Source: Pseudomonadota bacterium
Lineage (GTDB): Bacteria; Pseudomonadota; Alphaproteobacteria; Rickettsiales; UBA6187
DNA: 64,000 nucleotides
Assembly: GCA_027620075.1 (NCBI GenBank)
Contig: JAQCEY010000002.1
Location: 104,358 to 168,357 of the forward strand
Direction of reading: 5' to 3'
The notes beneath the pieces are model-generated. The model did no database searches. It saw only the letters and a list, made by a program, of their open reading frames with translations, and was not told the origin of the DNA. The translations under genes and the position numbers were made by a program. Every line of letters starts with the position of its first letter. Position 1 is the first letter of the stretch. Shown in pieces: positions 1 to 64,000 of the stretch.

Positions 1-715
1 TACCTTCAATTTTGACCAGCATATTAATAGGCACTGACTCAGGGTGTTCAGGCAGGTTCGCAAGGGTTGACAGCATTTTTACCCTGTCTTGCAATGTTTC
101 GCCCATACCCACAATGCCGCCGCAGCAGGTTTTAAGCCCGACCTCATTTATATTTTTCAGCGTTTCCAGCCTGTCCGAGAAGTTACGGGTGCTGATTATC
201 TTTGAATAATATTCCTCGGACGTGTCTATATTATGGTTATAATAATCAAGTCCGGCTTCTTTGAGGCGGCTTAGCTGCTCTTTTTTAACCATGCCTAGTG
301 TTACACATGTTTCAAGCCCCAGAGATTTTACCTCGGATATCATTTCTTCCACTTTAGGCAAGTCCCTGTCATTGAGGTTCCGCCATGCGGCTCCCATACA
401 AAAGCGTGATGCTCCCGCATCTTTTGCTTTTTGAGCTTCCCCTTTTACTTTTGCTACATCAATCAGAGGTTCTTTCTTTAATCCGGTATCATAATGAGCA
501 GACTGCGGGCAGTATTTGCAGTCTTCGGGGCATGCCCCCGTTTTTATACTAAGCAGGGTGCTTACCTGTACTTCGTTAGGGTTGAAGTTTTCACGATGTA
601 CGGACGCAGCTTTGAACACAAGGTCATTAAACGGCAATGCGAACAAAGCTTCCACTTCCTGATTTTTCCAGTTATGGCGTATGTTATTTTTTAAATGCTC
701 AACATTCATAGTCAT
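1..715 (-). CDS. bioB: Biotin synthase BioB. The C-terminal part is cut off by the window start.
   Basis: Hand translation of the minus strand from the ATG at 715 (alternative 709) gives [11 protein letters not shown]...[23 protein letters not shown] (radical-SAM CxxxCxxC)...YNHNIDTS...[10 protein letters not shown]. The frame stays open to base 1. It is absent from the ORF track because there is no stop codon in the window. Confidence 0.9.
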
Positions 716-778
716 ATATAATTTTATGTTTTTGCCCTTTATAGACATAATTGACCGAATTTGTAAGCAATTTATTTA

Positions 779-1798
779 CTATCCTGACAAAGACCAACGT
801 GCTTTTGGCACAAAGTCTATATCATCGACCAATCCGGCTTTCATTCGTTCAATGCCTGCCCATGCTATCATAGCCCCGTTGTCGGTACAAAGTCCGATAG
901 GAGGGCTGTGTCGTGTATATCCTTTTTGTTCGGTAATTTCATCTATTGTGTTGTTGATATATTTATTTGCAGCAACTCCCCCTGCGATAACAAGACGTTT
1001 TGCGTCAGGGTATAACTCTTCATAAATTTCAATGGCATTTTTGAGCCTGTCTTTAATTATGTCACCCACGCATTTTTGAAATGATGCACAAATATCATTT
1101 ATATCTTTTTCGGTTATATTTTCCAGTTTATCAACCTCACGTTTTACTGCCGTTTTTAGCCCCGAAAATGAAAAGTCGCAGCCTGCCCTTCCCTTTAATG
1201 AGCGGGGAAAGTTAAACCTGTTCTCATCACCTTCTAAAGCTCTTTTTTCAACGACAGGCCCTCCCGGATAGCCGAGTTTTAGCATTTTAGCGACCTTGTC
1301 GAAAGCTTCGCCCAAGGCATCATCTATCGTACCGCCTAATTTTTTGTATTTATTTACCCCTTCAACGCTTAGGAACTGGCAATGTCCGCCTGAAACCAGC
1401 AATAGCAGGAACGGAAATTCAACATCTTCGGTAAGTCTTACCGTAAGAGCGTGTCCTTCCAAGTGGTTTACTGCGATTATAGGTATATCGGCGGCAGAGG
1501 CTATACCCTTTGCCACCATTACTCCGACTATAACCCCCCCTATCAATCCGGGACCTGCGGTAACCGCTATTGCGTCCAGTTCGCTATAGCTGTTTATTCC
1601 TGCATCAGCCATGCTTTTTGTTATAAGGGTGTCAATCGCCTCAATATGTGCTCTGGCGGCTATCTCAGGAACCACACCGCCATAGTCGGCATGTTCTTTT
1701 ACCTGTGATAGTATCCGGTGTGAAAGGATATCTTTTTTATCCGTAACTATTGCCACAGCGGTTTCATCGCAACTTGTTTCTATTCCTAATATTATCAA
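779..1798 (-). CDS. tsaD: tRNA N6-adenosine threonylcarbamoyltransferase TsaD (Gcp/Kae1 family)
   Basis: 339-aa ORF with a TTG start. It contains ILGIETSCDETAVAIV, VNHLEGH and GGVAAN motifs typical of TsaD. Confidence 0.92.
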   Translation of the reverse strand: MIILGIETSCDETAVAIVTDKKDILSHRILSQVKEHADYGGVVPEIAARAHIEAIDTLITKSMADAGINSYSELDAIAVTAGPGLIGGVIVGVMVAKGIASAADIPIIAVNHLEGHALTVRLTEDVEFPFLLLLVSGGHCQFLSVEGVNKYKKLGGTIDDALGEAFDKVAKMLKLGYPGGPVVEKRALEGDENRFNFPRSLKGRAGCDFSFSGLKTAVKREVDKLENITEKDINDICASFQKCVGDIIKDRLKNAIEIYEELYPDAKRLVIAGGVAANKYINNTIDEITEQKGYTRHSPPIGLCTDNGAMIAWAGIERMKAGLVDDIDFVPKARWSLSG

Positions 1799-1866
1799 GG
1801 CAGTGTTTCCCGATTATTTTTGTTGTTACTTACATAAAGTGCAAGGAGGTGAATTTCAAGTGTAAT

Positions 1867-1892
1867 AAAAAAAACCCCTCAATTAAGAGGGG
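1867..1892 (-). terminator. Rho-independent terminator downstream of the tandem pilin-like genes
   Basis: Stem CCCCTC (1875-1880) / GAGGGG (1887-1892) with a 6-nt loop. The A8 run at 1867-1874 reads as a U-run on the minus strand. Confidence 0.6.
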
Positions 1893-1928
1893 CTTTCTTT
1901 ATTACCGAGAAGAGTTAGAGTAAGTAAT

Positions 1929-2798
1929 CTAGAATGTTTCCATTTTAATCATCATGTTACAAAGCGGAGCTGTTGCAGTAAATTGATATTCGTCAGGATT
2001 CGGAGTTGTATTTTGACAAGCAGTTGCCAAAACTCCTGCGTTTGTAAAGTCTGCACCTGCTTGCTCATCCGGATCCGGAGTTGCATCGGCCTGACCGTTT
2101 ACAGCCACTACGTTACCGGCACTTGGAACGCCATCGTCAATTTTGCTGTCAATGTCATAAGCATCTAAAGGTACGAAAGGCTCTCCCGTATCAAAGAAGT
2201 CATCGTCCTGACTTCCAACGACACCGGTTATGAAATAGTTATCCGTTCCGTCATTGAAAACGCTCCAGCCAAATCCTGTTGTTTTCATTGCAGGTATGCT
2301 ATTACCCACGCCGTCATTTATAGTACCTGTTCCGGTAGTGCTTGAAAATCCGTCAAATACACCTTTTACAAGCTCTTTACCCGGAGTGGTAAGTTGTGAC
2401 CAAAAGCATGATATTTCACCGTTATGAAGTGTTACGGCACCACCGTTATTGTCCCCTATCAACCCGTTTCCGTCGCCAAGGTTCGCTTCACCGTCACATC
2501 CGGTTGCAGCGGCATCGGCACCTGTTATATTACAGTTTGTCGGGTTAGGTCCGTCACCGTCACAAAGCCCGAATTTGTCTGTGTCCGTATCACCCGGTAT
2601 TCCGTTATATTTTCCTAAGAATGTGTTAACGGCAACCTGAAATTCCTGATGTTGACGTACCGTTGCACGAAGTTCGGCGGCTTTAATTAAATCCTGTCCT
2701 ACCAAAACACCGCTCACAATAAGACCTATGATTACTAGTACTATGGCTAGCTCTACCAAGGTAAAGCCTTTTTGGGATTTTCTAGATTTATATGTCAT
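1929..2798 (-). CDS. Prepilin-type N-terminal cleavage/methylation domain protein (large type IV pilin-like / pseudopilin-like paralog 1)
   Basis: Class III signal MTYKSRKSQKG|FTLVELAIVLVIIGLIV with Glu at +5. A GGAGAA RBS precedes the ATG at 2798, so the track start at 2840 is probably an extension. It shares KYNGxPGD, FW, NYF and IDxKIDDGxPxxG motifs and a C-terminal Cys...Cys pair with 2851..3627 and 62105..62941. Confidence 0.8.
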   Translation of the reverse strand: MTYKSRKSQKGFTLVELAIVLVIIGLIVSGVLVGQDLIKAAELRATVRQHQEFQVAVNTFLGKYNGIPGDTDTDKFGLCDGDGPNPTNCNITGADAAATGCDGEANLGDGNGLIGDNNGGAVTLHNGEISCFWSQLTTPGKELVKGVFDGFSSTTGTGTINDGVGNSIPAMKTTGFGWSVFNDGTDNYFITGVVGSQDDDFFDTGEPFVPLDAYDIDSKIDDGVPSAGNVVAVNGQADATPDPDEQAGADFTNAGVLATACQNTTPNPDEYQFTATAPLCNMMIKMETF

Positions 2799-2850
2799 TT
2801 TTCTTCTCCGTTTTAATTCTACTAATGTTATTTTAACCATAATTAGTTAA

Positions 2851-3627
2851 TTATAGATTAAATCTTAGTCTTAGGGTGCATACAACAAGATCGTTCTGAG
2901 TGTTATACGTTACGGCGTTGTTATTTGCGGCTCCTGTTACACATGCGGTAGCGTTGCCGGCAGTAGCGTTATAAACAGCTGCTGTTTCTGCGTTTGTAGC
3001 GTTACCTGCCCTTGCATGAACAACACCTCTTCTTGGCTGACCGTCATCAATTTTGTCGTCAATGTTCTGAGCGTCAAGCGGGTTTAGAACGTCAGTTGTA
3101 AGATAAACTCCGGAAGCACCGCCTGTAACTCCTAACATAAAATAGTTTGATGAACCGTCACTGAAAACACCCCAGAACTGACCTACTTTTGTGCTTGGCA
3201 ATGTAGCTGAGGCGGTAGCGGCAGTCACTGCTGCACCGTCATATGACCCCGGTATCAAGGCCGCTCCCGTAGAGCCGAGATGATTCCAAAACTGAACGTT
3301 CTCCCCCAAGTCGGATGCAGGAGTTGCTGTTGTAGCTATTGTAAGGTCGGTAGATGCCCCTAATAATGTGTCCCCGTCGCCGTTACCGACGAAACCGAAA
3401 TCAGTCTCCGCCCTTACATCGCCCGGAAGACCGTTATATTTACCGCGGAATGTACCGACTGCGGCGTTAAAAGATTCATATTGCGTCACAACCGCCCGAA
3501 GTTCTGCACCTCTGACCAGATCCTGACCGACTAATACACTTGAAATTATCAATCCTATTATCACCAGTACTATTGAAAGTTCCACAAGAGTAAAACCGTT
3601 TTGTTTTTTTTGTAATTTCTTACTCAT
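2851..3627 (-). CDS. Prepilin-type N-terminal cleavage/methylation domain protein (pilin-like paralog 2)
   Basis: MSKKLQKKQNG|FTLVELSIVLVIIGLII leader and hydrophobic helix. It has the same downstream motifs (FRGKYNGLPGD, QFWNHL, NYF, IDDKIDDGQPRRG, C-x22-C near the C-terminus). Confidence 0.82.
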   Translation of the reverse strand: MSKKLQKKQNGFTLVELSIVLVIIGLIISSVLVGQDLVRGAELRAVVTQYESFNAAVGTFRGKYNGLPGDVRAETDFGFVGNGDGDTLLGASTDLTIATTATPASDLGENVQFWNHLGSTGAALIPGSYDGAAVTAATASATLPSTKVGQFWGVFSDGSSNYFMLGVTGGASGVYLTTDVLNPLDAQNIDDKIDDGQPRRGVVHARAGNATNAETAAVYNATAGNATACVTGAANNNAVTYNTQNDLVVCTLRLRFNL

Positions 3628-3887
3628 ATTTTATCTCCGTAATTTTTATGCCAAAAAGCACTTAAAGTAAAATTCACGTAATAATAAATGTAATTATGCA
3701 ATTTATACCAATACAACTTTAATATATAATATAGTACAACCATACGCTTACCATTTTGGGAAAAAATTACAAAATAAGCAGGTGATTTTGTAAGAAACTA
3801 CAAAATGAGTAATGAATATCTGACTCTTGAGAACGTGTATTTTAGCGGTAATCCTGTACAAAAAGCGTTACCGCTGTCGTTAAAACG

Positions 3888-5096
<1,209 letters not shown>

Positions 5097-5234
5097 TCAC
5101 CGTTCATATAAAATTAATTAATTTCGATTGTTTTCATATACAGAAAGATTTAACGTAATACAATAACAAATATTTGAAAAAAAGTGCTAATTAAAGTAAT
5201 ATAGATATAGTTAATACAAATCAAAAATTTTATT

Positions 5235-6308
5235 ATGGTATTATTCAGAAAAAAAAAGAAGCAAAAAACAAAAGCTTCTGTCGGCGGTTTCTTCAAGGAC
5301 AAGTTTATCGGTGATTTTGATCTTTCAGATGCGGGTGTTAGAACTGTTTCATTTATAAAAAAGAAGGTTTCGGACGGAATTCAGGGAATTTATGATTCAA
5401 GGGACAAGTTAAAGGATATTCCGGGGACGAATTACAAACTCGGTCTGTACCACATGCAGCAGGGCAATTTTTATGATGCCATATTCCGTTTCGGCATAGT
5501 CTGCCGTTTTGCACCCGATAATATCGATGCTCATTATAATCTTGCACGTTGCTACATGTTCAGAGGAGCAAACAAGGAGGCTAAAAAGAAGCTTGAGCAT
5601 GTATTGAAAAAAATACCCGACCATGTTGAGGCTAAATATCTTTTGAAAAAGATAGATTCACCGAAAACCGTAGAGTTTATTCCCGAAAGTCTTATAAAAG
5701 AAACTATTGATATAAGAGCTGATTTTTACCGTCAGGATTATATTGATAACGGCTATTCGGGGTCTAAGGCTCTAGTTAATGAGGTTTTCAGGAACGTTAA
5801 TGACAAGAACCCTAATTATGATGTGCTTGACCTTGGTTGCGGCACGGGCGTTTGCGGTTTTATATTGAAAAAAAGGTCTTTGGCGAGGCGTATTGTAGGT
5901 GTTGATTTGTCAAAGATAATGATAGAGACATGCAGGGGAAAAAGGGTTGAAAGCGAGCCTGTATATGATGAGTTGCATGAGGCCGAGATATCAAAATATC
6001 TGCAATCGGAGCAATCAAAATATAATCTTGTGCTGTCTGATCTGGCAACGGACTTTATAGGCAAACTTGACGGTTATGCGGTTTCTATAAAGCGTGTTTT
6101 GGTAGATGGCGGTTGTTATGCCGCCGTAGTCAGATGGGAAGATGAGTTGAAGGAAGGATATAAGCTTAACTCTGATTATGAGGATTTTAGCTATTCAAAA
6201 AAATACTTTGTAGATAACTTCGCAAAAGCCGGGCTAAAACTTACAGGTTCCAAGGAAATTGATATGGTGGGTGACGAGAAGGCCGAAATATTAATATTTA
6301 AGTCTTAA
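5235..6308 (+). CDS. TPR-repeat plus class I SAM-dependent methyltransferase domain protein
   Basis: 357 aa with TPR-like helices (YKLGLYHMQQGNFYDAIFRF..., AHYNLARCYM) followed by the SAM-binding motif VLDLGCGTGVCG. Confidence 0.7.
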   Translation: MVLFRKKKKQKTKASVGGFFKDKFIGDFDLSDAGVRTVSFIKKKVSDGIQGIYDSRDKLKDIPGTNYKLGLYHMQQGNFYDAIFRFGIVCRFAPDNIDAHYNLARCYMFRGANKEAKKKLEHVLKKIPDHVEAKYLLKKIDSPKTVEFIPESLIKETIDIRADFYRQDYIDNGYSGSKALVNEVFRNVNDKNPNYDVLDLGCGTGVCGFILKKRSLARRIVGVDLSKIMIETCRGKRVESEPVYDELHEAEISKYLQSEQSKYNLVLSDLATDFIGKLDGYAVSIKRVLVDGGCYAAVVRWEDELKEGYKLNSDYEDFSYSKKYFVDNFAKAGLKLTGSKEIDMVGDEKAEILIFKS

Positions 6309-6525
6309 GTTAACAATTTGACTTCGTAATATAACGTTCTGTTATAAAATCATTATATGGTAGTTCATATAAAAGATATTCACAACATATATGTGTGATA
6401 TTAATATTTAAGCTTGAACGAAAAGCGTTTTTGTGCGAAACTTCTTGTAATAACCATAGTGTTTTAAACATAGTCTATCTCGTATCTAAAAGGAATATCA
6501 ACCCCAAAGGCAAGGAGTGCTTATT

Positions 6526-7419
6526 ATGTCAGGAAATAGAAAACCACATATAATAGTTTTGGGGAACGAGAAAGGCGGGGCAGGTAAAACTACCACCTCT
6601 ATGCACGTCATATCAAGTTTGCTATATGACGGATATGCCGTTTCAAGCATTGATCTTGATTCCAGACAGCGTTCTTTATCTAATTATCTGGAAAACAGAA
6701 AGAAATATACACAAACCCATCAGGTTGAATTGCCGTCCCCTTCGCATTATATAATAAATAACAGCAGGCTTGATTCGCAGGTTGAAGGTAATCTTGATGA
6801 GCAAAAGAGGTTTGAAGAGTGTTTGAAGCGTGCATCGCTTAGTAGTGATTTTATCGTTGTGGATTCTCCCGGTAACGACACATATCTTTCAAGGCTTGCC
6901 CATTCATATGCCGATACCATAGTTACCCCGATAAATGATAGTTTTGTCGACCTTAACGTTTTAGCGAAGGTTAATGAGGACGATTTGAGGGTTGACCGTC
7001 ACGGCGTGTATTCGGAGATGGTTTGGGAAGCTAAAATTTACAGGGCTCAACGTGATAAGGGCGAGATAGACTGGGTTGTGCTGCGTAACCGTCTTACTAA
7101 TATTGATGCTAAGAATAAAAGGAAGGTGGCGGAAGCTTTGAATAATTTCTCCAAGAGGGTGCGTTGCAGGCTTGCAGAAGGTTTTTCCGAGCGTGTGATA
7201 TACAGGGAGCTATTCTTGCAGGGATTGACGCTTCTTGACCTTGCTAGTGATAAGGTAGAATTTGATATGAAGATGTCGCATGTGGCGGCTCGTCAGGAAT
7301 TGAGGAAATTCATGGATTTTTTGCAGTTGGAAAAAAAGTTTGAAGCGGCTGCTGTAAATACACAGATTCCTTCGGTAGTCGCGACACCAACCCAGAACAG
7401 GGAAACGATAGCGGCATAG
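6526..7419 (+). CDS. mipZ: ParA-family ATPase, MipZ-like division-plane positioning ATPase
   Basis: Deviant Walker A IIVLGNEKGGAGKTTTSMH and the overall pattern match Caulobacter-type MipZ (VVGNEKGGAGKST...IDLDxRQRS). An AAGGAG RBS at 6512-6517 favours the ATG at 6526 over the track start at 6517. Confidence 0.72.
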   Translation: MSGNRKPHIIVLGNEKGGAGKTTTSMHVISSLLYDGYAVSSIDLDSRQRSLSNYLENRKKYTQTHQVELPSPSHYIINNSRLDSQVEGNLDEQKRFEECLKRASLSSDFIVVDSPGNDTYLSRLAHSYADTIVTPINDSFVDLNVLAKVNEDDLRVDRHGVYSEMVWEAKIYRAQRDKGEIDWVVLRNRLTNIDAKNKRKVAEALNNFSKRVRCRLAEGFSERVIYRELFLQGLTLLDLASDKVEFDMKMSHVAARQELRKFMDFLQLEKKFEAAAVNTQIPSVVATPTQNRETIAA

Positions 7420-7902
7420 ATGGCTTACATTGCTTTAATAGTTGCCGTAATCTGGGGTATTCTTATACTGCTTAAGCTTTATTCAAAAGCTGATCCGGTC
7501 TTAATCAAGAAGATATATAAGGCAGTAAATCTTGTTATCGGGGTATATTTTGTTTACCTGCTTTTAAGGGCGGGCTTGCCTTATATTGCGGCGATGCTTG
7601 GTGGTGCTATGGCTCTTGCCCCGCATTTTAGGAAGATAATCGGACTATTATATACTTTTAAAATGGTCAAGGGGCTTTTCAAAGAAACCAAGACCGGAAC
7701 CCCTAGTCCCGATAATAAAAACATTAAGATGACTAAACGGCAGGCATGCGAGATACTAGGCGTTGAAGAAAATGCCTCTAAAAAAGAAATAGAGGACGCA
7801 TACAAGCGCCTTATGAAGAAAAACCACCCTGACACAGGCGGTTCAAAATATTTCGCCACAGAGCTTAATAAGGCGAAAGAAGTCTTATTGAAAGATAAGT
7901 AG
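7420..7902 (+). CDS. Membrane-anchored J-domain protein (N-terminal TM helices, C-terminal DnaJ domain with HPD)
   Basis: 160 aa with hydrophobic N-terminal segments and a C-terminal J domain, ACEILGVEENASKKEIEDAYKRLMKKNHPDTGG. Its start abuts the mipZ stop (7419/7420). Confidence 0.72.
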   Translation: MAYIALIVAVIWGILILLKLYSKADPVLIKKIYKAVNLVIGVYFVYLLLRAGLPYIAAMLGGAMALAPHFRKIIGLLYTFKMVKGLFKETKTGTPSPDNKNIKMTKRQACEILGVEENASKKEIEDAYKRLMKKNHPDTGGSKYFATELNKAKEVLLKDK

Positions 7903-7966
7903 TATTTTATCATTCGGCAGCTTGACCTGAGAATCTTTTTTATATACACACGGTCGATGTAGGTGC

Positions 7967-8710
7967 GTGAAATATTTTGAGAAGCAAATGACAAAATCCA
8001 AAAGCATTGATGACAATGAAATAGCCAAGTTTTCCGCAATGGCGGACGAGTGGTGGGACTTAAACGGCAAGTTCAAGCCGCTGCATAAATTCAACCCTGT
8101 GCGGATAGAATATATACGTGATAATGTTTTATCGCATTTTGACAAACAGGATTTCAAGGGGCTAAAGTTTCTTGATATAGGTTGCGGCGGCGGCTTGCTT
8201 TCCGAGCCTATGGCAAGGCTTGGAGCTGACGTTACCTCAATAGATGCGGCTGAAAAGAATATAAAGATAGCCTCCTTGCACGCCGAGCAATCGGGTTTGA
8301 AAATAGATTATCAATGCACGAGTGCCGAAGAGCTTGCTAAAAAAGGTGGCAAATTCGATGTAGTTTTGAACATGGAAGTTATTGAGCATGTGGCGGATAT
8401 CGGCTCTTTTGTGCAGGCATCGGCGGATTTATTAAAGCCGGAAGGTCTGATGTTCGTAGCAACTTTAAACCGTACTTTAAAATCATACGCTCTTGCCATA
8501 GTTGGAGCGGAGTATATTTTGCGATGGCTGCCTAAAGGAACGCATGACTGGAAAAAATTCTTAAAACCATCTGAAATTGATGAGCTTGCTAGCGATAACG
8601 GGCTAAAGTTAAAGGAAATACAAGGCGTATCATATAACCCTTTGACAGATAAATGGAAGCTGTCGGACGATGTGGATGTTAATTATATGATGTTATTCGG
8701 GAAACAATAG
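7967..8710 (+). CDS. ubiG: Ubiquinone biosynthesis O-methyltransferase UbiG
   Basis: 247 aa with [34 protein letters not shown] and NMEVIEHV. An alternative start at 7988 (MTKSK) is possible. Confidence 0.88.
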
Positions 8711-8720
8711 GTGTTAAGAT

Positions 8721-8890
8721 ACTATTTTTGTTGAAACACCCCTACATCTTCCTAACTGTTAGGTGGGGGGCGATACATGCAGGTATAACAAACACTTGCG
8801 AGTTTCTGCCCCTCACAAAAACACTTTCGTGTTTTTAACTCTCCCTCAAGGGGAGAGTAGTTCTTTGACTTTTACAACGGATTCTATAGT
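8721..8890. repeat. Type C composite palindromic repeat, long form, copy C3
   Basis: About 170 bp and roughly 80 percent identical by eye to 33897..34068. Shared core: CATGCAGGTNTAACAAACACTTGCGAGTTT...CCCCTCACAAAAACACTTTCGTGTTTTTAACTCTCC...AAGGGGAGAGTAG. The ends carry ACTAT / CTATAGT. Confidence 0.8.
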
Positions 8891-8913
8891 AAATTTTAAT
8901 TTATATATATTTT

Positions 8914-8982
8914 GTCATGCCGAACTTGTTTCGGCATCTAAAGTGCGGCAAAAGTAGAACCTGAAATAAATGCTTCGATGAC
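8914..8982. repeat. Type A GTCAT...ATGAC double-hairpin repeat, copy A1
   Basis: GTCATGCCGAACTTGTTTCGGCATCT...CTGAAATAAATGCTTCGATGAC. It has the same architecture as 25516..25583, 47869..47932 and 55993..56059. Confidence 0.75.
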
Positions 8983-8991
8983 AAAACATAT

Positions 8992-11900
8992 CTAAATAGC
9001 CGATATTTCCTTTATCTTACGAATGGCAATAATTATCATTGAAATATCAGGATCTTCGCTTGCTTTAAGATCGGAAATGAACGAGTCGTAACGAGATATC
9101 ATTTTCGTGTTTTTTTCCTTCCAGATTTCAATGGCGTTTGAACAGATATTATCCTTACATAAATGTTTTACCGCTTCTAAAGTCAGCCTTCTTTGTTGTA
9201 AATAAATATCATCAACAAGACTTTGGTAAGACATTTTTTCCCAATAGTTATCGGAGGGAAGTTTGCCGAGCATCCTTACTATCAAGCCAAGGTTCAGGTT
9301 AGCTCCAAGCTCAAAATATAACTTACCGGCAACACTTAACGGCAATTTGGCATTGCTTGCCACCTGAACGATGTCACAGGCAGAACGCAACACGTTTAAA
9401 ATTGCCACCTTATGAGCCAAATCATCATCGATACCCATTTCTTTGAAACGGTTAAAACGCATTTCATAAACCTCGGTTACGGACTTTGGCAGAACTTTAA
9501 TCAGATTTTCCGATATTTCCTTAACACCGGGTGCAAAATCTTTTACCAGTTTTGATACCTGCAATGGCTGAGGACAGTTCCTCAAAAACCAGAATGTCGA
9601 ACTTTCAACTAAATTCTGTACTTCCATAAACAATATCTGCTGGTTTTCCACTCCTGCCTTTTTAGCGACGGAGATATTATCCCATAGCTCACGCAACCCG
9701 AAAACGTCCCTTGCTATAGTATAAGACCTTGCGATATCGCAATAAGGCACGCCCGTATCTTCCTGAATATGGTAGAACAAGGCGCTGCCCATACGGTTTA
9801 AAATACTGTTGGTAACGGAAGTTGCGATAATCTCCCGTATAAGCGGATGGCTTTCGATTTCTTTTTTATATTTAACCTGAAGATTATCAGGAAAATATTT
9901 TATCAAATCGTCGCTGTAATATTCCTCATCGGGTATATTGCTGTTTAGAAGATTATCATACAGGACTATCTTGCTATATGCCAGTATCACACTTAGTTCC
10001 GGACGTGTAAACCCGGCTCCTTCAGCGTGCCTACGGGCAATATCCTCAGGTGCGGGCAAATATTCTATATTACGGTCAAGATGTCCGTTCTTCTCTAAAA
10101 ACGACATCATTCTGCCCAGTATTTCAAGGATACCGCTGCCCTGCTGCTGTGCTATAGTAATAGCCTGAGTTTGCAGGTTGTTATCACGCAACACAAGCTG
10201 TGCGACATTCTCCGTCATCGATTCTAATAATTTATCCCGATTCGGCATATTAAGGCTGCCGTCTTCAACGGCTTTACCAAGCACTATCTTGATATTAACT
10301 TCATGGTCGGAACAATCTACGCCGGCGGAGTTATCTATCGCATCGGTATTTATTCGCCCTCCTTTTTGGGCATATTCTATACGCCCTAACTGGGTAAATC
10401 CGAGATTACCCCCCTCACCTACTACTTTTGCCCTTATTTCGGAGCCGTTGATACGCAACACGTCATTAGCCTTATCGCCCACATCATCATGGCTTTCGAA
10501 TTTTGATTTGACATATGTACCTATTCCGCCGTTCCATATAAGCCCCACAGGAGCTTTTAGCATATATTTTATAAGCTCGTCAGGAGTTACTTTATCGGAA
10601 TTTATCTCAAGCAGTTTTTTTATTTCAGGGCTTAAAACGATACTCTTGTCACTTCTTTGGAAAACGCCGCCGCCTTTTGATATTAATTGCGAGTTATAAT
10701 CAGCCCATGACGACCTCGGCATCTTAAATAACCTTTCACGCTCCTTATAGCTTTCTGCCGCATTCGGGTTGGGGTCAAGGAATATATGCAAATGGTTAAA
10801 TGCACCCACAAGCTTGATATGTTTAGAGCATAACATACCGTTACCGAATACGTCTCCTCCCATATCACCGATACCGATAACACTAAAGTCATCTTTGTCC
10901 ACATCAACGCCCATCTCATAGAAATGGCGTGCAACAGATACCCACGCTCCTTTTGCGGTAATTCCCATTTTCTTATGGTCATATCCGGCCGAACCGCCTG
11001 ATGCGAAAGCGTCTTTTAACCAGAAACCGTATTCTTCAGATATGGAGTTGGCTATATCCGAGAACGTAGCCGTACCTTTATCGGCGGCTACCACCAGATA
11101 AGCATCGTCACCGTCATGCCTGACAACATTCTTCGGATGTTTTATCTTACCGCCGACCATATTGTCGGTCAAATCCAACAACCCCCTTAAGAACGTCTTA
11201 TAGCATTCTACACCTTCTTTTAGCAGAGCTTCCCTGCCGCCTTCGACAGGAGCTTTCTTAACCACGAAACCACCTTTAGAACCCACAGGTATAATAACGG
11301 AGTTTTTGGTCATCTGTGCTTTCATCAATCCCAATACCTCGGTACGGAAATCCTCGAGCCTGTCAGACCATCTCAAGCCGCCTCTGGCAACCTTACCGCC
11401 CCTTAGGTGAACACCTTCAACCCTTGTTGAATATACGAATATCTCGGCATAAGGGCGTGGTTTAGGCAACCATGAAATTTCCGAGGAAATGAATTTAAAT
11501 GAAATATAATCCTTATAGTTACCCTTTGTGTCTTTTTGGTAGTAATTGGTTCTCTTGGTAGCGTTTATTAACTCTACCAACCCTCTTATTACCCTGTCTT
11601 CAGACAGATTCGATACCTTGCTCAGGATAGAATCTATTTCAACCGTCACATCGGCAGAGGCTTTTTCCCTGTCACCTTTAAAATCAGGATCAAAACGTAT
11701 ATTGAACAACTCAACAAGAAGCTTTGTCAAAGAATGATGGTTACATAAGGCATTTTGTATATATTCAAGGCTGTAAGCAAAACATGATTGCTGCAAATAG
11801 CGGCAATAGGCACGAATCATCTTAACATCACGCCATTTTAAATTAGCAAATAATATCAGCTTATTAAGGTTATCATTATGAACCTGTTCAAACCATATTT

Positions 11901-13833
11901 TATTTACGGCATCTTCAAAATTATTTTTTATTTCTTTTAATTTCGGCTTCGTGATTCCGCTTACAATAAATCTGAATCTGTGTATCCATATATTGCCGCA
12001 TTCATTATCGGGAGTCACAAGGTATGTATGCTCATCTAGCGTGGAAAGACCCATATTTTCCAATATAGGCATTACCCTTGAAAGCCTGACCTGCTCGTTT
12101 AACGTATATATCTTGAACTCAAATATTTCCTCGGTACTTTCACCCGATTCATAAATATCAAAAGTAACATGCTTTTTATCTATTACCTTTTCAATCTGTA
12201 AAATATCATAATAGGCATCTTCTACCGAGAATCTGTTGCGGTAGCTAAGAGAAAAGGCTTTTCTATATTTTTCATATATTTCCTCGCCGTCTTCCTCATC
12301 GAATTTTTTATAAATATAGTCTTGCAGGTCGTCTACCCAGTTTCTTGCGGCAGCGGCTACCATAGACTCGATTTCTCTCTCGTCATAGTCCGGTACATTG
12401 CCCGGCTCGGTCTTAACGATAAATTGTAGCCTTGCCATATGTGACTCGGTAACCTGCGTATAGTGGTTCGATATCGTTCCGTTTAATTCGGTCTTTAGTA
12501 TTTTCTCTATTTTTTTTCGTAAATTGGTGTTCATTCTGTCTTTTGGTATAAACACCAGACAACTGATAAACCGTTCAAATTCATCTTTCCTGAAGAACAC
12601 CCGTACTTTCGGCTGGATATTAAGCATTACTATGCCCATTGCCGAATCGAACAAATGCTCTTCGGAGCTTTGCAGCAACTCATCTCTTGGAAAATCCTCC
12701 AAAATGGCGGAAAGAGCCTTACCGCTATGTCCGCCGTCGGAAAATCCGGATTTTTTATGGATAGACTCAAGCTTTTTCCTTATCAGAGGAACATTCCGGA
12801 CGCTTTGATAATAGACTTTTGATGTAAACAGACCTAAGAACCTGTGTTCACCGATAACATTTCCCTGTTCATCGAGCTTCTTTATACCGATATAATCCAT
12901 ATGCACGGGTCTGTGGACTAACGATTTTCTGTTTGCCTTGGTTATTTCTAACAAGGTCTGTTCTTTTCCCAAAAGAGGGTTGGTCTTAATTTCTTTGCAG
13001 TTACGAGGGGTGAGGGAAGGGTCTCCGAGTTTTAAAATACCCAATTTAGAACCTTCTGTTATCGTCGCTTCCTTACCCGAAGATTTTTCATAATACACAT
13101 AACCCAAAAACACAAAGTTATTATTCTTTAGCCAGTCAAGAAACTCTTTGATTTCCTGAGCGTTATCAAGAACCTGCTTTTTGCCGGAATCTTTCAGGGA
13201 ATGTACCAGCAAATCCGCCGAAACGCCTATTTCAGTAATTACATGGTTGACTTTTCTTAATATATCGTCCCAGTCGGTAACCGCCACCTTCACATGCTTA
13301 AAAACCGTTTGAAGCTCTTTTTCAAGGTTTGCCGCCTGTTTATCCGAAAGCTTCATTACCTGCATCTGTATAACCGATTCTAAAGCACCGCCTGACGATG
13401 TATTAGCGGAAACGGATTGTAAAATGCCCTTGTCGTCACGCACAGCCTTGATAACGGGGTGGAACAGGTCAACTATTTTTATTTCATGCCTGTTTACTTC
13501 TTCAGTGAAAGAATCCACAAGGAAGGGTATGTCATCATTTAATATTTCGATATATGTAAACTTACTTTCCCAGCCGTCGTTTTTCAGGGTAGGGTTATAA
13601 ACCCTTAACTTACATCCGCTACGTGGTTTTTCTTCAATAAACTTAAAAACACCGATTGCCGAAAGGCAACGTTTTTTTATTTCCCGTTTTTTTAGCTCTT
13701 CGGCAGAAGTGAACTTATATAGCTCTTTGATAAAGTCCATCAGCCCTTTATCCAGAAGCTTTTTCGAATTTTTACTAGCTTCGGCAGCGATTGAATCAAT
13801 TACTTTTAATGTAGTTTTTAATTCTGCATTCAT
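8992..13833 (-). CDS. NAD-specific glutamate dehydrogenase, large (about 180 kDa) Bac_GDH family
   Basis: Single 1613-aa ORF. The length and the conserved central catalytic region (GGLRWSDR, KGGFV, GPDMGT-like IGIGDMGGDVFGNGML) are typical of the giant NAD-GDH family. Confidence 0.88.
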   Translation of the reverse strand: MNAELKTTLKVIDSIAAEASKNSKKLLDKGLMDFIKELYKFTSAEELKKREIKKRCLSAIGVFKFIEEKPRSGCKLRVYNPTLKNDGWESKFTYIEILNDDIPFLVDSFTEEVNRHEIKIVDLFHPVIKAVRDDKGILQSVSANTSSGGALESVIQMQVMKLSDKQAANLEKELQTVFKHVKVAVTDWDDILRKVNHVITEIGVSADLLVHSLKDSGKKQVLDNAQEIKEFLDWLKNNNFVFLGYVYYEKSSGKEATITEGSKLGILKLGDPSLTPRNCKEIKTNPLLGKEQTLLEITKANRKSLVHRPVHMDYIGIKKLDEQGNVIGEHRFLGLFTSKVYYQSVRNVPLIRKKLESIHKKSGFSDGGHSGKALSAILEDFPRDELLQSSEEHLFDSAMGIVMLNIQPKVRVFFRKDEFERFISCLVFIPKDRMNTNLRKKIEKILKTELNGTISNHYTQVTESHMARLQFIVKTEPGNVPDYDEREIESMVAAAARNWVDDLQDYIYKKFDEEDGEEIYEKYRKAFSLSYRNRFSVEDAYYDILQIEKVIDKKHVTFDIYESGESTEEIFEFKIYTLNEQVRLSRVMPILENMGLSTLDEHTYLVTPDNECGNIWIHRFRFIVSGITKPKLKEIKNNFEDAVNKIWFEQVHNDNLNKLILFANLKWRDVKMIRAYCRYLQQSCFAYSLEYIQNALCNHHSLTKLLVELFNIRFDPDFKGDREKASADVTVEIDSILSKVSNLSEDRVIRGLVELINATKRTNYYQKDTKGNYKDYISFKFISSEISWLPKPRPYAEIFVYSTRVEGVHLRGGKVARGGLRWSDRLEDFRTEVLGLMKAQMTKNSVIIPVGSKGGFVVKKAPVEGGREALLKEGVECYKTFLRGLLDLTDNMVGGKIKHPKNVVRHDGDDAYLVVAADKGTATFSDIANSISEEYGFWLKDAFASGGSAGYDHKKMGITAKGAWVSVARHFYEMGVDVDKDDFSVIGIGDMGGDVFGNGMLCSKHIKLVGAFNHLHIFLDPNPNAAESYKERERLFKMPRSSWADYNSQLISKGGGVFQRSDKSIVLSPEIKKLLEINSDKVTPDELIKYMLKAPVGLIWNGGIGTYVKSKFESHDDVGDKANDVLRINGSEIRAKVVGEGGNLGFTQLGRIEYAQKGGRINTDAIDNSAGVDCSDHEVNIKIVLGKAVEDGSLNMPNRDKLLESMTENVAQLVLRDNNLQTQAITIAQQQGSGILEILGRMMSFLEKNGHLDRNIEYLPAPEDIARRHAEGAGFTRPELSVILAYSKIVLYDNLLNSNIPDEEYYSDDLIKYFPDNLQVKYKKEIESHPLIREIIATSVTNSILNRMGSALFYHIQEDTGVPYCDIARSYTIARDVFGLRELWDNISVAKKAGVENQQILFMEVQNLVESSTFWFLRNCPQPLQVSKLVKDFAPGVKEISENLIKVLPKSVTEVYEMRFNRFKEMGIDDDLAHKVAILNVLRSACDIVQVASNAKLPLSVAGKLYFELGANLNLGLIVRMLGKLPSDNYWEKMSYQSLVDDIYLQQRRLTLEAVKHLCKDNICSNAIEIWKEKNTKMISRYDSFISDLKASEDPDISMIIIAIRKIKEISAI

Positions 13834-13950
13834 ATTTGTAAAACCTTATTGACGCACAATTTTCATAAATTTTTAACCGTTATACACCTTTATTTGGACA
13901 TTGTGTATAAAAAAATCCGGATAAATAGTAATAAAATCATTAAACATGTG

Positions 13951-14094
13951 TTGCTAACTAAACATAGTTTTTGTACTTTATATCAAATTTTTTTTAATAG
14001 CTTCATCAAGCCGAACTTATTTTGTGCATCTACTCCGAGATAAAAAAGATACTGAATAAATTCGCCTATGACGAAAACTATGCTTAGTTAGCAA
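13951..14094. repeat. Nested palindrome: a 21-nt inverted repeat enclosing a degenerate type A element
   Basis: TTGCTAACTAAACATAGTTTT (13951-13971) pairs with AAAACTATGCTTAGTTAGCAA (14074-14094), 20/21 complementary. The interior, about 14003-14072, resembles A1 (..CCGAACTTATTTTGTGCATCTA...CTGAATAAATTCGCCTATGAC). Confidence 0.65.
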
Positions 14095-14116
14095 TGTCCA
14101 CGAACGAGAAACCAAG

Positions 14117-15448
14117 ATGCAAACAATATTTGCCTGTGCAACAGCTCCTATAAAATCAGGGGTAGCGATAATAAGGGTGTCGGGTTCAAATTCCCTGAAT
14201 ATATTAAAATCCTTAACGGGGCAGGGGGCAATCCCTGCCGGAACGGCATTACTTAGAAAAATAAAAAATCCCGGAACTGACGAAATAATAGACGAGGCAA
14301 TTATATTATATTTTGCCGCCCCTAAAAGTTTTACAGGCGAAGATGTTGTTGAATTCCACATACACGGCAGCAGAGCCGTTATATCCGAAATGCTGGAAAT
14401 ATTATCAACATTTAAAGATACAAGGCTTGCAGAACCCGGAGAGTTTTCCAAGCGGGCATTCGATAACGGCAAAATGGATTTAACCGAAGCCGAGGGGCTT
14501 GCCGACCTGATAGACGCTGAAACAAAAGCACAGGCAAGGCAAGCCATGCGTCAAAAACAGGGGGTTTTAGGAAGCCTGTATGACGGCTGGAGGAGCGAAC
14601 TTATTTCCATACTGGCAAATATAGAGGCTTACATAGATTTTCCCGACGAACCCATACCTGACGACACGGTTGCCAAGGTAGTTGAACAGGTGATGGGGCT
14701 AAAGTCATCAATCGCAAAACACCTTAACGACAACCGACGTGGGGAAAAATTACGCAGCGGTATAAATGCCGTTATAGCAGGCGCTCCCAATACGGGAAAA
14801 TCATCTCTTATCAACTATTTATCCAAGCGTGACGTTGCTATTGTATCTGAAATAGCAGGTACTACCCGTGACAGCATCGAAGTTCACCTAGATCTTGGCG
14901 GCTATCCCTTAACAATTATTGATACGGCGGGGCTTCGTAAAAATGCCGATACAATAGAGGCTCAGGGAATTAAAATTGCGTTACAAAAAGCACAAGACGC
15001 TGACATCAACATATTGTTATTTGATGCAAATCAATTACCTGATATTGATAAAAACACACTAAGTCTTGTAAATGAAAATTCTATAATTGTAATTAACAAG
15101 ATTGACCTAAAAGATAATATTACCATTCCTGATATTTTAGAAAAACATTCACCGATTCTAATCTCTACTAAAGAACAGATAGGGTTAGATAAGCTACTTT
15201 TAAGATTGGAGGAAAAAACTAAAGACCAACTCGACATATCATCGGATCCCGTTATAACCAGACAACGGCATCGCTCACTTTTAATAGAAACAAATATTTC
15301 TTTAGATAATTTCAGTCTTGATGATGAATTGGAGATTGCCTCTGAAAATCTAAGACAGGCGGCTGTATCGCTAGGAAAAATAACGGGTCACATTAATATT
15401 GAGGAAATCCTCGATAGTATTTTCAGTAATTTTTGTATCGGCAAGTAA
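14117..15448 (+). CDS. mnmE: tRNA modification GTPase MnmE (TrmE)
   Basis: 443 aa with the G1 motif GAPNTGKSSLIN, DTAGLR and the C-terminal CIGK tetrapeptide. Confidence 0.94.
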   Translation: MQTIFACATAPIKSGVAIIRVSGSNSLNILKSLTGQGAIPAGTALLRKIKNPGTDEIIDEAIILYFAAPKSFTGEDVVEFHIHGSRAVISEMLEILSTFKDTRLAEPGEFSKRAFDNGKMDLTEAEGLADLIDAETKAQARQAMRQKQGVLGSLYDGWRSELISILANIEAYIDFPDEPIPDDTVAKVVEQVMGLKSSIAKHLNDNRRGEKLRSGINAVIAGAPNTGKSSLINYLSKRDVAIVSEIAGTTRDSIEVHLDLGGYPLTIIDTAGLRKNADTIEAQGIKIALQKAQDADINILLFDANQLPDIDKNTLSLVNENSIIVINKIDLKDNITIPDILEKHSPILISTKEQIGLDKLLLRLEEKTKDQLDISSDPVITRQRHRSLLIETNISLDNFSLDDELEIASENLRQAAVSLGKITGHINIEEILDSIFSNFCIGK

Positions 15449-15457
15449 CAACAATAT

Positions 15458-16240
15458 CTAGTCGGGAATTTTAAAAACCCTTAGCAAGCCTTCTCCCGAA
15501 GACTTTCTATAACTCAGTCCTCCTCGATCAATGTATGAATATGCAAAATACCCAGAGCCAAAGGCGATTTTAGGGTCATCGTAATTATCAAAATAACGTG
15601 AAAAAACTTTTTGCCCATCGCTGGTTCTTATTAAATATATAGCAGATATTTTTGAAGAGGTTCTATATTTGCCATCTATAGATACGGCTATATATTTACC
15701 ACTTGGATCGGCGGCAACTAATCCAAGTCTATAATTCTTTTCTATATCGTGTTGCCCTTGTCCGAAAGGAAAATGCCACTTTACATAATCGCCAGAATTT
15801 CCTATGTAATCAACATTCCAAGATACAAAGGATGATGGGTATTGGGGATATTTTATAATGTTGTTGCCCGATTTCTTGGAAGAAGGCAGTTTCATTTTTC
15901 CTTCTTTTAATTTACACCCCTTCAAATCAAACTTTGAACTTACATCATTATCTATGTTCACTAATAATAAATTATCTTTTTCATAAGAAAAATCTTCAGG
16001 TTTGTTAAACCAATTTATGCTGACTCCCCTGTAAACACAGATTTCCTCCCAGTCTAGGCTTATATCTTCCAATTTGTGTGTTTGTATAGCCCCTAGAGCT
16101 TCTTGCATTTGCTTATATTCTTCCGACCCCGGTTTAGACATAACACGAAATAGCTCACTTAAATCATGTGAAAAAGACTGCCCTATACACAAAAAATAAA
16201 AAATTGTTGTTGTGAGTATTACTTTATACTTTTTTCTCAT
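15458..16240 (-). CDS. Hypothetical exported protein (ORFan)
   Basis: A signal-peptide-like N-terminus, MRKKYKVILTTTIFYFLCIGQSFS, starts at the internal ATG at 16240. The track extension to 16315 runs through a hairpin cluster. I recognise no family. Confidence 0.5.
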   Translation of the reverse strand: MRKKYKVILTTTIFYFLCIGQSFSHDLSELFRVMSKPGSEEYKQMQEALGAIQTHKLEDISLDWEEICVYRGVSINWFNKPEDFSYEKDNLLLVNIDNDVSSKFDLKGCKLKEGKMKLPSSKKSGNNIIKYPQYPSSFVSWNVDYIGNSGDYVKWHFPFGQGQHDIEKNYRLGLVAADPSGKYIAVSIDGKYRTSSKISAIYLIRTSDGQKVFSRYFDNYDDPKIAFGSGYFAYSYIDRGGLSYRKSSGEGLLRVFKIPD

Positions 16241-16276
16241 TCTTAACCTAGCGTATTTTATATTGCAAACGCAAAA

Positions 16277-16372
16277 CCACATGGCTTGCCGTGGATGAAG
16301 TAATCCTAAATCCAACGAGATTTAGGCAAGCTATGCTTGTAATAGACTGATACCACGGGGCTTGCCCCGTGG
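16277..16372. repeat. Cluster of four short hairpins
   Basis: CCACATGGCTTGCCGTGG (16277-16294), CCTAAATC-N6-GATTTAGG (16305-16326), CAAGCTATGCTTG (16327-16339) and CCACGGGGCTTGCCCCGTGG (16353-16372). Confidence 0.55.
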
Positions 16373-16459
16373 AGGTTCACATAATAAGGTTAATAGTAAC
16401 ATGATTGTACAAACATATCAATTGCCAGCTTGTACATTTTTTGTTATAGTGCCGCAAAT

Positions 16460-16475
16460 TGTTTCACGTGAATCA
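16460..16475. promoter_or_regulatory. parS: parS-like site 1
   Basis: TGTTTCACGTGAATCA has 1 mismatch to the TGTTTCACGTGAAACA consensus. It lies 24 nt upstream of mnmG. Confidence 0.7.
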
Positions 16476-16498
16476 ATTTCTAAAAACACGGTATAAAA

Positions 16499-18358
16499 AT
16501 GAATAATTTTGATGTAATTGTTATAGGTGCGGGACATGCGGGCATTGAAGCGGCTACCGCATCAGCTAGGGTAGGGGCAGAAACCCTTTTAATAACACTT
16601 AAAGAAGATAATTTGGGCGAAATGTCATGTAATCCGGCAATCGGCGGTGTGGCAAAGGGAACAATAGTACGTGAAATAGATGCACTTGACGGAATAATGG
16701 GACGTGCTATAGACAAAGCAGGTATTCATTACAGAATGCTAAATGCCAGTAAGGGGCCGGCAGTTTGGGGACCTAGAGCTCAGGCTGATAGAAAGTTATA
16801 TAAAAAAGCCGTTAGCGAAATATTAAAGGACTATGAAAATCTAACTATAAAATATTCATCTGTAGAAGATATCATAGTCGAAGATAATGTTGTAAAGGGT
16901 ATAATTACAGAAGATAGTCAAATCATAAAATGTTCTAAAGTTATTCTAACAACAGGAACATTCTTACGTGGCCTTATTCATATCGGGGAAAAAACTATTG
17001 AAGCGGGCAGGGTAGATGAAAAGCCGTCGATAGGTTTATCGGATACTTTATGCAGATTGAATTTTAATATGGGACGTTTAAAGACGGGAACGCCACCACG
17101 TCTTGACGGCAAAACCATAAAATGGGATTTAGCGGAAAAACAATCCGGCGATGAAGTGCCGACCCCGTTTTCATATATGAATGACAAGGTGGAAGTTCCA
17201 CAAATAAGTTGTTATATAACCAAAACCACTCCAGAAACTAAAAAAATCATTGAGGCAAATGTTCACCGTTCGCCGATGTATTCAGGAAAAATTGAAAGTA
17301 CAGGTCCTAGATATTGTCCTTCTATAGAAGATAAAATAGTTCGCTTTTCCCATAAAGAAACTCACCAAATTTTTCTTGAGCCTGAGGGGCTTGATGATGA
17401 TACCGTTTATCCGAACGGCATATCAACTTCATTACCGGAAGATGTACAGCTTGCTATATTAAAATCAATGCCGGCATTAGAAGATGCCGTCATGCTCCGT
17501 CCGGGATATGCGATTGAATATGATTATGTTGATCCACGTGAATTATATCCGACATTAGAGACAAAAAAAGTAAGCGGATTATATCTGGCAGGGCAGATAA
17601 ACGGAACAACAGGATATGAAGAAGCCGGAGGGCAGGGGATAGTATCGGGTATAAACGCCGCTTTGCAAGCACTCGGTAATAATGAAAATTTCATATTAGA
17701 CAGAGCGGATGCTTACATAGGCGTAATGATAGATGACCTGATTAACCTCGGAACTTCAGAGCCTTACAGAATGTTTACGTCAAGAGCGGAGTATCGATTA
17801 TCAATTAGGGCGGATAATGCCGACCAGCGTTTAACCCCGATAGGAATAAAATTCGGAGCAGTTAAAGCTTGCCGACAAGAAGCATTTGAAAATAAAATAA
17901 ATGAAATTAATACACAGCGTGAAAAATTGAATTCGCATAAGGTTAGCCCCACAAAGGCTAAACAATTCGGAATTAGCATTAATCAAGACGGTGTAAAACG
18001 TTCTGCCTTTGAACTTTTGCGTTATCCTGATATCAAATTTGAAGACGTAGCAAAAATCTGGCCCGACCTTAACGAAATGAACAAAGGTGTTCTACAGCAG
18101 CTTGAGATTGAAGCTTTATATTCATCATATCTTGCTAAACAGCAAGCGGATATTTTAGATTTCAAAAGGAACGAAAATATTAAAATACCTTCTGGCTTTA
18201 ATTATGATTCGGAGATGATTAGCCTTCCTAACGAAGCCAGAATAAAATTCAAGCAAAACAAGCCCTTAACCATTGGCGCGGCAGGCAGAATACCCGGCAT
18301 AACACCGGCTGCCGTAACGGCATTAATGGTTGCTATACGGCAAAATAAGGTTGCTTAA
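16499..18358 (+). CDS. mnmG: tRNA uridine 5-carboxymethylaminomethyl modification enzyme MnmG (GidA)
   Basis: 619 aa with FAD-binding [26 protein letters not shown] and [12 protein letters not shown]. Confidence 0.95.
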
Positions 18359-18389
18359 TGTAAAAATAAGGGTTTATAATTTTGAAAGC

Positions 18390-18405
18390 CTTTTCACGTG
18401 AAACA
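18390..18405. promoter_or_regulatory. parS: parS-like site 2
   Basis: CTTTTCACGTGAAACA, with 2 mismatches at the outer positions, in the mnmG-rsmG spacer. Confidence 0.6.
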
Positions 18406-18468
18406 CTTTGACAAAGTGTTATTCTGCATTTAAGAAAAACAATCTGCAACCAATAAATTTTAGAAAAT

Positions 18469-19098
18469 ATGGAAGATAAAAACTATCTTGAACGGTGTTA
18501 TAAGGAACTGCTTGAAATTACAGAAGTTTCACGTGAAACGTTCGAAAAATGTGTTGATTACATAAATTTGCTTCTAAAGTGGAACAAAAAGATAAATCTT
18601 GTCAGCAAAAAACATGAAAATTTTGAAGATATCTGGGAAAGGCATTTTATTGACTCGGCTCAGTTGTTAAAATACATTCCACGTGAAACAAAAATAATAA
18701 CCGATTTTGGAAGCGGGGGAGGATTTCCCGGAATTGTAATCGCTATATTAGGAAATTACCAATTACATCTAATAGAAAGCGATATAAGAAAATGTGCTTT
18801 TTTAAATGAAGCCGCACGGCTTGTCAAAAAAGATATACAAGTCCACAACAAACGCATTGAAAATATTAATAGCTGGCAAAGCGACGTTTTGACAGCCAGA
18901 GCCTTGGCATCCGTCGATAAATTGTTAAATCTGACAAAAGATTTCCACGGGAAAAGTAAAATATGTCTTTTCTTAAAGGGGCAAAATGTAGTAGAAGAAC
19001 TTAAAGAGGCACAGGCTAATTGGAGCTTTGATTATAATATGCACCATAGTCACTCAAGTTCCGACGGTCGTATTCTTGAAATAACGAACCTTAAGTAA
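18469..19098 (+). CDS. rsmG: 16S rRNA (guanine527-N7)-methyltransferase RsmG (GidB)
   Basis: 209 aa with [23 protein letters not shown] and TARA motifs. Confidence 0.9.
18525..18540. promoter_or_regulatory. parS: parS-like site 3 (inside rsmG)
   Basis: AGTTTCACGTGAAACG. The 14-nt core GTTTCACGTGAAAC is perfect. Confidence 0.65.
18675..18690. promoter_or_regulatory. parS: parS-like site 4 (inside rsmG, degenerate)
   Basis: CATTCCACGTGAAACA. The right half-site is perfect and the left half has 3 mismatches. Confidence 0.4.
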
Positions 19099-19109
19099 TA
19101 GGATATGTT

Positions 19110-19913
19110 ATGCAAACCACTGAAAATACTACAAAAGTTATTGCTATTGCAAACCAGAAGGGTGGCGTAGGAAAGACTACAACTACGGTTAATCTGGCAA
19201 CCGCTTTGGCAGCATCGGGAAAGAAAGTCTTATTGATAGACCTAGACCCTCAAGGAAATGCCAGCACCGGTTTCGGTGTCAAGAGGGGGGAGCGTAAGGG
19301 CGATATATACGATGTAATCTGTGACAAAATCGACATTAAAGATGCTATTGCTAAAACTGAAATTCCCGACTTAAGTTTATTATATTCGACCGTTAACCTA
19401 TCGGCTGCCGAAATAGAACTGGTAAGCGTCGTAGGCAGGGAGTTTGTTTTAAAAGACAAGCTGGCTGAAATTAACGGAATGTTTGACTATGTTTTGATAG
19501 ATTGTCCGCCGTCACTAGGTCTGCTGACCATAAATGCACTGGTTTCCTCCGGCTCTGTTTTGATACCTTTGCAATGTGAGTTCTATGCTTTGGAGGGGTT
19601 AAGCCACTTATTAAAAACTATCGACAAAGTAAAAAAACACCTGAACAAAGAACTAAAAATACACGGGATATTATTAACTATGCAGGATAAGCGTAACAAC
19701 CTTTCTCAGCAGGTTGAAACCGATGTAAGGGGCTATTTGGGCGACAGTGTTTTTAAAACGGTCATACCTAGAAATATTAGGGTATCTGAGGCTCCGTCAC
19801 ATGGAAAGCCGGCAATTTTATATGATTATAAATGCTCAGGCTCTATGGCATATATACATTTGGCAAAAGAAATGCTCCAACGAGAAAAGTTAGCAAAAGC
19901 AGTTCCGGCATAA
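19110..19913 (+). CDS. parA: Chromosome partitioning ATPase ParA (Soj)
   Basis: 267 aa with Walker [14 protein letters not shown] and DCPPSLG. Confidence 0.94.
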
Positions 19914-19916
19914 TTT

Positions 19917-19932
19917 AGTTTCACGTGAAACT
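19917..19932. promoter_or_regulatory. parS: parS-like site 5 (parA-parB spacer)
   Basis: AGTTTCACGTGAAACT, a perfect 16-nt palindrome with the consensus 14-nt core. Confidence 0.75.
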
Positions 19933-19970
19933 TGGTGTAGGTGATATTAAAAAAATAGGATAAAAAAAAG

Positions 19971-20948
19971 ATGAAAAAATCTAAAAGTGCATTAGGAATG
20001 GGACTATCGGCATTATTTTCTGAGGAAGATACTGCCGTTATAGACAGCGAATCAACAGGTCAAAGGGCGGTAGTGCAAACATCTGAAGACCTGTCGGAGG
20101 AGGATAATCCTAATGACAGAATGAGAGCCAGACTGCTTGACGTTAATATGCTGGTTCCGGGAAAGTTCCAGCCACGCGGATATTTCGATGAAGAAAAGCT
20201 AAACGAGTTAGTAAGATCGATAAAAGAAAACGGTGTTATACAGCCGATTTTAGTTCGTACAGAGGATACCGAAGGGCGTTACCAGATTATAGCAGGTGAG
20301 CGTAGATGGAGGGCTTGTAAGCAGGCGGGCTTGGAAAGAATACCGGCGGTTATCAAGGAGTTATCGGACAGAGAAGCTCTGGAGGTGGCATTAGTAGAAA
20401 ACATTCAAAGACAAAGTCTAACGGCTATTGAAGAAGCGGAAGGTTATAAAAAGCTACTGGAAGAATTCGGATATACTCAGGAAAAACTAGCTTCAAATTT
20501 AGGCAAAAGCCGTAGCCACATATCTAACATGCTGCGACTATTAAATCTTCCCGATGAAATAAAAGATTTCATAAATACAGGTGCTTTGTCTATGGGGCAT
20601 GCAAGGGCTTTAGTAAACGCACAGAACCCTATAGAGTTGGCGTACAAGATTATAGAAGAGGGTTTGAGCGTTAGGGAAACCGAAAAATATGCCGCCGGAA
20701 GTGGAAAAAGGGGAGGCAGAGCAAATGCTGCTCCCGTTAAACCGAAATTAGAGCCTTCCGTACAAAATACCCCTTCTTCTAACGCTCCTGTCGGAGAAAA
20801 AGACCCCGATCTGATAATTATTGAAAACTCCCTTTCCAATAGTATGGGTATGAAAGTTACCATTGACGATACGGAGGAGGGTGGAAAAGTAACATTGTAT
20901 TTCAATAATCTATCCGAATTGGACAAAATCTTACAAAAGTTAGGGTAA
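19971..20948 (+). CDS. parB: Chromosome partitioning protein ParB (Spo0J)
   Basis: 325 aa with the ParB box and arginine patch IIAGERRWRA, plus the HTH region QEKLASNLGKSRSHISNMLRLL. Confidence 0.94.
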   Translation: MKKSKSALGMGLSALFSEEDTAVIDSESTGQRAVVQTSEDLSEEDNPNDRMRARLLDVNMLVPGKFQPRGYFDEEKLNELVRSIKENGVIQPILVRTEDTEGRYQIIAGERRWRACKQAGLERIPAVIKELSDREALEVALVENIQRQSLTAIEEAEGYKKLLEEFGYTQEKLASNLGKSRSHISNMLRLLNLPDEIKDFINTGALSMGHARALVNAQNPIELAYKIIEEGLSVRETEKYAAGSGKRGGRANAAPVKPKLEPSVQNTPSSNAPVGEKDPDLIIIENSLSNSMGMKVTIDDTEEGGKVTLYFNNLSELDKILQKLG

Positions 20949-21070
20949 TGAAATATAGCTTAATTGCTCCCCCCTCTGCTTTACGCAAGACACTAAAAGT
21001 TGAAAAAAGTTGCAAACTATTAATTTTTACATTATATAGTGCCTACGATATTATTAGGGGAGAGTAGGAA

Positions 21071-21997
21071 TTGTATAATATAATACCGGTAATATTAGCA
21101 GGCGGCGAGGGCAATCGTCTAAAACCACTTAGCACAAAAAAGAAACCCAAACAATTTTTAAAACTTTCGTCCGGCAAGAATAAGTTAAGCTTATTACAGG
21201 AAACGGCTAAACGGGCTTTACAGATAACCGATGCGAAAGATATTATAGTAATTTCATCCGAAGCACACAAAAAGATAGCGATAAAACAGTTGGGCAAGAT
21301 TCATAAGGACTTATGTAACAACGTTATACTTGAGCCTTGCGGGAAAAATACAGCTATGGCAACGTCAATAGCCGCCATTTATGCGGCTAACAACCATAGC
21401 GATCCGGTATTGCTGATTATGCCTTCAGACCACTTGATAAGCGATTCGACCGAATTGATATATAGCATAAAAAGTTCAATAGCCGCCGCTAAAAGAGGGC
21501 ATATAGTCCTGTTCGGTATAAACCCTACAAGAGAGGATGGGAACTACGGACATATCGTACAAGGTGACGAGTCCCTGTTCAGGGAGCTTTTTGAGGTAAA
21601 CGGCTTTATTGAAAAGCCTGATAGAGAAAAACTTTCAACCCTTAAAAAACATGATAAAAAATGGTGGAATAGCGGAATGTTCCTTATGTCGACAAGAACA
21701 TTTTTCTCTGAAATGAAGAAGAAAAACCTCGATGTACTGACAAAAGCCAGTAATGCTTATGCAAGCCTAAAGGAATCCGATTACGGCTATACGATTAACG
21801 AAAGCCTTTATTCGGATGTAAGGTCGATTTCAATTGATAAAGCCATCATTGAAGATAGTAAAAAGCTACTGGTAAAACCTGTTGATATTGATTGGCACGA
21901 CCTAGGCTCATGGCAGTCAATCTGGGAACTTAGTCAAAAAGACGGGAAGGGGACGCCACTTGAGAATTTCCTTGATAAAATAGCAGCGGCTTCTTAA
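21071..21997 (+). CDS. Sugar-phosphate nucleotidyltransferase (mannose-1-phosphate guanylyltransferase-like, lacking the C-terminal cupin domain)
   Basis: 308 aa. The N-terminal IPVILAGGEGNRLKPLS matches the NTP_transferase signature (LAGGxGxRLxPLS). Confidence 0.7.
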   Translation: MYNIIPVILAGGEGNRLKPLSTKKKPKQFLKLSSGKNKLSLLQETAKRALQITDAKDIIVISSEAHKKIAIKQLGKIHKDLCNNVILEPCGKNTAMATSIAAIYAANNHSDPVLLIMPSDHLISDSTELIYSIKSSIAAAKRGHIVLFGINPTREDGNYGHIVQGDESLFRELFEVNGFIEKPDREKLSTLKKHDKKWWNSGMFLMSTRTFFSEMKKKNLDVLTKASNAYASLKESDYGYTINESLYSDVRSISIDKAIIEDSKKLLVKPVDIDWHDLGSWQSIWELSQKDGKGTPLENFLDKIAAAS

Positions 21998-22063
21998 TGA
22001 GGTAACTCTTGTCATATATACGTAAATCAAATTCAAATTTACTATAAATTCAGAACAACAAGT

Positions 22064-22546
22064 TCACTTATCATCTTTTTTCGGAGCGAACATGCCTAAA
22101 GTGCTTTCAAATATTTTCATATTCTGCTCAGTCATGTTCTCAAACATCTTGATAGGAGTGAATCTTGTCCAGTCCGCACTAGAGAAATTGACCATTTTTT
22201 CCTGATTTTGTATGAACTGCTCCATCATGGCGGTAAGATAACTTGGCACTACACCTTCTAATTTTGTATTACCGTACATTCCTATTAGCTGCCTTAAGAA
22301 ATTTATAGGGAGCAGGTTATACCCTTTTGCTTCCTGCTCAAAAATTATCTGGGTAAGTACGGAACGTGTAATATCCTCTTCGGTTTTAGCGTCCTTAACA
22401 ACAAACTCCTCACCTCGCTTTATCATATCAAACAAGTCTTCCAAGACAATATAACAGCTAGTCTGGGTGTTATACAAACGACGGTTAGCATATTTTTTAA
22501 TAGTTACGATGTCATTATTAGCTTGTTTTGTCATGGATAAACTCAT
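22064..22546 (-). CDS. phaR: Polyhydroxyalkanoate synthesis repressor PhaR
   Basis: 160 aa. IKKYANRRLYNTQTSCYIVLEDL is the characteristic PhaR N-terminal DNA-binding motif. The gene is divergent from the PHA synthase-like gene. Confidence 0.82.
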   Translation of the reverse strand: MSLSMTKQANNDIVTIKKYANRRLYNTQTSCYIVLEDLFDMIKRGEEFVVKDAKTEEDITRSVLTQIIFEQEAKGYNLLPINFLRQLIGMYGNTKLEGVVPSYLTAMMEQFIQNQEKMVNFSSADWTRFTPIKMFENMTEQNMKIFESTLGMFAPKKDDK

Positions 22547-22589
22547 ATTTTATAGTTGAGTGGGTTAACAACAATTAATTTGGAATTAA

Positions 22590-23948
22590 GTGTCTGATAA
22601 TAAAGATACCAGTAAGATTATACATGAATTTTTAGAGCTTTGGCAAAAACAATTTTCATTTATTGCCAAAGACCCTAAAACCATAGCCGCAATGCTGGCA
22701 ACATTCGCCAGTGAACAGGGAAAATATTTTGATTCATTGAAGGAAAACAAAAATGCTGAGTCAGGCTCCGATACAAACTACATAACGATGCTGATGATGA
22801 GCTACACCGGCTCCGCAAACGCATTGCAGATCTTGAAACGAGGGTCGCTGAGCTTGAATCCTCAACTGGAAGAGGAAGCAAAAAAGCTTCAGGAGAAACT
22901 AAGAGAAAAAGACCTAAAAGAGCTGTCGCTTGAACTTACCAAGCAATTAAACAACAGGTTCGGTGAACTTGTTTCAGTTATAAAAACCCTAAACAGATAT
23001 GATTATAAACGCACCTTAACAGAAGGAGAAACCGTCTGGCAGGAAGGTTCAACAAGACTTTTGTCGTTTGAATGCGAATCTGAAAAAACCGTTATTTTCA
23101 TTCCGTCTTTAATTAATAAATCATATATTCTTGACCTGTCGGAAAAACGCAGTTTCATACGCTATCTTCAAAAGAACGGTATAAATTCATATCTGGTAGA
23201 CTGGGGAGAGCCTGAACAGGGCGAGTTGGGCTTTGACCTTGATGATTATATAGTCGGTCGCCTCGATAAAATAATTGACCATGTGGGCAAGATTAGCAAA
23301 AACCCTATAATACCGGCAGGCTATTGTATGGGTGGCTTGCTTGCTATAGCATCGGCATTACGGAACAAAGAAAAGATAAGTGCGTTAGGGCTATTTGCCA
23401 CCCCGTGGGAATTCCATAGCAACGATTTTCAACGCTTTAATCTTGATGAAAAGGGGGTTGATTCTCTTGAGCAAATCATTAACTCTTCAGGCAAAATACC
23501 GGCAGGTATCATACAATCAATGTTCTATTATCTGCACCCCGAATCGGTGCAGCATAAATTTGAAAATTTCTTTTCCTTTATCAATGACGAATCGTCTGAC
23601 ATAGAAGAATTTATGGCGATTGAACACTGGGTAAATGACGGTATATCCATGCCGTCCAAGGTCGCAAAAACCTGTTTCATAGACTGGGTTCATAATAATA
23701 ATGTCAGCAACCTTAAATGGACGGTCGGAGGAAATACGGTAGACCCCACCAAATTAGACCTGCCGGTGTTCGTTTTAAACTCCGATAAGGATCATATAGT
23801 ACCCACGGGTTGCTTTGAACCTCTTTTGCCCCTTTTGAGCAATAAAACATATTTAAAACAGAATTTAGGACATATATCGATAATTGCAGGTTCAAAAGCA
23901 GAAAACATTGTCTGGAAGCCTTTTAAAGACTGGGTCGAAAATATATAG
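22590..23948 (+). CDS. phaC: PHA synthase-like alpha/beta hydrolase (PhaC family)
   Basis: 452 aa with the lipase-like box carrying Cys (AGYCMGGLLA), a later SDKDHIVP Asp and a GHISII His. The gene neighbours phaR. Confidence 0.62.
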   Translation: MSDNKDTSKIIHEFLELWQKQFSFIAKDPKTIAAMLATFASEQGKYFDSLKENKNAESGSDTNYITMLMMSYTGSANALQILKRGSLSLNPQLEEEAKKLQEKLREKDLKELSLELTKQLNNRFGELVSVIKTLNRYDYKRTLTEGETVWQEGSTRLLSFECESEKTVIFIPSLINKSYILDLSEKRSFIRYLQKNGINSYLVDWGEPEQGELGFDLDDYIVGRLDKIIDHVGKISKNPIIPAGYCMGGLLAIASALRNKEKISALGLFATPWEFHSNDFQRFNLDEKGVDSLEQIINSSGKIPAGIIQSMFYYLHPESVQHKFENFFSFINDESSDIEEFMAIEHWVNDGISMPSKVAKTCFIDWVHNNNVSNLKWTVGGNTVDPTKLDLPVFVLNSDKDHIVPTGCFEPLLPLLSNKTYLKQNLGHISIIAGSKAENIVWKPFKDWVENI

Positions 23949-24121
23949 CAATATGACAGGGGTGTAGTAAATTTGAATTTAATTTGGTTATATTTGTCAT
24001 TTTAAATATATTAACCGATACTTTCATAAAGAAAATCCGTTTATAAATCCACTTGAAAATTCAAAGTGTTTGTGTAGAGTGTTAAACATATTTTCAATGA
24101 AATTATTATTATCGTAAAAAT

Positions 24122-25246
24122 ATGAACGTTAAGACCGATATATTGTCCAAGATAAATTTAGATATTTCTGACTTGAAAAAAGAAAATCTTTTCCGACAGT
24201 TGCATGAAACGTCAAGGACGGGCGGTATTCATATAATCCGTGACGGCAGGAAGTTACTTTCTTTTAGTTGCAATGATTATTTGGGATTGTCGCAGAATCC
24301 CAAGGTAAAGACAGCCGCTATAGTTGCTATAGAAAAATACGGTACGGGTTCGGGGGCATCGCGTTTTGTAACGGGTAATTGCCCGTTATATAAGGAGCTT
24401 GAACAAAAGCTGGCACAGATTAAGAAAACTGAAGCAGCTACGGTTTTCGGCAGCGGATATCTGGTAAATCTGGGTGCTATACCGGCATTTATGGGTGTGG
24501 GAGATTTGATAGTCGCCGATAAGCTTGTTCATGCCTGTTTGCTTGACGGAGCAAAATTGTCAGGTGCGAAACTTATGCGTTTTAGCCATAATTCCGTGGA
24601 AAAATGTGAGGAGTTGCTGCGAAAACACCGTGATATCTACAAGAACTGTATAATACTTACCGACCACGTATTCAGCATGGACGGAGATGTTGCTCCGGTT
24701 AGCCGGCTATATGATCTGGCAGAAAAATATAATGCGTGGCTTATGACCGATGATGCCCACGGATTCGGTATTTTACCCAATGCCAAGGCTCATATTCAGA
24801 TGGGTACTTTGTCGAAGGCTGCGGGCTGTTATGGCGGCTATATTTGTGCTTCTGCCGAGATAGTCGAGTATTTACAGAACAAGTCACGTTCGCTTATCTA
24901 CTCAACGGCATTGCCGCCTTCGGTGCTGGCATCTGCTATTGAAGCGGTGGGTCTTATAGAGCAGCAAAAGGATAAAGCCTGTAAAGCTCTTACTAACGCA
25001 CGTTATTTTACGGAGCTTTTGGGTTTACCTGAGGCACAAAGTGCAATAGTGCCGATTATATTCGGTGATGAGCAGAAAACTATTACCGCATCAAAGATAT
25101 TGGAAGATGAGGGATATCTGGTATCTGCCATAAGACCGCCTACCGTACCTAAGAATACGGCAAGATTACGCTTTACATTCTCTTCGTTACATACTAAACA
25201 GAATATTGACGATATTGTATCGGTTATAAGGCAAAAATTGTTTTAA
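24122..25246 (+). CDS. bioF: 8-amino-7-oxononanoate synthase BioF
   Basis: 374 aa, alpha-oxoamine synthase family, with DDAHGFG and the PLP-lysine GTLSKAAG. Confidence 0.86.
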   Translation: MNVKTDILSKINLDISDLKKENLFRQLHETSRTGGIHIIRDGRKLLSFSCNDYLGLSQNPKVKTAAIVAIEKYGTGSGASRFVTGNCPLYKELEQKLAQIKKTEAATVFGSGYLVNLGAIPAFMGVGDLIVADKLVHACLLDGAKLSGAKLMRFSHNSVEKCEELLRKHRDIYKNCIILTDHVFSMDGDVAPVSRLYDLAEKYNAWLMTDDAHGFGILPNAKAHIQMGTLSKAAGCYGGYICASAEIVEYLQNKSRSLIYSTALPPSVLASAIEAVGLIEQQKDKACKALTNARYFTELLGLPEAQSAIVPIIFGDEQKTITASKILEDEGYLVSAIRPPTVPKNTARLRFTFSSLHTKQNIDDIVSVIRQKLF

Positions 25247-25261
25247 AGAGGAATGTTATAT

Positions 25262-25401
25262 TATAGTGTCGTAACTTTTCAAAAAGCGTTGTCATCCCCG
25301 ACTTGTTCGGGGATCTTGAATAAGTTAAAATGAGATCCCCCTATAATTTTCTACGAAAATTCGGGGGATGACGGCATTTTTGAAAAGGTAATTTTACTAT
25401 A
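25262..25401. repeat. Type B palindromic repeat (about 140 bp), copy B1
   Basis: TATAGT...AACTTTTCAAAAAGCGTT-GTCATCCCCGACTTGTTCGGGGATC...GATCCCCCTATAATTTTCTACGAAAATTCGGGGGATGAC...TTTTTGAAAAGGT...ACTATA. About 85 percent identical to the reverse complement of 44522..44663. Confidence 0.85.
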
Positions 25402-25496
25402 GGAACCTCTGCAAAAGGAGTAAGGAGTTATAAAATTTAGTCCCTTCTCCCCAAGGGAGAGGGAGTAGTTTGTACACTTTTGCAGAGGCTGCTATA
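25396..25496. repeat. Type C palindromic repeat, short form, copy C1
   Basis: ACTATAGGAACCTCTGCAAAAGG...CCCTTCTCCCCAAGGGAGAGGGAG...CTTTTGCAGAGGCTGCTATA. It shares the ACTATA junction with B1. Confidence 0.8.
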
Positions 25497-25515
25497 ATTG
25501 TTTTTTGAATTTTTT

Positions 25516-25583
25516 GTCAACCTGAATATTGTTTCAGGTTCTCTCATAAAAAATAACAGATGCTGAAATAAATTCAGCATGAC
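25516..25583. repeat. Type A double-hairpin repeat, copy A2
   Basis: GTCAACCTGAATATTGTTTCAGGTT...GATGCTGAAATAAATTCAGCATGAC. It covers the track start codon at 25579 of the next ORF. Confidence 0.8.
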
Positions 25584-25602
25584 AATAATAAAGTGCAAGA
25601 TA

Positions 25603-26274
25603 ATGAAAAATATAATTACGTTTAGCGGTTGGGGGCAGGATTATGACGCTTTGGAAAATATTGCCCCCGGAGCTAATCATATAAATTATAAGGACTTTGA
25701 TAATATCGAAGCCCTTTTCGAGTCGTTGAGGGACACGCCCTGTGATATGCTGATAGGCTGGAGCTTGGGAGGTCAGTTGGCATTAAGGGCGATAGATGCG
25801 GATATATTAAAACCCAAAAGGCTGGTGCTGATATCCACTCCGTTCCAGTTTATATCGGGACAGGGTTTATATTGCGGTATAAATATGGATAGCTTTATTG
25901 AGTTTGAGAATGATTTTACGCATGACCCTGAAAAAACTTTAAAACAATTTGCCGCCCTGATAGCCAAGGGTGACAAAGATGCCCGTAATATCGCTAGGAT
26001 ATTGAGAAATGCAAATAATGAGGACGCTATAAAATGGTTATATTGGCTTGACCAGTTACGCAGTTTTTCATGCAAAAAGACGGACTATGATAAGGTTCCC
26101 CCGACATTGGCTATTACAGGCAGCAATGATATGGTAATACAACCCTCGCAGATAGACCTGTTCCGTCCTCTTATAAGGTCGGGATATAAAGCTGCCATAC
26201 TTGAAAAATGCGGTCATGCCCCTCACCTGCATGATGAGCAGAAGGTAAGGGAATTAATAGCCGGAGTAGCATGA
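25603..26274 (+). CDS. bioH: Alpha/beta hydrolase, BioH-like pimeloyl-ACP methyl ester carboxylesterase
   Basis: Nucleophile elbow GWSLGG and a C-terminal CGHAPHLH. It sits between bioF and bioC and overlaps bioC by 4 nt. The start at MKNIITFSGWG (25603) is preferred because 25579 lies in repeat A2. Confidence 0.62.
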   Translation: MKNIITFSGWGQDYDALENIAPGANHINYKDFDNIEALFESLRDTPCDMLIGWSLGGQLALRAIDADILKPKRLVLISTPFQFISGQGLYCGINMDSFIEFENDFTHDPEKTLKQFAALIAKGDKDARNIARILRNANNEDAIKWLYWLDQLRSFSCKKTDYDKVPPTLAITGSNDMVIQPSQIDLFRPLIRSGYKAAILEKCGHAPHLHDEQKVRELIAGVA

Positions 26275-27068
26275 TATCGGTTTTTAAAAAGAATATATCT
26301 CGTGACTTTGATAAAGCCGCCGGAAATTATGACGAGCATGCAACGGTTCAGCGAAAGGCTGCCGATAATTTATTCTCAATGATAAAGGACGATATAACAA
26401 ACAATAAGTTTGTGTTAGACGCGGGTTGCGGTACGGGTTATCTGCATGAATTATTGAGAAAGAATAAGATACATTGTCCTTTATTCCAGACAGATATTTC
26501 ATATAATATGTGTAAGGTTGCCGACGGTTATGCATCACCGCCTGAATATGGAGGAACATATACCTGCCGCTCCGACGTTGAAAATCTGCCTTTTGCCTCC
26601 TCCTCGATTGATTTGGTTTTTTCATCGCTTACATTGCAATGGACGGATGCGGAAAAAGTTTTGCAGCAAATATATAATGTGCTGAAGCCGAAGGGAAAAA
26701 TAGCAATTGCCACAATAGGTTGCGGTACACTTTCAGAGCTGCATGAATCATCATTATCTTTGGGCAAAGAATTATATATCAATGATAATTTTGTGAACGA
26801 GGAATATTTGAACGGCTTGTGCGTAAACACCGGTTTCAGGAATATAGAGGTTCAAAGCGGTACTATAAGGATAGAGCATGATAATTTAAAGAAGCTGCTT
26901 ATTTCTATAAAAGGCGTGGGTGCAAGCTATAAGGCAAAGCGTGAGGCGAGATATTTAGGTAAGGATTACTTTGTGCGGTTGGAAGAAAAATATAAGGAAA
27001 ACTTTTGCAGTAACAATAAACTTATAGCCGGTTGGAATATTATTTATGTTACGGCGGAAAAAAGTTAG
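26271..27068 (+). CDS. bioC: Malonyl-ACP O-methyltransferase BioC
   Basis: 265 aa with FDKAAGNYDEHATVQRKAA, VLDAGCGTG and LQW motifs typical of BioC. Confidence 0.8.
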   Translation: MISVFKKNISRDFDKAAGNYDEHATVQRKAADNLFSMIKDDITNNKFVLDAGCGTGYLHELLRKNKIHCPLFQTDISYNMCKVADGYASPPEYGGTYTCRSDVENLPFASSSIDLVFSSLTLQWTDAEKVLQQIYNVLKPKGKIAIATIGCGTLSELHESSLSLGKELYINDNFVNEEYLNGLCVNTGFRNIEVQSGTIRIEHDNLKKLLISIKGVGASYKAKREARYLGKDYFVRLEEKYKENFCSNNKLIAGWNIIYVTAEKS

Positions 27069-27114
27069 GAAGCTTTTTGTAGTCATTCCAAATTACGTTT
27101 TTATTCGTTCTTTT

Positions 27115-27158
27115 TGTCCCCCGTCGAAGGGAGAGGGTGTTTTGCAGAGATTACTATA
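27115..27158. repeat. Type C repeat fragment (right half), C4
   Basis: CCCCCGTCGAAGGGAGAGGGTGTTTTGCAGAGATTACTATA. Confidence 0.6.
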
Positions 27159-27197
27159 AATATTTACTTCCGTTGCTATTTATATTATAATAACAAT

Positions 27198-27536
27198 ATG
27201 GGTATAATACGTAAAATTTTGTTTTTAATTGTTTTTGTAAGCCTGTCCTTTTCGGGTGCGGCTAATGCTGCCGTTGATTGCTGTGTTAAAGATGGCAACC
27301 CGGAACATGTGCCTATGATGATGGAAGAGCCGTGTCATGATATGGAAGAAGATGTTAAAAATAACGATAATAGCTGTGAAAATTGCGGTTGTCAGCATTG
27401 TATAGGCAGTCTTTTCACGTTAGTGCAGCTAAAAAATGCAATACAAAAAATCTCAATATCAAATTCGTATTTTGATGATAATTTTATATCAATATCAATA
27501 AACAAAATACTCCAACCGCCCAAACATATCTCCTAA
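27198..27536 (+). CDS. Small exported Cys/His/Met-rich protein (putative metal-binding)
   Basis: Signal peptide MGIIRKILFLIVFVSLSFSGAANA, then AVDCCVKDGNPEHVPMMMEEPCHDMEE...CENCGCQHC. The track start at 27114 lies in a repeat fragment. Confidence 0.5.
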   Translation: MGIIRKILFLIVFVSLSFSGAANAAVDCCVKDGNPEHVPMMMEEPCHDMEEDVKNNDNSCENCGCQHCIGSLFTLVQLKNAIQKISISNSYFDDNFISISINKILQPPKHIS

Positions 27537-27592
27537 CGTTTTTTACAAGGCATTATTGTGCCTTATGCTAATCTATAACAGGAGATATTTGA

Positions 27593-28276
27593 ATGAAAGT
27601 TTCTATTTCATTTATGCGGAATTTATTTCAGCATCTATTATATATCGCAATAATGTTTGTTGCCTCTATTGCGATATCGGCGAGTTCGTTTGCACGCCCC
27701 GTTTCATATCCTGAGGGGTGGACTATTATGCAAATGAATAACACGAACAGTAACAATCTGCATGTCCATTATTCACCGACAGCTAAGTATTCCATCGGCT
27801 ATAAAGGAGAGTATCACAGAGCGGAAGAATGGCAGTTTCACGGTATGCAGCTAAATTATCTGGCAAAGAGAGTAAATAAAAAAAGCTCTCAAGCCAATAT
27901 TTATCTGAAATCGGCAATAGGTGCTGCCTATAGTGATTTTGGGGCTTTTGACAATAAGACCGAAGCTGCCGCATCAATAGGCATCGCCACAGATTGGGAA
28001 ACAAGGAGGTATTTCACTTCATATGAAAACCGCCTTACCTATGCCGGTGATATCGAGAAATCCTTTGAACAAAAGGCGAGGGTGGGGATAGCCCCGTATC
28101 TTGGTAGTTATGGCGACCTGCATACATGGCTGATGCTGGAAGTAGATCACAGTCCCAAACGTGCCGATGAGGTTATTTATACACCGATGGTGCGGCTGTT
28201 TAAGGACGTGTATTTGTTTGAATTCGGTGTCAGCAGTAACAAAGATTTTTTAATTAATACGGTAATAAGATTTTAA
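27593..28276 (+). CDS. Putative outer-membrane beta-barrel protein
   Basis: 227 aa with an N-terminal signal-like hydrophobic segment ending SSFA, alternating-residue beta-strand patterns, and a C-terminal aromatic end ...NTVIRF. Confidence 0.5.
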   Translation: MKVSISFMRNLFQHLLYIAIMFVASIAISASSFARPVSYPEGWTIMQMNNTNSNNLHVHYSPTAKYSIGYKGEYHRAEEWQFHGMQLNYLAKRVNKKSSQANIYLKSAIGAAYSDFGAFDNKTEAAASIGIATDWETRRYFTSYENRLTYAGDIEKSFEQKARVGIAPYLGSYGDLHTWLMLEVDHSPKRADEVIYTPMVRLFKDVYLFEFGVSSNKDFLINTVIRF

Positions 28277-28287
28277 GGAGAAATAAC

Positions 28288-28659
28288 ATGAAGAAAATAT
28301 TTTTATCAATTTCAATTGCAGTTTTGTTTTTAACAACTAACGCTTTTGCCAACCACCCCGGACATACGCATGATAATGAGCCGGAGGAAGCCACAGAGTC
28401 GAAAACGGGTAGCATTGAGGGTGCAGCATGTGAAGATATAGTAACCGTGTCTGTAAACGGTCTTGTATGCGATTTTTGTGCAAGGGCTTTAGAAAAGACC
28501 TTCGGTAAACAAGATGAGGTTTCCCGAATCAATGTAGACCTTGAAAAAGGGAAGGTGGCTATAGCCATGAAAGAAGGTATGACCATTTCTGACGAGATGC
28601 TTACCAAGCTTATTACGGATTCGGGATATAACGTAACCGCAATTGATAAGGGTTGCTAA
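28288..28659 (+). CDS. Periplasmic heavy-metal-associated (HMA) domain protein, MerP/CopZ-like
   Basis: Signal peptide MKKIFLSISIAVLFLTTNAFA, a His-rich NHPGHTHD segment, and an HMA fold with the metal motif GLVCDFC. Confidence 0.75.
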   Translation: MKKIFLSISIAVLFLTTNAFANHPGHTHDNEPEEATESKTGSIEGAACEDIVTVSVNGLVCDFCARALEKTFGKQDEVSRINVDLEKGKVAIAMKEGMTISDEMLTKLITDSGYNVTAIDKGC

Positions 28660-28660
28660 C

Positions 28661-29056
28661 ATGGATAATGAAGCTGAAAATTACGGCAAGAAACAGACTC
28701 TCTTGCCGTTTATTAGCCTTTTTACGTCATTAGGTACGCTTGTTTGCTGTGCGTTGCCTGCCTTGCTGGTGACGATAGGGGCGGGGGCGGCTCTTGCTGG
28801 ACTGGTAAGTTCCGCTCCTTGGCTTGTTGCCTTGTCTAAATATAAAATATGGACATTTAGCATTGCGGGGGGGCTTATTATCGTATCGGGGATAGTACGC
28901 TATAAAAACCGCAATGCACCTTGCCCCATAGACCCCAAACAGGCAAAAGCATGTATGAAGCTGCGTAGGATAAGCTCGGTTATGTACCGGCTTTCGGTAG
29001 CCGTTTATATGATAGGGTTCTTTTTTGCGTTTGTGGCAAGTAAGGTTTTTTATTAG
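28661..29056 (+). CDS. MerT-like small membrane protein with a vicinal Cys pair in TM1
   Basis: TM1 LGTLVCCALPALLV, two further TM segments and a loop Cys pair (APCPIDPKQAKAC) mirror MerT topology. The start at 28661 (MDNEAE) comes directly after the upstream stop. Confidence 0.5.
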   Translation: MDNEAENYGKKQTLLPFISLFTSLGTLVCCALPALLVTIGAGAALAGLVSSAPWLVALSKYKIWTFSIAGGLIIVSGIVRYKNRNAPCPIDPKQAKACMKLRRISSVMYRLSVAVYMIGFFFAFVASKVFY

Positions 29057-29065
29057 GATTAAAAG

Positions 29066-29086
29066 CCCTCTCCCACAGGGAGAGGG
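29066..29086. repeat. Type C core hairpin fragment (C5), a possible shared terminator
   Basis: CCCTCTCCC-ACA-GGGAGAGGG, lying between convergent genes. Confidence 0.5.
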
Positions 29087-29122
29087 AGTCTAACAAAATG
29101 AAAATCGATGTTTTTTTTCGAT

Positions 29123-30856
29123 TTAGTTCATCAGGACTTCCGGACGTTCCTGTAACTTTTTCGTTTCGGCTATGACATCGGGGCGTATTCTGGAACTTGG
29201 CAGTATTACATTTGCCGTTGTACCCACTCCTACCTTGCTATCAAGCCTGAAAGTACCGCCATGCATCTGGGTAAGCATCTGACACAGAGGAAGCCCGAGA
29301 CCGGTTCCCTGATCCACGTCATCACCGTGAACCTGCTCAAATACTGCCATTGCTTTGGGTATGTCCTTAGAGTCAATACCGCGTCCGGTATCGCTTACCG
29401 ATATAACAATGTTATTTTCATTATCATAATGGCTGGAAACTACTATGTTTCCGCCTTCAGGTGTGAATTTAACGGCATTTGATAAAAGATTTAAAATTAT
29501 CTGTTTTATCTTTCTTCTGTCAGCGTAGATATAACTCTCGTTTTGCCCTACTTCGTTTATGACGTTAACGCCGTTAGTGCGTGCCTTTTGTTCAATTATA
29601 CGTATTGATGAGTTAATGGTTTTACCTATATCTACTATCTCTTCACGTAAGGTTAGTTTGCCCGCATCGCCTTTTGAAAAATCCAGAACATCGTTAATAA
29701 GCTCAAGAAGGTGGTTGCCGCATGAATTAATATCGCTTATACGTTCGGTTTGCGGAGGTGTAAGCTTCCCGAAATAATCCTTTGCAAGCATTTCGGAAAA
29801 GCCGATAATGGCATTTAGCGGAGTGCGAAGCTCATGGCTCATTTTAGCAAGAAAGTCGGATTTTGCCTGACTGGCAAGCAATGCTTTATTTTCAGCATTG
29901 CGAGATTTTTTGACCTGTTTATCAAAGAAATATGAAAAGGTAATTATAAGACCTATAAATAATACGAAAATAGTTCCGAACAGAGAATATTCGTTCCTGA
30001 CCCTATTTAAATGTTCGAAAATTCCCGTCTCGTCAATACTCAAAAACACGGAGACCGGCATATCTTTTAAGCTCTGTGCAGAATAAAGCTTGAATTTATT
30101 ACCGGCATTTTTTTCAAATATACGGGCAGATATTGACGGCTCTTTTGTAACCTCGTTGATAACGGGTGTAAAAAAAACGTTTTGTTTATCACTTGCCAAC
30201 AATACGTTTTCCGCATTGCTGTTGTGGGTAACGGCAAGCTGTACCTGCTTTTCGTTTAATGCCGATCTTAGTATGTTTATAAGAAGGTTGCCGTCTATTA
30301 CCGCAAGCACCATGCCGTCATACTGACCTTTTAGATTCTCCAGACGGCGGCTGGCGATTATCCGGTTGTCTTTTTCACTGGAAAGGGGGGTGATATACAG
30401 GCTGTTATCGGTAATTTCTCTATGATGTACGGCATGCTTCTTGATGGTTTCCTGAACGTTCATGTAGAGTGTTTCGACATCGCTGTCTTTTCTTACCACT
30501 ATATCGATAAATCCGTTCTCGTCACTAATCATCATAGCACTGATATGAGGGACTTCATTAACCCATAAGCCCATATTATGCTCCATATCGGATTTTAACG
30601 ATTTGCCGAACAGCATATTGAAATACTGGCGTTCAACCGCCCTGCGTAAAGTCTGGTCAACCGATATAAAACCTATCTCGACATTTGACGACAATATCTC
30701 GGTAAGCCTCGAAAGATCGAGTTTTGCTTGTGCTATAGTCTCATTATGCTCACGTTTATTTTGAAATATAGCAAAAGAAAAAAATAGTAACAACGCTATA
30801 GCACTGATTATTACTATTGTTCTTAGGTTAGATATTTTTAAAAGCTGCTGTTTCAT
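29123..30856 (-). CDS. Sensor histidine kinase with a periplasmic sensing domain (no cognate response regulator adjacent)
   Basis: 577 aa with an N-terminal TM, an extracytoplasmic region, a second TM, the H-box SHELRTPLNAI, the N-box LLSNAVKFT and G-boxes DTGRGI and GTGLGL. Confidence 0.86.
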   Translation of the reverse strand: MKQQLLKISNLRTIVIISAIALLLFFSFAIFQNKREHNETIAQAKLDLSRLTEILSSNVEIGFISVDQTLRRAVERQYFNMLFGKSLKSDMEHNMGLWVNEVPHISAMMISDENGFIDIVVRKDSDVETLYMNVQETIKKHAVHHREITDNSLYITPLSSEKDNRIIASRRLENLKGQYDGMVLAVIDGNLLINILRSALNEKQVQLAVTHNSNAENVLLASDKQNVFFTPVINEVTKEPSISARIFEKNAGNKFKLYSAQSLKDMPVSVFLSIDETGIFEHLNRVRNEYSLFGTIFVLFIGLIITFSYFFDKQVKKSRNAENKALLASQAKSDFLAKMSHELRTPLNAIIGFSEMLAKDYFGKLTPPQTERISDINSCGNHLLELINDVLDFSKGDAGKLTLREEIVDIGKTINSSIRIIEQKARTNGVNVINEVGQNESYIYADRRKIKQIILNLLSNAVKFTPEGGNIVVSSHYDNENNIVISVSDTGRGIDSKDIPKAMAVFEQVHGDDVDQGTGLGLPLCQMLTQMHGGTFRLDSKVGVGTTANVILPSSRIRPDVIAETKKLQERPEVLMN

Positions 30857-30985
30857 TGTTTTTAATTATAAAAAATGTATATTTCGATTAAGTTGTCTAA
30901 TTAAAACGTGTATTACAAAGGGTAACTTATTAGATAAAAGTTAACGAAAGGTTAACGGATAAAAAAATATTTTTATGAGTATAAA

Positions 30986-32494
30986 ATGGTAGCACATATT
31001 AACACCGTCGCATTTCAGGGAATCACGCCTAAAACCATAGATGTTCAGGTTCATATAGCTTCAGGGATACCTGCATTTAGCATAGTGGGATTGCCTGATA
31101 AGGCGGTGGGAGAATCCAAGGAGCGTATCCGTTCTGCGATGAATTCGTTAGGACTTTCCCTGCCGCCTTCAAGAATGACGGTAAATCTTGCACCGGCAGA
31201 TGTAATCAAGGAGGGAAGCCACTATGACCTTGCGATAGCGTTGGGGCTGATGATTGAAATGAACGTCCTTAAAAATGAAGAACTTGCCGACTATGTCGTT
31301 TTAGGAGAGCTATCACTGGACGGCTCGGTCACTACCGTTGCGGGAACTTTGCCTGCGGCTATCCACGCCGCATCAATAGGGAAGGGGATAATATGCCCGG
31401 TAAAAAACGGCCCGGAAGCATGTTGGGCAGGAGAAATAGAGATTCTGGCAGCAAGTAACCTGCTTGAACTTATTAACCATTTTAAAGGGACACAGGTAAT
31501 TACTCCACCTACGATAAAATTCGATGAGGCGGCTAACACCAACTACCCCGATTTGAGGGATATTAAAGGGCAGGAAAGTGCTAAACGTGCTTTAGAAGTG
31601 GCGGCTTCCGGCAATCATAATATGCTGATGACGGGACCTCCCGGATCGGGCAAGTCAATGCTGGCATCAAGATTGCCCGGAATAATCCCTGAGCTTTCAA
31701 GCAACGAAATGCTTGATGTAAGCATGATAGAAAGTATCTCGAATAACCTTGAGGACGGCAAAATAAAGCGTGTAAGACCTTTTCGTGACCCGCATCATTC
31801 ATGCTCGATGGCAGCTATGATAGGAGGAGGGAAACGGGCTATGCCGGGAGAAATAACGCTGGCTCATAACGGTGTTTTGTTCTTAGATGAGCTACCTGAA
31901 TTTCCAAGGCAGGTGCTGGATTCACTAAGGCAGCCGCTTGAGACGGGGCAGGTGACGGTATCAAGGGTAAACGCCCATGTTACATATCCGGCTAATTTTC
32001 AGCTTGTTGCCGCTATGAATCCTTGCAGATGCGGATATCTGGGTGATGCCGACAGGGCTTGTAATAAAGCCCCTAAATGTGCCGTTGATTATCAGTCAAA
32101 AATATCCGGTCCCTTGTTTGACAGGATAGATATTCATATCGAAGTTCCGCCGGTTACCCCTATGGATTTAAGCAAAGAGCCTGCAAAGGAAGGTAGTACC
32201 GAGGTTTTACAAAGGGTAAAAACGGCAAGAGAAATTCAGGCAAAGCGTTATGAGGGGCTTAACATTACTACTAACTCGCAGGCAGACGGTGAGATATTGT
32301 TACAAGTTGCTTCACCTGATAATGAGGGCAAAAAAATACTTGATACGGCATATGAGAAAATGGGGCTTTCTATGCGTGGATATAACAGGGTGTTAAGGGT
32401 TGCACGCACCATTGCCGATATGCAGGATAACGAAAAGGTGAAAAAAGAACATATTTGGGAAGCTTTGAGCTACCGAAAGGTGAATTTAAGGTAG
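30986..32494 (+). CDS. yifB: YifB/ComM family Mg-chelatase-like AAA+ ATPase
   Basis: 502 aa with a Lon-like N-terminal domain, Walker A GPPGSGKSM, and VLFLDELPEF. Confidence 0.9.
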   Translation: MVAHINTVAFQGITPKTIDVQVHIASGIPAFSIVGLPDKAVGESKERIRSAMNSLGLSLPPSRMTVNLAPADVIKEGSHYDLAIALGLMIEMNVLKNEELADYVVLGELSLDGSVTTVAGTLPAAIHAASIGKGIICPVKNGPEACWAGEIEILAASNLLELINHFKGTQVITPPTIKFDEAANTNYPDLRDIKGQESAKRALEVAASGNHNMLMTGPPGSGKSMLASRLPGIIPELSSNEMLDVSMIESISNNLEDGKIKRVRPFRDPHHSCSMAAMIGGGKRAMPGEITLAHNGVLFLDELPEFPRQVLDSLRQPLETGQVTVSRVNAHVTYPANFQLVAAMNPCRCGYLGDADRACNKAPKCAVDYQSKISGPLFDRIDIHIEVPPVTPMDLSKEPAKEGSTEVLQRVKTAREIQAKRYEGLNITTNSQADGEILLQVASPDNEGKKILDTAYEKMGLSMRGYNRVLRVARTIADMQDNEKVKKEHIWEALSYRKVNLR

Positions 32495-32643
32495 TTCAAA
32501 GCAACTGCGGATTTTAATTTATAAAAAGCCTTTATATTGTAACAAAAAATCTATATAATATAGATACAATTTAAACCCTACTAGAAGTTTCTAAATAATT
32601 ATAATATATACGGTGCATAGTAAGTTAATAGGCGGTATCAAGA

Positions 32644-33786
32644 ATGAGAAGAATTATAAATAGTCACAAGGATATTTCTTTTATAGCACGCAGTCCTGAA
32701 AATGAGAACGGCACTTCCGTTGAGCGTGAAAACGCTATAAGTGAAAGTGACAAAAATTCGGTATTTGACCTATCAAATAAAAAGCGAAAAGAGATTAGGG
32801 ATACGGGTGAGCCTATCAGAAACGCTCAAAGAGGCGGATATAATATAGAAATTGATGAAGTCGGCAGGTTCTTCGGTGATAACAGAGAAAAAGCTCAATC
32901 AGACCTTAAAACCTTGGAAGAAGAAACAAAAGATAAATCGCCGGAAGAAAAAAATGATGCCGTCCTTAAATTTATCAGGGAAAAAGGAGAGTTCCTAAAA
33001 CAAGAGATAAATGATGAAAAACAAGAATATCTAAAAGAAAATGAGTCCGAGCTACCTATGTTCGGAGGGGCAGGAGAGGCAAACCCTCAGGACGAACAAT
33101 CCCTTGGTGAGACGGAAGCAATATTGGCAAGGATACGTCAGGTAAACAGGCAGGCTAAGTTAGACCATGAACGCAAACGTGATGTTGCTGCCCTTGAAAA
33201 TTCTATTTTAATAGGTGCTGCTGCCGGAACTGTTACCGCTACGGTAAAAGCCCCGTTTGAAATGCTGATAGGGGGACTTGAAGAAATACAGAGGGAAGAG
33301 GGGATAGACCTGCGTGTATTGACGGGTATCTTATCGGGAGTTGCCGCTGTTGCCGCCGCTCCGTCAAACATTATAAACTTCTTCGCTCTTAGAAATGAAA
33401 GAAAGATTGCCGAAAGAATAAATGACCCTGACTATCTGGCACTGCTTGCAAGAGATGAAAAGGCATTCTTTAAAGGAAGCACTCCTAGCGTTTTCACAAG
33501 AAAATCAGATATAGACCTAAGCGAGAAAAATACATTATACGTCGACCCTGACAGAGACGGTGAACCCGGAGCGGGTGCTACTATCGGTGAAACCGGTAAC
33601 TTCATCGGTGGCGGCAGAGGGCGTACTAGTGACGATCACGGCGGATTCTTCAATTTTATTGATAATCACGCACAGGAAGTAATGAGGAATAATAGCTTGA
33701 ACAGCATCAAGGTCAGCGATAGGGAGGTTAATACACCAACCCCTAATCAGGCTGATAAAGATAATCCTCAGGGTTTGGGTTATTAA
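32644..33786 (+). CDS. Hypothetical protein with an acidic, charged N-terminal half, two adjacent Gly/Ala-rich hydrophobic segments and a Gly-rich C-terminus
   Basis: 380 aa. I recognise no family. The hydrophobic segments are aa 187-211 and 224-248. Confidence 0.5.
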   Translation: MRRIINSHKDISFIARSPENENGTSVERENAISESDKNSVFDLSNKKRKEIRDTGEPIRNAQRGGYNIEIDEVGRFFGDNREKAQSDLKTLEEETKDKSPEEKNDAVLKFIREKGEFLKQEINDEKQEYLKENESELPMFGGAGEANPQDEQSLGETEAILARIRQVNRQAKLDHERKRDVAALENSILIGAAAGTVTATVKAPFEMLIGGLEEIQREEGIDLRVLTGILSGVAAVAAAPSNIINFFALRNERKIAERINDPDYLALLARDEKAFFKGSTPSVFTRKSDIDLSEKNTLYVDPDRDGEPGAGATIGETGNFIGGGRGRTSDDHGGFFNFIDNHAQEVMRNNSLNSIKVSDREVNTPTPNQADKDNPQGLGY

Positions 33787-33818
33787 AAAATAGGCATTGC
33801 TAACCGAAATAGTTTTGC

Positions 33819-33902
33819 GTCATTACCATATAATTTTCTACGAAAATTCGGGGGATTGATAACCTATGGTTATGGTGCGGAAGTTCATTTTAAATCACTA
33901 TA
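33819..33902. repeat. Type B repeat, internally deleted copy B4
   Basis: GTCAT joins directly to ..CATATAATTTTCTACGAAAATTCGGGGGATTGATAAC...CACTATA. Hairpin 1 is missing. Confidence 0.6.
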
Positions 33903-34068
33903 AAAACCTCTGCAAAACCACATCTCCCTCTTCCTAACCGCTAGGAAGGGAGCTACATATGCAGGTGTAACAAACACTTGCGAGTTTTTACCCCTCACAA
34001 AAACACTTTCGTGTTTTTAACTCTCCGGCAAGGGGAGAGTAGTTTTTGGCTTTTGCAGAGCCTTCTAT
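33897..34068. repeat. Type C composite palindromic repeat, long form, copy C2
   Basis: ACTATAAAAACCTCTGCAAAACC...CTTTTGCAGAGCCTTCTATAC. The interior is about 80 percent identical to 8721..8890. Confidence 0.8.
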
Positions 34069-34072
34069 ACTC

Positions 34073-34756
34073 TTATTTATATTTTACAACCTCACCGTCT
34101 TTTAAGGTTACTATCCTATCCATTTGCTTTGCCAGTTCAAGATTATGCGTAACTATCAGCATGGCAAGCCCGACGGATTTAGCCGATTGTATCAGTATGT
34201 CAAAAACATCTTTTGATGTTGCAGGATCAAGGTTTCCTGTCGGCTCGTCCGCAAGCAGGATAGACGGCTTATTGACTATCGCACGTGCAATGGCAACCCT
34301 TTGCTGCTCACCGCCTGAAAGCTCGGACGGTTTATGATCTATGCGGTGCGATAAACCTAGCCTTTTTAAGATATCTTTTGCTTCGTCCGTAGCCTTATTC
34401 ATAGAACTTTTTAATATAAGCTGCGGTATTATTACATTCTCCAGTGCCGAGAATTCAGGCAATAAATGGTGGAACTGGTAGATAAACCCTATATCCTTGC
34501 TTCTGATAGAAGTTCTTTGCATATCGGAAGCTTTGGTGCAATCTTCGTCATTTATTATTATTTTACCGCTTGTAGGGCTGTCCAGCAGTCCGGCAATCTG
34601 TAACAGCGTGCTTTTGCCCGACCCGCTCGGACCTATCAGGGCAACAGCTTCACCCTGCTTTATATCAAGACAGGCGTTTTGCAGAACTTTTATCTTGTTC
34701 TTGCCCTGCCTGAACGTTTTACTGACTTTATCAAGCGATATAACTACCTTACTCAT
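34073..34756 (-). CDS. lolD: Lipoprotein-releasing system ATP-binding protein LolD
   Basis: 227 aa ABC ATPase with GPSGSGKSTLL, LSGGEQQRVAIARA and LLADEPTGNLD. It overlaps the upstream permease gene by 8 nt. Confidence 0.85.
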   Translation of the reverse strand: MSKVVISLDKVSKTFRQGKNKIKVLQNACLDIKQGEAVALIGPSGSGKSTLLQIAGLLDSPTSGKIIINDEDCTKASDMQRTSIRSKDIGFIYQFHHLLPEFSALENVIIPQLILKSSMNKATDEAKDILKRLGLSHRIDHKPSELSGGEQQRVAIARAIVNKPSILLADEPTGNLDPATSKDVFDILIQSAKSVGLAMLIVTHNLELAKQMDRIVTLKDGEVVKYK

Positions 34757-35993
34757 ATCTCAAAGCCTCCGCAGGGTCTTGTCTTGCCGCCTTATATGCA
34801 GGGTATATAGTGGCAAGGAATGAGAACAAAAGACCCATTCCCACAGACCACGCAACATCAGTAGCCTGAATATCAGAGGGAAGCTCCGACAAAAAGTAAA
34901 TCACAGGATCAAAAAGCTTATTACCCGTTATTGACTCAAGCTTGCTCCTTATGGATTCTATGTTAGAGGCAAAGCTTATGCCTAATATAAAGCCCAGTAA
35001 AGTACCCACAACCCCTATCGAAGCACCGCAAAGGAAGAATATCCGTAATATCATTCCCCTTGTTGCCCCAATGGTGCGTAAAATAGCAATGTCATTGCTT
35101 TTGTCATTTACCAGCATTATCAGGCTTGAAATTATATTAAATGCCGCAATGAACACTATCAGGGTGAGTATCAGGAACATAACCGTTCTCTCTACTTTGA
35201 GGGCATTAAATAAAGTGGCGTTCGATGTTTTCCAGTCGCTTACTATAAAAAGCCCCTCCAGTACGGACTCTATCTTCCTTACTATAAGCTCGGAATGTTG
35301 CGGGTTATCGGTCATTATCTCAATTGAATTAACCGAATCGGGGAACGAGAAGAATAATTGGGCAGATTCCAGCGGCATCAGGATAATGTTATTATCATAC
35401 TCATACATGCCGGCTTCAAATATAGCCGCCACATAATAGCTTTTCAGCTTTGGCATAGTACCTAGTGCCGTAGCACGCCCCTTCGGCGATATCAGTGTAA
35501 CCTTTTCACCTACAAACACCCCAAGACGGTTAGCAAGCTTTGAACCCAGTATAATCCTGTTTTCAAGGGCGAAATCCTCAATATCACCGTCTTTGATATT
35601 GTCGGCTATCAGCGGCTTTTCTTTAACATCTAAAAGGCGTATGCCCTTTACGACCGCACCGGTAGTAGTGTATTTGGTAGTTACCATAGCCTGTCCGTCA
35701 ATTATCGGAGATAATGACTTTACCCCCTCAATCTGAGTAAGACCGCCTGTCAGCTCATCAAAACCGCGTATCTCCCGTTCATAGCTAGATATGTATATAT
35801 GACCGCTTACACCGAGTATCTTATTGGTTATCTCCGCCCGAAAACCGTTCATGACTGCCATTACAACTATCAGCGTAGCAACACCAAGGGCAATTCCGAT
35901 AAACGAAAAGCCTGCAATTACGGATATAAAGCCCTCACGCCTGCGGGAACGCAGGTATCTAAAGGCTATCATTCGTTCAATTTTTGAAAACAT
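34749..35993 (-). CDS. lolC: Lipoprotein-releasing system permease LolC/LolE family
   Basis: 414 aa with FtsX/MacB-type topology, MIAFRYLRSRR at the N-terminus and a C-terminal PAYKAARQDPAEALRYE. Confidence 0.82.
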   Translation of the reverse strand: MFSKIERMIAFRYLRSRRREGFISVIAGFSFIGIALGVATLIVVMAVMNGFRAEITNKILGVSGHIYISSYEREIRGFDELTGGLTQIEGVKSLSPIIDGQAMVTTKYTTTGAVVKGIRLLDVKEKPLIADNIKDGDIEDFALENRIILGSKLANRLGVFVGEKVTLISPKGRATALGTMPKLKSYYVAAIFEAGMYEYDNNIILMPLESAQLFFSFPDSVNSIEIMTDNPQHSELIVRKIESVLEGLFIVSDWKTSNATLFNALKVERTVMFLILTLIVFIAAFNIISSLIMLVNDKSNDIAILRTIGATRGMILRIFFLCGASIGVVGTLLGFILGISFASNIESIRSKLESITGNKLFDPVIYFLSELPSDIQATDVAWSVGMGLLFSFLATIYPAYKAARQDPAEALRYE

Positions 35994-36006
35994 ACTAATT
36001 TTTTAT

Positions 36007-37302
36007 TTAGATAAGTTTTTCTAATGCAGCTTCAACTGATATTTCCTGTTTTTCGCCTGTCTTGCGACTTTTAAACTCAACCATACCTGCAGCTACTCCT
36101 CTTGGTCCTACGGCAACCTGCCACGGCAGACCTATCAAATCCATTGAGGCGAATTTTTTCCCGGCACTTTCTTTGGTATCGTCGTATAGTACCTCAACGC
36201 CTGCATTTTGCAACTTGTTATATATATCCTCACAAGCTTTATCGCAAGCTTCATCACCTGTGCGGATATTTACCAGCCCCACCTTAAACGGTGCGACGGA
36301 TTCAGACCAGATTATCCCTGCATCATCATGACTTGATTCTATTATAGCACCTACAAGCCTTGAAACTCCGATTCCGTAAGACCCCATGTCGGGATATACG
36401 GACTTGCCGTCCTTATCCAAAATAGTAACGTTCATAGCTTTGGTGTATTTAGTACCGAAGTTAAATATATGCCCCACTTCTACGCCACGTCTTGTACGCA
36501 AATCTTCTTTTGCAACCGGACATTTTGCCTCATCGTGCATTTCATCGGCGGCAGCGTAAAGCTTTCTCATCTCATCAGGGTTCAATTCGTCCTGTGCTAT
36601 AAGGTCATCAAACTTTTTGTCGTAATATATCTGGCTTTCGCCTGTTTCTGCCAAGATCTGGAATTCATGGCTCAAATCACCGCCTATAGCACCGTTATCA
36701 GCCTTGACCGGAATAGCCGTCAAACCCATACGCTTGAAGGTCTTTAAATATGCTTCATACATGATATCGTAAGACTTTTTAGCTCCCTCTTTATCAAGGT
36801 CGAAGCTGTATGCGTCCTTCATCAAAAATTCCCTGCCGCGCATAACACCGAAACGCGGGCGTATCTCGTCCCTGAACTTCCACTGTATGTTATAAAGGTT
36901 AAGCGGAAGGCTTTTATAGCTCTTAGTGTTTTTGCGGAATATGTCGGTAACCACCTCTTCGGCGGTAGGTCCGAAAAGCATATGGTTATCATGCCTGTCG
37001 GTTATACGCAGCATTTCCTTGCCGTAATCGTCGTAACGCCCCGATTCCTGCCATAATTTTGCAGGCTGTATGGTGGGCATCAATATCTCTATTGCCCCCG
37101 CCTTATCCATTTCCTGACGGACAATGTTCTCTATTTTCGTTAATACCTTTAAACCCAAAGGCAACCAGCTATATATTCCCGAATTTGTTTGGCGTACCAT
37201 GCCCGCACGCAGCATTAACCTATGCGAAACTATTGTAGCCTCGGCAGGATTCTCCTTGATTAGTGGAATAAAAAATCTTGATAAACGCATATATGAATCC
37301 AT
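36007..37302 (-). CDS. proS: Prolyl-tRNA synthetase (short alphaproteobacterial type without an INS editing domain)
   Basis: 431 aa with class II motifs ([23 protein letters not shown]). The start may be 37290 ([15 protein letters not shown]). Confidence 0.93.
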
Positions 37303-37514
37303 TAAAGTCTATAATTCTTCTAAGTAGTATGCCTGATTATCATATCATTTTTTAATTATCAAATAATTCATGATTTTATAGCCAATTAACTTGATTTTTG
37401 CACGAGCATGCTTTGTAGCGAAGCGAGTGTTATCCTAACCGGCGAGCAAATCTCCATTTTGTAACAATTGTGCGGTATTGGCGCAATTTTGATTTTAAAT
37501 AATTCTTTCTATAT

Positions 37515-37551
37515 AAAAAAAATCCCTCCTGAATTACAGGGGGGATTTTTT
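37515..37551. terminator. Bidirectional Rho-independent terminator downstream of flgE
   Basis: AAAAAATCCCTCCTG-AATTA-CAGGGGGGATTTTTT, with an A-run on one side and a T-run on the other. Confidence 0.7.
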
Positions 37552-37572
37552 ATCGGTTAATCATAACTGCTC

Positions 37573-40386
37573 TTATAGCCTTCTATTTAGCTCTTCTTCC
37601 ATATCCCTTACGGTCGAGATAAGGGTGGCATTAGCGTTATAGTTGGACTGAATACCGATAGTTCTTGTAAGCTCTTCAGCTATATCTGCCGTAGACCCTT
37701 CTAGGGAGCCTGCAACTACTGTTCCAGCTCCACCTTGTCCGGCATCTTTTAGGTTAACCTCGCCAGAGTCCTGAGTTACGGCAAAAGTGTTTCCGGTTTG
37801 AGGGGAAAGAGCATTCTGGTTTGCCACTGTAATTATAGGTAGTTTATAGATAGGTTTTATCTCGCCATTACTGAAATTAGCGTTTACGGTTCCGTCATCA
37901 TCTACGGTTATACCCTTGAACTGTCCTGCTGCTACACCGTTTTGTTCTATGAACTCTACACTGTAAGAGGAGTCAAATTGACGCAGTCCGTCAGTAAGAC
38001 CTATAACTGTAGCTCCCGGAGTGCCGCTTGGCTGCCCTGACGTTCCAAAATCGAAGACAACGGTGTTATCGACCGCACCGGTAGACCATGGTATTGTAAG
38101 TGGAGCCGTTAACGAATTTGAAACGTTGTTTAAAGAGCCGTCTCCGTTAAATGTTACTGTTCCGCTTACTAATAGCCCGTCAGCAGAGCTGTTGCTTAAC
38201 TCTGACGGGGCAAGGGAATAAAACTCTACCGCCCATGTGTTGACACCGACTTTTAAGAATGAAAGCCTGAAGTCATGCCCCGTACCGAGTGCGTCAAATA
38301 CTTCGATATTACGAGGGAAGTGAGGGGTAATATTACCGCCCGCCATGTTTAGTGTTGAATCCGATGAGTTGTATGTTACAGGAACGACCGCAGACTGTGC
38401 TGTTGCCGCCACGGTTCCCGTAATACTCATTTCAGTGAAAAAGCCGTCACCGACATTGTGGTTATCGGCTAAGCCAAGTTCCTTTACTAAATCATCGGAT
38501 GAATCACCGATAACTAAGCCTGTGGCGGATGTAGCTGAGCTTATCGTAATACTAGTATTACCTGAGGCATTGTTCAATGTTGCTGCAAAATCTCCGTCAA
38601 GGTCAATAATTGATTGAAGCTCTGCCATTGTAGCAAATCTTAAAGCTCCGCCTGAAGCTGCAACGTCGGCTAATCCGAATTCAGTTAAGAAGTCTGTCGC
38701 ATTTGAGTTGGCGAAGGTTAAGCCTAAGTCAGCATCAACAGCCGCTATATACAAAGTATCGTTCTCAATTCTTGCGATATAATCGGTACTTGCCTGTATT
38801 GCCGTTACTAAAGTTGCAAGGCTGTTAAATTGTCCTGCCGCTGTGTTGGGGGATACTGCGGTATATGTAAAGGTTGTTGCACCGCCACCATCATTAATAG
38901 TAAATGCGTGACCGTCGGTAATAGAACCGCCGCCGAATGTTCCTGCGGTCGTAGTCGCTGTAAACATAGCATTCGCCGAGGATATAGTGTCACTTGTTTC
39001 AAAACCACCATATGTAACTGTAAGGCTATTACCGCCTCCTGCCTGATCGTCCTCTAAAACAAGGGTATCACCTGCTGCCATTGCAGTTCCGCCAACCGGA
39101 ACTATTAATTGGGTAGAAGTAATAGCCCCGTTCTCGTCAGATTTTAAATCTGCCGTAACTATATTATCTATTTTAGTTACAGTTAGTGTATCTTGCGGAT
39201 CGGCAGAGAATATCTCTATATTAGCACCCGATGTAGGGTTGTTAATAATGGAATTAAGGTCAGCTTGAGCGTTTACCAGAGTTTGTAGTCCCGAAAATGT
39301 ATTCCAGCGTAATACACCCGAAGATGCTGCTAACTGGTCACTAAAACCAAGCTCGTTATGTAAGTTACTGCTGCTGACATCGCCGAAAGTTATGGCTTCC
39401 GTTGCATCAACCGAAGAAACAAATAGCTGTCCGCCCGATGTTCTTGCGGTAAGACCTGTTGCAGCGTCAATTGCCTGAGCCAAAGTATCAAGGCTATTAA
39501 ACTCACCGATTCCTGTTGAAGGATTTGCCGAGGTATAAGTAAAAGTTACTGTCCCGCTTGAAGTAGTGGCAATTGTGAACTGGTCACCCTCTGCAAGGTT
39601 GGTGCCTGTTGTAAATGAGGTGCCGGTAGTTGTCGAGCCAAAAATAGCAGATGTGGTGATATCGGAAGACTCGGCAAAACCGCCATAAACAAGGGTAGAA
39701 GCAACACCGTTCGATGTTACGGTTATGCTATCTCCTTTTTGTGTTCCGGCAACGGGAACTACTATGTCATCTTCGCTAATAGAACCGTTAACAGAAGATG
39801 AGCCGGGGGCAAGATTAACGGTAGCACCTTGAAATACCGCCTGACTGGAGTTAAGGTTCAAACCTGTGGATATTGTAGTGGTTGCAGATGCCGTACCGCT
39901 TGCGGCGTTGGTGTCAACTACTACTAACGAGCTGGTTGATTCTGCTGCCGTAGTATTAAGGTTGCCCGTGTCACCCGGTTTTCTGCCGTCATTATCAAGC
40001 GGCCAGCCAAGCAACTGTAGACCTTCGGGGTTTACAAGCTCGCCTTTGTTGTTAATATCGAATGAACCGGCACGAGTAAGCAATAATGTACCGCTTTCGT
40101 CCTGTACCGCAAAGAATCCGCTGCCTGATATGGCAAGATCTGTCACCCTTCCGGTTGATTCAATCAAGCCTTGTGATTCTATGATGCTTTTTGCGTTAAC
40201 CGACACACCTCCGCTTGAATAACCGACACCTGAGTTAGTGTTTGTAACAAGCGTAGAAAACTGGCTTTTTACCGCTTTATAACCGGGTGTTGACGCATTT
40301 GCGATATTGTCGGCACTAATCGAGATACTGGTACTTTGTGCCTGTAGCCCTGTTACTGCCGAGTTCCTTGCTCCTGATAATCCCAT
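37573..40386 (-). CDS. flgE: Flagellar hook protein FlgE, unusually long (937 aa) with an internally duplicated central domain
   Basis: The N-terminal rod/hook segment is VTGLQAQSTSISISADNIANASTPGYK. The C-terminal segment is GSLEGSTADIAEELTRTIGIQSNYNANATLIS. The gene follows flgD. Confidence 0.85.
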   Translation of the reverse strand: MGLSGARNSAVTGLQAQSTSISISADNIANASTPGYKAVKSQFSTLVTNTNSGVGYSSGGVSVNAKSIIESQGLIESTGRVTDLAISGSGFFAVQDESGTLLLTRAGSFDINNKGELVNPEGLQLLGWPLDNDGRKPGDTGNLNTTAAESTSSLVVVDTNAASGTASATTTISTGLNLNSSQAVFQGATVNLAPGSSSVNGSISEDDIVVPVAGTQKGDSITVTSNGVASTLVYGGFAESSDITTSAIFGSTTTGTSFTTGTNLAEGDQFTIATTSSGTVTFTYTSANPSTGIGEFNSLDTLAQAIDAATGLTARTSGGQLFVSSVDATEAITFGDVSSSNLHNELGFSDQLAASSGVLRWNTFSGLQTLVNAQADLNSIINNPTSGANIEIFSADPQDTLTVTKIDNIVTADLKSDENGAITSTQLIVPVGGTAMAAGDTLVLEDDQAGGGNSLTVTYGGFETSDTISSANAMFTATTTAGTFGGGSITDGHAFTINDGGGATTFTYTAVSPNTAAGQFNSLATLVTAIQASTDYIARIENDTLYIAAVDADLGLTFANSNATDFLTEFGLADVAASGGALRFATMAELQSIIDLDGDFAATLNNASGNTSITISSATSATGLVIGDSSDDLVKELGLADNHNVGDGFFTEMSITGTVAATAQSAVVPVTYNSSDSTLNMAGGNITPHFPRNIEVFDALGTGHDFRLSFLKVGVNTWAVEFYSLAPSELSNSSADGLLVSGTVTFNGDGSLNNVSNSLTAPLTIPWSTGAVDNTVVFDFGTSGQPSGTPGATVIGLTDGLRQFDSSYSVEFIEQNGVAAGQFKGITVDDDGTVNANFSNGEIKPIYKLPIITVANQNALSPQTGNTFAVTQDSGEVNLKDAGQGGAGTVVAGSLEGSTADIAEELTRTIGIQSNYNANATLISTVRDMEEELNRRL
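38467..39777 (-). repeat. Tandem duplication of a ~220-aa module inside flgE (aa ~204-422 and ~423-640)
   Basis: Aligned anchors: IVVPVAGT / LIVPVGGT, VYGGFAESSDITTS / TYGGFETSDTISS, TFTYTSANPSTGIGEFNSLDTLAQAI / TFTYTAVSPNTAAGQFNSLATLVTAI, and LRWNTFSGLQTLV / LRFATMAELQSII. Confidence 0.75.
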
Positions 40387-40458
40387 AATTTATCCTCCTT
40401 ATGTAAGTTATTAGTCATTAGTTGCTTAGGTTTCCCTAGCTTTCTTCACTTAGTTATC

Positions 40459-41157
40459 CTAATTATTTTGCGAGCGGATGGAGATAATATCCCCGACCGA
40501 TGTTTTTATATTTCCTACCAGTAAAACTACATCGTCCGACTCAAAATTCGCTCCTGTTACTATTCCCTTTGTTACGGTGTCGACTGATGTTATTTTAGCA
40601 TCTTCCCCTTCACCGATAGCGTAATCGACCGTAACGAAATATTCTCCGTCAGATAAAGGGTTGCCGGCATTATCAAGACCGTCCCAGACTATAGTGTTTT
40701 TGCCGCTGACTTTTTCACCGTTGGCACGCCTTACAACATTTCCTAGAGTATCCTGAATAACTATAAATACGTCATCGGGACGTTCGGGAATGTCGTATGA
40801 AAATTCCGCCCTTCCGTCTTTAAGGCTTACAATCGGGGTGTTGAACTCTATTTCCTTATCAAGGTATGACACCGGTGAGCCGAAATTATCACGTTCTGCC
40901 TTTAATAATGATTCTATTGATTCAAGGTGGGCATTCTGGTTTATTGACTGTTCAACTGAAGATAGCCTTGTAATACTGTCGATGAACTCCGTTCCCTCCA
41001 TCGGGTCAAGCGGATCTTGAAACTTTAACTGGGCAAGGAGTATCGTCAGGAAGTCTTCCCTTGTGCCGACAAATGAGTCGAAATCCTCCCCGCTTTTTGT
41101 TTTTGTCGTAGATGCCAGCCCTATGCTTGATGCTGCATTTGATTCTATTGTTGCCAT
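40459..41157 (-). CDS. flgD: Flagellar hook assembly (capping) protein FlgD
   Basis: 232 aa. FLTILLAQLKFQDPLDPM is the FlgD signature. A C-terminal FlgD Ig-like region is present. Confidence 0.9.
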   Translation of the reverse strand: MATIESNAASSIGLASTTKTKSGEDFDSFVGTREDFLTILLAQLKFQDPLDPMEGTEFIDSITRLSSVEQSINQNAHLESIESLLKAERDNFGSPVSYLDKEIEFNTPIVSLKDGRAEFSYDIPERPDDVFIVIQDTLGNVVRRANGEKVSGKNTIVWDGLDNAGNPLSDGEYFVTVDYAIGEGEDAKITSVDTVTKGIVTGANFESDDVVLLVGNIKTSVGDIISIRSQNN

Positions 41158-41169
41158 AATATATCTCCC

Positions 41170-42714
41170 TTATACCCTTATGTCCAAACCGTCTTTCATT
41201 ACAAAGCTACGGTTGTAAATTTGTGAAATATCTTCAATGCCGTTATCCTCGGCATCTTCATTATTTTGTGCGTATGATTTGCCGAATGCTTCTTTTATTA
41301 TTTCTTTCCACTTCTCATCACTTTGTTCGTGGAAACTGAAACTCAAATCGCCCGATTGTGTCTGAAGTGCGTCTTGTAATAGTCCTTTTAGCGAACCGGA
41401 CTCTTTTTGAAGCAGGTTTAGCGTATCTATTTTCTCTGCCATAACGGCAACTTTGGTCTTGCCGTCATGACCTGTTTCTATGCGGACATCAACGCTGCCG
41501 AGTTCTTTAGGGTGCAGTTGGATTGTTATCTTACTTTCACCCTTAGCACCTAGTGACGAAATGCCGAATTTTATCTGAGCCATTACGTCATTTGCCTTAT
41601 CTGCCTTTAAAGCTCCCATATTCTTTATGTTGTTGGATACCGTATCAACATATTTTTGGAATTTGATGAACTCTCCGCTATTAACAGGAGCGTCCGAATA
41701 ATTCTGCACCGATGACGGAGTCAATGACTCTGAAGAATTTTGGAAGCTGTTTGAATTGTTATTTGAAAGGTTGTTTTGTAGCCCGCTTGCCTGTGTATTG
41801 GCAGGGTTTTGTGCTAACTTGTTTGACGCTATCTTTTGGTTGTCCAGTTGATTCTGTAAGTTTTTAGTTAACTCCTGAGTGTTTTGTGAATCACCTGAAA
41901 TAAGGCTTTTCAAAATATCGGCGTTCTTACTTGTAAAGTTGTTTATATTAAGGTTTTCCTGCCTGTTATTATCGACTTTTTTGTCCTCAGGATTAATATT
42001 TAGCAGGCTTTTTACCTGATCGGATCTGATATTTGTTTGCTGAACCTGTGGCTCTTCGGCAATTGTTTTTGCTGTTTGTATGACATCTTCTGCAACTTTT
42101 GCTATCTGCCCTTCGCTGATATTAGCGATACCGCTAAGACTCTGTGTGTTTGTTTGTTGTGATTGTAAAAGGTTGCTGTTAATTTCAGGCGTATCACCTG
42201 ATATTTCAATATTATCAAGTGCGGTTATTTGGGCTTTTGCAGAGGATTGCAGCCCTGCGTTTGCTATCTCGTTAGAAATTGACGATACTGCCTTGCCTAA
42301 GTTGCCTATTATATCGCCTACAGGTGTTATCTGTGTGTTCAAACCTTCGGCTTCCTGCAATGAAAGCAAGCCCTCCAATATGTGATTGCCTAAATTTTGC
42401 TTATTGCCCGATTTTTGCAGTAAGGCGTTATTTGTGCCTGAATTCTGTAAATTACCTATCAACCGTCCTAAAGAAGCATCGTCCGAGAAATCTATCTTGC
42501 CAAGGTCTATATTCTGTGATTTTAAGGATTTTAATATATTGATTATATCGTCGTTGCTTATGCCTGACGGTAGTTTTTTATCATTATCTACGTAATCTTT
42601 GAAATTCCGGTCACTTTCGGCATAATGGGCGGACGGCGAATTATCACCGTTCCTCCTAGTATCAGGCTTTTCTACCTGCTGTGCCGTTAAAATGTCCAGT
42701 AACCCGAGATTCAT
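41170..42714 (-). CDS. fliK: Flagellar hook-length control protein FliK
   Basis: 514 aa with a Q/N/S-rich low-complexity middle and a C-terminal Flg_hook-type segment, ITIQLHPKELGSVDVRIE. It lies directly upstream of flgD-flgE. Confidence 0.72.
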   Translation of the reverse strand: MNLGLLDILTAQQVEKPDTRRNGDNSPSAHYAESDRNFKDYVDNDKKLPSGISNDDIINILKSLKSQNIDLGKIDFSDDASLGRLIGNLQNSGTNNALLQKSGNKQNLGNHILEGLLSLQEAEGLNTQITPVGDIIGNLGKAVSSISNEIANAGLQSSAKAQITALDNIEISGDTPEINSNLLQSQQTNTQSLSGIANISEGQIAKVAEDVIQTAKTIAEEPQVQQTNIRSDQVKSLLNINPEDKKVDNNRQENLNINNFTSKNADILKSLISGDSQNTQELTKNLQNQLDNQKIASNKLAQNPANTQASGLQNNLSNNNSNSFQNSSESLTPSSVQNYSDAPVNSGEFIKFQKYVDTVSNNIKNMGALKADKANDVMAQIKFGISSLGAKGESKITIQLHPKELGSVDVRIETGHDGKTKVAVMAEKIDTLNLLQKESGSLKGLLQDALQTQSGDLSFSFHEQSDEKWKEIIKEAFGKSYAQNNEDAEDNGIEDISQIYNRSFVMKDGLDIRV

Positions 42715-42781
42715 TATATTACTTATATTTTTATGATACCGCTTCTTTGCGATATGGAAAATTCATTCCAACCAAATATAA

Positions 42782-42797
42782 GCAATAGGCGTGCCAA
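42782..42797 (-). promoter_or_regulatory. Sigma-54 (RpoN) -24/-12 promoter of the fliK-flgD-flgE operon
   Basis: The minus strand reads TTGGCACGCCTATTGCT, a match to YTGGCACGrNNNTTGCW with exact GG-N10-GC spacing. The -12 element is about 68 nt upstream of the fliK ATG. Confidence 0.75.
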
Positions 42798-42982
42798 GTC
42801 TTGTAACGCCTTGTATCTAGATGACTTTGTCGATGTGAACGGAGTTATGCTTATGATTAAAATATATAAAAAGAGGTAAAAATTGCCTTTTAGTTTAGGA
42901 AGTTATTGCCATATCTTATTTTTTAGACCGCATGGTTGTTTAGGGTTCAGAGGGCGGCGCATCTTGGGACTAAACGACTAAT

Positions 42983-44485
42983 CTACCATATAGGTTTGCC
43001 GCTGCTGCCGATTCCAAGCTCGTCCCACATTTTCGTTACCTTATCTACGACATTTTTATCCATTTGTATCTTAGTACCCCATTCACGTTTTGTTTCCGCA
43101 CCTATTTTATTCGTAGCATCAAAACCGACTTTACTGCCTAAACTCGGTTCGGGAGAGGCAAAATCCAGATAATCGATCGGCGTATTTTCTATAAAAGTCA
43201 TATCACGGGCAGGGTCCATGCGGGTAGATATCGCCCATATAACGTCCGTCCAATCCCTTACATTAATATCGTCATCAACCACTATCACGAATTTTGTGTA
43301 CATGAACTGCCGCAAAAATGACCAAACCCCCATCATGACACGCTTGGCATGACCGGCATAAGCTTTTTTCATGGAAACTACCGCAACACGATACGAACAC
43401 CCTTCAGGCGGCAACCAGAAATCAACTATTTCAGGGAATTGCTGTTTTAGCAAAGGCACAAAAACCTCGTTCAATGCTTCACCTAATACCGAAGGTTCAT
43501 CAGGCGGTCTTCCCGTAAAAGTACTAAGATAAATAGGGTTTTTACGCATGGTTATGGCAGAAACGGTAAATACGGGGAACTTTTCAACCTGATTATAATA
43601 TCCGGTGTGGTCGCCATAAGGTCCTTCATCTTCATAGTCGTCAAGGCTTACATGTCCTTCCAGCACTATTTCAGCCTCGGCAGGCACTTTGAGAGGAACG
43701 GTCTTGCATTCAACCAGTTCAACGCTCTTTCCCCGTAGTAATCCGCTAAACTGATATTCGGACAAGGTATCGGGAACAGGCGTTACCGCCGCCAGTATCG
43801 TGCCGGGGTCTGCACCTATAACCGCCGCTACAGGGAACGGCTCGTTTTTCTCCTTAGACCATCTTTTATGCTGCTGCGCTCCGCCTCTGTGCTTTAGCCA
43901 ACGCATTAAGGTAGTGTTTGCTCCGGTAAGCTGCATGCGGTAAATGCCTAGGTTAAAACCGTCCTGCCCTTTTTTTGTTATTCCTTGTGTAACAACCAAC
44001 GGCCATGTGATAAGCGGAGCCGGTTCATTGGGCCAGCATATCTGTACAGGCAGTTTGTTCAGATCAATATCATCACCTTGTATAACAACCTCCTGACAAG
44101 GGGCTTTCTTTACGGTTTTAGGCGACATATTCAAGGCTTTTTTAACAATGGGCAGCATTTCCCATGCCTCTTTGATACCGGCAGGCGGTTCAGGTTGCCT
44201 CAAAAATGCTAAAGTCTCGCCTATTTCCCTCAAATTTTCAGGTTTGCAGTCCATACCCTTTGCGACACGCTCTACAGTGCCGAATAAGTTTACAAGTACG
44301 GGTATATCTGATTTTCCGTTTGGTGTTATAACATTTTCAAATAATAACGCAGGTCCTTTTTCTGCCAGAACACGAGTCTGTATCTCGGTCATTTCAAGTT
44401 CGGTGGATACGGGGTGTTTTATTCTTATTAAATCACCGTCCTTTTCAAGTTTGGCGATAAAATCCCTTAGTGATTTATATGGCAT
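42983..44485 (-). CDS. ubiD: 4-hydroxy-3-polyprenylbenzoate decarboxylase UbiD
   Basis: 500 aa matching the UbiD family over its full length ([27 protein letters not shown]). Confidence 0.92.
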
Positions 44486-44521
44486 TATTTTTTATAAATA
44501 TTTAAGTTTTTTACAGGATTA

Positions 44522-44663
44522 TATAGTAAATTAACTTTTCAACAATGCTGTCATCCCCCGAATTTTCATAGAAAATTATAGGGGGATCTCGTTTTAATTT
44601 ATACAGATCCCCGAACAAGTCGGGGATGACAATTTCTAACTCTTGAAAAGTTACGTTACTATA
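44522..44663. repeat. Type B palindromic repeat, copy B2 (inverted relative to B1)
   Basis: TATAGT...GTCATCCCCCGAATTTTCATAGAAAATTATAGGGGGATC...GATCCCCGAACAAGTCGGGGATGAC...ACTATA. Confidence 0.85.
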
Positions 44664-44796
44664 GTTATAAACTGTTGAAAATCAAGATACGTAAATCGGG
44701 TGGTGTATAATAAAAATATAAGCAGGTTAGAATATAGGTTTGATATTGTTTAAAAACGGCATTATATTTAAAAACCTAACCTAAAAAAAGAAATAA

Positions 44797-46137
44797 ATGT
44801 TTAAATTCCTGACTTTTATACTTGTATTAACCCTTATCTCGGTTTCTGCCGTATGGTTTATTGAAAATGACGGGTCGATAGTGGTTGAGTGGATGGGATA
44901 CCGGATTCAAACTTCGGTTATGTTCACGGTATTTTCTATTATAGTTCTGTTCTTTTTGCTGTTCGTTATTTTGCAGATATTGTCGGCTATAAAAAATGCT
45001 CCTAAGAACTATCAAAAATCAGTAAAAGATAAAAAGAAAGAAAAAGGGCTTATAGCACTGACGGAAGGTTTTGCCGCAATAGCCGCAGGAGATGTAAAGC
45101 AGGCAAAAAAACTTACTAAACAGGCAGTAGGATGTTTAGGTCACGTACCGGTTACAAAACTGCTTGCCGCCCAATCCGCACAGCTTGAGGGCAATTTCGG
45201 TGAGGCTAAAGTGCATTATAGCACAATGCTCGAAAATAAAGAAACCCAAATGATAGCTATAAAAGGGCTGCTTTTACAGGCGGAAAAAGACGGTGATACC
45301 GAAGAAGCCATAACCCTTGCAGGTAAAGCTATTCAGGCACAGCCTAACTCGGACTGGGCAAATAAAGTATTGCTTCGTCTTTATAAAATAACCAAACGCT
45401 GGAAAGAAGCACGGAATTTAACCGAACGTGCTGCAAAGCTTAAACTTATAACGAAAGAGCAGGCGAAACGTGATATAGCAGTGATGGAAGTCGCATTAAG
45501 TATTGAGGCTAAAGAAAAGGGAAATATACAAACGGCAATAGAATATGCACAAAAAGCCTGTAAGGCGTTGATAGGATTTCCACCTTCCGCCGTTATTTAC
45601 GCAAAGTTATTACTTGAAGCAAATAAGAGCAACAAACGAAAAGCCGTTAATGTACTTGAAAAATGCTGGAAAATTAATCCGAATTCTTTGATAGCCGAAG
45701 AGTATATGGAAATTTATAGTGGTGAAACACCTGAAAAAAGACTAAAATACGCCGAAAGACTGCTAAAATTAAAACCTAATGATGTAAATTCACATATTAT
45801 TGTAGCTAAAGCGGCAATTGCGGCAGATAATACCTCCAAAGCCAGAAACCATCTGAAAGTATCACTAAATATCAAAGAAACGTCTCAGATATGCCTTTTA
45901 ATGGCTGAAGTTGAGCGAATAGAAGAAGTTGATGATGAGGCTGTAAAAAAATGGGTCAACCGTGCTAAACTATGCCCGCCCGATACAGGTTGGCACTGTA
46001 AAAAATGCAGTGCATCGCAAGCCGTATGGAATGCTAATTGTGATAATTGCGGCTCATTCGATAGCCTGAAATGGAGCAATAACAAATCTACGATAAATAT
46101 AGTAAACCCTAAAGAACAACTCTCTATAGAATCCTAA
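44797..46137 (+). CDS. hemY: HemY-like TPR membrane protein
   Basis: 446 aa with an N-terminal two-TM HemY_N pattern, TPR-like repeats, and a C-terminal zinc ribbon WHCKKCSASQAVWNANCDNCGSFDSLKW as in alphaproteobacterial HemY. Confidence 0.75.
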   Translation: MFKFLTFILVLTLISVSAVWFIENDGSIVVEWMGYRIQTSVMFTVFSIIVLFFLLFVILQILSAIKNAPKNYQKSVKDKKKEKGLIALTEGFAAIAAGDVKQAKKLTKQAVGCLGHVPVTKLLAAQSAQLEGNFGEAKVHYSTMLENKETQMIAIKGLLLQAEKDGDTEEAITLAGKAIQAQPNSDWANKVLLRLYKITKRWKEARNLTERAAKLKLITKEQAKRDIAVMEVALSIEAKEKGNIQTAIEYAQKACKALIGFPPSAVIYAKLLLEANKSNKRKAVNVLEKCWKINPNSLIAEEYMEIYSGETPEKRLKYAERLLKLKPNDVNSHIIVAKAAIAADNTSKARNHLKVSLNIKETSQICLLMAEVERIEEVDDEAVKKWVNRAKLCPPDTGWHCKKCSASQAVWNANCDNCGSFDSLKWSNNKSTINIVNPKEQLSIES

Positions 46138-46308
46138 AGTGATAAAATCTATCTGCAATGAACACTGTAATAGCTGTCAGTCCTATTCTCTGTAGCCGAG
46201 GTAGTATCGTTAAATCTCAAATATCGAGGCTTTTTACGAACTTGTTTAAGAGCAAGTCTTTGAAAAGTAAGGCTTATTAAAATTTGTAATAAAACTTTAA
46301 TATTTCTC

Positions 46309-46337
46309 TTGCAATCAATGCCCGTTATTGATACAAT
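46309..46337 (+). promoter_or_regulatory. Near-consensus sigma-70-type promoter with no annotated gene downstream
   Basis: TTGCAA (46309-46314), a 17-nt spacer, then TACAAT (46332-46337). Confidence 0.4.
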
Positions 46338-46503
46338 AAAATTATTAGGGCTATGATAAAAACTAGGGAAGCTCCCGATAAAAAAATTAAGAAGAAAATA
46401 CTTAGTAGATAATGTTCGGTTTCAGTTATTCTTAGATTTTATCCTAGCCTTAATTAAAAGATAAAAAAATAACAACACTCCAATTCCTTCAGTTCGAAAA
46501 ATA

Positions 46504-46531
46504 CACCTCCTCAAAAGGGAGGTGTTTTTTT
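46504..46531. terminator. Rho-independent terminator. It serves pabB on the minus strand and could also end a plus-strand transcript.
   Basis: CACCTCC-TCAAAAG-GGAGGTG followed by T7 on the plus strand. On the minus strand the stem is followed by TATTTTT. Confidence 0.7.
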
Positions 46532-46545
46532 ATAATTTTTAGAAA

Positions 46546-47835
46546 TTAAATTACTTTTAATTTTTCAATATTTATGCCCAACACCCTTGACATTGCTTTG
46601 GCTTTTAAAATAGATTCTTCAAACTCTTTTTCCGCACAAGAATCGGCAACAATTGCCCCTCCCACCTGAAACTCGAATTTATTATCTTCAATGATGATAG
46701 TTCTTATCACTACGGATAGGTCGGCACTGCCGTCCCCTCCAAAAATGCCTATCGCACCTGAATAAACACCTCTTCTTACTTTTTCCAGTTCAGAGCATAA
46801 CTGCATGGCTTTTATTTTCGGTGCACCGGTCATAGAACCGGGAGGGAAGCACCCTTTTATCAAATCCGTTGTACTGCAACCCTGTTTTTTTATGCCTTTT
46901 ACCGTTGATGCCATATGATGTACGGTAGCATAAGATGTCACCTCGAATAATCCTTCAACCTTTACCGAGCCTTCTTCGCAGTGGCGTGAAATATCGTTGC
47001 GGCTCAAGTCTACTATCATCAGGTTTTCAGCTCTGTCTTTTTCGCTCATCTGTAGTTTTTTCTTAGACTCCCTGTCTTTTTCTGCATCATCAAAGCGTGG
47101 GGCGGAACCTTTTATAGGTCTTGTGTCAACATCACCCTCGGCACTTACATGCACGAACCTTTCAGGGCTTGAAGAGATAATAAATCTGTTATCCAGTTTT
47201 AATATGGCAGAATATGGAGCGGGGCTTACTTTGCAAAGTTCCGTAAAAATATCGACAGGCTGTGCGTTTTTAATTTCACCATAGAATTTTCGGGTCAAAT
47301 TAGCCTGATAAAGATCGCCTCTATATATTACGTCTTTTATATAATCGACCTTTTTAAGATATTCATCTTTAGTCATATTAGAAGCGGTATTAACTATCGT
47401 ATGATTCAATATAGCGGTCTTTGACGGAGCCGGTACATAATTTAACATCTCCTCGGACTGTCCCCATATGTCTATACGTTTCTTTTTATGGTCGAATATA
47501 AGTAAAAGCCCGAAATTAATCATCCACATATCCGGCATGTTGATGAAGAACCCTTCATCTTGAGTTAATTTTTCCAGAGAGTTTTTCAGCCCGTAACCAA
47601 GATAACCAAGCCATGCGTTTTCGATTTCACTCTTATCGCTTGATAGGGCTTTTTCAAGCTCACTAAAATCCGATGATGTTATTTGTCTTTGCGGTTTCAT
47701 TACCAGAATTGAGCGTGTGCCTGTAAAATCATTTTTCAGACCGGAATAGAGCATAATCCAGTTTTCTTGTTCATTTTTCAATGATGAAACTATGTCTAAA
47801 GGCTCTTGCCATGATATTGTTTTTAAAAGACGCAT
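46546..47835 (-). CDS. pabB: Chorismate-binding enzyme, most likely aminodeoxychorismate synthase component I (PabB)
   Basis: 429 aa with the C-terminal chorismate-binding domain motifs PPGSMTGAPKIKAM, GVYSGAIG and GGAIVADS. The short N-terminus favours PabB over TrpE. Confidence 0.6.
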   Translation of the reverse strand: MRLLKTISWQEPLDIVSSLKNEQENWIMLYSGLKNDFTGTRSILVMKPQRQITSSDFSELEKALSSDKSEIENAWLGYLGYGLKNSLEKLTQDEGFFINMPDMWMINFGLLLIFDHKKKRIDIWGQSEEMLNYVPAPSKTAILNHTIVNTASNMTKDEYLKKVDYIKDVIYRGDLYQANLTRKFYGEIKNAQPVDIFTELCKVSPAPYSAILKLDNRFIISSSPERFVHVSAEGDVDTRPIKGSAPRFDDAEKDRESKKKLQMSEKDRAENLMIVDLSRNDISRHCEEGSVKVEGLFEVTSYATVHHMASTVKGIKKQGCSTTDLIKGCFPPGSMTGAPKIKAMQLCSELEKVRRGVYSGAIGIFGGDGSADLSVVIRTIIIEDNKFEFQVGGAIVADSCAEKEFEESILKAKAMSRVLGINIEKLKVI

Positions 47836-47868
47836 AAATAATGCTTACAAAATATTATAATACAACTT

Positions 47869-47932
47869 GTCACCCCTGCTAGCCTTTTGAGGGTCTTATG
47901 CACGTTAAGAGATGCTGAAATACAAGCATGAC
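47869..47932. repeat. Type A repeat, copy A3 (diverged)
   Basis: GTCACCCCTGCTAGCCTTTTGAGGGTC...GATGCTGAAATACAAGCATGAC. Confidence 0.6.
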
Positions 47933-48094
47933 ACGGTTAGTTTATTTACACCGAATATATTACAAAATCAAATTTATAATAAAATTCGGTTATTTTCATA
48001 ATCAAAAATTCTTGGGTCATAGTCGCTATAATTCTTGCAAAATATGACAAAAAACAATATACAGGCACTACTTAAAAATATAAGGATTTACATA

Positions 48095-49108
48095 ATGTCA
48101 TACAAAATAGCGGTAGCCGGTGCTACGGGTAATGTCGGAAGGGAAATATTGAGCATTTTATGGGAACGTAAATTCCCTGTTTCCGAAGTGGTTGCACTTG
48201 CCTCAAAGAATTCAAAAGGTCAGAATGTCAGCTTTGGTGATACGAAGATATTAAAGGCTCAGGTTCTGGATGATTATGATTTTACCGGTACGGACATTGC
48301 GTTATTTTCACCCGGCGGTGCGGTATCTGCAATTCATGCTCCGCGTGCTGCCAAGGCAGGTTGTGTCGTGATAGATAATACTTCATATTTCCGTATGGAT
48401 CCGGACGTGCCTTTGGTTGTGCCTGAGGTTAACCCTGATGCTATTGCCGATTATAAGAAAAAAAATATAATAGCAAACCCTAACTGTTCTACCATACAGA
48501 TGCTTGTTGCGTTAAAGCCGTTACATGACGTATCAAGGATAAAAAGGATAGTGGTGTCTACATATCAATCGGTCTCAGGTGCGGGCAAGTCTGCAATGGA
48601 CGAGTTGTTCAACCAGACTAAGGGTATTTACATGAACCAAAAATTACCTCCGATAAATTTTTCACGCCAGATGGCATTTAACGTAATTCCGCAAATAGAT
48701 GTTTTTGCCGATGATGACTATACGAAGGAAGAGTTAAAAATGGTTAATGAGACTCACAAGATACTTGACCCTAATATAGGTGTTAGCGTTACTTGTGTGA
48801 GGGTTCCGGTATTTAACTGCCATGCCGAATCTATAAATATAGAGTTTGAAAGCCCTATGGAAGTCGCAACGGCAAGGGAAATCCTGCGTGAGGCAAGCGG
48901 TGTAACCGTTATTGACAACCCTATTGAAGGTCATTATGCAACCCCTATAGAGTGTGCAAGGGAAGATGATGTTTTTGTTTCACGCATAAGAAAAGACAAA
49001 ACAGTTGAAAATGGTCTTAACATTTGGGTAGTTTCTGATAATGTAAGAAAAGGGGCTGCGTTAAATGCCGTACAGATAGCGGAAAAACTTATAGAAAGTT
49101 ATTTATAA
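48095..49108 (+). CDS. asd: Aspartate-semialdehyde dehydrogenase
   Basis: MSYKIAVAGATGNVG begins at the ATG at 48095, preceded by an AAGGA RBS. It has the active-site NPNCST and SGAG motifs. Confidence 0.93.
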   Translation: MSYKIAVAGATGNVGREILSILWERKFPVSEVVALASKNSKGQNVSFGDTKILKAQVLDDYDFTGTDIALFSPGGAVSAIHAPRAAKAGCVVIDNTSYFRMDPDVPLVVPEVNPDAIADYKKKNIIANPNCSTIQMLVALKPLHDVSRIKRIVVSTYQSVSGAGKSAMDELFNQTKGIYMNQKLPPINFSRQMAFNVIPQIDVFADDDYTKEELKMVNETHKILDPNIGVSVTCVRVPVFNCHAESINIEFESPMEVATAREILREASGVTVIDNPIEGHYATPIECAREDDVFVSRIRKDKTVENGLNIWVVSDNVRKGAALNAVQIAEKLIESYL

Positions 49109-49150
49109 TATATATAAACTCTAAAGTGCATTTAACGAAAACACCATATA

Positions 49151-50974
49151 ATGTTATTTGGACAAAAGAGTATGAATTTATATATAAGAATTTTATTTTT
49201 TAGTTTTGCGGTTATTCTTTTTAAGCCGGACTTCTCATATGCCCGTCCTACTGTTGAGGAAATAGAGGAATTTATTTTCGAGCAGCGTAAACTAAATAAG
49301 ACCCCCGACCTTATTAAAAAGTTCGGTACTGATTTTACGGAACTTTTCTTATCCAGCACAGACCTTAGCGGAGTTAATTTAAGCGGGGCAAATTTGCGTG
49401 AGGCAAGTTTATACGGAGCTAACCTTAGTAATGCTAATTTATCAAAGGTGAACCTTATCGAATCCGACCTTACATCGGCTAACCTTAATGGCGCGGACTT
49501 TTCATATACCGACCTTACCAACTGTGATATCCGAGAATCCACTGCCGAAAATACTAACTTCCGGCATTCAAAGTTAAAGAACGTATCATTTTTTAACAGC
49601 AAGCTGAACAAGGCTGATTTTTATAAGGCAAATCTTGAAAATATAAAGCTTCATGGTTCCGAATTAAAGGGCGTTAACTTTAATGAGGCAAACATGTACG
49701 GAGCCGACCTCAAAGAATCTAATCTGGAGAGGGCTAATTTTGTCGATGCGTATTTGGAAAGTTCGGACTTTCAGGGAGCAAGGGCGTTTTATACTAACTT
49801 TAAATCCGCCGATATGACGGGAGCTTTGATATCGCGGGCAAAGTTCTACAAGGCAAATTTAAGCAATACTCAGATTACCGATACGATTGCGTATTATTCT
49901 ATTTTCCAAAGCTCCGACATGTCTGAAAGTGACTTAAGCAGATCAAATTTTTCCGGCTCTAATATAAAGTCTGTGAATTTACGTAAAGCTATCGCTAACA
50001 AAACCGATTTTACAGGTGCTAACCTTGAGGATTCAAATTTACTTTTTTTACAGGCAGTCGAGTCTGAGTTTAAAAGTGCAAACATGACCAGAACAAAGCT
50101 TGCCGGAGCTAATCTTGAGAAGTCTTCATTTTATGAAACTATTTTACGTCTTTCCGATCTTACAAATGCGAATTTAAAATCGGTAAGTTTTGACAAGACC
50201 GATTTAAGGTCGGTCAATTTAAAGGACAGTGACTTGAGGCAAGCTGCAATATGGAACTCCGACCTTATAGGAGCAAAGTTTGATAACTCTAACCTTCAGG
50301 GAGCGAACGTACGCTATTCTAACTTTGCAAAAACAGATATTTCAAACTCTAATCTTAAGAATATGTTATTGTTTAGTACTATGGGTCTTGAGACCAGAAT
50401 CAAAGAGTTGCAGGAACTTGGCGTATTCACCTCCGTAAAAGATATAGAGAAGGCCTTACAAGAAAAGAAGGATCTATCTTATATGAATATGGAAGATCTT
50501 GACTTAACGGGTATAAATTTAAGCGGTGCTAATCTTTCTTACGGATTATTTGAGAAAACCAATTTTACGGACGCTATCTTAAATCAGGTTAATTTCAAAG
50601 GTGCGGATCTTTCCAGAGCTAATCTGGAAAAGGCAACCATACAAATGGCTAATTTTGAGGATGCCATACTAAACAGAACCTACATGCGCGGTTCCAAGCT
50701 GGACAAAGCAAATTTTACTAACGCTGACATGAGGGGAGCCGAGTTATGGCGTTCAAGCCTTGTCGGAGCGAATTTTACTAACACCAACCTTGAGGGTACT
50801 AACCTGATACAGAGCAATTTATATAAGGCACAGTTTGTAAACACTCGTATGCACAGAACGGATACCAGCGGAGCTATCCTATATAAAGCTACTTTAAAGG
50901 ACGTTAGGGGCATTACTAAGAACGGTCTTGAGCAGATAATTGTACGGACTAAAGTAAAACCGAAACTTGATTAA
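49151..50974 (+). CDS. Large exported pentapeptide-repeat protein
   Basis: 607 aa with a signal-like N-terminus, LYIRILFFSFAVILFKPDFSYA. It has two long blocks of A(D/N)LxX pentapeptides (e.g. ANLSNANLSKVNLIESDLTSANLNGADFSYTDL) separated by a ~50-aa linker. Confidence 0.85.
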   Translation: MLFGQKSMNLYIRILFFSFAVILFKPDFSYARPTVEEIEEFIFEQRKLNKTPDLIKKFGTDFTELFLSSTDLSGVNLSGANLREASLYGANLSNANLSKVNLIESDLTSANLNGADFSYTDLTNCDIRESTAENTNFRHSKLKNVSFFNSKLNKADFYKANLENIKLHGSELKGVNFNEANMYGADLKESNLERANFVDAYLESSDFQGARAFYTNFKSADMTGALISRAKFYKANLSNTQITDTIAYYSIFQSSDMSESDLSRSNFSGSNIKSVNLRKAIANKTDFTGANLEDSNLLFLQAVESEFKSANMTRTKLAGANLEKSSFYETILRLSDLTNANLKSVSFDKTDLRSVNLKDSDLRQAAIWNSDLIGAKFDNSNLQGANVRYSNFAKTDISNSNLKNMLLFSTMGLETRIKELQELGVFTSVKDIEKALQEKKDLSYMNMEDLDLTGINLSGANLSYGLFEKTNFTDAILNQVNFKGADLSRANLEKATIQMANFEDAILNRTYMRGSKLDKANFTNADMRGAELWRSSLVGANFTNTNLEGTNLIQSNLYKAQFVNTRMHRTDTSGAILYKATLKDVRGITKNGLEQIIVRTKVKPKLD

Positions 50975-51758
50975 TGATATGGCAAAAAACAAAACTGCAT
51001 TGATTACCGGTTCAACAAGCGGTATCGGACGGGGCATAGCGGAAGTTATGGCTCAAAACGGATATAACATTGTTATAAACGGTTTTGGCGATGCGGAAGA
51101 AATTAAAGAATTACAAAAATCTCTCGAACAAAGCGGAATATCCACATTATATTCCGATGCCGATATGACCAAGCCTGAGCAGATTTATAAAATGGTTGAT
51201 GATACGGTCAATAAGTTCGGCTCGATTGACCTGCTTGTAAACAACGCAGGCATACAGCATGTAGACAATATTGAAGATTTCCCTAATGAGAAATGGGACG
51301 CTATAATTGCTATAAACCTTTCTTCATCTTTTCATACTATAAAGGCTGCCGTTCCTTATATGCAAAAGCAGAATTTCGGTCGCATAGTGAATATAGCTTC
51401 TGCACACGGTTTAGTGGCCTCACCGAAAAAAGCCGCTTATGTTGCGGCAAAACACGGGATTATCGGTCTTACAAAGGTAGTTGCACTGGAAAATGCGGAA
51501 TCTGAAATTACCTGCAATGCTATTTGCCCGGGCTGGGTATTAACCCGGCTTGTACAAAAACAGATAGATGCAATTGCCGCAAATGAAAATATATCCATAA
51601 AAGAGGCGGAAATAAAACTTCTCTCGGAAAAACAGCCTGCAAAGAAATTTGTTCAGGTTCACCAGATAGGTAACATGGTTAACTTTTTATGTACCCAAGA
51701 AGCCGGAACTATAACAGGCTCTTCAATATCGATAGATGGCGGCTGGACGGCAAAATAA
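50967..51758 (+). CDS. bdhA: 3-hydroxybutyrate dehydrogenase (SDR family)
   Basis: 263 aa with TGSTSGIG, NNAG and the YVAAKHG catalytic YxxxK. The likely start is 50979 (MAKNKTALITG). Confidence 0.8.
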   Translation: MINDMAKNKTALITGSTSGIGRGIAEVMAQNGYNIVINGFGDAEEIKELQKSLEQSGISTLYSDADMTKPEQIYKMVDDTVNKFGSIDLLVNNAGIQHVDNIEDFPNEKWDAIIAINLSSSFHTIKAAVPYMQKQNFGRIVNIASAHGLVASPKKAAYVAAKHGIIGLTKVVALENAESEITCNAICPGWVLTRLVQKQIDAIAANENISIKEAEIKLLSEKQPAKKFVQVHQIGNMVNFLCTQEAGTITGSSISIDGGWTAK

Positions 51759-52142
51759 TTATCGTTCCGAATGTTGCCAACTTTCGATTTCTCTTCTTTC
51801 ATCTTCCAGTTCCTGCCAATATCTTTTGGCAAGTTGCGGTGCATAATTTTCTGCATAAGAATAGTCGATACGGTTTTTTAATTTAGATAATGAAGAATGT
51901 GCCTCTTTCATACTAACTTCACCGCCTTTTTCATAGATGGATTTATCATAATCGGGAGATTCAATATCGACAAACTGATCAAAATCACTTTCTTTTGCGG
52001 TCAGGTCGCTGTTTTTTAAATTTTCAATATTCAACTGAACAGGCTCATTTTTTTGCCTGAGAATCATAGGTTTTGGTTTCTGCTTAGAAACCTCGCAGGA
52101 ATGCAGTTTATTATACTCAAAAAGAACCTCGGGATGTGTCAT
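51759..52142 (-). CDS. Hypothetical protein (ORFan) downstream of gatB
   Basis: 127-aa ORF, 22 nt after the gatB stop on the same strand. I recognise no motifs. Confidence 0.4.
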   Translation of the reverse strand: MTHPEVLFEYNKLHSCEVSKQKPKPMILRQKNEPVQLNIENLKNSDLTAKESDFDQFVDIESPDYDKSIYEKGGEVSMKEAHSSLSKLKNRIDYSYAENYAPQLAKRYWQELEDERREIESWQHSER

Positions 52143-52164
52143 AATATATACTCTGTTTGCAAGC

Positions 52165-53622
52165 CTAGGCAGCCAGCTTTTTCTTTAATATTTCGTTTAC
52201 CACCTGTGGATTGGCTTTTCCTTGCGAAGCTTTCATGGTTTGTCCTACAAAGAACCCGAATAATTTATCCTTACCCGAACGGTATTGTTCAACTTTATCC
52301 TGATTTGAGTCTAATATCTCGTCTATCATTTGTTCTATAGCACCCGTATCGGTAACTTGTTTAAGACCTTTTTCCTCAACTATAGAATCTGCGTCCTTAC
52401 CGGTTTCATACATGATGGCAAAAACTTCCTTGGCTATCTTGCCGGATATCGTATTATCCTTAATAAGATCAAGAAGACCGCCTAATTGCTTAGCTGAAAC
52501 AGGAGAGTCCTCAATATCATTACCGCCTTTTTTCAAAGCACCGAACAATTCCCCCGTCACCCAGTTAGCGGCAAGTTTAGGGTCGTGTCCTTTTGCCACT
52601 TCCTCGAAATACTCTGCGGTCGTCTTATCGGCTACGATAACAGAAGCATCATAAGCTGAAAGCCCCATATGTATCACGTAACGTTCTTTTTTTTCGTCAG
52701 GCAATTCCGGCAGTGTATCACGCAATTTTTGTACATATTCTTCTGTAAGCTCTAAAGGAAGTAAATCAGGGTCGGGGAAGTAGCGATAGTCATGAGCATC
52801 TTCCTTGCTTCTCATTGTTCTTGTTTCTCCCTTTACCGAATCAAAAAGACGTGTTTCCTGATCTATCTTGCCGCCTGTTTCATATGCTTCCACATGGCGG
52901 TTTGCCTCATATGCTATAGCCTGCTGTAAGAAACGCACCGAGTTGAGGTTTTTTATCTCACATCTGGTACGCAGCTCATCGGAACCTACGGGACGCACCG
53001 AAACGTTAGCGTCACAACGCATAGAGCCTTTCTCCATATCACCGTCACAAGTTCCCAGATAACGCAGAATAGTGCGTAATTTTTTCATATATTCGGCGGC
53101 TTCCTCACCCGAACGCATATCGGGTTTTGAAACTATCTCCATTAAAGCGATGCCAGAACGATTCAGGTCTATGAACGAGCTGTCGGGGGACTGGTCGTGC
53201 ATTGATTTTCCTGCGTCCTGCTCAATATGGATACGCTCAACGCCTACTTCACGTGTGGAACCGTCTTTCATATCAAGCACAACAGTTCCCTCGCCCACTA
53301 TGGGGTCGGAAAATTGCGATATCTGATATCCTTGCGGCAGGTCTGCATAAAAATAGTTTTTTCTGTCAAATATGGAGCGTAAATTTATTTTTGCCTTTAA
53401 GCCCAAACCGGTACGCACCGCCTGACGCACACATTCTTTATTTATCACCGGCAGCATTCCGGGCATAGCGGCATCTACAAGTGATACCTGCGTGTTCGGC
53501 TCCGCTCCGAAGAAAGTTGATGAGCCTGAGAATAATTTTGATTCCGAGGTTATCTGGGCATGTACTTCAAGTCCTATTACAATTTCCCAGTCGCCCGTAT
53601 TTCCTTTAATAATCTGTGTCAT
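52165..53622 (-). CDS. gatB: Asp/Glu-tRNA amidotransferase subunit B
   Basis: 485 aa with [20 protein letters not shown] and [10 protein letters not shown]. Confidence 0.95.
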
Positions 53623-53678
53623 AATATAGTTTCTAGTTATTGGTTATTATTAATTCGTTTTTTAAAACAGTCCCACAT

Positions 53679-53729
53679 GTCACTCCCCGCTTTAATTGAG
53701 AGAAGATCCACGCATAAAGCGGGGATGAC
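53679..53729. repeat. GTCA...TGAC palindromic element. Its right 36 nt (53694-53729) form the left inverted repeat flanking the GIY-YIG gene.
   Basis: GTCACTCCCCGCTTTAATTGAGAGAAGATCCACGCATAAAGCGGGGATGAC. The reverse complement of 53694-53729 matches 54046-54081 at 34 of 36 positions. Confidence 0.85.
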
Positions 53730-53732
53730 AGT

Positions 53733-54026
53733 TTAGGTTATTTTCGTATATAAATCTTCCCATGTCGGATTCATTTGTTCTATTACTTTTATTTTCCAAT
53801 CTCTGCTCCGGCGTTTTAACCTTTTTTCTCTGTTTATTGCAACTTCCACTTCTTCAAACACTTCGTAATAGACAAGAGTTTTTGTATTATATTTTTTAGT
53901 AAAGCCTTCTACCACATTATTTTTATGCTCATAAACCCTTTTTACTAAATTTGATGTTACACCTGTATAAAAAACACCTTCTTTTTTATTTGTAAGAATA
54001 TAAACATAATAATTCTTGCTGTTCAT
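53733..54026 (-). CDS. Small GIY-YIG nuclease family protein (COG2827/UPF0213-like)
   Basis: 97 aa. YYVYILTN...GVFYTGVTSNLVKRVYEHK...REKRLK corresponds to the GIY / YIG / Arg / Glu motifs. Confidence 0.82.
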   Translation of the reverse strand: MNSKNYYVYILTNKKEGVFYTGVTSNLVKRVYEHKNNVVEGFTKKYNTKTLVYYEVFEEVEVAINREKRLKRRSRDWKIKVIEQMNPTWEDLYTKIT

Positions 54027-54045
54027 ATAATTAACTTAAAAACTT

Positions 54046-54081
54046 GTCATCCCCGCTTTATGCGGGGATCTTCTGTCAATT
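54046..54081. repeat. Right inverted repeat flanking the GIY-YIG gene
   Basis: GTCATCCCCGCTTTATGCGGGGATCTTCTGTCAATT. Both stem arms and the following CTT match hairpin 1 of type B repeats (GTCATCCCCG-N7-CGGGGATCTT). Confidence 0.85.
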
Positions 54082-54098
54082 TAACAAGATTCTCTTCT

Positions 54099-54455
54099 CT
54101 AATTTGTTTTGAATCCTACAGGAACGGTAAATTTTATCCTGCTGATAGTTTCCGTACTTTTTTCGTCTTCTTTGCCTTTTTCACCTTTCACGCCTCCCTT
54201 GGCGTTCACTACGAATATCTTAGCGTCCGCCGAAACCTCACCTGAAGTTTTACTGGTTTTGGTAGTTGAATCCATTACCTGTACGGCAATATCAAATGCG
54301 ACTTCCTGTCTGTCCACCTCGTTTTCCACACGTGAATCATATGCAGAAGGAGCTATACATCCCTTTGAAGATTTATCTATCTCCTTACCGGCATCATAAA
54401 CACCCTCTACTATATCAACCAGTGATTTTTTTATAAATGATTTAAGTTCAAGCAT
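54099..54455 (-). CDS. Small hypothetical protein with a trypco2-like sequence pattern
   Basis: 118 aa with an N-terminal helix (LKSFIKKSLVDIVEGV), then EVAFDIAVQV...KIFVVNAKGGVKGEKG...ISRIKFTVPV. This resembles, from memory, the trypsin-co-occurring domain 2 pattern. It needs an HMM check. Confidence 0.45.
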   Translation of the reverse strand: MLELKSFIKKSLVDIVEGVYDAGKEIDKSSKGCIAPSAYDSRVENEVDRQEVAFDIAVQVMDSTTKTSKTSGEVSADAKIFVVNAKGGVKGEKGKEDEKSTETISRIKFTVPVGFKTN

Positions 54456-54517
54456 TTTTATGTCCTTTTTTTGTTGTCACCATGAAAGCCGCTATCAAGA
54501 TAGCAGTTTAACCTTTC

Positions 54518-55975
54518 CTAAAGCCCCTTAAACTCGGCAGCCTTTTCTAACGTACCTGCTACCTTGAACAGCGTTTCCTCATCAAACGACCTTCCGATTA
54601 ATTGTAATCCAAGCGGCAGACCTTCACTGTTCAAGCCTGTAGGGATTGACATTCCCGGCAATCCTGCCAAAGATGCAGGAACGGTGAAAACGTCATTTAA
54701 GTACATAGTTACAGGATCCATTTTTTCACCTGCTGCAAAAGCTGCCGTAGGGGTTGCCGGGGTCAGGATAACATCGCATTTTTTATAAGCATCGTCAAAA
54801 TCCCTTGCTATCAGCGTACGTATTTTTTGTGCCTTCTTATAATACGCATCATAATATCCTGCCGATAACACATATGTGCCTATCATGAGACGGCGTTTTA
54901 CCTCGTCACCGAAACCCTCGGAGCGTGTTGCCTCATACATTTCATCTAGTGACATACCTTTTTCAAGAACACGTAAACCATAGCGTACACCGTCATAGCG
55001 TGAAAGATTGGCGGAGGCTTCCGCAGGGGCGATAATATAATAGGTAGGCAATGCATATTTTGTATGCGGCAATGATATATCTACAATCTTTGCACCTGCC
55101 GCTTTTAGCATATTCTTGCCGTTTTCCCATAATTTCTCTATTTCAGGTGACATGCCGTCTTGATGGTATTCTTTAGGGATACCTATTTTCAAACCTTTGA
55201 TATCTTTTCCCACCGCCTTGGAAAATCCCGGAGTTTCCATAGGGGTTGAGGTGGAATCTTTTTCATCATATCCGCAAATTGCTTCAAGCATTATGGAGGC
55301 ATCTTTTACCGAACGTGTAAACACGCCTGCCTGATCAAGCGAGCTTGCAAAAGCTATCATGCCCCAGCGTGAACAGCGTCCGTATGTAGGCTTAATTCCC
55401 ACATTGCCGCAAAATGCCGCAGGCTGACGGATAGAACCACCCGTATCACTTCCCAACGCACCCATGCATAAGTGAGCCGAAACAGCCGCAGCAGAACCGC
55501 CAGACGAACCGCCCGGCACAAGGGCAGTATCATCACCTTTTCTTTTCCATGGGTTTTTTACAGAACCGTAATAGCTGTTAAGGTTACCCGAACCCATGGC
55601 AAATTCGTCCATATTAGTCTTACCCAGCATTACCGCACCTTGCGAAAACAAATTAGCCGTAACGGTTGATTCATAAGTAGGCGTGAACCCGTCCAAAATG
55701 TGCGAGCATGATGTTGACCTAACCCCTTTGGTGCAGAACAGGTCTTTTACACCTACAGGGATACCTTCTAATTTACCTACCTTGCCTTCTTTACGCCTTT
55801 TATCGGATTCCTTTGCCTGCTGTAAGGCTATTTCCGGTGTTTTGACCACGAACGCATTGAGGTCTTCTTTTTCCACTGCGTCTATATGGGTCTTTGTCAA
55901 CTCTTCAGAGGTAAAGTCTCCATTCTTTAATCCGGCTAATGCTTCTGCTATTGTAAGTCTGTTTAGTTGTGTCAT
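54518..55975 (-). CDS. gatA: Asp/Glu-tRNA amidotransferase subunit A
   Basis: 485 aa with the amidase signature [11 protein letters not shown] and [10 protein letters not shown]. Confidence 0.95.
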
Positions 55976-55992
55976 TATTTTTTCCTTGTTGT

Positions 55993-56059
55993 GTCACACT
56001 GAATTTATTTCAGTATCTCCTTTTAATTTCATTAGATGCTGAAACAAGTTCAGCATGAC
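55993..56059. repeat. Type A double-hairpin repeat, copy A4, in the gatC-gatA intercistronic spacer
   Basis: GTCACACTGAATTTATTTCAGTAT...GATGCTGAAACAAGTTCAGCATGAC. Confidence 0.8.
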
Positions 56060-56063
56060 ATTG

Positions 56064-56351
56064 CTATTCCACTACCTTAGGCACTACGAAATAGCCGTAT
56101 TGACTGCTTGGAGCGTTTGCTAAAATATCATCACGGCAACCGCCGTCAGTTACTTTATCTTCACGGCTGGGTGACTGCATATTTACTACCGATGCCATAG
56201 GTGGAACTTTGTCGGTATTGACCTCCTGTAACTGCTCTATCCATTTCAGTATGTTTGAAAGTTCTTCTTGAAAATGTACTACTTTTTCATCTGTTAATTT
56301 GATTCGTGATAGTTTTGCTATCTTTCTTACTTCTTTTTCTGATAAAGACAT
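56064..56351 (-). CDS. gatC: Asp/Glu-tRNA amidotransferase subunit C
   Basis: MSLSEKEVRKIAKLSRIKLTDEKVVHFQEELSNILKWIEQL... (95 aa) starts at the ATG at 56351. The longer track ORF reaching 56552 overlaps ruvX and is rejected. Confidence 0.9.
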   Translation of the reverse strand: MSLSEKEVRKIAKLSRIKLTDEKVVHFQEELSNILKWIEQLQEVNTDKVPPMASVVNMQSPSREDKVTDGGCRDDILANAPSSQYGYFVVPKVVE

Positions 56352-56421
56352 GCTATTTTCTCTGTTTTTACAATAATAAGGGTAATATTTATTAATACTT
56401 ATAGGCGATAAAATCAAGTAA

Positions 56422-56877
56422 ATGATAACTATTAACACAAAAGAGTTCTTTGAACACATACAAAAAAGCGGTGCTTTGCTGGGTCTGGATATGGGAAAAG
56501 CCAAGATAGGGATTGCGATATGTGATGCCGAGCGTATTATCTCAAGCCCCATGGAGATATATCAGCGTCGCAATATGAGCAAGGATATGGGGCATTTAGG
56601 CAAGCTTTGTACTGATAACCGCATTGTTGCAATAGTTATCGGCTTGCCGTTGGAGATGGACGGCTCGGAAAATGAGAACTGCGAATCGGTGCGTAATTTT
56701 GCCGATAAGCTGAATAAGAAAACAGGTCTTCCAATATTGCTAAAAGATGAACGTATGTCAACTGCGGCGGCAACGCGTGCGTTATCTGAAACCGGCATGA
56801 CACGCAAAAAACGGCAGGGATTGGACGATAAGGTGGCGGCAAGTATTATCTTGCAATCTGCTATTGAAACAAAATAA
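56422..56877 (+). CDS. ruvX: Putative pre-16S rRNA nuclease / Holliday junction resolvase-like YqgF (RuvX)
   Basis: 151 aa with LLGLDMGKAKIGIAICD and VIGLPLEMDGSE. Confidence 0.85.
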   Translation: MITINTKEFFEHIQKSGALLGLDMGKAKIGIAICDAERIISSPMEIYQRRNMSKDMGHLGKLCTDNRIVAIVIGLPLEMDGSENENCESVRNFADKLNKKTGLPILLKDERMSTAAATRALSETGMTRKKRQGLDDKVAASIILQSAIETK

Positions 56878-57029
56878 AAATCCCCATACTTAATAAAACA
56901 TTTAAATTTTTTAATAAAAAACCAAATGAAAACTCAAGATATTTCTGCTTTTTTATGCTACAATGTCGTTTTATGTTTTAGCGGTAAAACAAGCGTAAGT
57001 TTTTAAATAAATACTATATAAATTGCTGC

Positions 57030-57896
57030 ATGAGAGAAGATTATTTACTTTCGACGTTAAAATCAACTCAGCTTTTTGCTTCTGAGATGCAAGTCTCATA
57101 CGACAATAGCAAGCAGCTATATATAGGTAAATTTGCTTCTGCCAGAGGTGAATATCTAATCGAAGGGCCTAACAGAGCCGAAGTTACATATGAGATGGAT
57201 CGTCTTCTTCAGGAAGAATACCGTCTTATGCAAAAAGAGGTCACTAAAAAAAAATCATTCCAAGAACAGGTATCAAGCGGGCGTTCGAGGGGTAGCGGCG
57301 GTCGTAGCATGGGCGGGGAAACTGTCCACAAGATAGACGCAAGCGAGGCTAACAGGCTAAGTGCGTCAAGGGGCTTAACCGCTATTGATGTTGTAACCGG
57401 AGGTATGGCGTTAGTTGCAGGGCGTTATGTCGAAGCAGGTATAGCAGCCGCCTCATTAGTGCTTGGTGACTTTTTTGAAGGTGTAGAAAGTCTTTGGGAC
57501 AAAACCGATAAAGTATATGCCGTTTCATTCGGCGGCGTGTTAATTACGGCAAGCACTCGCCGTCAGCTACGCAGAAAACTCTCCAGACAGAAACAAAAAC
57601 GCCTTCAGCTTATAATGAACCATGTACGTAAAATGGGTCTTATCAAGGGTGCGTCAGATGGTCCTATTGAAAAATATAAGCGTGAGAATAATAAGATAAG
57701 ACAATTACGCAAAAAGAAGGAAAAGGCGTTACAGCTCGGTCCTGAAAAATGGCGGAGAACGGTATCTCCACAAGGGCAGCAAACCGGCTGGAGATCAAGG
57801 ACACTTGACCTGAGAGAGCGTATAAAGGGCAAAAAAGCCCTTGCCGAACAGCTATGGGTAGAACGTATAGGAACAAGAGAGAAACGCCTGAATTGA
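57030..57896 (+). CDS. Hypothetical protein with a central Gly/Ala-rich hydrophobic segment and a strongly basic C-terminal half
   Basis: 288 aa. I recognise no family. The hydrophobic stretch is aa 115-147 and the C-terminus is rich in K, R and Q. Confidence 0.5.
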   Translation: MREDYLLSTLKSTQLFASEMQVSYDNSKQLYIGKFASARGEYLIEGPNRAEVTYEMDRLLQEEYRLMQKEVTKKKSFQEQVSSGRSRGSGGRSMGGETVHKIDASEANRLSASRGLTAIDVVTGGMALVAGRYVEAGIAAASLVLGDFFEGVESLWDKTDKVYAVSFGGVLITASTRRQLRRKLSRQKQKRLQLIMNHVRKMGLIKGASDGPIEKYKRENNKIRQLRKKKEKALQLGPEKWRRTVSPQGQQTGWRSRTLDLRERIKGKKALAEQLWVERIGTREKRLN

Positions 57897-58057
57897 GAAT
57901 TGCTTAATGTTATTATAGGCATTGTTCACTAAAAATCGTTTTTACGCTTTATATCAATATTTTCGAACAATATACTTATCATAATTTACTATCCTCTTGC
58001 GGAAAGCTAATTTTTTATGCTAGAATTTCAATTTCCAAAATTATGAGAAAGTAAGTT

Positions 58058-59035
58058 ATGCCGCCAAAACCTCCCTTGCAAAGCAAAGATATAGCAAAAA
58101 TTTTTTCATCTGTAAGGAACAGGCTTGACCCATCTAACACACAAGCGGCAGGTGATGATAAAAATAATGCAAATATAACGTCGCATATCGAATCACATAT
58201 TGAAAAGAATTTTCCTATCACCGTAAAACCTCAGGGAGTGCATAGTGAACTTATGCAAAAGCAGAACTTTACTTCATTAGGGCAGGGAGGTTTTTTAGAA
58301 AGATTAGGTTTAGAGAGTTTTTCCCTACAAAAAAAAGCCGCTCCAAAACTAAGCTTTAGCCAAGAGTCTGCTATTATACAAAAGGGTATTGTGGGCAAGA
58401 TAACGTTTGATAAAAATATTTCACCTCCGCATCGGAAAAAAGTAGTCGGAGCTATCGGGAATCTCATAAAAAGCAGTTCCACTTCTCCACTTGTGCGTGA
58501 CGTACTTAGTTCAACGTCAAAAAGCAATTCGGTAAACAAAGTGTTTTTTATCGAAGATCCCCGCATTCTGCTTACTAATAACGATTCAATGTACGCTCCT
58601 CCTGCAAAAGCCGCATTGGTCTACAATGTCAATGAAGCCGTCCCCACACAAGATACGTTAAGATCATTTATACACTCATCTGCCTATGCTTTTCAGCATG
58701 ATTTGATGAGTGGCGAAAAAACCCAAGGCGTATTTGATAGTAATGCACTAATCAGAGCTTTCGAAAGGGATTATTTTAACAATAATGGCAATCCTCAATT
58801 AGAGAACTTTGCTCGCAAAATATCCTCCGCACGCAATGCAAATCAGCCGAGCAGTCCTAATGTAAAAAAAGCATGTGAGATACACGCACAATTTGTTGAG
58901 GAAATGGCAATTGACCTTAAAGGCACAAAAGCGACCTTTCCGGCTATCGCAAAAAAAGTAGAGGAACTGCACGAGCGATATAATCGGTCACTTGCCCAAT
59001 CAACCGGCAATGTAAATAAAATAATGGAACGCTAG
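58058..59035 (+). CDS. Hypothetical protein (ORFan)
   Basis: 325-aa ORF with coding-like composition and no recognisable motifs. Confidence 0.5.
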   Translation: MPPKPPLQSKDIAKIFSSVRNRLDPSNTQAAGDDKNNANITSHIESHIEKNFPITVKPQGVHSELMQKQNFTSLGQGGFLERLGLESFSLQKKAAPKLSFSQESAIIQKGIVGKITFDKNISPPHRKKVVGAIGNLIKSSSTSPLVRDVLSSTSKSNSVNKVFFIEDPRILLTNNDSMYAPPAKAALVYNVNEAVPTQDTLRSFIHSSAYAFQHDLMSGEKTQGVFDSNALIRAFERDYFNNNGNPQLENFARKISSARNANQPSSPNVKKACEIHAQFVEEMAIDLKGTKATFPAIAKKVEELHERYNRSLAQSTGNVNKIMER

Positions 59036-59041
59036 TAAGCC

Positions 59042-60019
59042 TTAATTAGCGTACCGCTCCTGCTTCTTTTGTTTTTTTATCAACCTTCTTTTCGCTATTA
59101 AAGAAGCCATTTCACCGCCGATATGTTCTTCACCGTATTCTTTGGCTATGGCTATCTGTTTTTGTCTTTGGGCATAGCGTTTTCTTTGTTCATCTGATTT
59201 TTCATCGTAGCAATGGTGGCAGCTTACACCTTGGGTGTAGTATTCATGTTGTTTATCTTCTTGCGTGATAGGCATGCGACATGCAAAGCACTGGTCATAC
59301 TGCCCCTGTGCCAGCCCGTGTTTTACTGCAACACGTGAATCGAATACAAAACATTCACCTTCCCATAAAGATTCATCTTCATCTACTTCTTCCAGATATT
59401 TTAGGATACCTCCTTCTAAATGGTAGACATCTTTAACACCAAGCTGCTTTAGGTATGCTGTAGATTTTTCGCACCTTATACCGCCCGTACAGAACATGGC
59501 AACCTTCTTGCCCTTGAACTTATCAAGGTTGTCCTGTGCGTATTTGGGAAACCGGCGGAAAGTATCTGTTTGCGGGTCAACTGCGTTTTTAAAAGTACCG
59601 ATAGCGGTTTCATACTTATTTCTGGTATCGATAGTAACTACATCGGGGTTGCCTATAAGTGCATTCCAGTCTTTTGGTTTTACATATGTTCCGACTATAT
59701 GTTGAGGGTCTATATCCTCAACACCCATAGTAACTATTTCTTTTTTCAAGCGTACTTTAGCACGGGCGAATGGGATTTTATCGGCATATGATTCTTTAGT
59801 TACTATGGCTGCAAGTCTTGGGTCTGATTTAATATATCGGTGCAGTGCCTTTATACCTTGTTCAGTAGATGCAACCGTTCCGTTTATCCCCTCACGGGCA
59901 AGCAGCAGGCTTCCTTTTACGTTATTATCTTTCATTGCCCTTAGGAGCGGCTCTTTAAGATCTTCAAAATCCGTTAGAGTGGCAAAGTGATACATTGCCG
60001 AAACGACATATTGTGACAT
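59042..60019 (-). CDS. trhO: Rhodanese-domain tRNA uridine(34) hydroxylase TrhO (YceA/UPF0176)
   Basis: 325 aa with the rhodanese active-site loop CTGGIRCEK and a C-terminal Cys cluster (CFACRMP...CHHC). Confidence 0.85.
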
Positions 60020-60124
60020 AATAATAATCCTTATATAGCGAAATCCGGAACGTAAATCCGGAGCTTTACACGACCGCCTTATAACATTATCGAATCAGTT
60101 TGTCTAGTTTTTTTGGAAGGACAT

Positions 60125-60159
60125 GTCATCCTCGAAAATTGGGGGGGGACGAGGATGAC
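60125..60159. repeat. Short GTCAT...ATGAC palindrome with a G8 tract in the loop
   Basis: GTCATCCTCG-AAAATTGGGGGGGGA-CGAGGATGAC. Confidence 0.7.
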
Positions 60160-60442
60160 ATTAACAAAGGCATAATTTCTATATAGTAAAAAATTATTGG
60201 TAGGTTTATAGCACACTTATCGCACATGTGTCAACAACTAATGTCATAAAATAATACATTTTTTACAGTTTTACGCACATTTTCCGGCATTCAATGCTAC
60301 TTATAGCATACATAACCAAATAAATACCAATTAAAAAATGTAAATATATTAATTATTGCAATCATAAATATATACGATTAATTTATCAGCCCCTAGTCAT
60401 GTTCGTCTGGGGGATTTTTAATTTTAATATAGGTAATTTTAT

Positions 60443-62050
60443 ATGGCATTTATTCCAGGTACAAACGGTAATGATGTTTTAAACGGAACCAATGATGATG
60501 ATATCATACTTGGGTTAGACGGTGACGACTTAATATTAGGTCAGTTCGGATTTGAATATATCGACGGCGGTAACGGCAACGACACTGCGGACTATAGTTA
60601 TTATAACGGAGGTATAAACTCAAGCCTTACATCAGGCGGTACTGATTTCCCTAACGATGCATCTCCGACAGGTATTGATGTTCTTGTTAATATAGAGAAC
60701 CTTACCGGTTCTTTAGGTGATGATATACTTCAAGGTGATAACGGTGATAACGTTATCATGGGTCTTGACGGTAATGATATCATTTTGGGCGAAGGCGGTA
60801 ATGATACGTTACTAGGCGGTGACGGTGACGATCTAATAAGAGGTGGTTTCGGCTTTGAATATATAGACGGCGGTAACGGTAACGATACTGTTGACTACAC
60901 CTACTATAACGGCGGTATAGTAACAGACCTTAACACCGGAATTACCGACTTCCCTACCGATGCTTCCCCGACAGGTGTTGATACTCTTGTAAGCATTGAG
61001 AACGTGATAGGCTCAACAGGTGATGATATCATAAAAGGTGATTCGGGCAATAACGCACTTATAGGTGATGCCGGTGACGATCAATTATTTGGTGGCAACG
61101 GTGACGATATCCTTATAGGCGGTGAAGGTAACGATTGGATTCAGGGCGGCTTCGGTTTTGAATACATTGATGGCGGTAACGGCATTGATACGGTTGATTA
61201 CAGTTATTATAACGGCGGTATAAGTTCAAGTTTAATAGGTGGGTTCACTGACTTCCCTAATGACGGATCTTCAACTAATGTAGATGTGCTTATCGGAATC
61301 GAAAACCTGAACGGCTCTTTGGGTGATGATATTCTTCAGGGCGATAACGGTGATAACGTTATTCAGGGTCTTGACGGAAATGATATCATTTTAGGCGAAG
61401 GCGGTAACGATACGTTATTAGGCGGTGCCGGTGATGACTGGATTCAGGGCGGTTTCGGCTTTGAGCATATTGACGGCGGTACAGGTAACGACACTGTTGA
61501 TTACAGCTATTATAACGGCGGTGTTGACACAAACCTTACTACGGGCATTACCGATTTTCCTAATGATGCTTCCCCGACAGGTGTTGACACTCTTGTCAGC
61601 ATTGAGAATGTTGTAGGCTCGGGCGGTAATGACAATATTACAGGCAACTCTGATAACAACATGCTTTTAGGCGGAGAAGGAAACGATTCCATCTTCGGAA
61701 AAGACGGTGATGACGTATTACTTGGAGAAAACGGCAACGATATACTTGTTGGCGGTTTAGGTTCGGACATACTTTCAGGCGGTGCGGGAGATGATATATT
61801 CAAATTTACCTCATTATCCGATTCAGGTGCAGGTTCATTTGATTTCATATCCGACTTTACGAAGGGAGAGGACTTAATAGACGTTAGCGGTTTAGGGTTT
61901 ACCGGTATTAATAACGTAGTACCTTTCGGTACTCAGTTAGCGTTCTATTATGACGGCGTTAATGATATTACCGCAGTATTATCTACGGGTAGCTTCGCCT
62001 TTATCTTAGACGGCAATGTTGCTTTAGATAATTCGGACTTTATCGTATAA
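60443..62050 (+). CDS. RTX-type calcium-binding repeat protein (probable type I secretion substrate)
   Basis: 535 aa with many GGxGxDxUx nonapeptides (GGNGNDTLLGGDGDD). The C-terminal region GAGDDIFKFTSLSDSG...DFTKGEDLIDVSGLGF ends in DNSDFIV. There is no N-terminal signal peptide. Confidence 0.85.
   Translation: MAFIPGTNGNDVLNGTNDDDIILGLDGDDLILGQFGFEYIDGGNGNDTADYSYYNGGINSSLTSGGTDFPNDASPTGIDVLVNIENLTGSLGDDILQGDNGDNVIMGLDGNDIILGEGGNDTLLGGDGDDLIRGGFGFEYIDGGNGNDTVDYTYYNGGIVTDLNTGITDFPTDASPTGVDTLVSIENVIGSTGDDIIKGDSGNNALIGDAGDDQLFGGNGDDILIGGEGNDWIQGGFGFEYIDGGNGIDTVDYSYYNGGISSSLIGGFTDFPNDGSSTNVDVLIGIENLNGSLGDDILQGDNGDNVIQGLDGNDIILGEGGNDTLLGGAGDDWIQGGFGFEHIDGGTGNDTVDYSYYNGGVDTNLTTGITDFPNDASPTGVDTLVSIENVVGSGGNDNITGNSDNNMLLGGEGNDSIFGKDGDDVLLGENGNDILVGGLGSDILSGGAGDDIFKFTSLSDSGAGSFDFISDFTKGEDLIDVSGLGFTGINNVVPFGTQLAFYYDGVNDITAVLSTGSFAFILDGNVALDNSDFIV
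60545..61762 (+). repeat. Four tandem 303-bp (101-aa) repeats inside the RTX gene
   Basis: FGFE(Y/H)IDGG recurs at aa 35, 136, 237 and 338. Long stretches between units are nearly identical at the DNA level. Confidence 0.85.
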
Positions 62051-62071
62051 CGACTTTTATTTTTCTAAGGA

Positions 62072-62104
62072 AAAAGCCCCTATGATAAATAGGGGCTTTT
62101 TTTA
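62072..62104. terminator. Bidirectional terminator between the convergent RTX and pilin-like genes
   Basis: AAAAGCCCCTA-TGATAAA-TAGGGGCTTTTTTT. Confidence 0.75.
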
Positions 62105-62941
62105 CTAATAACCCCTATACCTAAAAACAGGCACACATGTAACTTCATCAAATCCCACGTTATATTGTGCCGTATCATCATATGATGCAGCACCACTTGC
62201 CGTACAATTACCTGAGGTTGGGATTTGTGCATAAGACGGATTGTGGGGTAGGGAACTATGCCAGTGCAGCGTATTATTGACTCCAACATAGCCTTCAACT
62301 ATCACCCAACCTGTAGCGGGTATTCCATCATCAATTTTATTGTCAACAGAAAATGTCTGTTTAGGAGTCAATGAAGGAGCAACCCCATAATTTCCCCAAG
62401 ATGAATCTGAAGCTCCCAGAACATATTGATGCCCCTGCCACTGCAACCTGTTATAGACCCCCCAATGAGAACCCATATCACTAAGCGGTAACACCCGTTC
62501 TCTTTCAGTCTCGGTCATATTGGTACTAACTCCGACGGTAGTATATGGTGCAGGTAATAACTCGCTGGCATTTTGTCCTAAATGCACCCAAAAATTCCAG
62601 CACTCACCATCATGACCATTACCTGAATTATTTGGTGAAACGATATTTTTGTCCCCGTTACCATTTTGAATGCCCGGCCAATAATTACTAGCATTACTCA
62701 TATCGCCGGGGAGAGCGTTATATTCCAATCTGAAAGTATTATATGCAGTATCAAATTTCTCAACATCAGATATTATCGAGCGAAGTTTTGTCTGTTCAAC
62801 TAATTTTCCACCCCCAACAACACCGGCTACAATAAGCCCTATAATTACAATAACTACAGACAACTCAATCAGAGTAAAGCCTTCCTCAACTCTTATATTC
62901 CGCCATTTTATCATCCGTCTCTGAAGATAACTAAAATGCAT
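62105..62941 (-). CDS. Prepilin-type N-terminal cleavage/methylation domain protein (pilin-like paralog 3)
   Basis: ...RVEEG|FTLIELSVVIVIIGLIV, with FRLEYNALPGD, NFWVHL, VDNKIDDGIPATG and a C-terminal C-x23-C. The start may be 62914 (MIKWRN). Confidence 0.8.
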   Translation of the reverse strand: MHFSYLQRRMIKWRNIRVEEGFTLIELSVVIVIIGLIVAGVVGGGKLVEQTKLRSIISDVEKFDTAYNTFRLEYNALPGDMSNASNYWPGIQNGNGDKNIVSPNNSGNGHDGECWNFWVHLGQNASELLPAPYTTVGVSTNMTETERERVLPLSDMGSHWGVYNRLQWQGHQYVLGASDSSWGNYGVAPSLTPKQTFSVDNKIDDGIPATGWVIVEGYVGVNNTLHWHSSLPHNPSYAQIPTSGNCTASGAASYDDTAQYNVGFDEVTCVPVFRYRGY

Positions 62942-62954
62942 AATTTGTCCATTA

Positions 62955-63096
62955 TATAGTATTTTTACTTTTTAAGAGTTAAATTTGTCATCCGCAACTT
63001 GTTCGGAGATCTCTATAAATTTAAATAAGATTCCCCTATAATTTGCTTCGTAAATTCATAGGGATGAAAGCATTGTTCAAAAGTGCAAATACTATA
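62955..63096. repeat. Type B palindromic repeat, copy B3 (diverged)
   Basis: TATAGT...GTCATCCGCAACTTGTTCGGAGATC...TTCCCCTATAATTTGCTTCGTAAATTCATAGGGATGA...ACTATA. Confidence 0.75.
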
Positions 63097-63204
63097 TTCT
63101 AAACCATGTAAATATTACAAGCTTTTTTAAATGTTTATTAAAGTTTATACATAAGAACACTAAAGTTCTTTTTGCCATTGAAAGGTTTTTGCGTTTCCTT
63201 CCCA

Positions 63205-64000
63205 TCAAAAGTTATACCCTATGCTTACAGCTCCGAATATCGAATCCTTATTCTGATCTTCGAATTCTTTGGTGCGGTAAACGGTGGTATAGCTGATACG
63301 GGCATTCCCTACGGTGAAAGAAACGCCCGCACTTGCATCGAGGACAAAATATTCTTTGTCAATGCTGTGTGAATCGGCAAACGTATTGCCGTCCAAGAAT
63401 ATATTTCTTGCGATAGCACGCCCTTCTACTCCTGCGAAAAGCTGCCAGTCAAATTTGGCAGGGGTCGGGAAATATCCCGTTCCCGGCATTGACGGCTTTA
63501 CAAGCAACGGCTTGTCCTGCAATCTATTATTTTTATGAGAGAATTTTATTATACCTCCTGTGTTGGCATAGGTATATACATTCCCTAATGAAAACCCGAA
63601 ATGCGGTTCAATAGCGGCAACATAATTGCCAAGCTCGGCAGATAAAGCCTCCGGCCATCTACGCTGCCACGCAAGTATTAAACCCGGCTCATTTTTAAGC
63701 TGATTGTCCCACCCCTTAGGCTCGGGACTTTCTATAAGCTTATGAACGCCTTTTTGTCCCTCTTCTCCCAATGCTAACGGTCCTATTACACCTAGGGTAA
63801 CTTCATAATCATCAACATAATTGTCTTTAATGGTTACCATTGCCATAGAGCCGTAAAGGAATGCCGCCCACGGACGGTCTGAATCGTCCTGAGCGACCTT
63901 ATCAATTCTATCCGGTGTGTACATACTTTGTCCTATCGAGTAAGAAACCGATGTAACATCATTTATCTCTAGCCAGGGAAATATTTTCTCCAGATTTTCC
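63205..64000 (-). CDS. Outer-membrane protein, probably of the lipid A deacylase LpxR / DUF2219 family. The N-terminus lies beyond the window end.
   Basis: The frame stays open upstream of the track ATG (63924) to base 64000. It contains a DRPWAAFLYG motif and an OMP-type C-terminus, VSIGYNF. The family call is from memory of the DUF2219 pattern. Confidence 0.5.
   Translation of the reverse strand, partial: ENLEKIFPWLEINDVTSVSYSIGQSMYTPDRIDKVAQDDSDRPWAAFLYGSMAMVTIKDNYVDDYEVTLGVIGPLALGEEGQKGVHKLIESPEPKGWDNQLKNEPGLILAWQRRWPEALSAELGNYVAAIEPHFGFSLGNVYTYANTGGIIKFSHKNNRLQDKPLLVKPSMPGTGYFPTPAKFDWQLFAGVEGRAIARNIFLDGNTFADSHSIDKEYFVLDASAGVSFTVGNARISYTTVYRTKEFEDQNKDSIFGAVSIGYNF

Follow-up and report, generated by a model that had tools for sequence, protein, structure and literature searches.

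What would four consecutive genes, all encoding envelope proteins rich in candidate metal ligands, do for a bacterium, and how would they be controlled? Such a group lies in the window analyzed here, a 64,000-nucleotide stretch of DNA from a Pseudomonadota bacterium. A preliminary description had proposed an import or relay pathway for a thiophilic metal, spanning the envelope, lacking a regulator, and matching no described system. How bacteria bring copper in through both membranes is poorly understood, and the known inner membrane copper importers are few.

Layout and conservation of the locus

ORF calling recovered four plus-strand open reading frames (ORFs), P1-P2-P3-P4, lying back to back at 27198 to 29056, and the adjacency, strand, coordinates, and motifs first reported for them all hold (Table 1). 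The true start of P4 is ATG 28661, two bases past the P3 stop codon, and not TTG 28643. A promoter-like site, which is only a weak consensus match, ends 6 nt 5′ of the P1 start codon; no Shine-Dalgarno (SD) sequence precedes that start. The P1-P2 intergenic gap is 56 nt (34 to 141 nt in homologs, mostly <100 nt), and an Rfam scan of 26800 to 29300 found no known RNA family.

Table 1. Coordinates of genes and candidate regulatory features, numbered from the first nucleotide of the window
Feature	Position	Strand	Description
Promoter-like site TTTACT-17-TATAAT	27163..27191	+	Consensus scan, 10/12 matches
P1	27198..27536	+	112 aa, signal peptide; motifs DCC, EHVPMMMEEPCHDMEE, CENCGCQHC
P1 C28/C29	27279-27284	+	Further ligand candidates
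P1 C46-H47	27333-27338	+	Further ligand candidates; invariant
P1 Cys cluster C60-x2-C63-x-C65-x2-C68	27375..27401	+	Putative metal-sensing site (sequence, conservation)
P1 Pro107-Pro108 codons	27516..27521	+	Invariant PP; putative ribosome-stalling site
Anti-SD strand AUAUCUCCU	27526..27534	+	Last three P1 codons plus first stop codon base
Inner hairpin, P1-P2 intergenic region	27543..27571	+	Enclosed by anti-SD:SD helix
P2 SD region AGGAGAUAU	27580..27588	+	P2 start codon at 27593; predicted to be sequestered by P1 3′ end
P2	27593..28276	+	227 aa; C terminus ...VIRF
P3	28288..28659	+	123 aa, signal peptide; His-rich stretch NHPGHTHD; GLVCDFC
P4	28661..29056	+	131 aa, predicted three-helix inner membrane protein, MerT-like
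Palindromic hairpin CCCTCTCCC-aca-GGGAGAGGG	29066..29086	.	Terminator-like; copy of dispersed repeat

Repeat fragments had been noted on both sides of the module. They exist, with GGGAGAGGG occurring at 27129, at 29066(-)/29078(+), and at 25455 (4 matches versus 0.2 expected). The third copy, at 25455, identifies a dispersed intergenic palindromic repeat and not a module-specific boundary, and mobile-element boundaries were rejected on the same ground. The hairpin at the 3′ end sits between the convergent P4 and histidine kinase genes. The bioF-bioC/kinase surroundings of the window recur in a close relative (CG11 MAG), which also counts against mobile-element boundaries.

Synteny in other genomes proved strong and wide. 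Of the 85 related loci fetched, 84 have the P2-P3-P4 triplet, among them loci of Rickettsiales, Dadabacteria, Gammaproteobacteria, Micavibrio, and Spirochaetia, drawn from at least 570 species-level genomes in several phyla; with that recurrence the module is far beyond chance. A small exported Cys-rich ORF lies directly 5′ of the triplet in most related loci and is missing from some (e.g., L037, L064, L077, and L078). A word-indexed homology search with P1 recovered nothing beyond the identical protein and a single 85% relative, so the P1 family was gathered by position upstream of the triplet and not by homology search.

No extra conserved partner emerged: when all flanking ORFs of the 85 loci were clustered, and when 150 flanking proteins from 45 diverse loci were scanned with Pfam, nothing recurred beyond lineage-specific synteny. 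The reported absence of merA, merR, and a P-type ATPase extends to the whole 64-kb window, where tblastn with Tn21 queries found nothing meaningful for merR, merT, merC, or merA, the DKTGT motif is absent, and the sole G[ML]xCxxC motif is that of P3; none of the three recurs near the 45 diverse loci. A canonical mer fragment was rejected as an identity for the locus, since the window lacks merA and merR, neither recurs near the 45 diverse loci, and P4 is not a curated MerT.

At the Micavibrio locus L071, the contiguous order is copA (multicopper oxidase)-copB-P2-P3-P4. On a Vibrio plasmid, a copper island encodes a true member of the P4 family (120 bits); next to it lie an HMA gene with a signal peptide and a GDCCVxC (seleno)protein. 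Met-rich MxM runs in the mature N termini of P1 relatives, together with these two contexts, make up the link to copper. Neither a MerT-like copper importer nor a description of the cassette turned up in literature searches.

Predicted barrel, HMA protein, and three-helix protein

P2 had been described as a 227-aa β-barrel outer membrane protein ending in Phe, and the ORF does end in ...VIRF. The AF2 model (pLDDT 90.4), with a signal helix, 12 strands, and the C-terminal Phe, confidently predicts a 12-stranded outer membrane β-barrel. Its fold matches in the PDB are only generic barrels, the best TM scores being to the KdgM/NanC porins (0.51 and 0.63 for KdgM, at Foldseek E > 1e-3 and 9% identity), and the PDB holds no sequence relative. 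P2 homologs form at least 1043 clusters at 90% identity, none with a Pfam family. CopB/PcoB (PF05275) was rejected as an identity for P2, neither HMM nor profile similarity being found; against the bona fide CopB of L071, hhalign gave P = 0.039 over 23 columns. Since L071 has CopB and P2 both, P2 is not a simple CopB substitute.

The next protein, P3, passes the gathering score of Pfam HMA (PF00403; 27.7 versus 24.8 bits), and GLVCDFCA (Cys codons at 28468-28479) is invariant in 81 sequences. The His-rich N terminus is present, along with two more widely conserved Cys. The original assignment of P3 is thereby upheld, and its sequence marks it as a predicted periplasmic HMA-domain metallochaperone. 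By tblastn it matches Tn21 MerP (E = 2.3e-7); it reaches neither the CopZ nor the MerP equivalog cutoff, and CopZ models score above MerP. The Asp in its CxxC (CDFC) and the His-rich tail would suit Zn, Cd, or Pb too, an observation that counts against copper.

P4 has the three helices, vicinal CC, and loop Cys pair attributed to it: the AF2 model (pLDDT of only 67) places helices at 14-51, 63-84, and 92-130; the CC (C29 and C30; 28745-28750) forms part of a CCxxP motif in helix 1; and the Cys pair (C88/C98; 28922-28954) sits in the basic loop that joins helices 2 and 3. C29, C30, P33, C88, and C98 are invariant (alignment A1). Because the loop holds 8 Lys/Arg, the positive-inside rule would place its Cys pair in the cytoplasm. 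Neither an ATPase domain nor a conserved acidic residue within the membrane is present in the protein. The lack of any encoded cytoplasmic acceptor counts against the copper relay favored below.

How closely is P4 related to MerT? The MerP/MerT-like pair proposed at the outset stands as an architecture; MerT homology by HMM is weak. P4 from the window has no match to Pfam MerT (PF02411) at E ≤ 1, and the same model matches 9 of 27 P4 relatives (best E, 2.5e-4). Conversely, the P4-family HMM scores canonical Tn21 MerT at 3.8 bits only, and hhalign of P4 with MerT gave P = 0.0098, colinear over 89 columns. The best curated matches are weak: NF045683 (MerT_CopZ_Se, a MerT/CopZ fusion-like heavy-metal transport selenoprotein; E = 0.02) and NF033556 (MerTP_fusion; E = 0.05) have cutoffs (375 and 180 bits) far above the P4 scores, and they differ from the present case, in which the membrane and HMA parts are separate genes and there is no selenocysteine. 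A sequence search of the PDB with P4 returned nothing meaningful. MerC was rejected (hhalign P = 0.26 over 10 columns). The family comprises at least 3776 clusters at 90% identity without a Pfam family. P4, falling below every curated threshold, appears at best to be a remote MerT-superfamily relative and not MerT.

The likeness to MerT/MerP (Tn21/Tn501) is one of design: a periplasmic HMA gene beside a three-helix membrane-protein gene, CCxxP in helix 1, a cytoplasmic-loop Cys pair, and likely thiol ligand exchange. By this analogy, P3 and P4 probably act as a MerP/MerT-like hand-off pair. The differences are that the HMA gene comes first here while mer operons read merT-merP, that the loop pair is C-x9-C in P4 and C-x5-C in MerT, that P3 has its His-rich N terminus and two further Cys compared with MerP, and that an outer membrane barrel and a leader peptide are added to a locus without merA or merR.

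P1 and the P1-P2 junction

That the module lacks a regulator is probably wrong, and P1 is the reason. CutF, encoded ahead of cutO (cutFOG, Rhodobacter capsulatus), CruR, ahead of bfrG (Bordetella pertussis), and CopL, ahead of copAB (Xanthomonas), belong to the DUF2946/CopL class of metal-sensing leader peptides, whose published hallmarks combine an export signal and a Cys motif with a Pro motif 2 to 3 residues short of the C terminus, a conserved distance between motifs, and a stem-loop that shields the SD (PMC9426467, PMC9973294, bioRxiv 10.1101/2025.02.05.636593). Like these leaders, P1 is <150 aa, has an N-terminal export signal (a Sec-type signal peptide ending in ...GAANA), and is encoded by the first gene of a putatively copper-related operon, with the next gene on the same strand <100 nt away; it shares with them a Cys/His motif, a near-stop Pro-rich motif, and fixed spacing between the two. 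Its Cys motif is CxxCxCxxC with the near-invariant C65, to which the invariant C46-H47 is added, and the protein has seven Cys in all plus His and Met ligands. In alignment A2 (24% identity), C46, H47, P107, and P108 are invariant and C65 nearly so, these five being the only conserved positions. The PP is followed by exactly 4 residues and then the stop in 54 of 66 homologs. From the last Cys to the PP, the distance is 39.3 ± 2.1 residues, against 22.5 ± 3.8 for a neighboring segment; the length of this linker (39 ± 2 residues) is conserved and its sequence is not.

P1 also departs from CutF, CruR, and CopL in several respects. Its Pro motif reads xPPK(H)xS and has 4 trailing residues (CruR, RAPP plus 3; CutF, PPP plus 2), its spacing is ∼39 residues where that of the class is 45, and it has the extra invariant C-H dyad and the CxxCxCxxC cluster. 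P1 from the window matches no curated leader-peptide model and is tied by BLAST to relatives that do: NCBIfam CopL_fam (NF033807) matches 16 of 37 (best E, 8.6e-6) and HYC_CC_PP matches 2 of 37. The Pfam DUF2946 model (PF11162), with weak matches to 4 of 37 (best E, 0.093), is essentially unmatched by the family.

The last codons of P1, together with its stop codon, themselves form the predicted anti-SD strand for P2, a further difference from the described leaders. The helix between 27526-27534 and 27580-27588 (minimum free energy, −19.2 kcal/mol; z = −3.34) was equaled in 0 of 200 shuffles. The same pairing recurs in 64 loci, with a mean duplex energy of −10.0 kcal/mol versus −4.9 kcal/mol in internal control windows (Wilcoxon p = 1.7e-11). 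The second stop codon base covaries with its partner (G-C in 16, A-U in 15, and G-U in 3), a result reached by 0 of 2000 shuffles in a test that is anchored on the first GGA and whose shuffle controls ignore phylogeny. Most loci have one or two GC-rich hairpins at the same intergenic position. Conservation of Leu/Ile-Ser codons could account for part of the anti-SD sequence. As in CutF, a short intergenic region would carry an RNA structure that hides the downstream ribosome-binding site.

Given these leader-peptide hallmarks and a 3′ end predicted to hide the P2 ribosome-binding site, P1 is most likely the metal sensor/regulator of the operon and not mainly a transport or relay part. That it acts as the cis-regulatory leader of its own operon we regard as quite probable.

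A candidate copper relay and its alternatives

We read the locus as a self-contained, leader-gated operon for a Cu(I)-type import relay and put the probability of this reading at roughly one half. A single metal operon of the envelope is supported, and import or relay of a thiophilic metal is still the best account of it. Copper is the metal that we favor, and an inward direction of transport is preferred to a similar degree. By analogy with known systems, P2 would be a small 12-stranded outer membrane pore and P3 a periplasmic chaperone with its CxxC as the metal-binding site; P4 would receive the metal at the CC buried in the membrane and hand it to the cytoplasmic Cys pair. Since P4 has neither an ATPase domain nor a membrane acidic residue, movement would be downhill by thiol ligand exchange, running from periplasm to cytoplasm.

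A comparable set of parts is found in CopB/CopC/CopD (copABCD, Pseudomonas syringae) and in PcoB/C/D, which likewise combine an outer membrane barrel, a periplasmic copper chaperone, and an inner membrane importer. The canonical P. syringae order is copABCD, and the L071 triplet, directly after copA-copB, occupies the place that copC-copD hold there. No sequence homology joins the two sets; P3 is an HMA protein and not CopC, and P4 has 3 helices where CopD has 8. The layout can be viewed as a non-homologous equivalent of CopB/CopC/CopD and MerP/MerT.

For its control, we suggest that ribosomes pause at the P1 Pro-Pro, four codons short of the stop, at which time the Cys cluster, ∼39 residues back, would be at or just past the tunnel exit and translocon. 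The paused ribosome would cover the last P1 codons, which otherwise pair with the P2 SD and hide it, so that pause length would set translation of P2-P3-P4, and metal on the nascent P1 chain would change the length of the pause. We lean slightly toward CutF logic, in which metal lengthens the pause and turns the operon on. Under that logic, the part of the module in copper homeostasis would be to clear Cu(I) from the periplasm into the cytoplasm.

The same relay could instead serve nutritional copper uptake under negative feedback, supplying cytochrome oxidase or other cuproenzymes where waters are poor in copper. Apo-P1 would stall and hold the operon on, while metal-bound P1 would fold, release the stall, and let the SD be resequestered, which is CruR-type logic carried out at the translational level. 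Within this leader class, CruR responds to copper by repressing a TonB-dependent transporter that takes up the metal (PMC9426467). The hosts, mostly small-genome aquatic MAGs, fit such a role, as does the setting of the cassette: Pfam annotation of the 20 kb around an identical public contig found only housekeeping genes, and in Dadabacteria-type loci the cassette adjoins a conserved four-gene block (largest product, ∼980 aa). P4 relatives were found on only 6 of 72,556 plasmids, so the cassette is unlike a typical mobile resistance determinant. We nevertheless hold nutritional uptake to be unlikely, although a serious contender. What P1 has in common with copper-induced CutF (Sec signal, multiple upstream Cys, short intergenic region, SD-sequestering helix) is at odds with CruR, whose action depends on Rho and on a long intergenic region; among curated models, the P1 family best matches CopL, which heads a copper-induced resistance operon; and the only informative gene associations are copA-copB and the plasmid copper-resistance island.

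Operons commonly contain SD-sequestering structures whose effect is simple translational coupling, so the anti-SD pairing might be ordinary coupling without sensing, with P1 itself a stable periplasmic metallochaperone or sponge in the relay. Seven Cys, His and Met ligands, and a signal peptide would suit such a protein. We consider this improbable, since few conserved residues combined with a tightly kept linker length and PP-stop distance match a ruler in the nascent chain rather than a folded binding protein. P1 is also dispensable in some lineages that keep P2-P4, and CutF, which acts solely in cis, is degraded upon export (PMC9973294).

Still less probable is a thiol-redox relay, in which P4 would move reducing equivalents from the cytoplasmic loop Cys through the CC to the periplasm, keeping the P3 CxxC or envelope thiols reduced under copper or oxidative stress, as with CcdA/DsbD/ScsB. 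The four invariant P4 Cys do form one membrane pair and one cytoplasmic pair, and a glutaredoxin-MauE fusion gene lies directly 3′ of P4 in L006, its cluster occurring in 4 loci. Yet P4 has no similarity to the CcdA/DsbD families, its three helices and vicinal CC fit MerT-type metal carriers, and a dedicated outer membrane pore would be left unexplained.

A mercury-specific MerT/MerP pair, i.e., a stripped mer system with its reductase elsewhere or lost, draws on the P3 match to Tn21 MerP, a weak match to the MerP model, and the MerT architecture and weak MerT HMM matches of P4 but is the least probable account: merA and merR are missing from the window and from around the 45 diverse loci, P3 scores higher with CopZ models, the P4-family HMM barely registers canonical MerT, Met-rich motifs and the copAB and copper-island contexts favor copper, and MerT/MerP without MerA causes mercury hypersensitivity, which makes conservation in hundreds of genomes unlikely for a mercury pair.

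The statement that the locus matches no described system therefore holds in part. Its regulatory logic is known from cutFOG, cruR-bfrG, and copLAB and its layout from CopB/C/D and MerP/MerT; the combination and the P2 and P4 families are not described, and a pore/HMA/MerT-like cargo is not among the downstream neighbor classes named for CutF/CruR/CopL leaders in the main text of two papers. Tentatively, and at somewhat less than even odds for all its elements jointly, we propose an unrecognized trans-envelope Cu(I) import pathway, widespread in uncultured aquatic bacteria and autoregulated by its leader through a nascent-chain ruler. It would unite two families without a curated model, the pore and the three-helix carrier, with an HMA chaperone, and the stop codon region of the leader would double as the anti-SD strand, giving a compact sensor-switch unlike CutF and CruR.

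If the locus is a copper(I) relay, it would give a function to thousands of "hypothetical" proteins, counted in the P4 and P2 clusters above, in hosts that include abundant uncultured Dadabacteria, Rickettsiales-like Alphaproteobacteria, and marine Gammaproteobacteria. P1 would be a clean natural case in which to test metal sensing by a nascent chain, since the length of its ruler, the site of stalling, and the RNA switch are all legible in the sequence, and the cross-phylum homolog set provides natural covariation data. The MerP/MerT hand-off principle would, if this is true, be used beyond mercury resistance.

Anatomy and conservation of the cassette

The four + strand genes carry the motifs that the preliminary description had assigned to them, and their anatomy is read directly from the open reading frames (see table). 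P1 is a small exported Cys-rich protein, P2 a predicted outer-membrane β-barrel, P3 a periplasmic HMA-domain protein, and P4 a three-helix MerT-like membrane protein. We read P1 to P4 as a single operon because AGGAG lies seven bases upstream of the P2 ATG and the AAGGAG serving P3 overlaps the P2 stop codon. Upstream are housekeeping genes (gidA/gidB/parA/parB, phaC, bioF, a bioH-like gene, and bioC), and downstream are a convergent histidine kinase gene and a Mg-chelatase-like gene. The cumulative GC skew minimum falls near 15-16 kb, and the gid-par segment, within 14000-21000, may mark a chromosomal replication origin region. The best promoter-like -10 box in region 27163-27197 ends 6 nt 5' of the P1 ATG and no Shine-Dalgarno (SD) sequence precedes P1 there, so that the P1 mRNA may be leaderless or have only a very short leader.

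Coordinates of features in the window and, where a locus is named, in related loci from other genomes (cassette genes from open reading frames)
Feature	Coordinates	Strand	Description
P1	27198-27536	+	112 aa; signal peptide; motifs DCC, EHVPMMMEEPCHDMEE, CENCGCQHC; 100% identical to PQ612_07080
P2	27593-28276	+	227 aa; C-terminal end ...VIRF; 100% identical to PQ612_07085
P3	28288-28659	+	123 aa; signal peptide; His-rich NHPGHTHD; GLVCDFC
P4	28661 (best start, ATG)	+	131 aa; starts two bases past P3 stop
Anti-SD strand	27526-27534	+	AUAUCUCCU; last three P1 codons and first stop base
P2 SD region	27580-27588	+	AGGAGAUAU; perfect complement of 27526-27534
gidA, gidB, parA, parB	16499-20948
Palindromic repeat	25455-25463; 27129-27137; 29066-29086		contains GGGAGAGGG
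Repeat copies with shared extension	25425-25500; 27095-27170		followed by TTTGCAGAG...CTATAA
Dispersed repeat	27619-27635; 8922, 8957, 25559, 40586, 47911, 56001, 56035		GAATTTATTTCAGCATC
CopA, locus L071	3255-4961		multicopper oxidase
CopB, locus L071	4951-5676		Pfam E 5e-73
P2, locus L071	5677-6324
Second-kind Cys-rich ORF, L071	2793-3197		precedes copA
Second-kind Cys-rich ORF, L054	6408-6806		takes P1's place; internal RAPP 22 residues from end
Second-kind Cys-rich ORF, L062	6505-6879		takes P1's place
Glutaredoxin-MauE fusion, L006	8418-9146		directly 3' of P4

The window has 4 copies (0.2 expected) of a short palindromic intergenic repeat with GGGAGAGGG in it; the two copies with the TTTGCAGAG extension lie 5' of the bioH-like gene and of P1.

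Both P4 and P2 belong to large families. At E ≤ 1e-3, P4 homologues fall into at least 3776 clusters (90% identity); they share 60-75% identity with the query, and no cluster carries a Pfam domain. P2 has at least 1043 clusters, likewise without annotation. Scanning one genome per species for the pattern turned up at least 570 genomes, of which the best 80 were all metagenome-assembled. The hosts span Rickettsiales, other Alphaproteobacteria, Micavibrio, Dadabacteria/'Thermodesulfobacteriota', Spirochaetia, Cellvibrionaceae, Thiotrichales, Oleiphilaceae, and Bdellovibrionales. The P2-P3-P4 triplet is adjacent and in the same order in 84 of 85 fetched loci, the odd one being a truncated contig, which establishes wide synteny. 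P1 is detectable by BLAST in 43 of the loci with an adjacent triplet, and most of the others have a small exported Cys-rich ORF directly 5' of the triplet.

The cassette had been described as lacking merA, merR, and an ATPase, and this absence is established in the window, with no such partner recurring among the most frequent neighbor families elsewhere. Within the 64 kb, tblastn with Tn21 MerR, MerT, MerC, and MerA gave no meaningful match, the DKTGT motif is absent, and the sole HMA motif is that of P3. Elsewhere, neighbors beyond the four genes are kept only within lineages. When 150 flanking proteins drawn from 45 diverse loci were scanned with Pfam, every family was limited to 4 loci at most; P-type ATPases, MerR, and pyridine-nucleotide disulfide reductases are all missing from the 25 most frequent families. 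In light of this lack of recurring partners, we conclude that the cassette is an autonomous unit. Of the outcomes that the preliminary description set as fatal to its proposal, neither a loss of synteny nor a concealed merA, merR, or ATPase was seen. Lineage-specific linkages include a conserved four-gene block (ORF clusters 4-7; ∼390, 170, 195, and 980 aa) a few kilobases from the cassette in ∼22 Dadabacteria-type loci (L008/L009 type). The glutaredoxin-MauE cluster is found in 4 Rickettsiales-type loci, in one of which (L006) a cation-diffusion-facilitator gene and an RND pump are also present upstream.

P1 as a putative leader peptide

The preliminary description saw no regulator in the module; this is probably wrong, since P1 combines leader-peptide anatomy with an SD-sequestering 3' end. 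Members of the DUF2946/CopL class are described as having an export signal (in >95%), a CxxC or CxxxC motif, and, shortly ahead of the C terminus, a Pro-rich motif; their nascent chain binds copper and alters ribosome stalling, which controls downstream genes in cis (PMC9426467, PMC9973294, bioRxiv 10.1101/2025.02.05.636593). The Pro motif is given as RAPP, three residues from the end, in CruR and as PPP, two from the end, in CutF (PMC9426467, PMC9973294). P1 shares this anatomy of export signal, Cys motif, and near-C-terminal Pro motif, and by architecture it falls within the CopL/CutF/CruR class of metal-sensing leader peptides. Among 37 P1 relatives, NCBIfam CopL_fam matches 16 (best E 8.6e-6), HYC_CC_PP 2, and Pfam DUF2946 4, weakly; the window P1 itself matches none of these three models.

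The P1 family conserves distances more than sequence. Mean column identity is only 24%, with C46, H47, P107, and P108 invariant and C65 nearly so. Pro-Pro is followed by exactly four residues and then the stop in 54 of 66 homologues. The last Cys stands 39.3±2.1 residues (range 37-45) from Pro-Pro across an unconserved linker, while spacing from the C-H dyad to the last Cys is looser (22.5±3.8, range 16-41).

The 3' end of P1 pairs with the P2 SD in a helix, inside which lies a further hairpin. Folding of the 85-nt region gives -19.2 kcal/mol (z -3.34; 0 of 200 shuffles as good), and the region matches no Rfam family. Across 64 loci, the duplex averages -10.0 kcal/mol, compared with -4.9 for other 18-nt windows of the same P1 genes (Wilcoxon p 1.7e-11). 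Covariation was anchored independently of the P1 sequence, on the first GGA 5' of the P2 start. At the second base of the stop codon, pairing with the partner position is G-C in 16 cases, A-U in 15, and G-U in 3, with 12 mismatches, a result reached by 0 of 2000 shuffles; the shuffles are uncorrected for relatedness, yet UGA/UCA and UAA/UUA are each seen in several lineages that are not related to one another. The same pattern holds at the two positions 5' of the UCC codon. The SD-sequestering helix is thus established with covariation.

With Pro-Pro in the P and A sites, a paused ribosome would cover the next ∼12-15 nt, exactly the anti-SD strand, and this footprint would account for the fixed distance from Pro-Pro to the stop. 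Pause length, presumably altered by metal binding to the nascent chain, would then determine how strongly P2-P3-P4 are translated, in line with the CutF model. The operon's regulator is most likely P1.

A second kind of small exported Cys-rich ORF, ending in ...QRLRI, ...QRIRC, or ...LRILV, is found in loci L071, L054, and L062 and may be another type of leader peptide.

The envelope proteins

The P2 model is confident (pLDDT 90.4) and comprises a signal helix and 12 β-strands. Foldseek against the PDB returned generic barrels (E > 1e-3), the top TM-scores of 0.51 and 0.63 being to 12-stranded KdgM/NanC porins, and a PDB sequence search found no relative. P2 is not a CopB, to which it has no HMM or profile similarity. 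The dispersed repeat GAATTTATTTCAGCATC is present in 8 copies (0.39 expected), mostly in intergenic inverted pairs; one exact copy falls in the 5' part of the P2 coding sequence, at the signal-peptide N-region (...MRNLFQHLL...). The window P2 has 227 aa versus ∼214 aa in homologues. Rickettsia palindromic elements are known in-frame repeat insertions, and the copy in P2 may be of this kind.

P3 and P4 had been likened to MerP and MerT. The pair architecture holds, and P3 scores above the Pfam HMA threshold; it is subthreshold with CopZ models (best 2.2e-11) and MerP (1.7e-6). GLVCDFCA is invariant across 81 P3 sequences, and the His-rich N terminus is variable. Two further Cys, in an AAC motif before the HMA fold and a C-terminal GC, are widely conserved and may form a stabilizing disulfide or a second metal site.

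For P4, the likeness to MerT is only remote. Invariant residues include C29, C30, and P33, the CCxxP motif common to MerT, as well as C88 and C98. By the positive-inside rule, the eight Lys/Arg in the loop between helices 2 and 3 put the second Cys pair on the cytoplasmic side. P4 scored E 0.02 and 0.05 with NCBIfam MerT_CopZ_Se and MerTP_fusion, and Pfam MerT matched 9 of 27 P4 relatives (best E 2.5e-4). An hhalign comparison with Tn21-type MerT was colinear over 89 columns (P 0.0098), and the P4-family HMM gave 3.8 bits on Tn21 MerT and 10.2 bits on a Salinibacter 'MerT family' protein. Because these links are weak though consistent, profile comparison places P4 as a remote MerT-superfamily relative and not a MerT. 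Its sequence has no conserved membrane-embedded acidic residue and no energy-coupling domain, which suggests passive movement toward the cytoplasm by thiol exchange.

Metal and direction of control

Contextual evidence makes Cu(I) the probable metal. In P1 relatives, the mature protein has Met-rich MxM runs of a kind typical for periplasmic Cu(I) sites, and CopL is the best curated match of these relatives. In Micavibrio sp. UBA5703 (L071), a small Cys-rich ORF, CopA, CopB, P2, P3, and P4 are contiguous, placing the triplet directly after copA-copB, the position that copC-copD take in the canonical Pseudomonas syringae copABCD order. A Vibrio alginolyticus plasmid copper island (L090, NZ_CP119336.1) has a P4-family member (120 bits) and an adjacent signal-peptide HMA gene, together with a MerR-type regulator, a P-type ATPase, a GDCCVxC protein, a cupredoxin, CopB, and a multicopper oxidase. 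Counting against copper, the Asp within the P3 CDFC and the His-rich tail would be compatible with Zn, Cd, or Pb as well.

The L090 P4-family ORF (∼5000-5385) is not annotated as such: the tblastn match begins upstream of a 'heavy metal-associated domain-containing protein' CDS (start 5174, other frame) and overlaps the region adjoining the GDCCVxC (seleno)protein, possibly reflecting misannotation or a recoding site. A Variovorax megaplasmid has the HMA-P4 pair alone (P4 133.8 bits), and the pair is therefore the conserved core, as MerP/MerT is. P4 relatives occur on only 6 of 72,556 plasmids, so the family is not a common mobile resistance gene.

The best-supported reading, in keeping with the envelope relay first proposed, is a leader-gated relay in which a thiophilic metal would pass from the pore to the HMA chaperone, the MerT-like carrier, and the cytoplasm. 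Metal could turn the operon off, following CruR logic, for nutritional uptake; we slightly favor metal turning it on, following CutF logic, for defensive clearing of the periplasm. In the literature searched, we found no report of this cassette or of a MerT-like copper importer, and the main text of two leader-peptide papers does not name the cargo among downstream neighbor classes. Direct tests are now possible for two large protein families that lack annotation and for a nascent-chain switch that is very easy to read.

Follow-up and report, generated by a model that had tools for sequence, protein, structure and literature searches.

The spacer between gatA and gatB (53623-54517, 895 bp) in the window, the whole 64-kb stretch of Rickettsiales DNA analysed here, very probably houses a resident ssn gene of the Ssn family of GIY-YIG nucleases, set among its cognate SRM hairpins and accompanied by a Trypco2/Pepco-like gene in a variable 'cargo' slot. 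The Ssn nuclease/SRM (NTS) hairpin system was described by Chenal and colleagues, whose paper covers the NTS-ssnA-NTS layout, the analogy with IS200 and REP-RAYT and the SRM-rich symbionts (Chenal et al., 2025; PMC11893778). Members of the family bind a GTCAT-stem-loop-ATC hairpin solely as single-stranded DNA and nick it a few nucleotides 5' of GTCAT, leaving the reverse strand uncut; this single-strand-only binding and cutting was shown for four homologues (PMC11893778). The original prediction, made from the sequence of the window, proposed a pairing of a small GIY-YIG gene with hairpin repeats and knew of no established description of one. The pairing is real but already known, and is exactly that of Ssn with SRM. 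Two questions were left open by Chenal and colleagues, namely the roles of Ssn outside Neisseria and whether NTS-ssnA-NTS is a present or former mobile element (PMC11893778).

The features of the locus, including the separation of about 895 bp between gatA and gatB that had been claimed earlier, were confirmed and are collected in Table 1. The spacer contains an open reading frame (ORF) for a 97-aa GIY-YIG protein, flanked by an inverted repeat, and a second ORF of 118 aa (ORF2).

Table 1. Genes, hairpins and repeats at the gatCAB locus and elsewhere in the window
Feature	Position	Strand	Description
gatB	52165-53622	-	485 aa; Pfam GatB_N E=6e-119, GatB_Yqey E=2.5e-57
Remnant 3' half of SRM hairpin	53678-53693	-	Reads TAAAGCGGGGAGTGAC in gat orientation; from sequence reading and alignment
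Downstream arm	53691-53730	-	Hairpin core 53705-53729 = GTCATCCCCGCTTTATGCGTGGATC, one stem mismatch
ssn-like gene	53733-54026	-	97-aa single-domain GIY-YIG nuclease (predicted)
Upstream arm	54045-54084	+	Hairpin core 54046-54070 = GTCATCCCCGCTTTATGCGGGGATC, perfect 8-bp stem
ORF2	54099-54455	-	118 aa; divergent Trypco2/Pepco family
gatA	54518-55975	-	485 aa; Pfam Amidase E=8e-151
SRM-type hairpin pair, gatC-gatA spacer	55993-56059	55993-56017 (+), 56035-56059 (-)	ATGCTGAA-type stems
gatC	56064-56351	-	95 aa; gene call; PF02686 in identical locus L001
Type B core, copy 1	25290-25373	+	~83-bp two-hairpin SRM unit, GTCAT-hp1-GATC...GATC-hp2-ATGAC
Type B core, copy 2	44549-44634	-	
Type B core, copy 3	62979-63067	+	Degenerate

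The GIY-YIG assignment was right: Pfam PF01541 matched residues 5-79 of the 97-aa protein with E=7e-15 and a score of 55.5 bits (cut-off 22.6), as the sole domain detected in a protein under the 150-aa size limit of the Ssn criterion. Residues Y9, Y20 and E67, read directly from the sequence, are candidate catalytic residues, at a +3 offset from the catalytic Y6 (GIY), Y17 (YIG) and E64 of the 94-aa SsnA (PMC11893778). Placement within Ssn rests on the domain, the hairpins and the context of homologues, and nuclease activity is predicted. The nearest PDB entries belong, weakly (E=2e-5), to the sister family UPF0213; the group I intron endonuclease model TIGR01453 scored 19 bits against a cut-off of 56, the 97-aa protein had no match to Y1_Tnp (HUH/Y1 transposase), and NCBIfam and PADLOC returned nothing useful for either spacer ORF. 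A search at E<=1e-10 yielded 7966 homologues, nearly all of 94-110 aa; a scan of a genome collection that does not include the source species gave a best match of 65% identity. With dN/dS of 0.04-0.20, the window ssn is an intact ORF under purifying selection, and it is present in one copy, no second ssn being found within the 64 kb.

The inverted repeat around this gene was first described as 36 nt long; it exists, but that length was slightly short, as the arms extend over 40 nt and are 93% complementary (ungapped score 31, against a mean of about 8 at control positions of the same geometry in other loci). Each arm carries a GTCAT-stem-loop-ATC hairpin of the same module as the ~140-bp type B repeats dispersed in the window. 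This common hairpin, already part of the original prediction, was confirmed by a search for GTCATCCCCG-N7-CGGGGATC with up to three mismatches, in which the window gave five matches (0.03 expected), one in each arm and one in each type B repeat (25291, 44606 (-) and 62987). Folded as single-stranded DNA, both arms form hairpins with z-scores of -3.9 to -4.8, and the downstream arm also pairs with the remnant half hairpin beside it, which carries one copy of an 11-bp direct repeat (TAAAGCGGGGA), to form a hairpin of -14.2 kcal/mol. No Rfam family was matched anywhere in the window.

The published SRM motif is HGTCWYN(0-2)YYVSBRHN(0-5)WNVSBRGN(0-2)RNCYNB, and the Ssn criterion places it within 500 bp of the gene on both sides. 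Strictly applied, the motif has zero matches in 53201-54600, and both arms are missed because the CTTTATG loop breaks one position; when one substitution is allowed, it matches at 53702-53730 (-) and 54045-54073 (+), on both sides of ssn. Hairpin 1 of the first type B core fits the strict expression. Over the whole window, two strict matches were found (0.16 expected), and a definition by structure (GTC, then an 8-bp stem, a loop and C) gave nine perfect hairpins (0.58 expected). Within these 64 kb, the cognate hairpin is dispersed above chance.

The association of protein and hairpin extends well beyond this genome. Across 80 diverse homologous loci from many phyla, hairpin density fell from 4.17/kb in the 150 bp next to the gene to 0.149/kb at distances above 300 bp, a 28-fold enrichment over the far flanks that bears out the specific pairing of the GIY-YIG protein with GTCAT hairpins. 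Strict SRMs occurred on both sides of the gene in 18 of 72 testable loci and on one side in a further 12, and the exact Neisseria NTS 28-mer lies beside three homologues (L014, L018 and L057) that share 53-61% identity with the window protein (E 1e-26 to 1e-34). A scan of metagenome proteins supplied 80 more loci, none syntenic with the window, and an exact scan of metagenome DNA with the gatB 5' end, for further spacer haplotypes, gave no matches.

These data also bear on a more ordinary explanation, in which ssn is simply a resident gene, the hairpins are terminators or attenuators and two similar terminators happen to form the inverted repeat. The stems are GC-rich and lie in intergenic DNA of an operon, as terminators might, but they have no T-tracts, no terminator-like site was called in the spacer, the inverted repeat runs 15 nt past the palindromic stem, and the GTCAT/ATC flanks are conserved along with the enrichment beside homologues across phyla. 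Terminators or attenuators were rejected, and this explanation appears extremely improbable.

Like the SsnA system of Neisseria meningitidis (cd10448), the locus encodes a GIY-YIG protein of ~95 aa that consists of this one domain, and its gene has on either side a GTC-AT...stem-loop...AT-C hairpin whose non-palindromic flanks are conserved. Shared features also include hairpin copies dispersed elsewhere in the genome and a host of symbiont type (Rickettsiales). It differs in several respects. In the window, ATCCCCGC replaces ATTCCCGC in the stem through a compensatory change from T-A to C-G, the loop has 5 nt (TTTAT) and one position departs from the strict SRM expression; the hairpins belong to ~83-bp two-hairpin units; and the gene lies inside the gatCAB operon with a Trypco2-like neighbour. 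The gene-side hairpins also face inward (ATGAC-gene-GTCAT), opposite to the majority NTS-ssnA-NTS topology; among the 80 loci, 20 were (+,-) and 3 were (-,+). In relatives, the gene lies between complete two-hairpin units (~83 bp) with outer ends GTCAT...ATGAC. Read against these, the 40-nt inverted repeat corresponds to the two gene-proximal hairpins of such flanking units; the inner hairpins alone survive in the window, with GTCAT facing the gene, and the outer hairpins have been lost.

Related lineages show how variable this spacer is. The sister lineage L003 (92-96% nucleotide identity in the flanks; 92.5-95.6%) lacks both spacer ORFs. Its break lies in hairpin sequence, at the 11-bp direct repeat, and homology resumes at the remnant. 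The comparison of the gatA-gatB junction that had been suggested was borne out in the absence of both ORFs but not in the form of a clean empty site, as L003 has a different hairpin unit plus a remnant of the same hairpin; no target-site duplication was seen at ssn cassettes. The window and L003 may differ by an insertion, or else by a deletion that took place between the 11-bp repeats. In the distant lineage L091, ssn occupies the same site, with dS of 0.45 against 2.5-3.2 for host genes, a low value that comes from one 97-codon gene pair and could reflect gene conversion from an unseen paralogue. Where these two ssn genes encode the same amino acid, the codon is also the same at 65 of 79 positions, compared with an expectation of 42.5+-4.3 based on gatCAB (z=5.2; 0 of 200,000 simulations reached the observed value). 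Purely vertical inheritance at this site, considered in view of the synteny in L091, was rejected as the sole explanation by this codon-identity test. General synonymous constraint on the gene is ruled out by the dS of 1.4 between the ssn genes of the window and L086.

In L086, the order is gpmI-[E]-ssn-[E]-ORF2 homologue-[E]-lepB, where E denotes hairpin-pair units and ssn is 87% identical in amino acids. What is conserved with L086, at a different chromosomal site there, is exactly the arm-to-arm block 53694-54082. Nucleotide homology between the ssn loci of different genomes ends at the outer GTCAT...ATGAC, and two copies in one metagenome-assembled genome (MAG) show the same. The SRM-type hairpin pair in the gatC-gatA spacer is kept in L003 and in L091, and one relative has a GIY-YIG gene inside that spacer; altogether, gatCAB spacers were found in four states: empty with a remnant, ssn with the Pepco-like gene, ssn with a DUF6680 gene, and ssn in both spacers. 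The absence in L003, the low ssn dS and the homology ending at hairpins together point to hairpin-bounded horizontal movement, giving comparative support to the cassette mobility proposed earlier.

A free-standing homing endonuclease, comparable to phage Seg/Mob, that invaded the spacer by cutting an empty allele, with the hairpins as an incidental target, would account for part of this picture. Like T4 Seg and the I-TevI relatives, the gene encodes a GIY-YIG domain, is lodged between conserved genes, is patchy in close relatives (empty in the sister lineage, filled at the same site in a distant one) and has diverged less than host genes. Those enzymes, unlike the window protein, exceed 200 aa, contain a DNA-binding domain and cut double-stranded DNA of the empty allele, whereas here there are 97 aa with no such domain, in a family that cuts only single-stranded DNA beside a hairpin. 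The hairpins, moreover, accompany the gene to unrelated sites and phyla, the L003 site is not a clean empty allele, and no co-conversion tracts were found in gatA or gatB beside the cassette, gatB identity remaining at ~80% right to the junction. Homing of this kind is very improbable.

The original prediction likened the unit to a miniature IS and suggested that its nuclease mobilises the type B repeats. In the corresponding explanation, the locus is an active IS-like transposon in which Ssn is the transposase, the hairpin units are the ends and the MITE-like type B repeats are mobilised in trans. Several observations fit: the block conserved with L086 at a different site, the crisp homology boundaries across phyla and the two cassettes in one MAG, the presence/absence in close lineages with ssn dS under that of host genes, and the membership of type B cores and ssn-flanking units in one family (in L086, the ~83-bp units flanking ssn and the ORF2 homologue share 81-83% identity with the type B cores). 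The window copy fits the miniature-IS picture poorly: it has inner hairpins only, where relatives have complete two-hairpin units, and it is the single ssn in 64 kb. No target-site duplication was seen at the cassettes, the protein, a hydrolytic nuclease of one domain, lacks a strand-transfer domain, and since the flanking hairpins are inverted, each strand holds one cleavable site. Transposition is also undemonstrated in the literature. Mobilisation of the type B repeats by Ssn is unsupported: their cores sit inside an outer terminal inverted repeat (TIR), TATAGT...ACTATA, and an SRM hairpin also lies inside a 117-bp element that has 25-bp TIRs and is independently polymorphic between close lineages, so the hairpins may ride on elements moved by something else. 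An active transposon of this type is unlikely. The type B repeats would resemble the Correia and other neisserial intergenic mosaic elements in their TATAGT...ACTATA ends, which are like Correia TIRs, and in coexisting with dRS3/NTS-type hairpins; they differ in carrying the SRM hairpin pair within the TIR-bounded repeat.

REP/BIME repeats with RAYT (IS200/IS605-like Y1 HUH) offer a parallel in organization, with a single-copy nuclease gene between inverted hairpin repeats and the same hairpins dispersed in the genome, often in pairs of alternating orientation, and recognised as single-stranded DNA. The nuclease fold differs, a GIY-YIG hydrolase standing in place of an HUH enzyme with a covalent tyrosine intermediate, and thus there is no obvious strand-transfer chemistry.

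The 118-aa ORF2 was earlier called trypco2-like, which proved right by transitive homology although the Pfam model itself misses the protein. No match to PF19631 (Trypco2) was obtained even at E<=10, the best Pfam hit being DUF6414 at E=0.07, and one close homologue reached PF19631 at E=0.11. By BLASTP, ORF2 is 41% identical over 115 aa (E=5e-15) to P0315, a PF19631 protein, and matches an annotated 'trypco2 family protein' at E=1e-9; 18 of 60 members of its family match PF19631, with a best E of 2.5e-5. ORF2 resembles PF19631-annotated proteins in its N-terminal helix, in an (I/V)EFD(I/V)AV strand and in an SRIKF-VP strand at the C terminus, and an AF2 model (pLDDT 71) places a helix at 4-29 and long strands at 47-61 and 102-116. 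It differs from Trypco2/Pepco in lying under the Pfam threshold, in having neither a trypsin- or caspase-type protease next to it nor a STAND/Avs sensor, and in being embedded among SRM hairpin units beside ssn.

Together, ssn and ORF2 could be taken for a two-gene conflict module, for defence or toxin addiction, in which a nuclease and a pore-forming toxin act jointly. Trypco2/Pepco is a protease-activated pore-forming toxin of defence systems, and the only two close homologues of ORF2 among 5.8 billion proteins also adjoin ssn, the three representing two different loci. Against this, the slot is taken in L091 by a DUF6680 gene, and the more distantly related homologues of ORF2 (L087, L088 and L090) have no ssn neighbour, observations on which ORF2 was rejected as an obligatory partner of Ssn. 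Gene order varies between loci, each gene is bracketed separately by hairpin units, PADLOC gave no match, and no protease gene adjoins ORF2, which has gatA on one side and ssn on the other; nor is there such a neighbour in L086 or the P0008 contig. Such a module is improbable.

Under the preferred reading, a resident ssn gene among cognate hairpins, the protein would act as its characterised homologues do. By analogy with these, it would bind the GTCAT-stem-loop-ATC hairpin on single-stranded DNA, exposed at replication or entering by transformation or conjugation, and would then nick a few nucleotides 5' of GTCAT, sparing the reverse strand (PMC11893778). Nicks at dispersed hairpins may turn these into recombination hot spots, which would explain how SRM-bounded segments, including ssn with a neighbour gene, could be gained, lost and exchanged between lineages. 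The window copy itself is most likely resident or domesticated, or decaying, rather than actively moving. A bolder proposal, unlikely at present, sees in the ssn-SRM cassettes a mechanistically new class of autonomous mobile element, bounded by GTCAT hairpins, moved or homed via single-strand nicks made by a 97-aa GIY-YIG protein with no target-site duplication, and able to carry or shuffle small cargo (a Pepco-like toxin; DUF6680 in a relative), with gatCAB spacers as a recurrent landing site.

The absence in L003, the dS contrast with L091 and the ending of homology at the outer GTCAT...ATGAC are new here, and the locus, with an ssn gene apparently younger than the host genes around it, is a compact natural test case for both questions left by the Ssn paper. 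If the mobile-element reading is true, gain, loss and re-invasion would be directly readable in the gatCAB spacers of this Rickettsiales clade. In annotation, a small gene labelled 'GIY-YIG nuclease family protein' and accompanied by GTCAT hairpins is best read as an Ssn/SRM unit. Should movement be confirmed, such units would stand beside the REP/RAYT and IS200 hairpin systems as their GIY-YIG counterpart and would help to explain why symbionts of the Rickettsia and Wolbachia type carry such large loads of hairpin repeats.

In the window, gatC, gatA, a 118-aa ORF (ORF2), a 97-aa ORF (ssn) and gatB follow one another on the minus strand. The original prediction described the gatA-gatB insert accurately: the spacer is 895 bp long, and a profile match bears out the GIY-YIG domain call for the 97-aa ORF. 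Both arms of the inverted repeat surrounding this ORF contain GTCATCCCCGCTTTATGCG(G/T)GGATC, which reads as GTC, one side of an 8-bp stem, a 5-nt loop, the other side of the stem and C. The hairpin pattern proposed to link the arms with the dispersed ~140-bp type B repeats was confirmed, with five matches in the window (two in the arms and three in the type B repeats) against 0.03 expected.

Features of the gatCAB locus and dispersed repeats in the window
Feature	Position	Strand	Remarks
gatC	56064-56351	minus	
gatA	54518-55975	minus	
118-aa ORF (ORF2)	54099-54455	minus	
97-aa ORF (ssn)	53733-54026	minus	single GIY-YIG domain (PF01541, E=7e-15)
gatB	52165-53622	minus	
Inverted repeat around 97-aa ORF	53691-53730 and 54045-54084		40-nt arms, 93% complementary
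Type B repeats	25250-25410, 44510-44672, 62945-63105		

The pairing of a GIY-YIG nuclease with hairpin repeats had been thought undescribed, but the same pairing was published in 2025 (Chenal et al., Nat Commun 2025, PMC11893778). Ssn proteins (CDD cd10448) have ~94 aa and a GIY-YIG domain as their single domain; they bind their hairpin repeats as single-stranded DNA only and cleave a few nucleotides 5' of them (PMC11893778). The Neisseria repeat, NTS (CGTCATTCCCGCGMAVGCGGGAATCYRG), has the old dRS3 repeat as its core, and SRM is its general form; the gene is arranged as NTS-ssnA-NTS, with hundreds of dispersed repeat copies (PMC11893778). Symbionts, including Rickettsia and Wolbachia, are enriched for the system, which was explicitly likened to IS200/IS605 and REP/BIME and proposed to be a domesticated IS-like element (PMC11893778). 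The Ssn/SRM system, including the REP/RAYT-type analogy drawn in the original prediction, has been known since 2025, and the window locus is a new member of it from a Rickettsiales MAG. Hairpin 1 of the type B repeats matches the strict SRM motif, whereas the arms fit it once a single substitution is allowed, their loop CTTTATG breaking one position. Judging from the sequence, catalytic Y6, Y17 and E64 of the 94-aa SsnA would correspond to Y9, Y20 and E67 of the 97-aa protein (offset +3). The window locus differs from the Ssn/NTS system in its inward-facing surviving hairpins, two-hairpin units, gatCAB position and Pepco-like neighbour.

The inference of a nuclease/hairpin partnership was correct, as the match to the Ssn/SRM system and the hairpins beside homologues indicate. 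In 80 homologous loci drawn from widely different phyla (45-66% identity), hairpin density was 4.17/kb within 150 bp of the gene and 0.149/kb more than 300 bp away, a 28-fold difference. A strong inverted repeat brackets the gene in about one-third of these loci, its arms nearly always being a GTCAT-stem-loop-stem-ATC hairpin such as GTCATTCCGGCGAAAGCCGGAATCCAG. Stems vary by lineage, while the GTC...C frame and base pairing are retained. Strict SRMs lie on both sides of the gene in 18 and on one side in 12 of the 72 testable loci, and the exact Neisseria 28-mer adjoins the gene in a cyanobacterium, a betaproteobacterium and an Acidiferrobacteraceae member. GTCAT points away from the gene in 20 homologous loci and towards it in three.

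The undecayed layout is visible in two close relatives of the window ssn. In one of these, L086 (87% amino-acid identity in Ssn), genes and repeat units run gpmI-[E1]-ssn-[E2]-ORF2 homologue-[E3]-lepB, where each E unit (~83 bp) comprises two hairpins (GTCAT-hpA-GATC...GATC-hpB-ATGAC) and E1 and E2 are inverted copies of each other. The only nucleotide block common to L086 and the window runs from arm to arm (window 53694-54082, 81% identical). The outer hairpins are missing in the window; upstream of the arm the sequence passes directly into the ORF2 stop codon, and on the downstream side just a 3' half-hairpin is left beyond the arm (TAAAGCGGGGAGTGAC). Thus, the 36-bp inverted repeats, previously read as the ends of a miniature IS, represent instead the inner hairpin of each flanking unit, both units being partly decayed; since only these hairpins survive, GTCAT faces the gene here, unlike at most loci. 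The L086 units share 81-83% identity with the cores of type B repeats. These repeats consist of a two-hairpin SRM core inside ~28-nt outer inverted ends (TATAGT...ACTATA), termini that we take to resemble those of neisserial Correia elements. A further hairpin pair lies at 25516-25583, 150 bp from a type B repeat, and a lone perfect SRM-type hairpin of a third stem class (GTCATGCCGAACTTGTTTCGGCATC) at 8914-8938.

The gatCAB spacers were compared among relatives. The sister lineage L003 has flanks 92.5% and 95.6% identical to the window (host dS 0.24-0.37). The empty site sought at the gatA-gatB junction was found in part: the 213-bp L003 spacer lacks both ORFs, but it carries a distinct two-hairpin unit along with a degenerate version of the window's CCCCGC/CTTTATG hairpin. 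Homology stops 4 nt past the gatA stop and restarts at TAAAGCGGGG(G)AGTGAC, and both edges of the ssn segment bear an 11-bp direct repeat (TAAAGCGGGGA). From the two haplotypes compared, the segment may have been lost by deletion between hairpin sequences or inserted through recombination inside them. In another relative, GIY-YIG genes occupy both spacers (gatC-GIY-gatA-GIY-ORF2 homologue-gatB), the gatC-gatA copy being 99 aa. In the window, the gatC-gatA spacer holds an SRM-type hairpin pair (55993-56059) with ATGCTGAA stems, a class unlike that of the arms. The pair is kept in L003 and even in the distant L091 despite synonymous saturation of the flanking genes, which suggests that the pair itself is under selection.

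The resemblance of ORF2 to Trypco2 is supported through its homologues. Only two close homologues were found among 5.8 billion proteins; each adjoins an ssn gene, and the two loci are different. A profile search returned over 1100 remote relatives (105-160 aa); Pfam Trypco2 was the sole recurrent family (18/60 family members), and PF19631-annotated proteins align with ORF2 along their entire length (41% identity, E=5e-15). Trypco2 (Pepco) owes its name to co-occurring with trypsin in conflict systems (PMC7159879), and a 2025 preprint describes it as a pore-forming beta-barrel toxin released by proteolysis. In the AlphaFold model of ORF2 (pLDDT 71), a helix at the N terminus is accompanied by two long strands and a disordered loop; a PDB search gave no match, and no protease gene lies near ORF2 in the window. 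In the distant lineage L091-L096, with the order gatA-DUF6680-[E]-ssn-[E]-gatB, a 222-aa DUF6680 gene (L091 2670-3338, likewise in L092-L096) takes the slot of ORF2. Since ORF2 is replaced in this way and its distant homologues have no ssn neighbours, a role as obligatory Ssn partner was rejected and ORF2 is read as cargo in a variable slot. The DUF6680 protein has a weak PADLOC match to PDC-M38B (E=0.008). In L090 (411-2611), a contig of 2.7 kb, a distant ORF2 homologue accompanies a Rep3 replication gene and a Gp49/HTH_37 (HigB/HigA-like) pair; the contig is probably a small plasmid, with the Trypco2-like gene as an orphan.

Host genes of the window and L091 are synonymously saturated (dS 3.2 for gatA, 2.5 for gatB), whereas ssn has a dS of 0.45. 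In a test controlling for amino-acid composition, 65 of 79 conserved ssn residues used identical codons against 42.5+-4.3 expected from gatCAB (z=5.2; reached in 0/200,000 simulations). General synonymous constraint on ssn is ruled out by the L086 comparison (dS 1.4-1.7), so the ssn genes have a more recent common ancestor than the operons carrying them, yet lie at the same site. Further, an all-against-all nucleotide comparison of 163 ssn loci revealed many pairs homologous just over the ORF and 25-120 bp on each side, within kilobases of unrelated flank. Examples are L016/L024 (89% over 376 bp), Syntrophobacteraceae L011 and Nitrospiraceae L024 (80% over 356 bp), and L007/L080, two contigs of one Candidatus Saccharibacteria MAG (81% over 363 bp), where homology stops ~35 bp beyond the ORF on both sides and the flanks are unrelated. 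Homology in such pairs begins at GTCAT and finishes at ATGAC, and none shows a target-site duplication. There is good comparative evidence for movement of hairpin-bounded ssn cassettes, both horizontally and within genomes. A hydrolytic nuclease cutting one site per strand cannot, alone, explain either transposition or homing.

A 117-bp element in L003 (254-364) is bounded by perfect terminal inverted repeats of 25 bp (CCGTTTCGGAATTGTACGTTTAATG...) and has one SRM hairpin (GTCATGCTGAATTTATTTCAGCATC) in its interior. It is absent from the window at the same site (~57941/57942), a clean MITE insertion polymorphism; SRM hairpins can thus ride inside TIR-bounded elements. The putative mobilisation of type B repeats by Ssn is weakened by their own outer TIRs and by this independently polymorphic element. 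For the Ssn family, the locus adds comparative evidence that ssn cassettes are exchanged as hairpin-bounded units.
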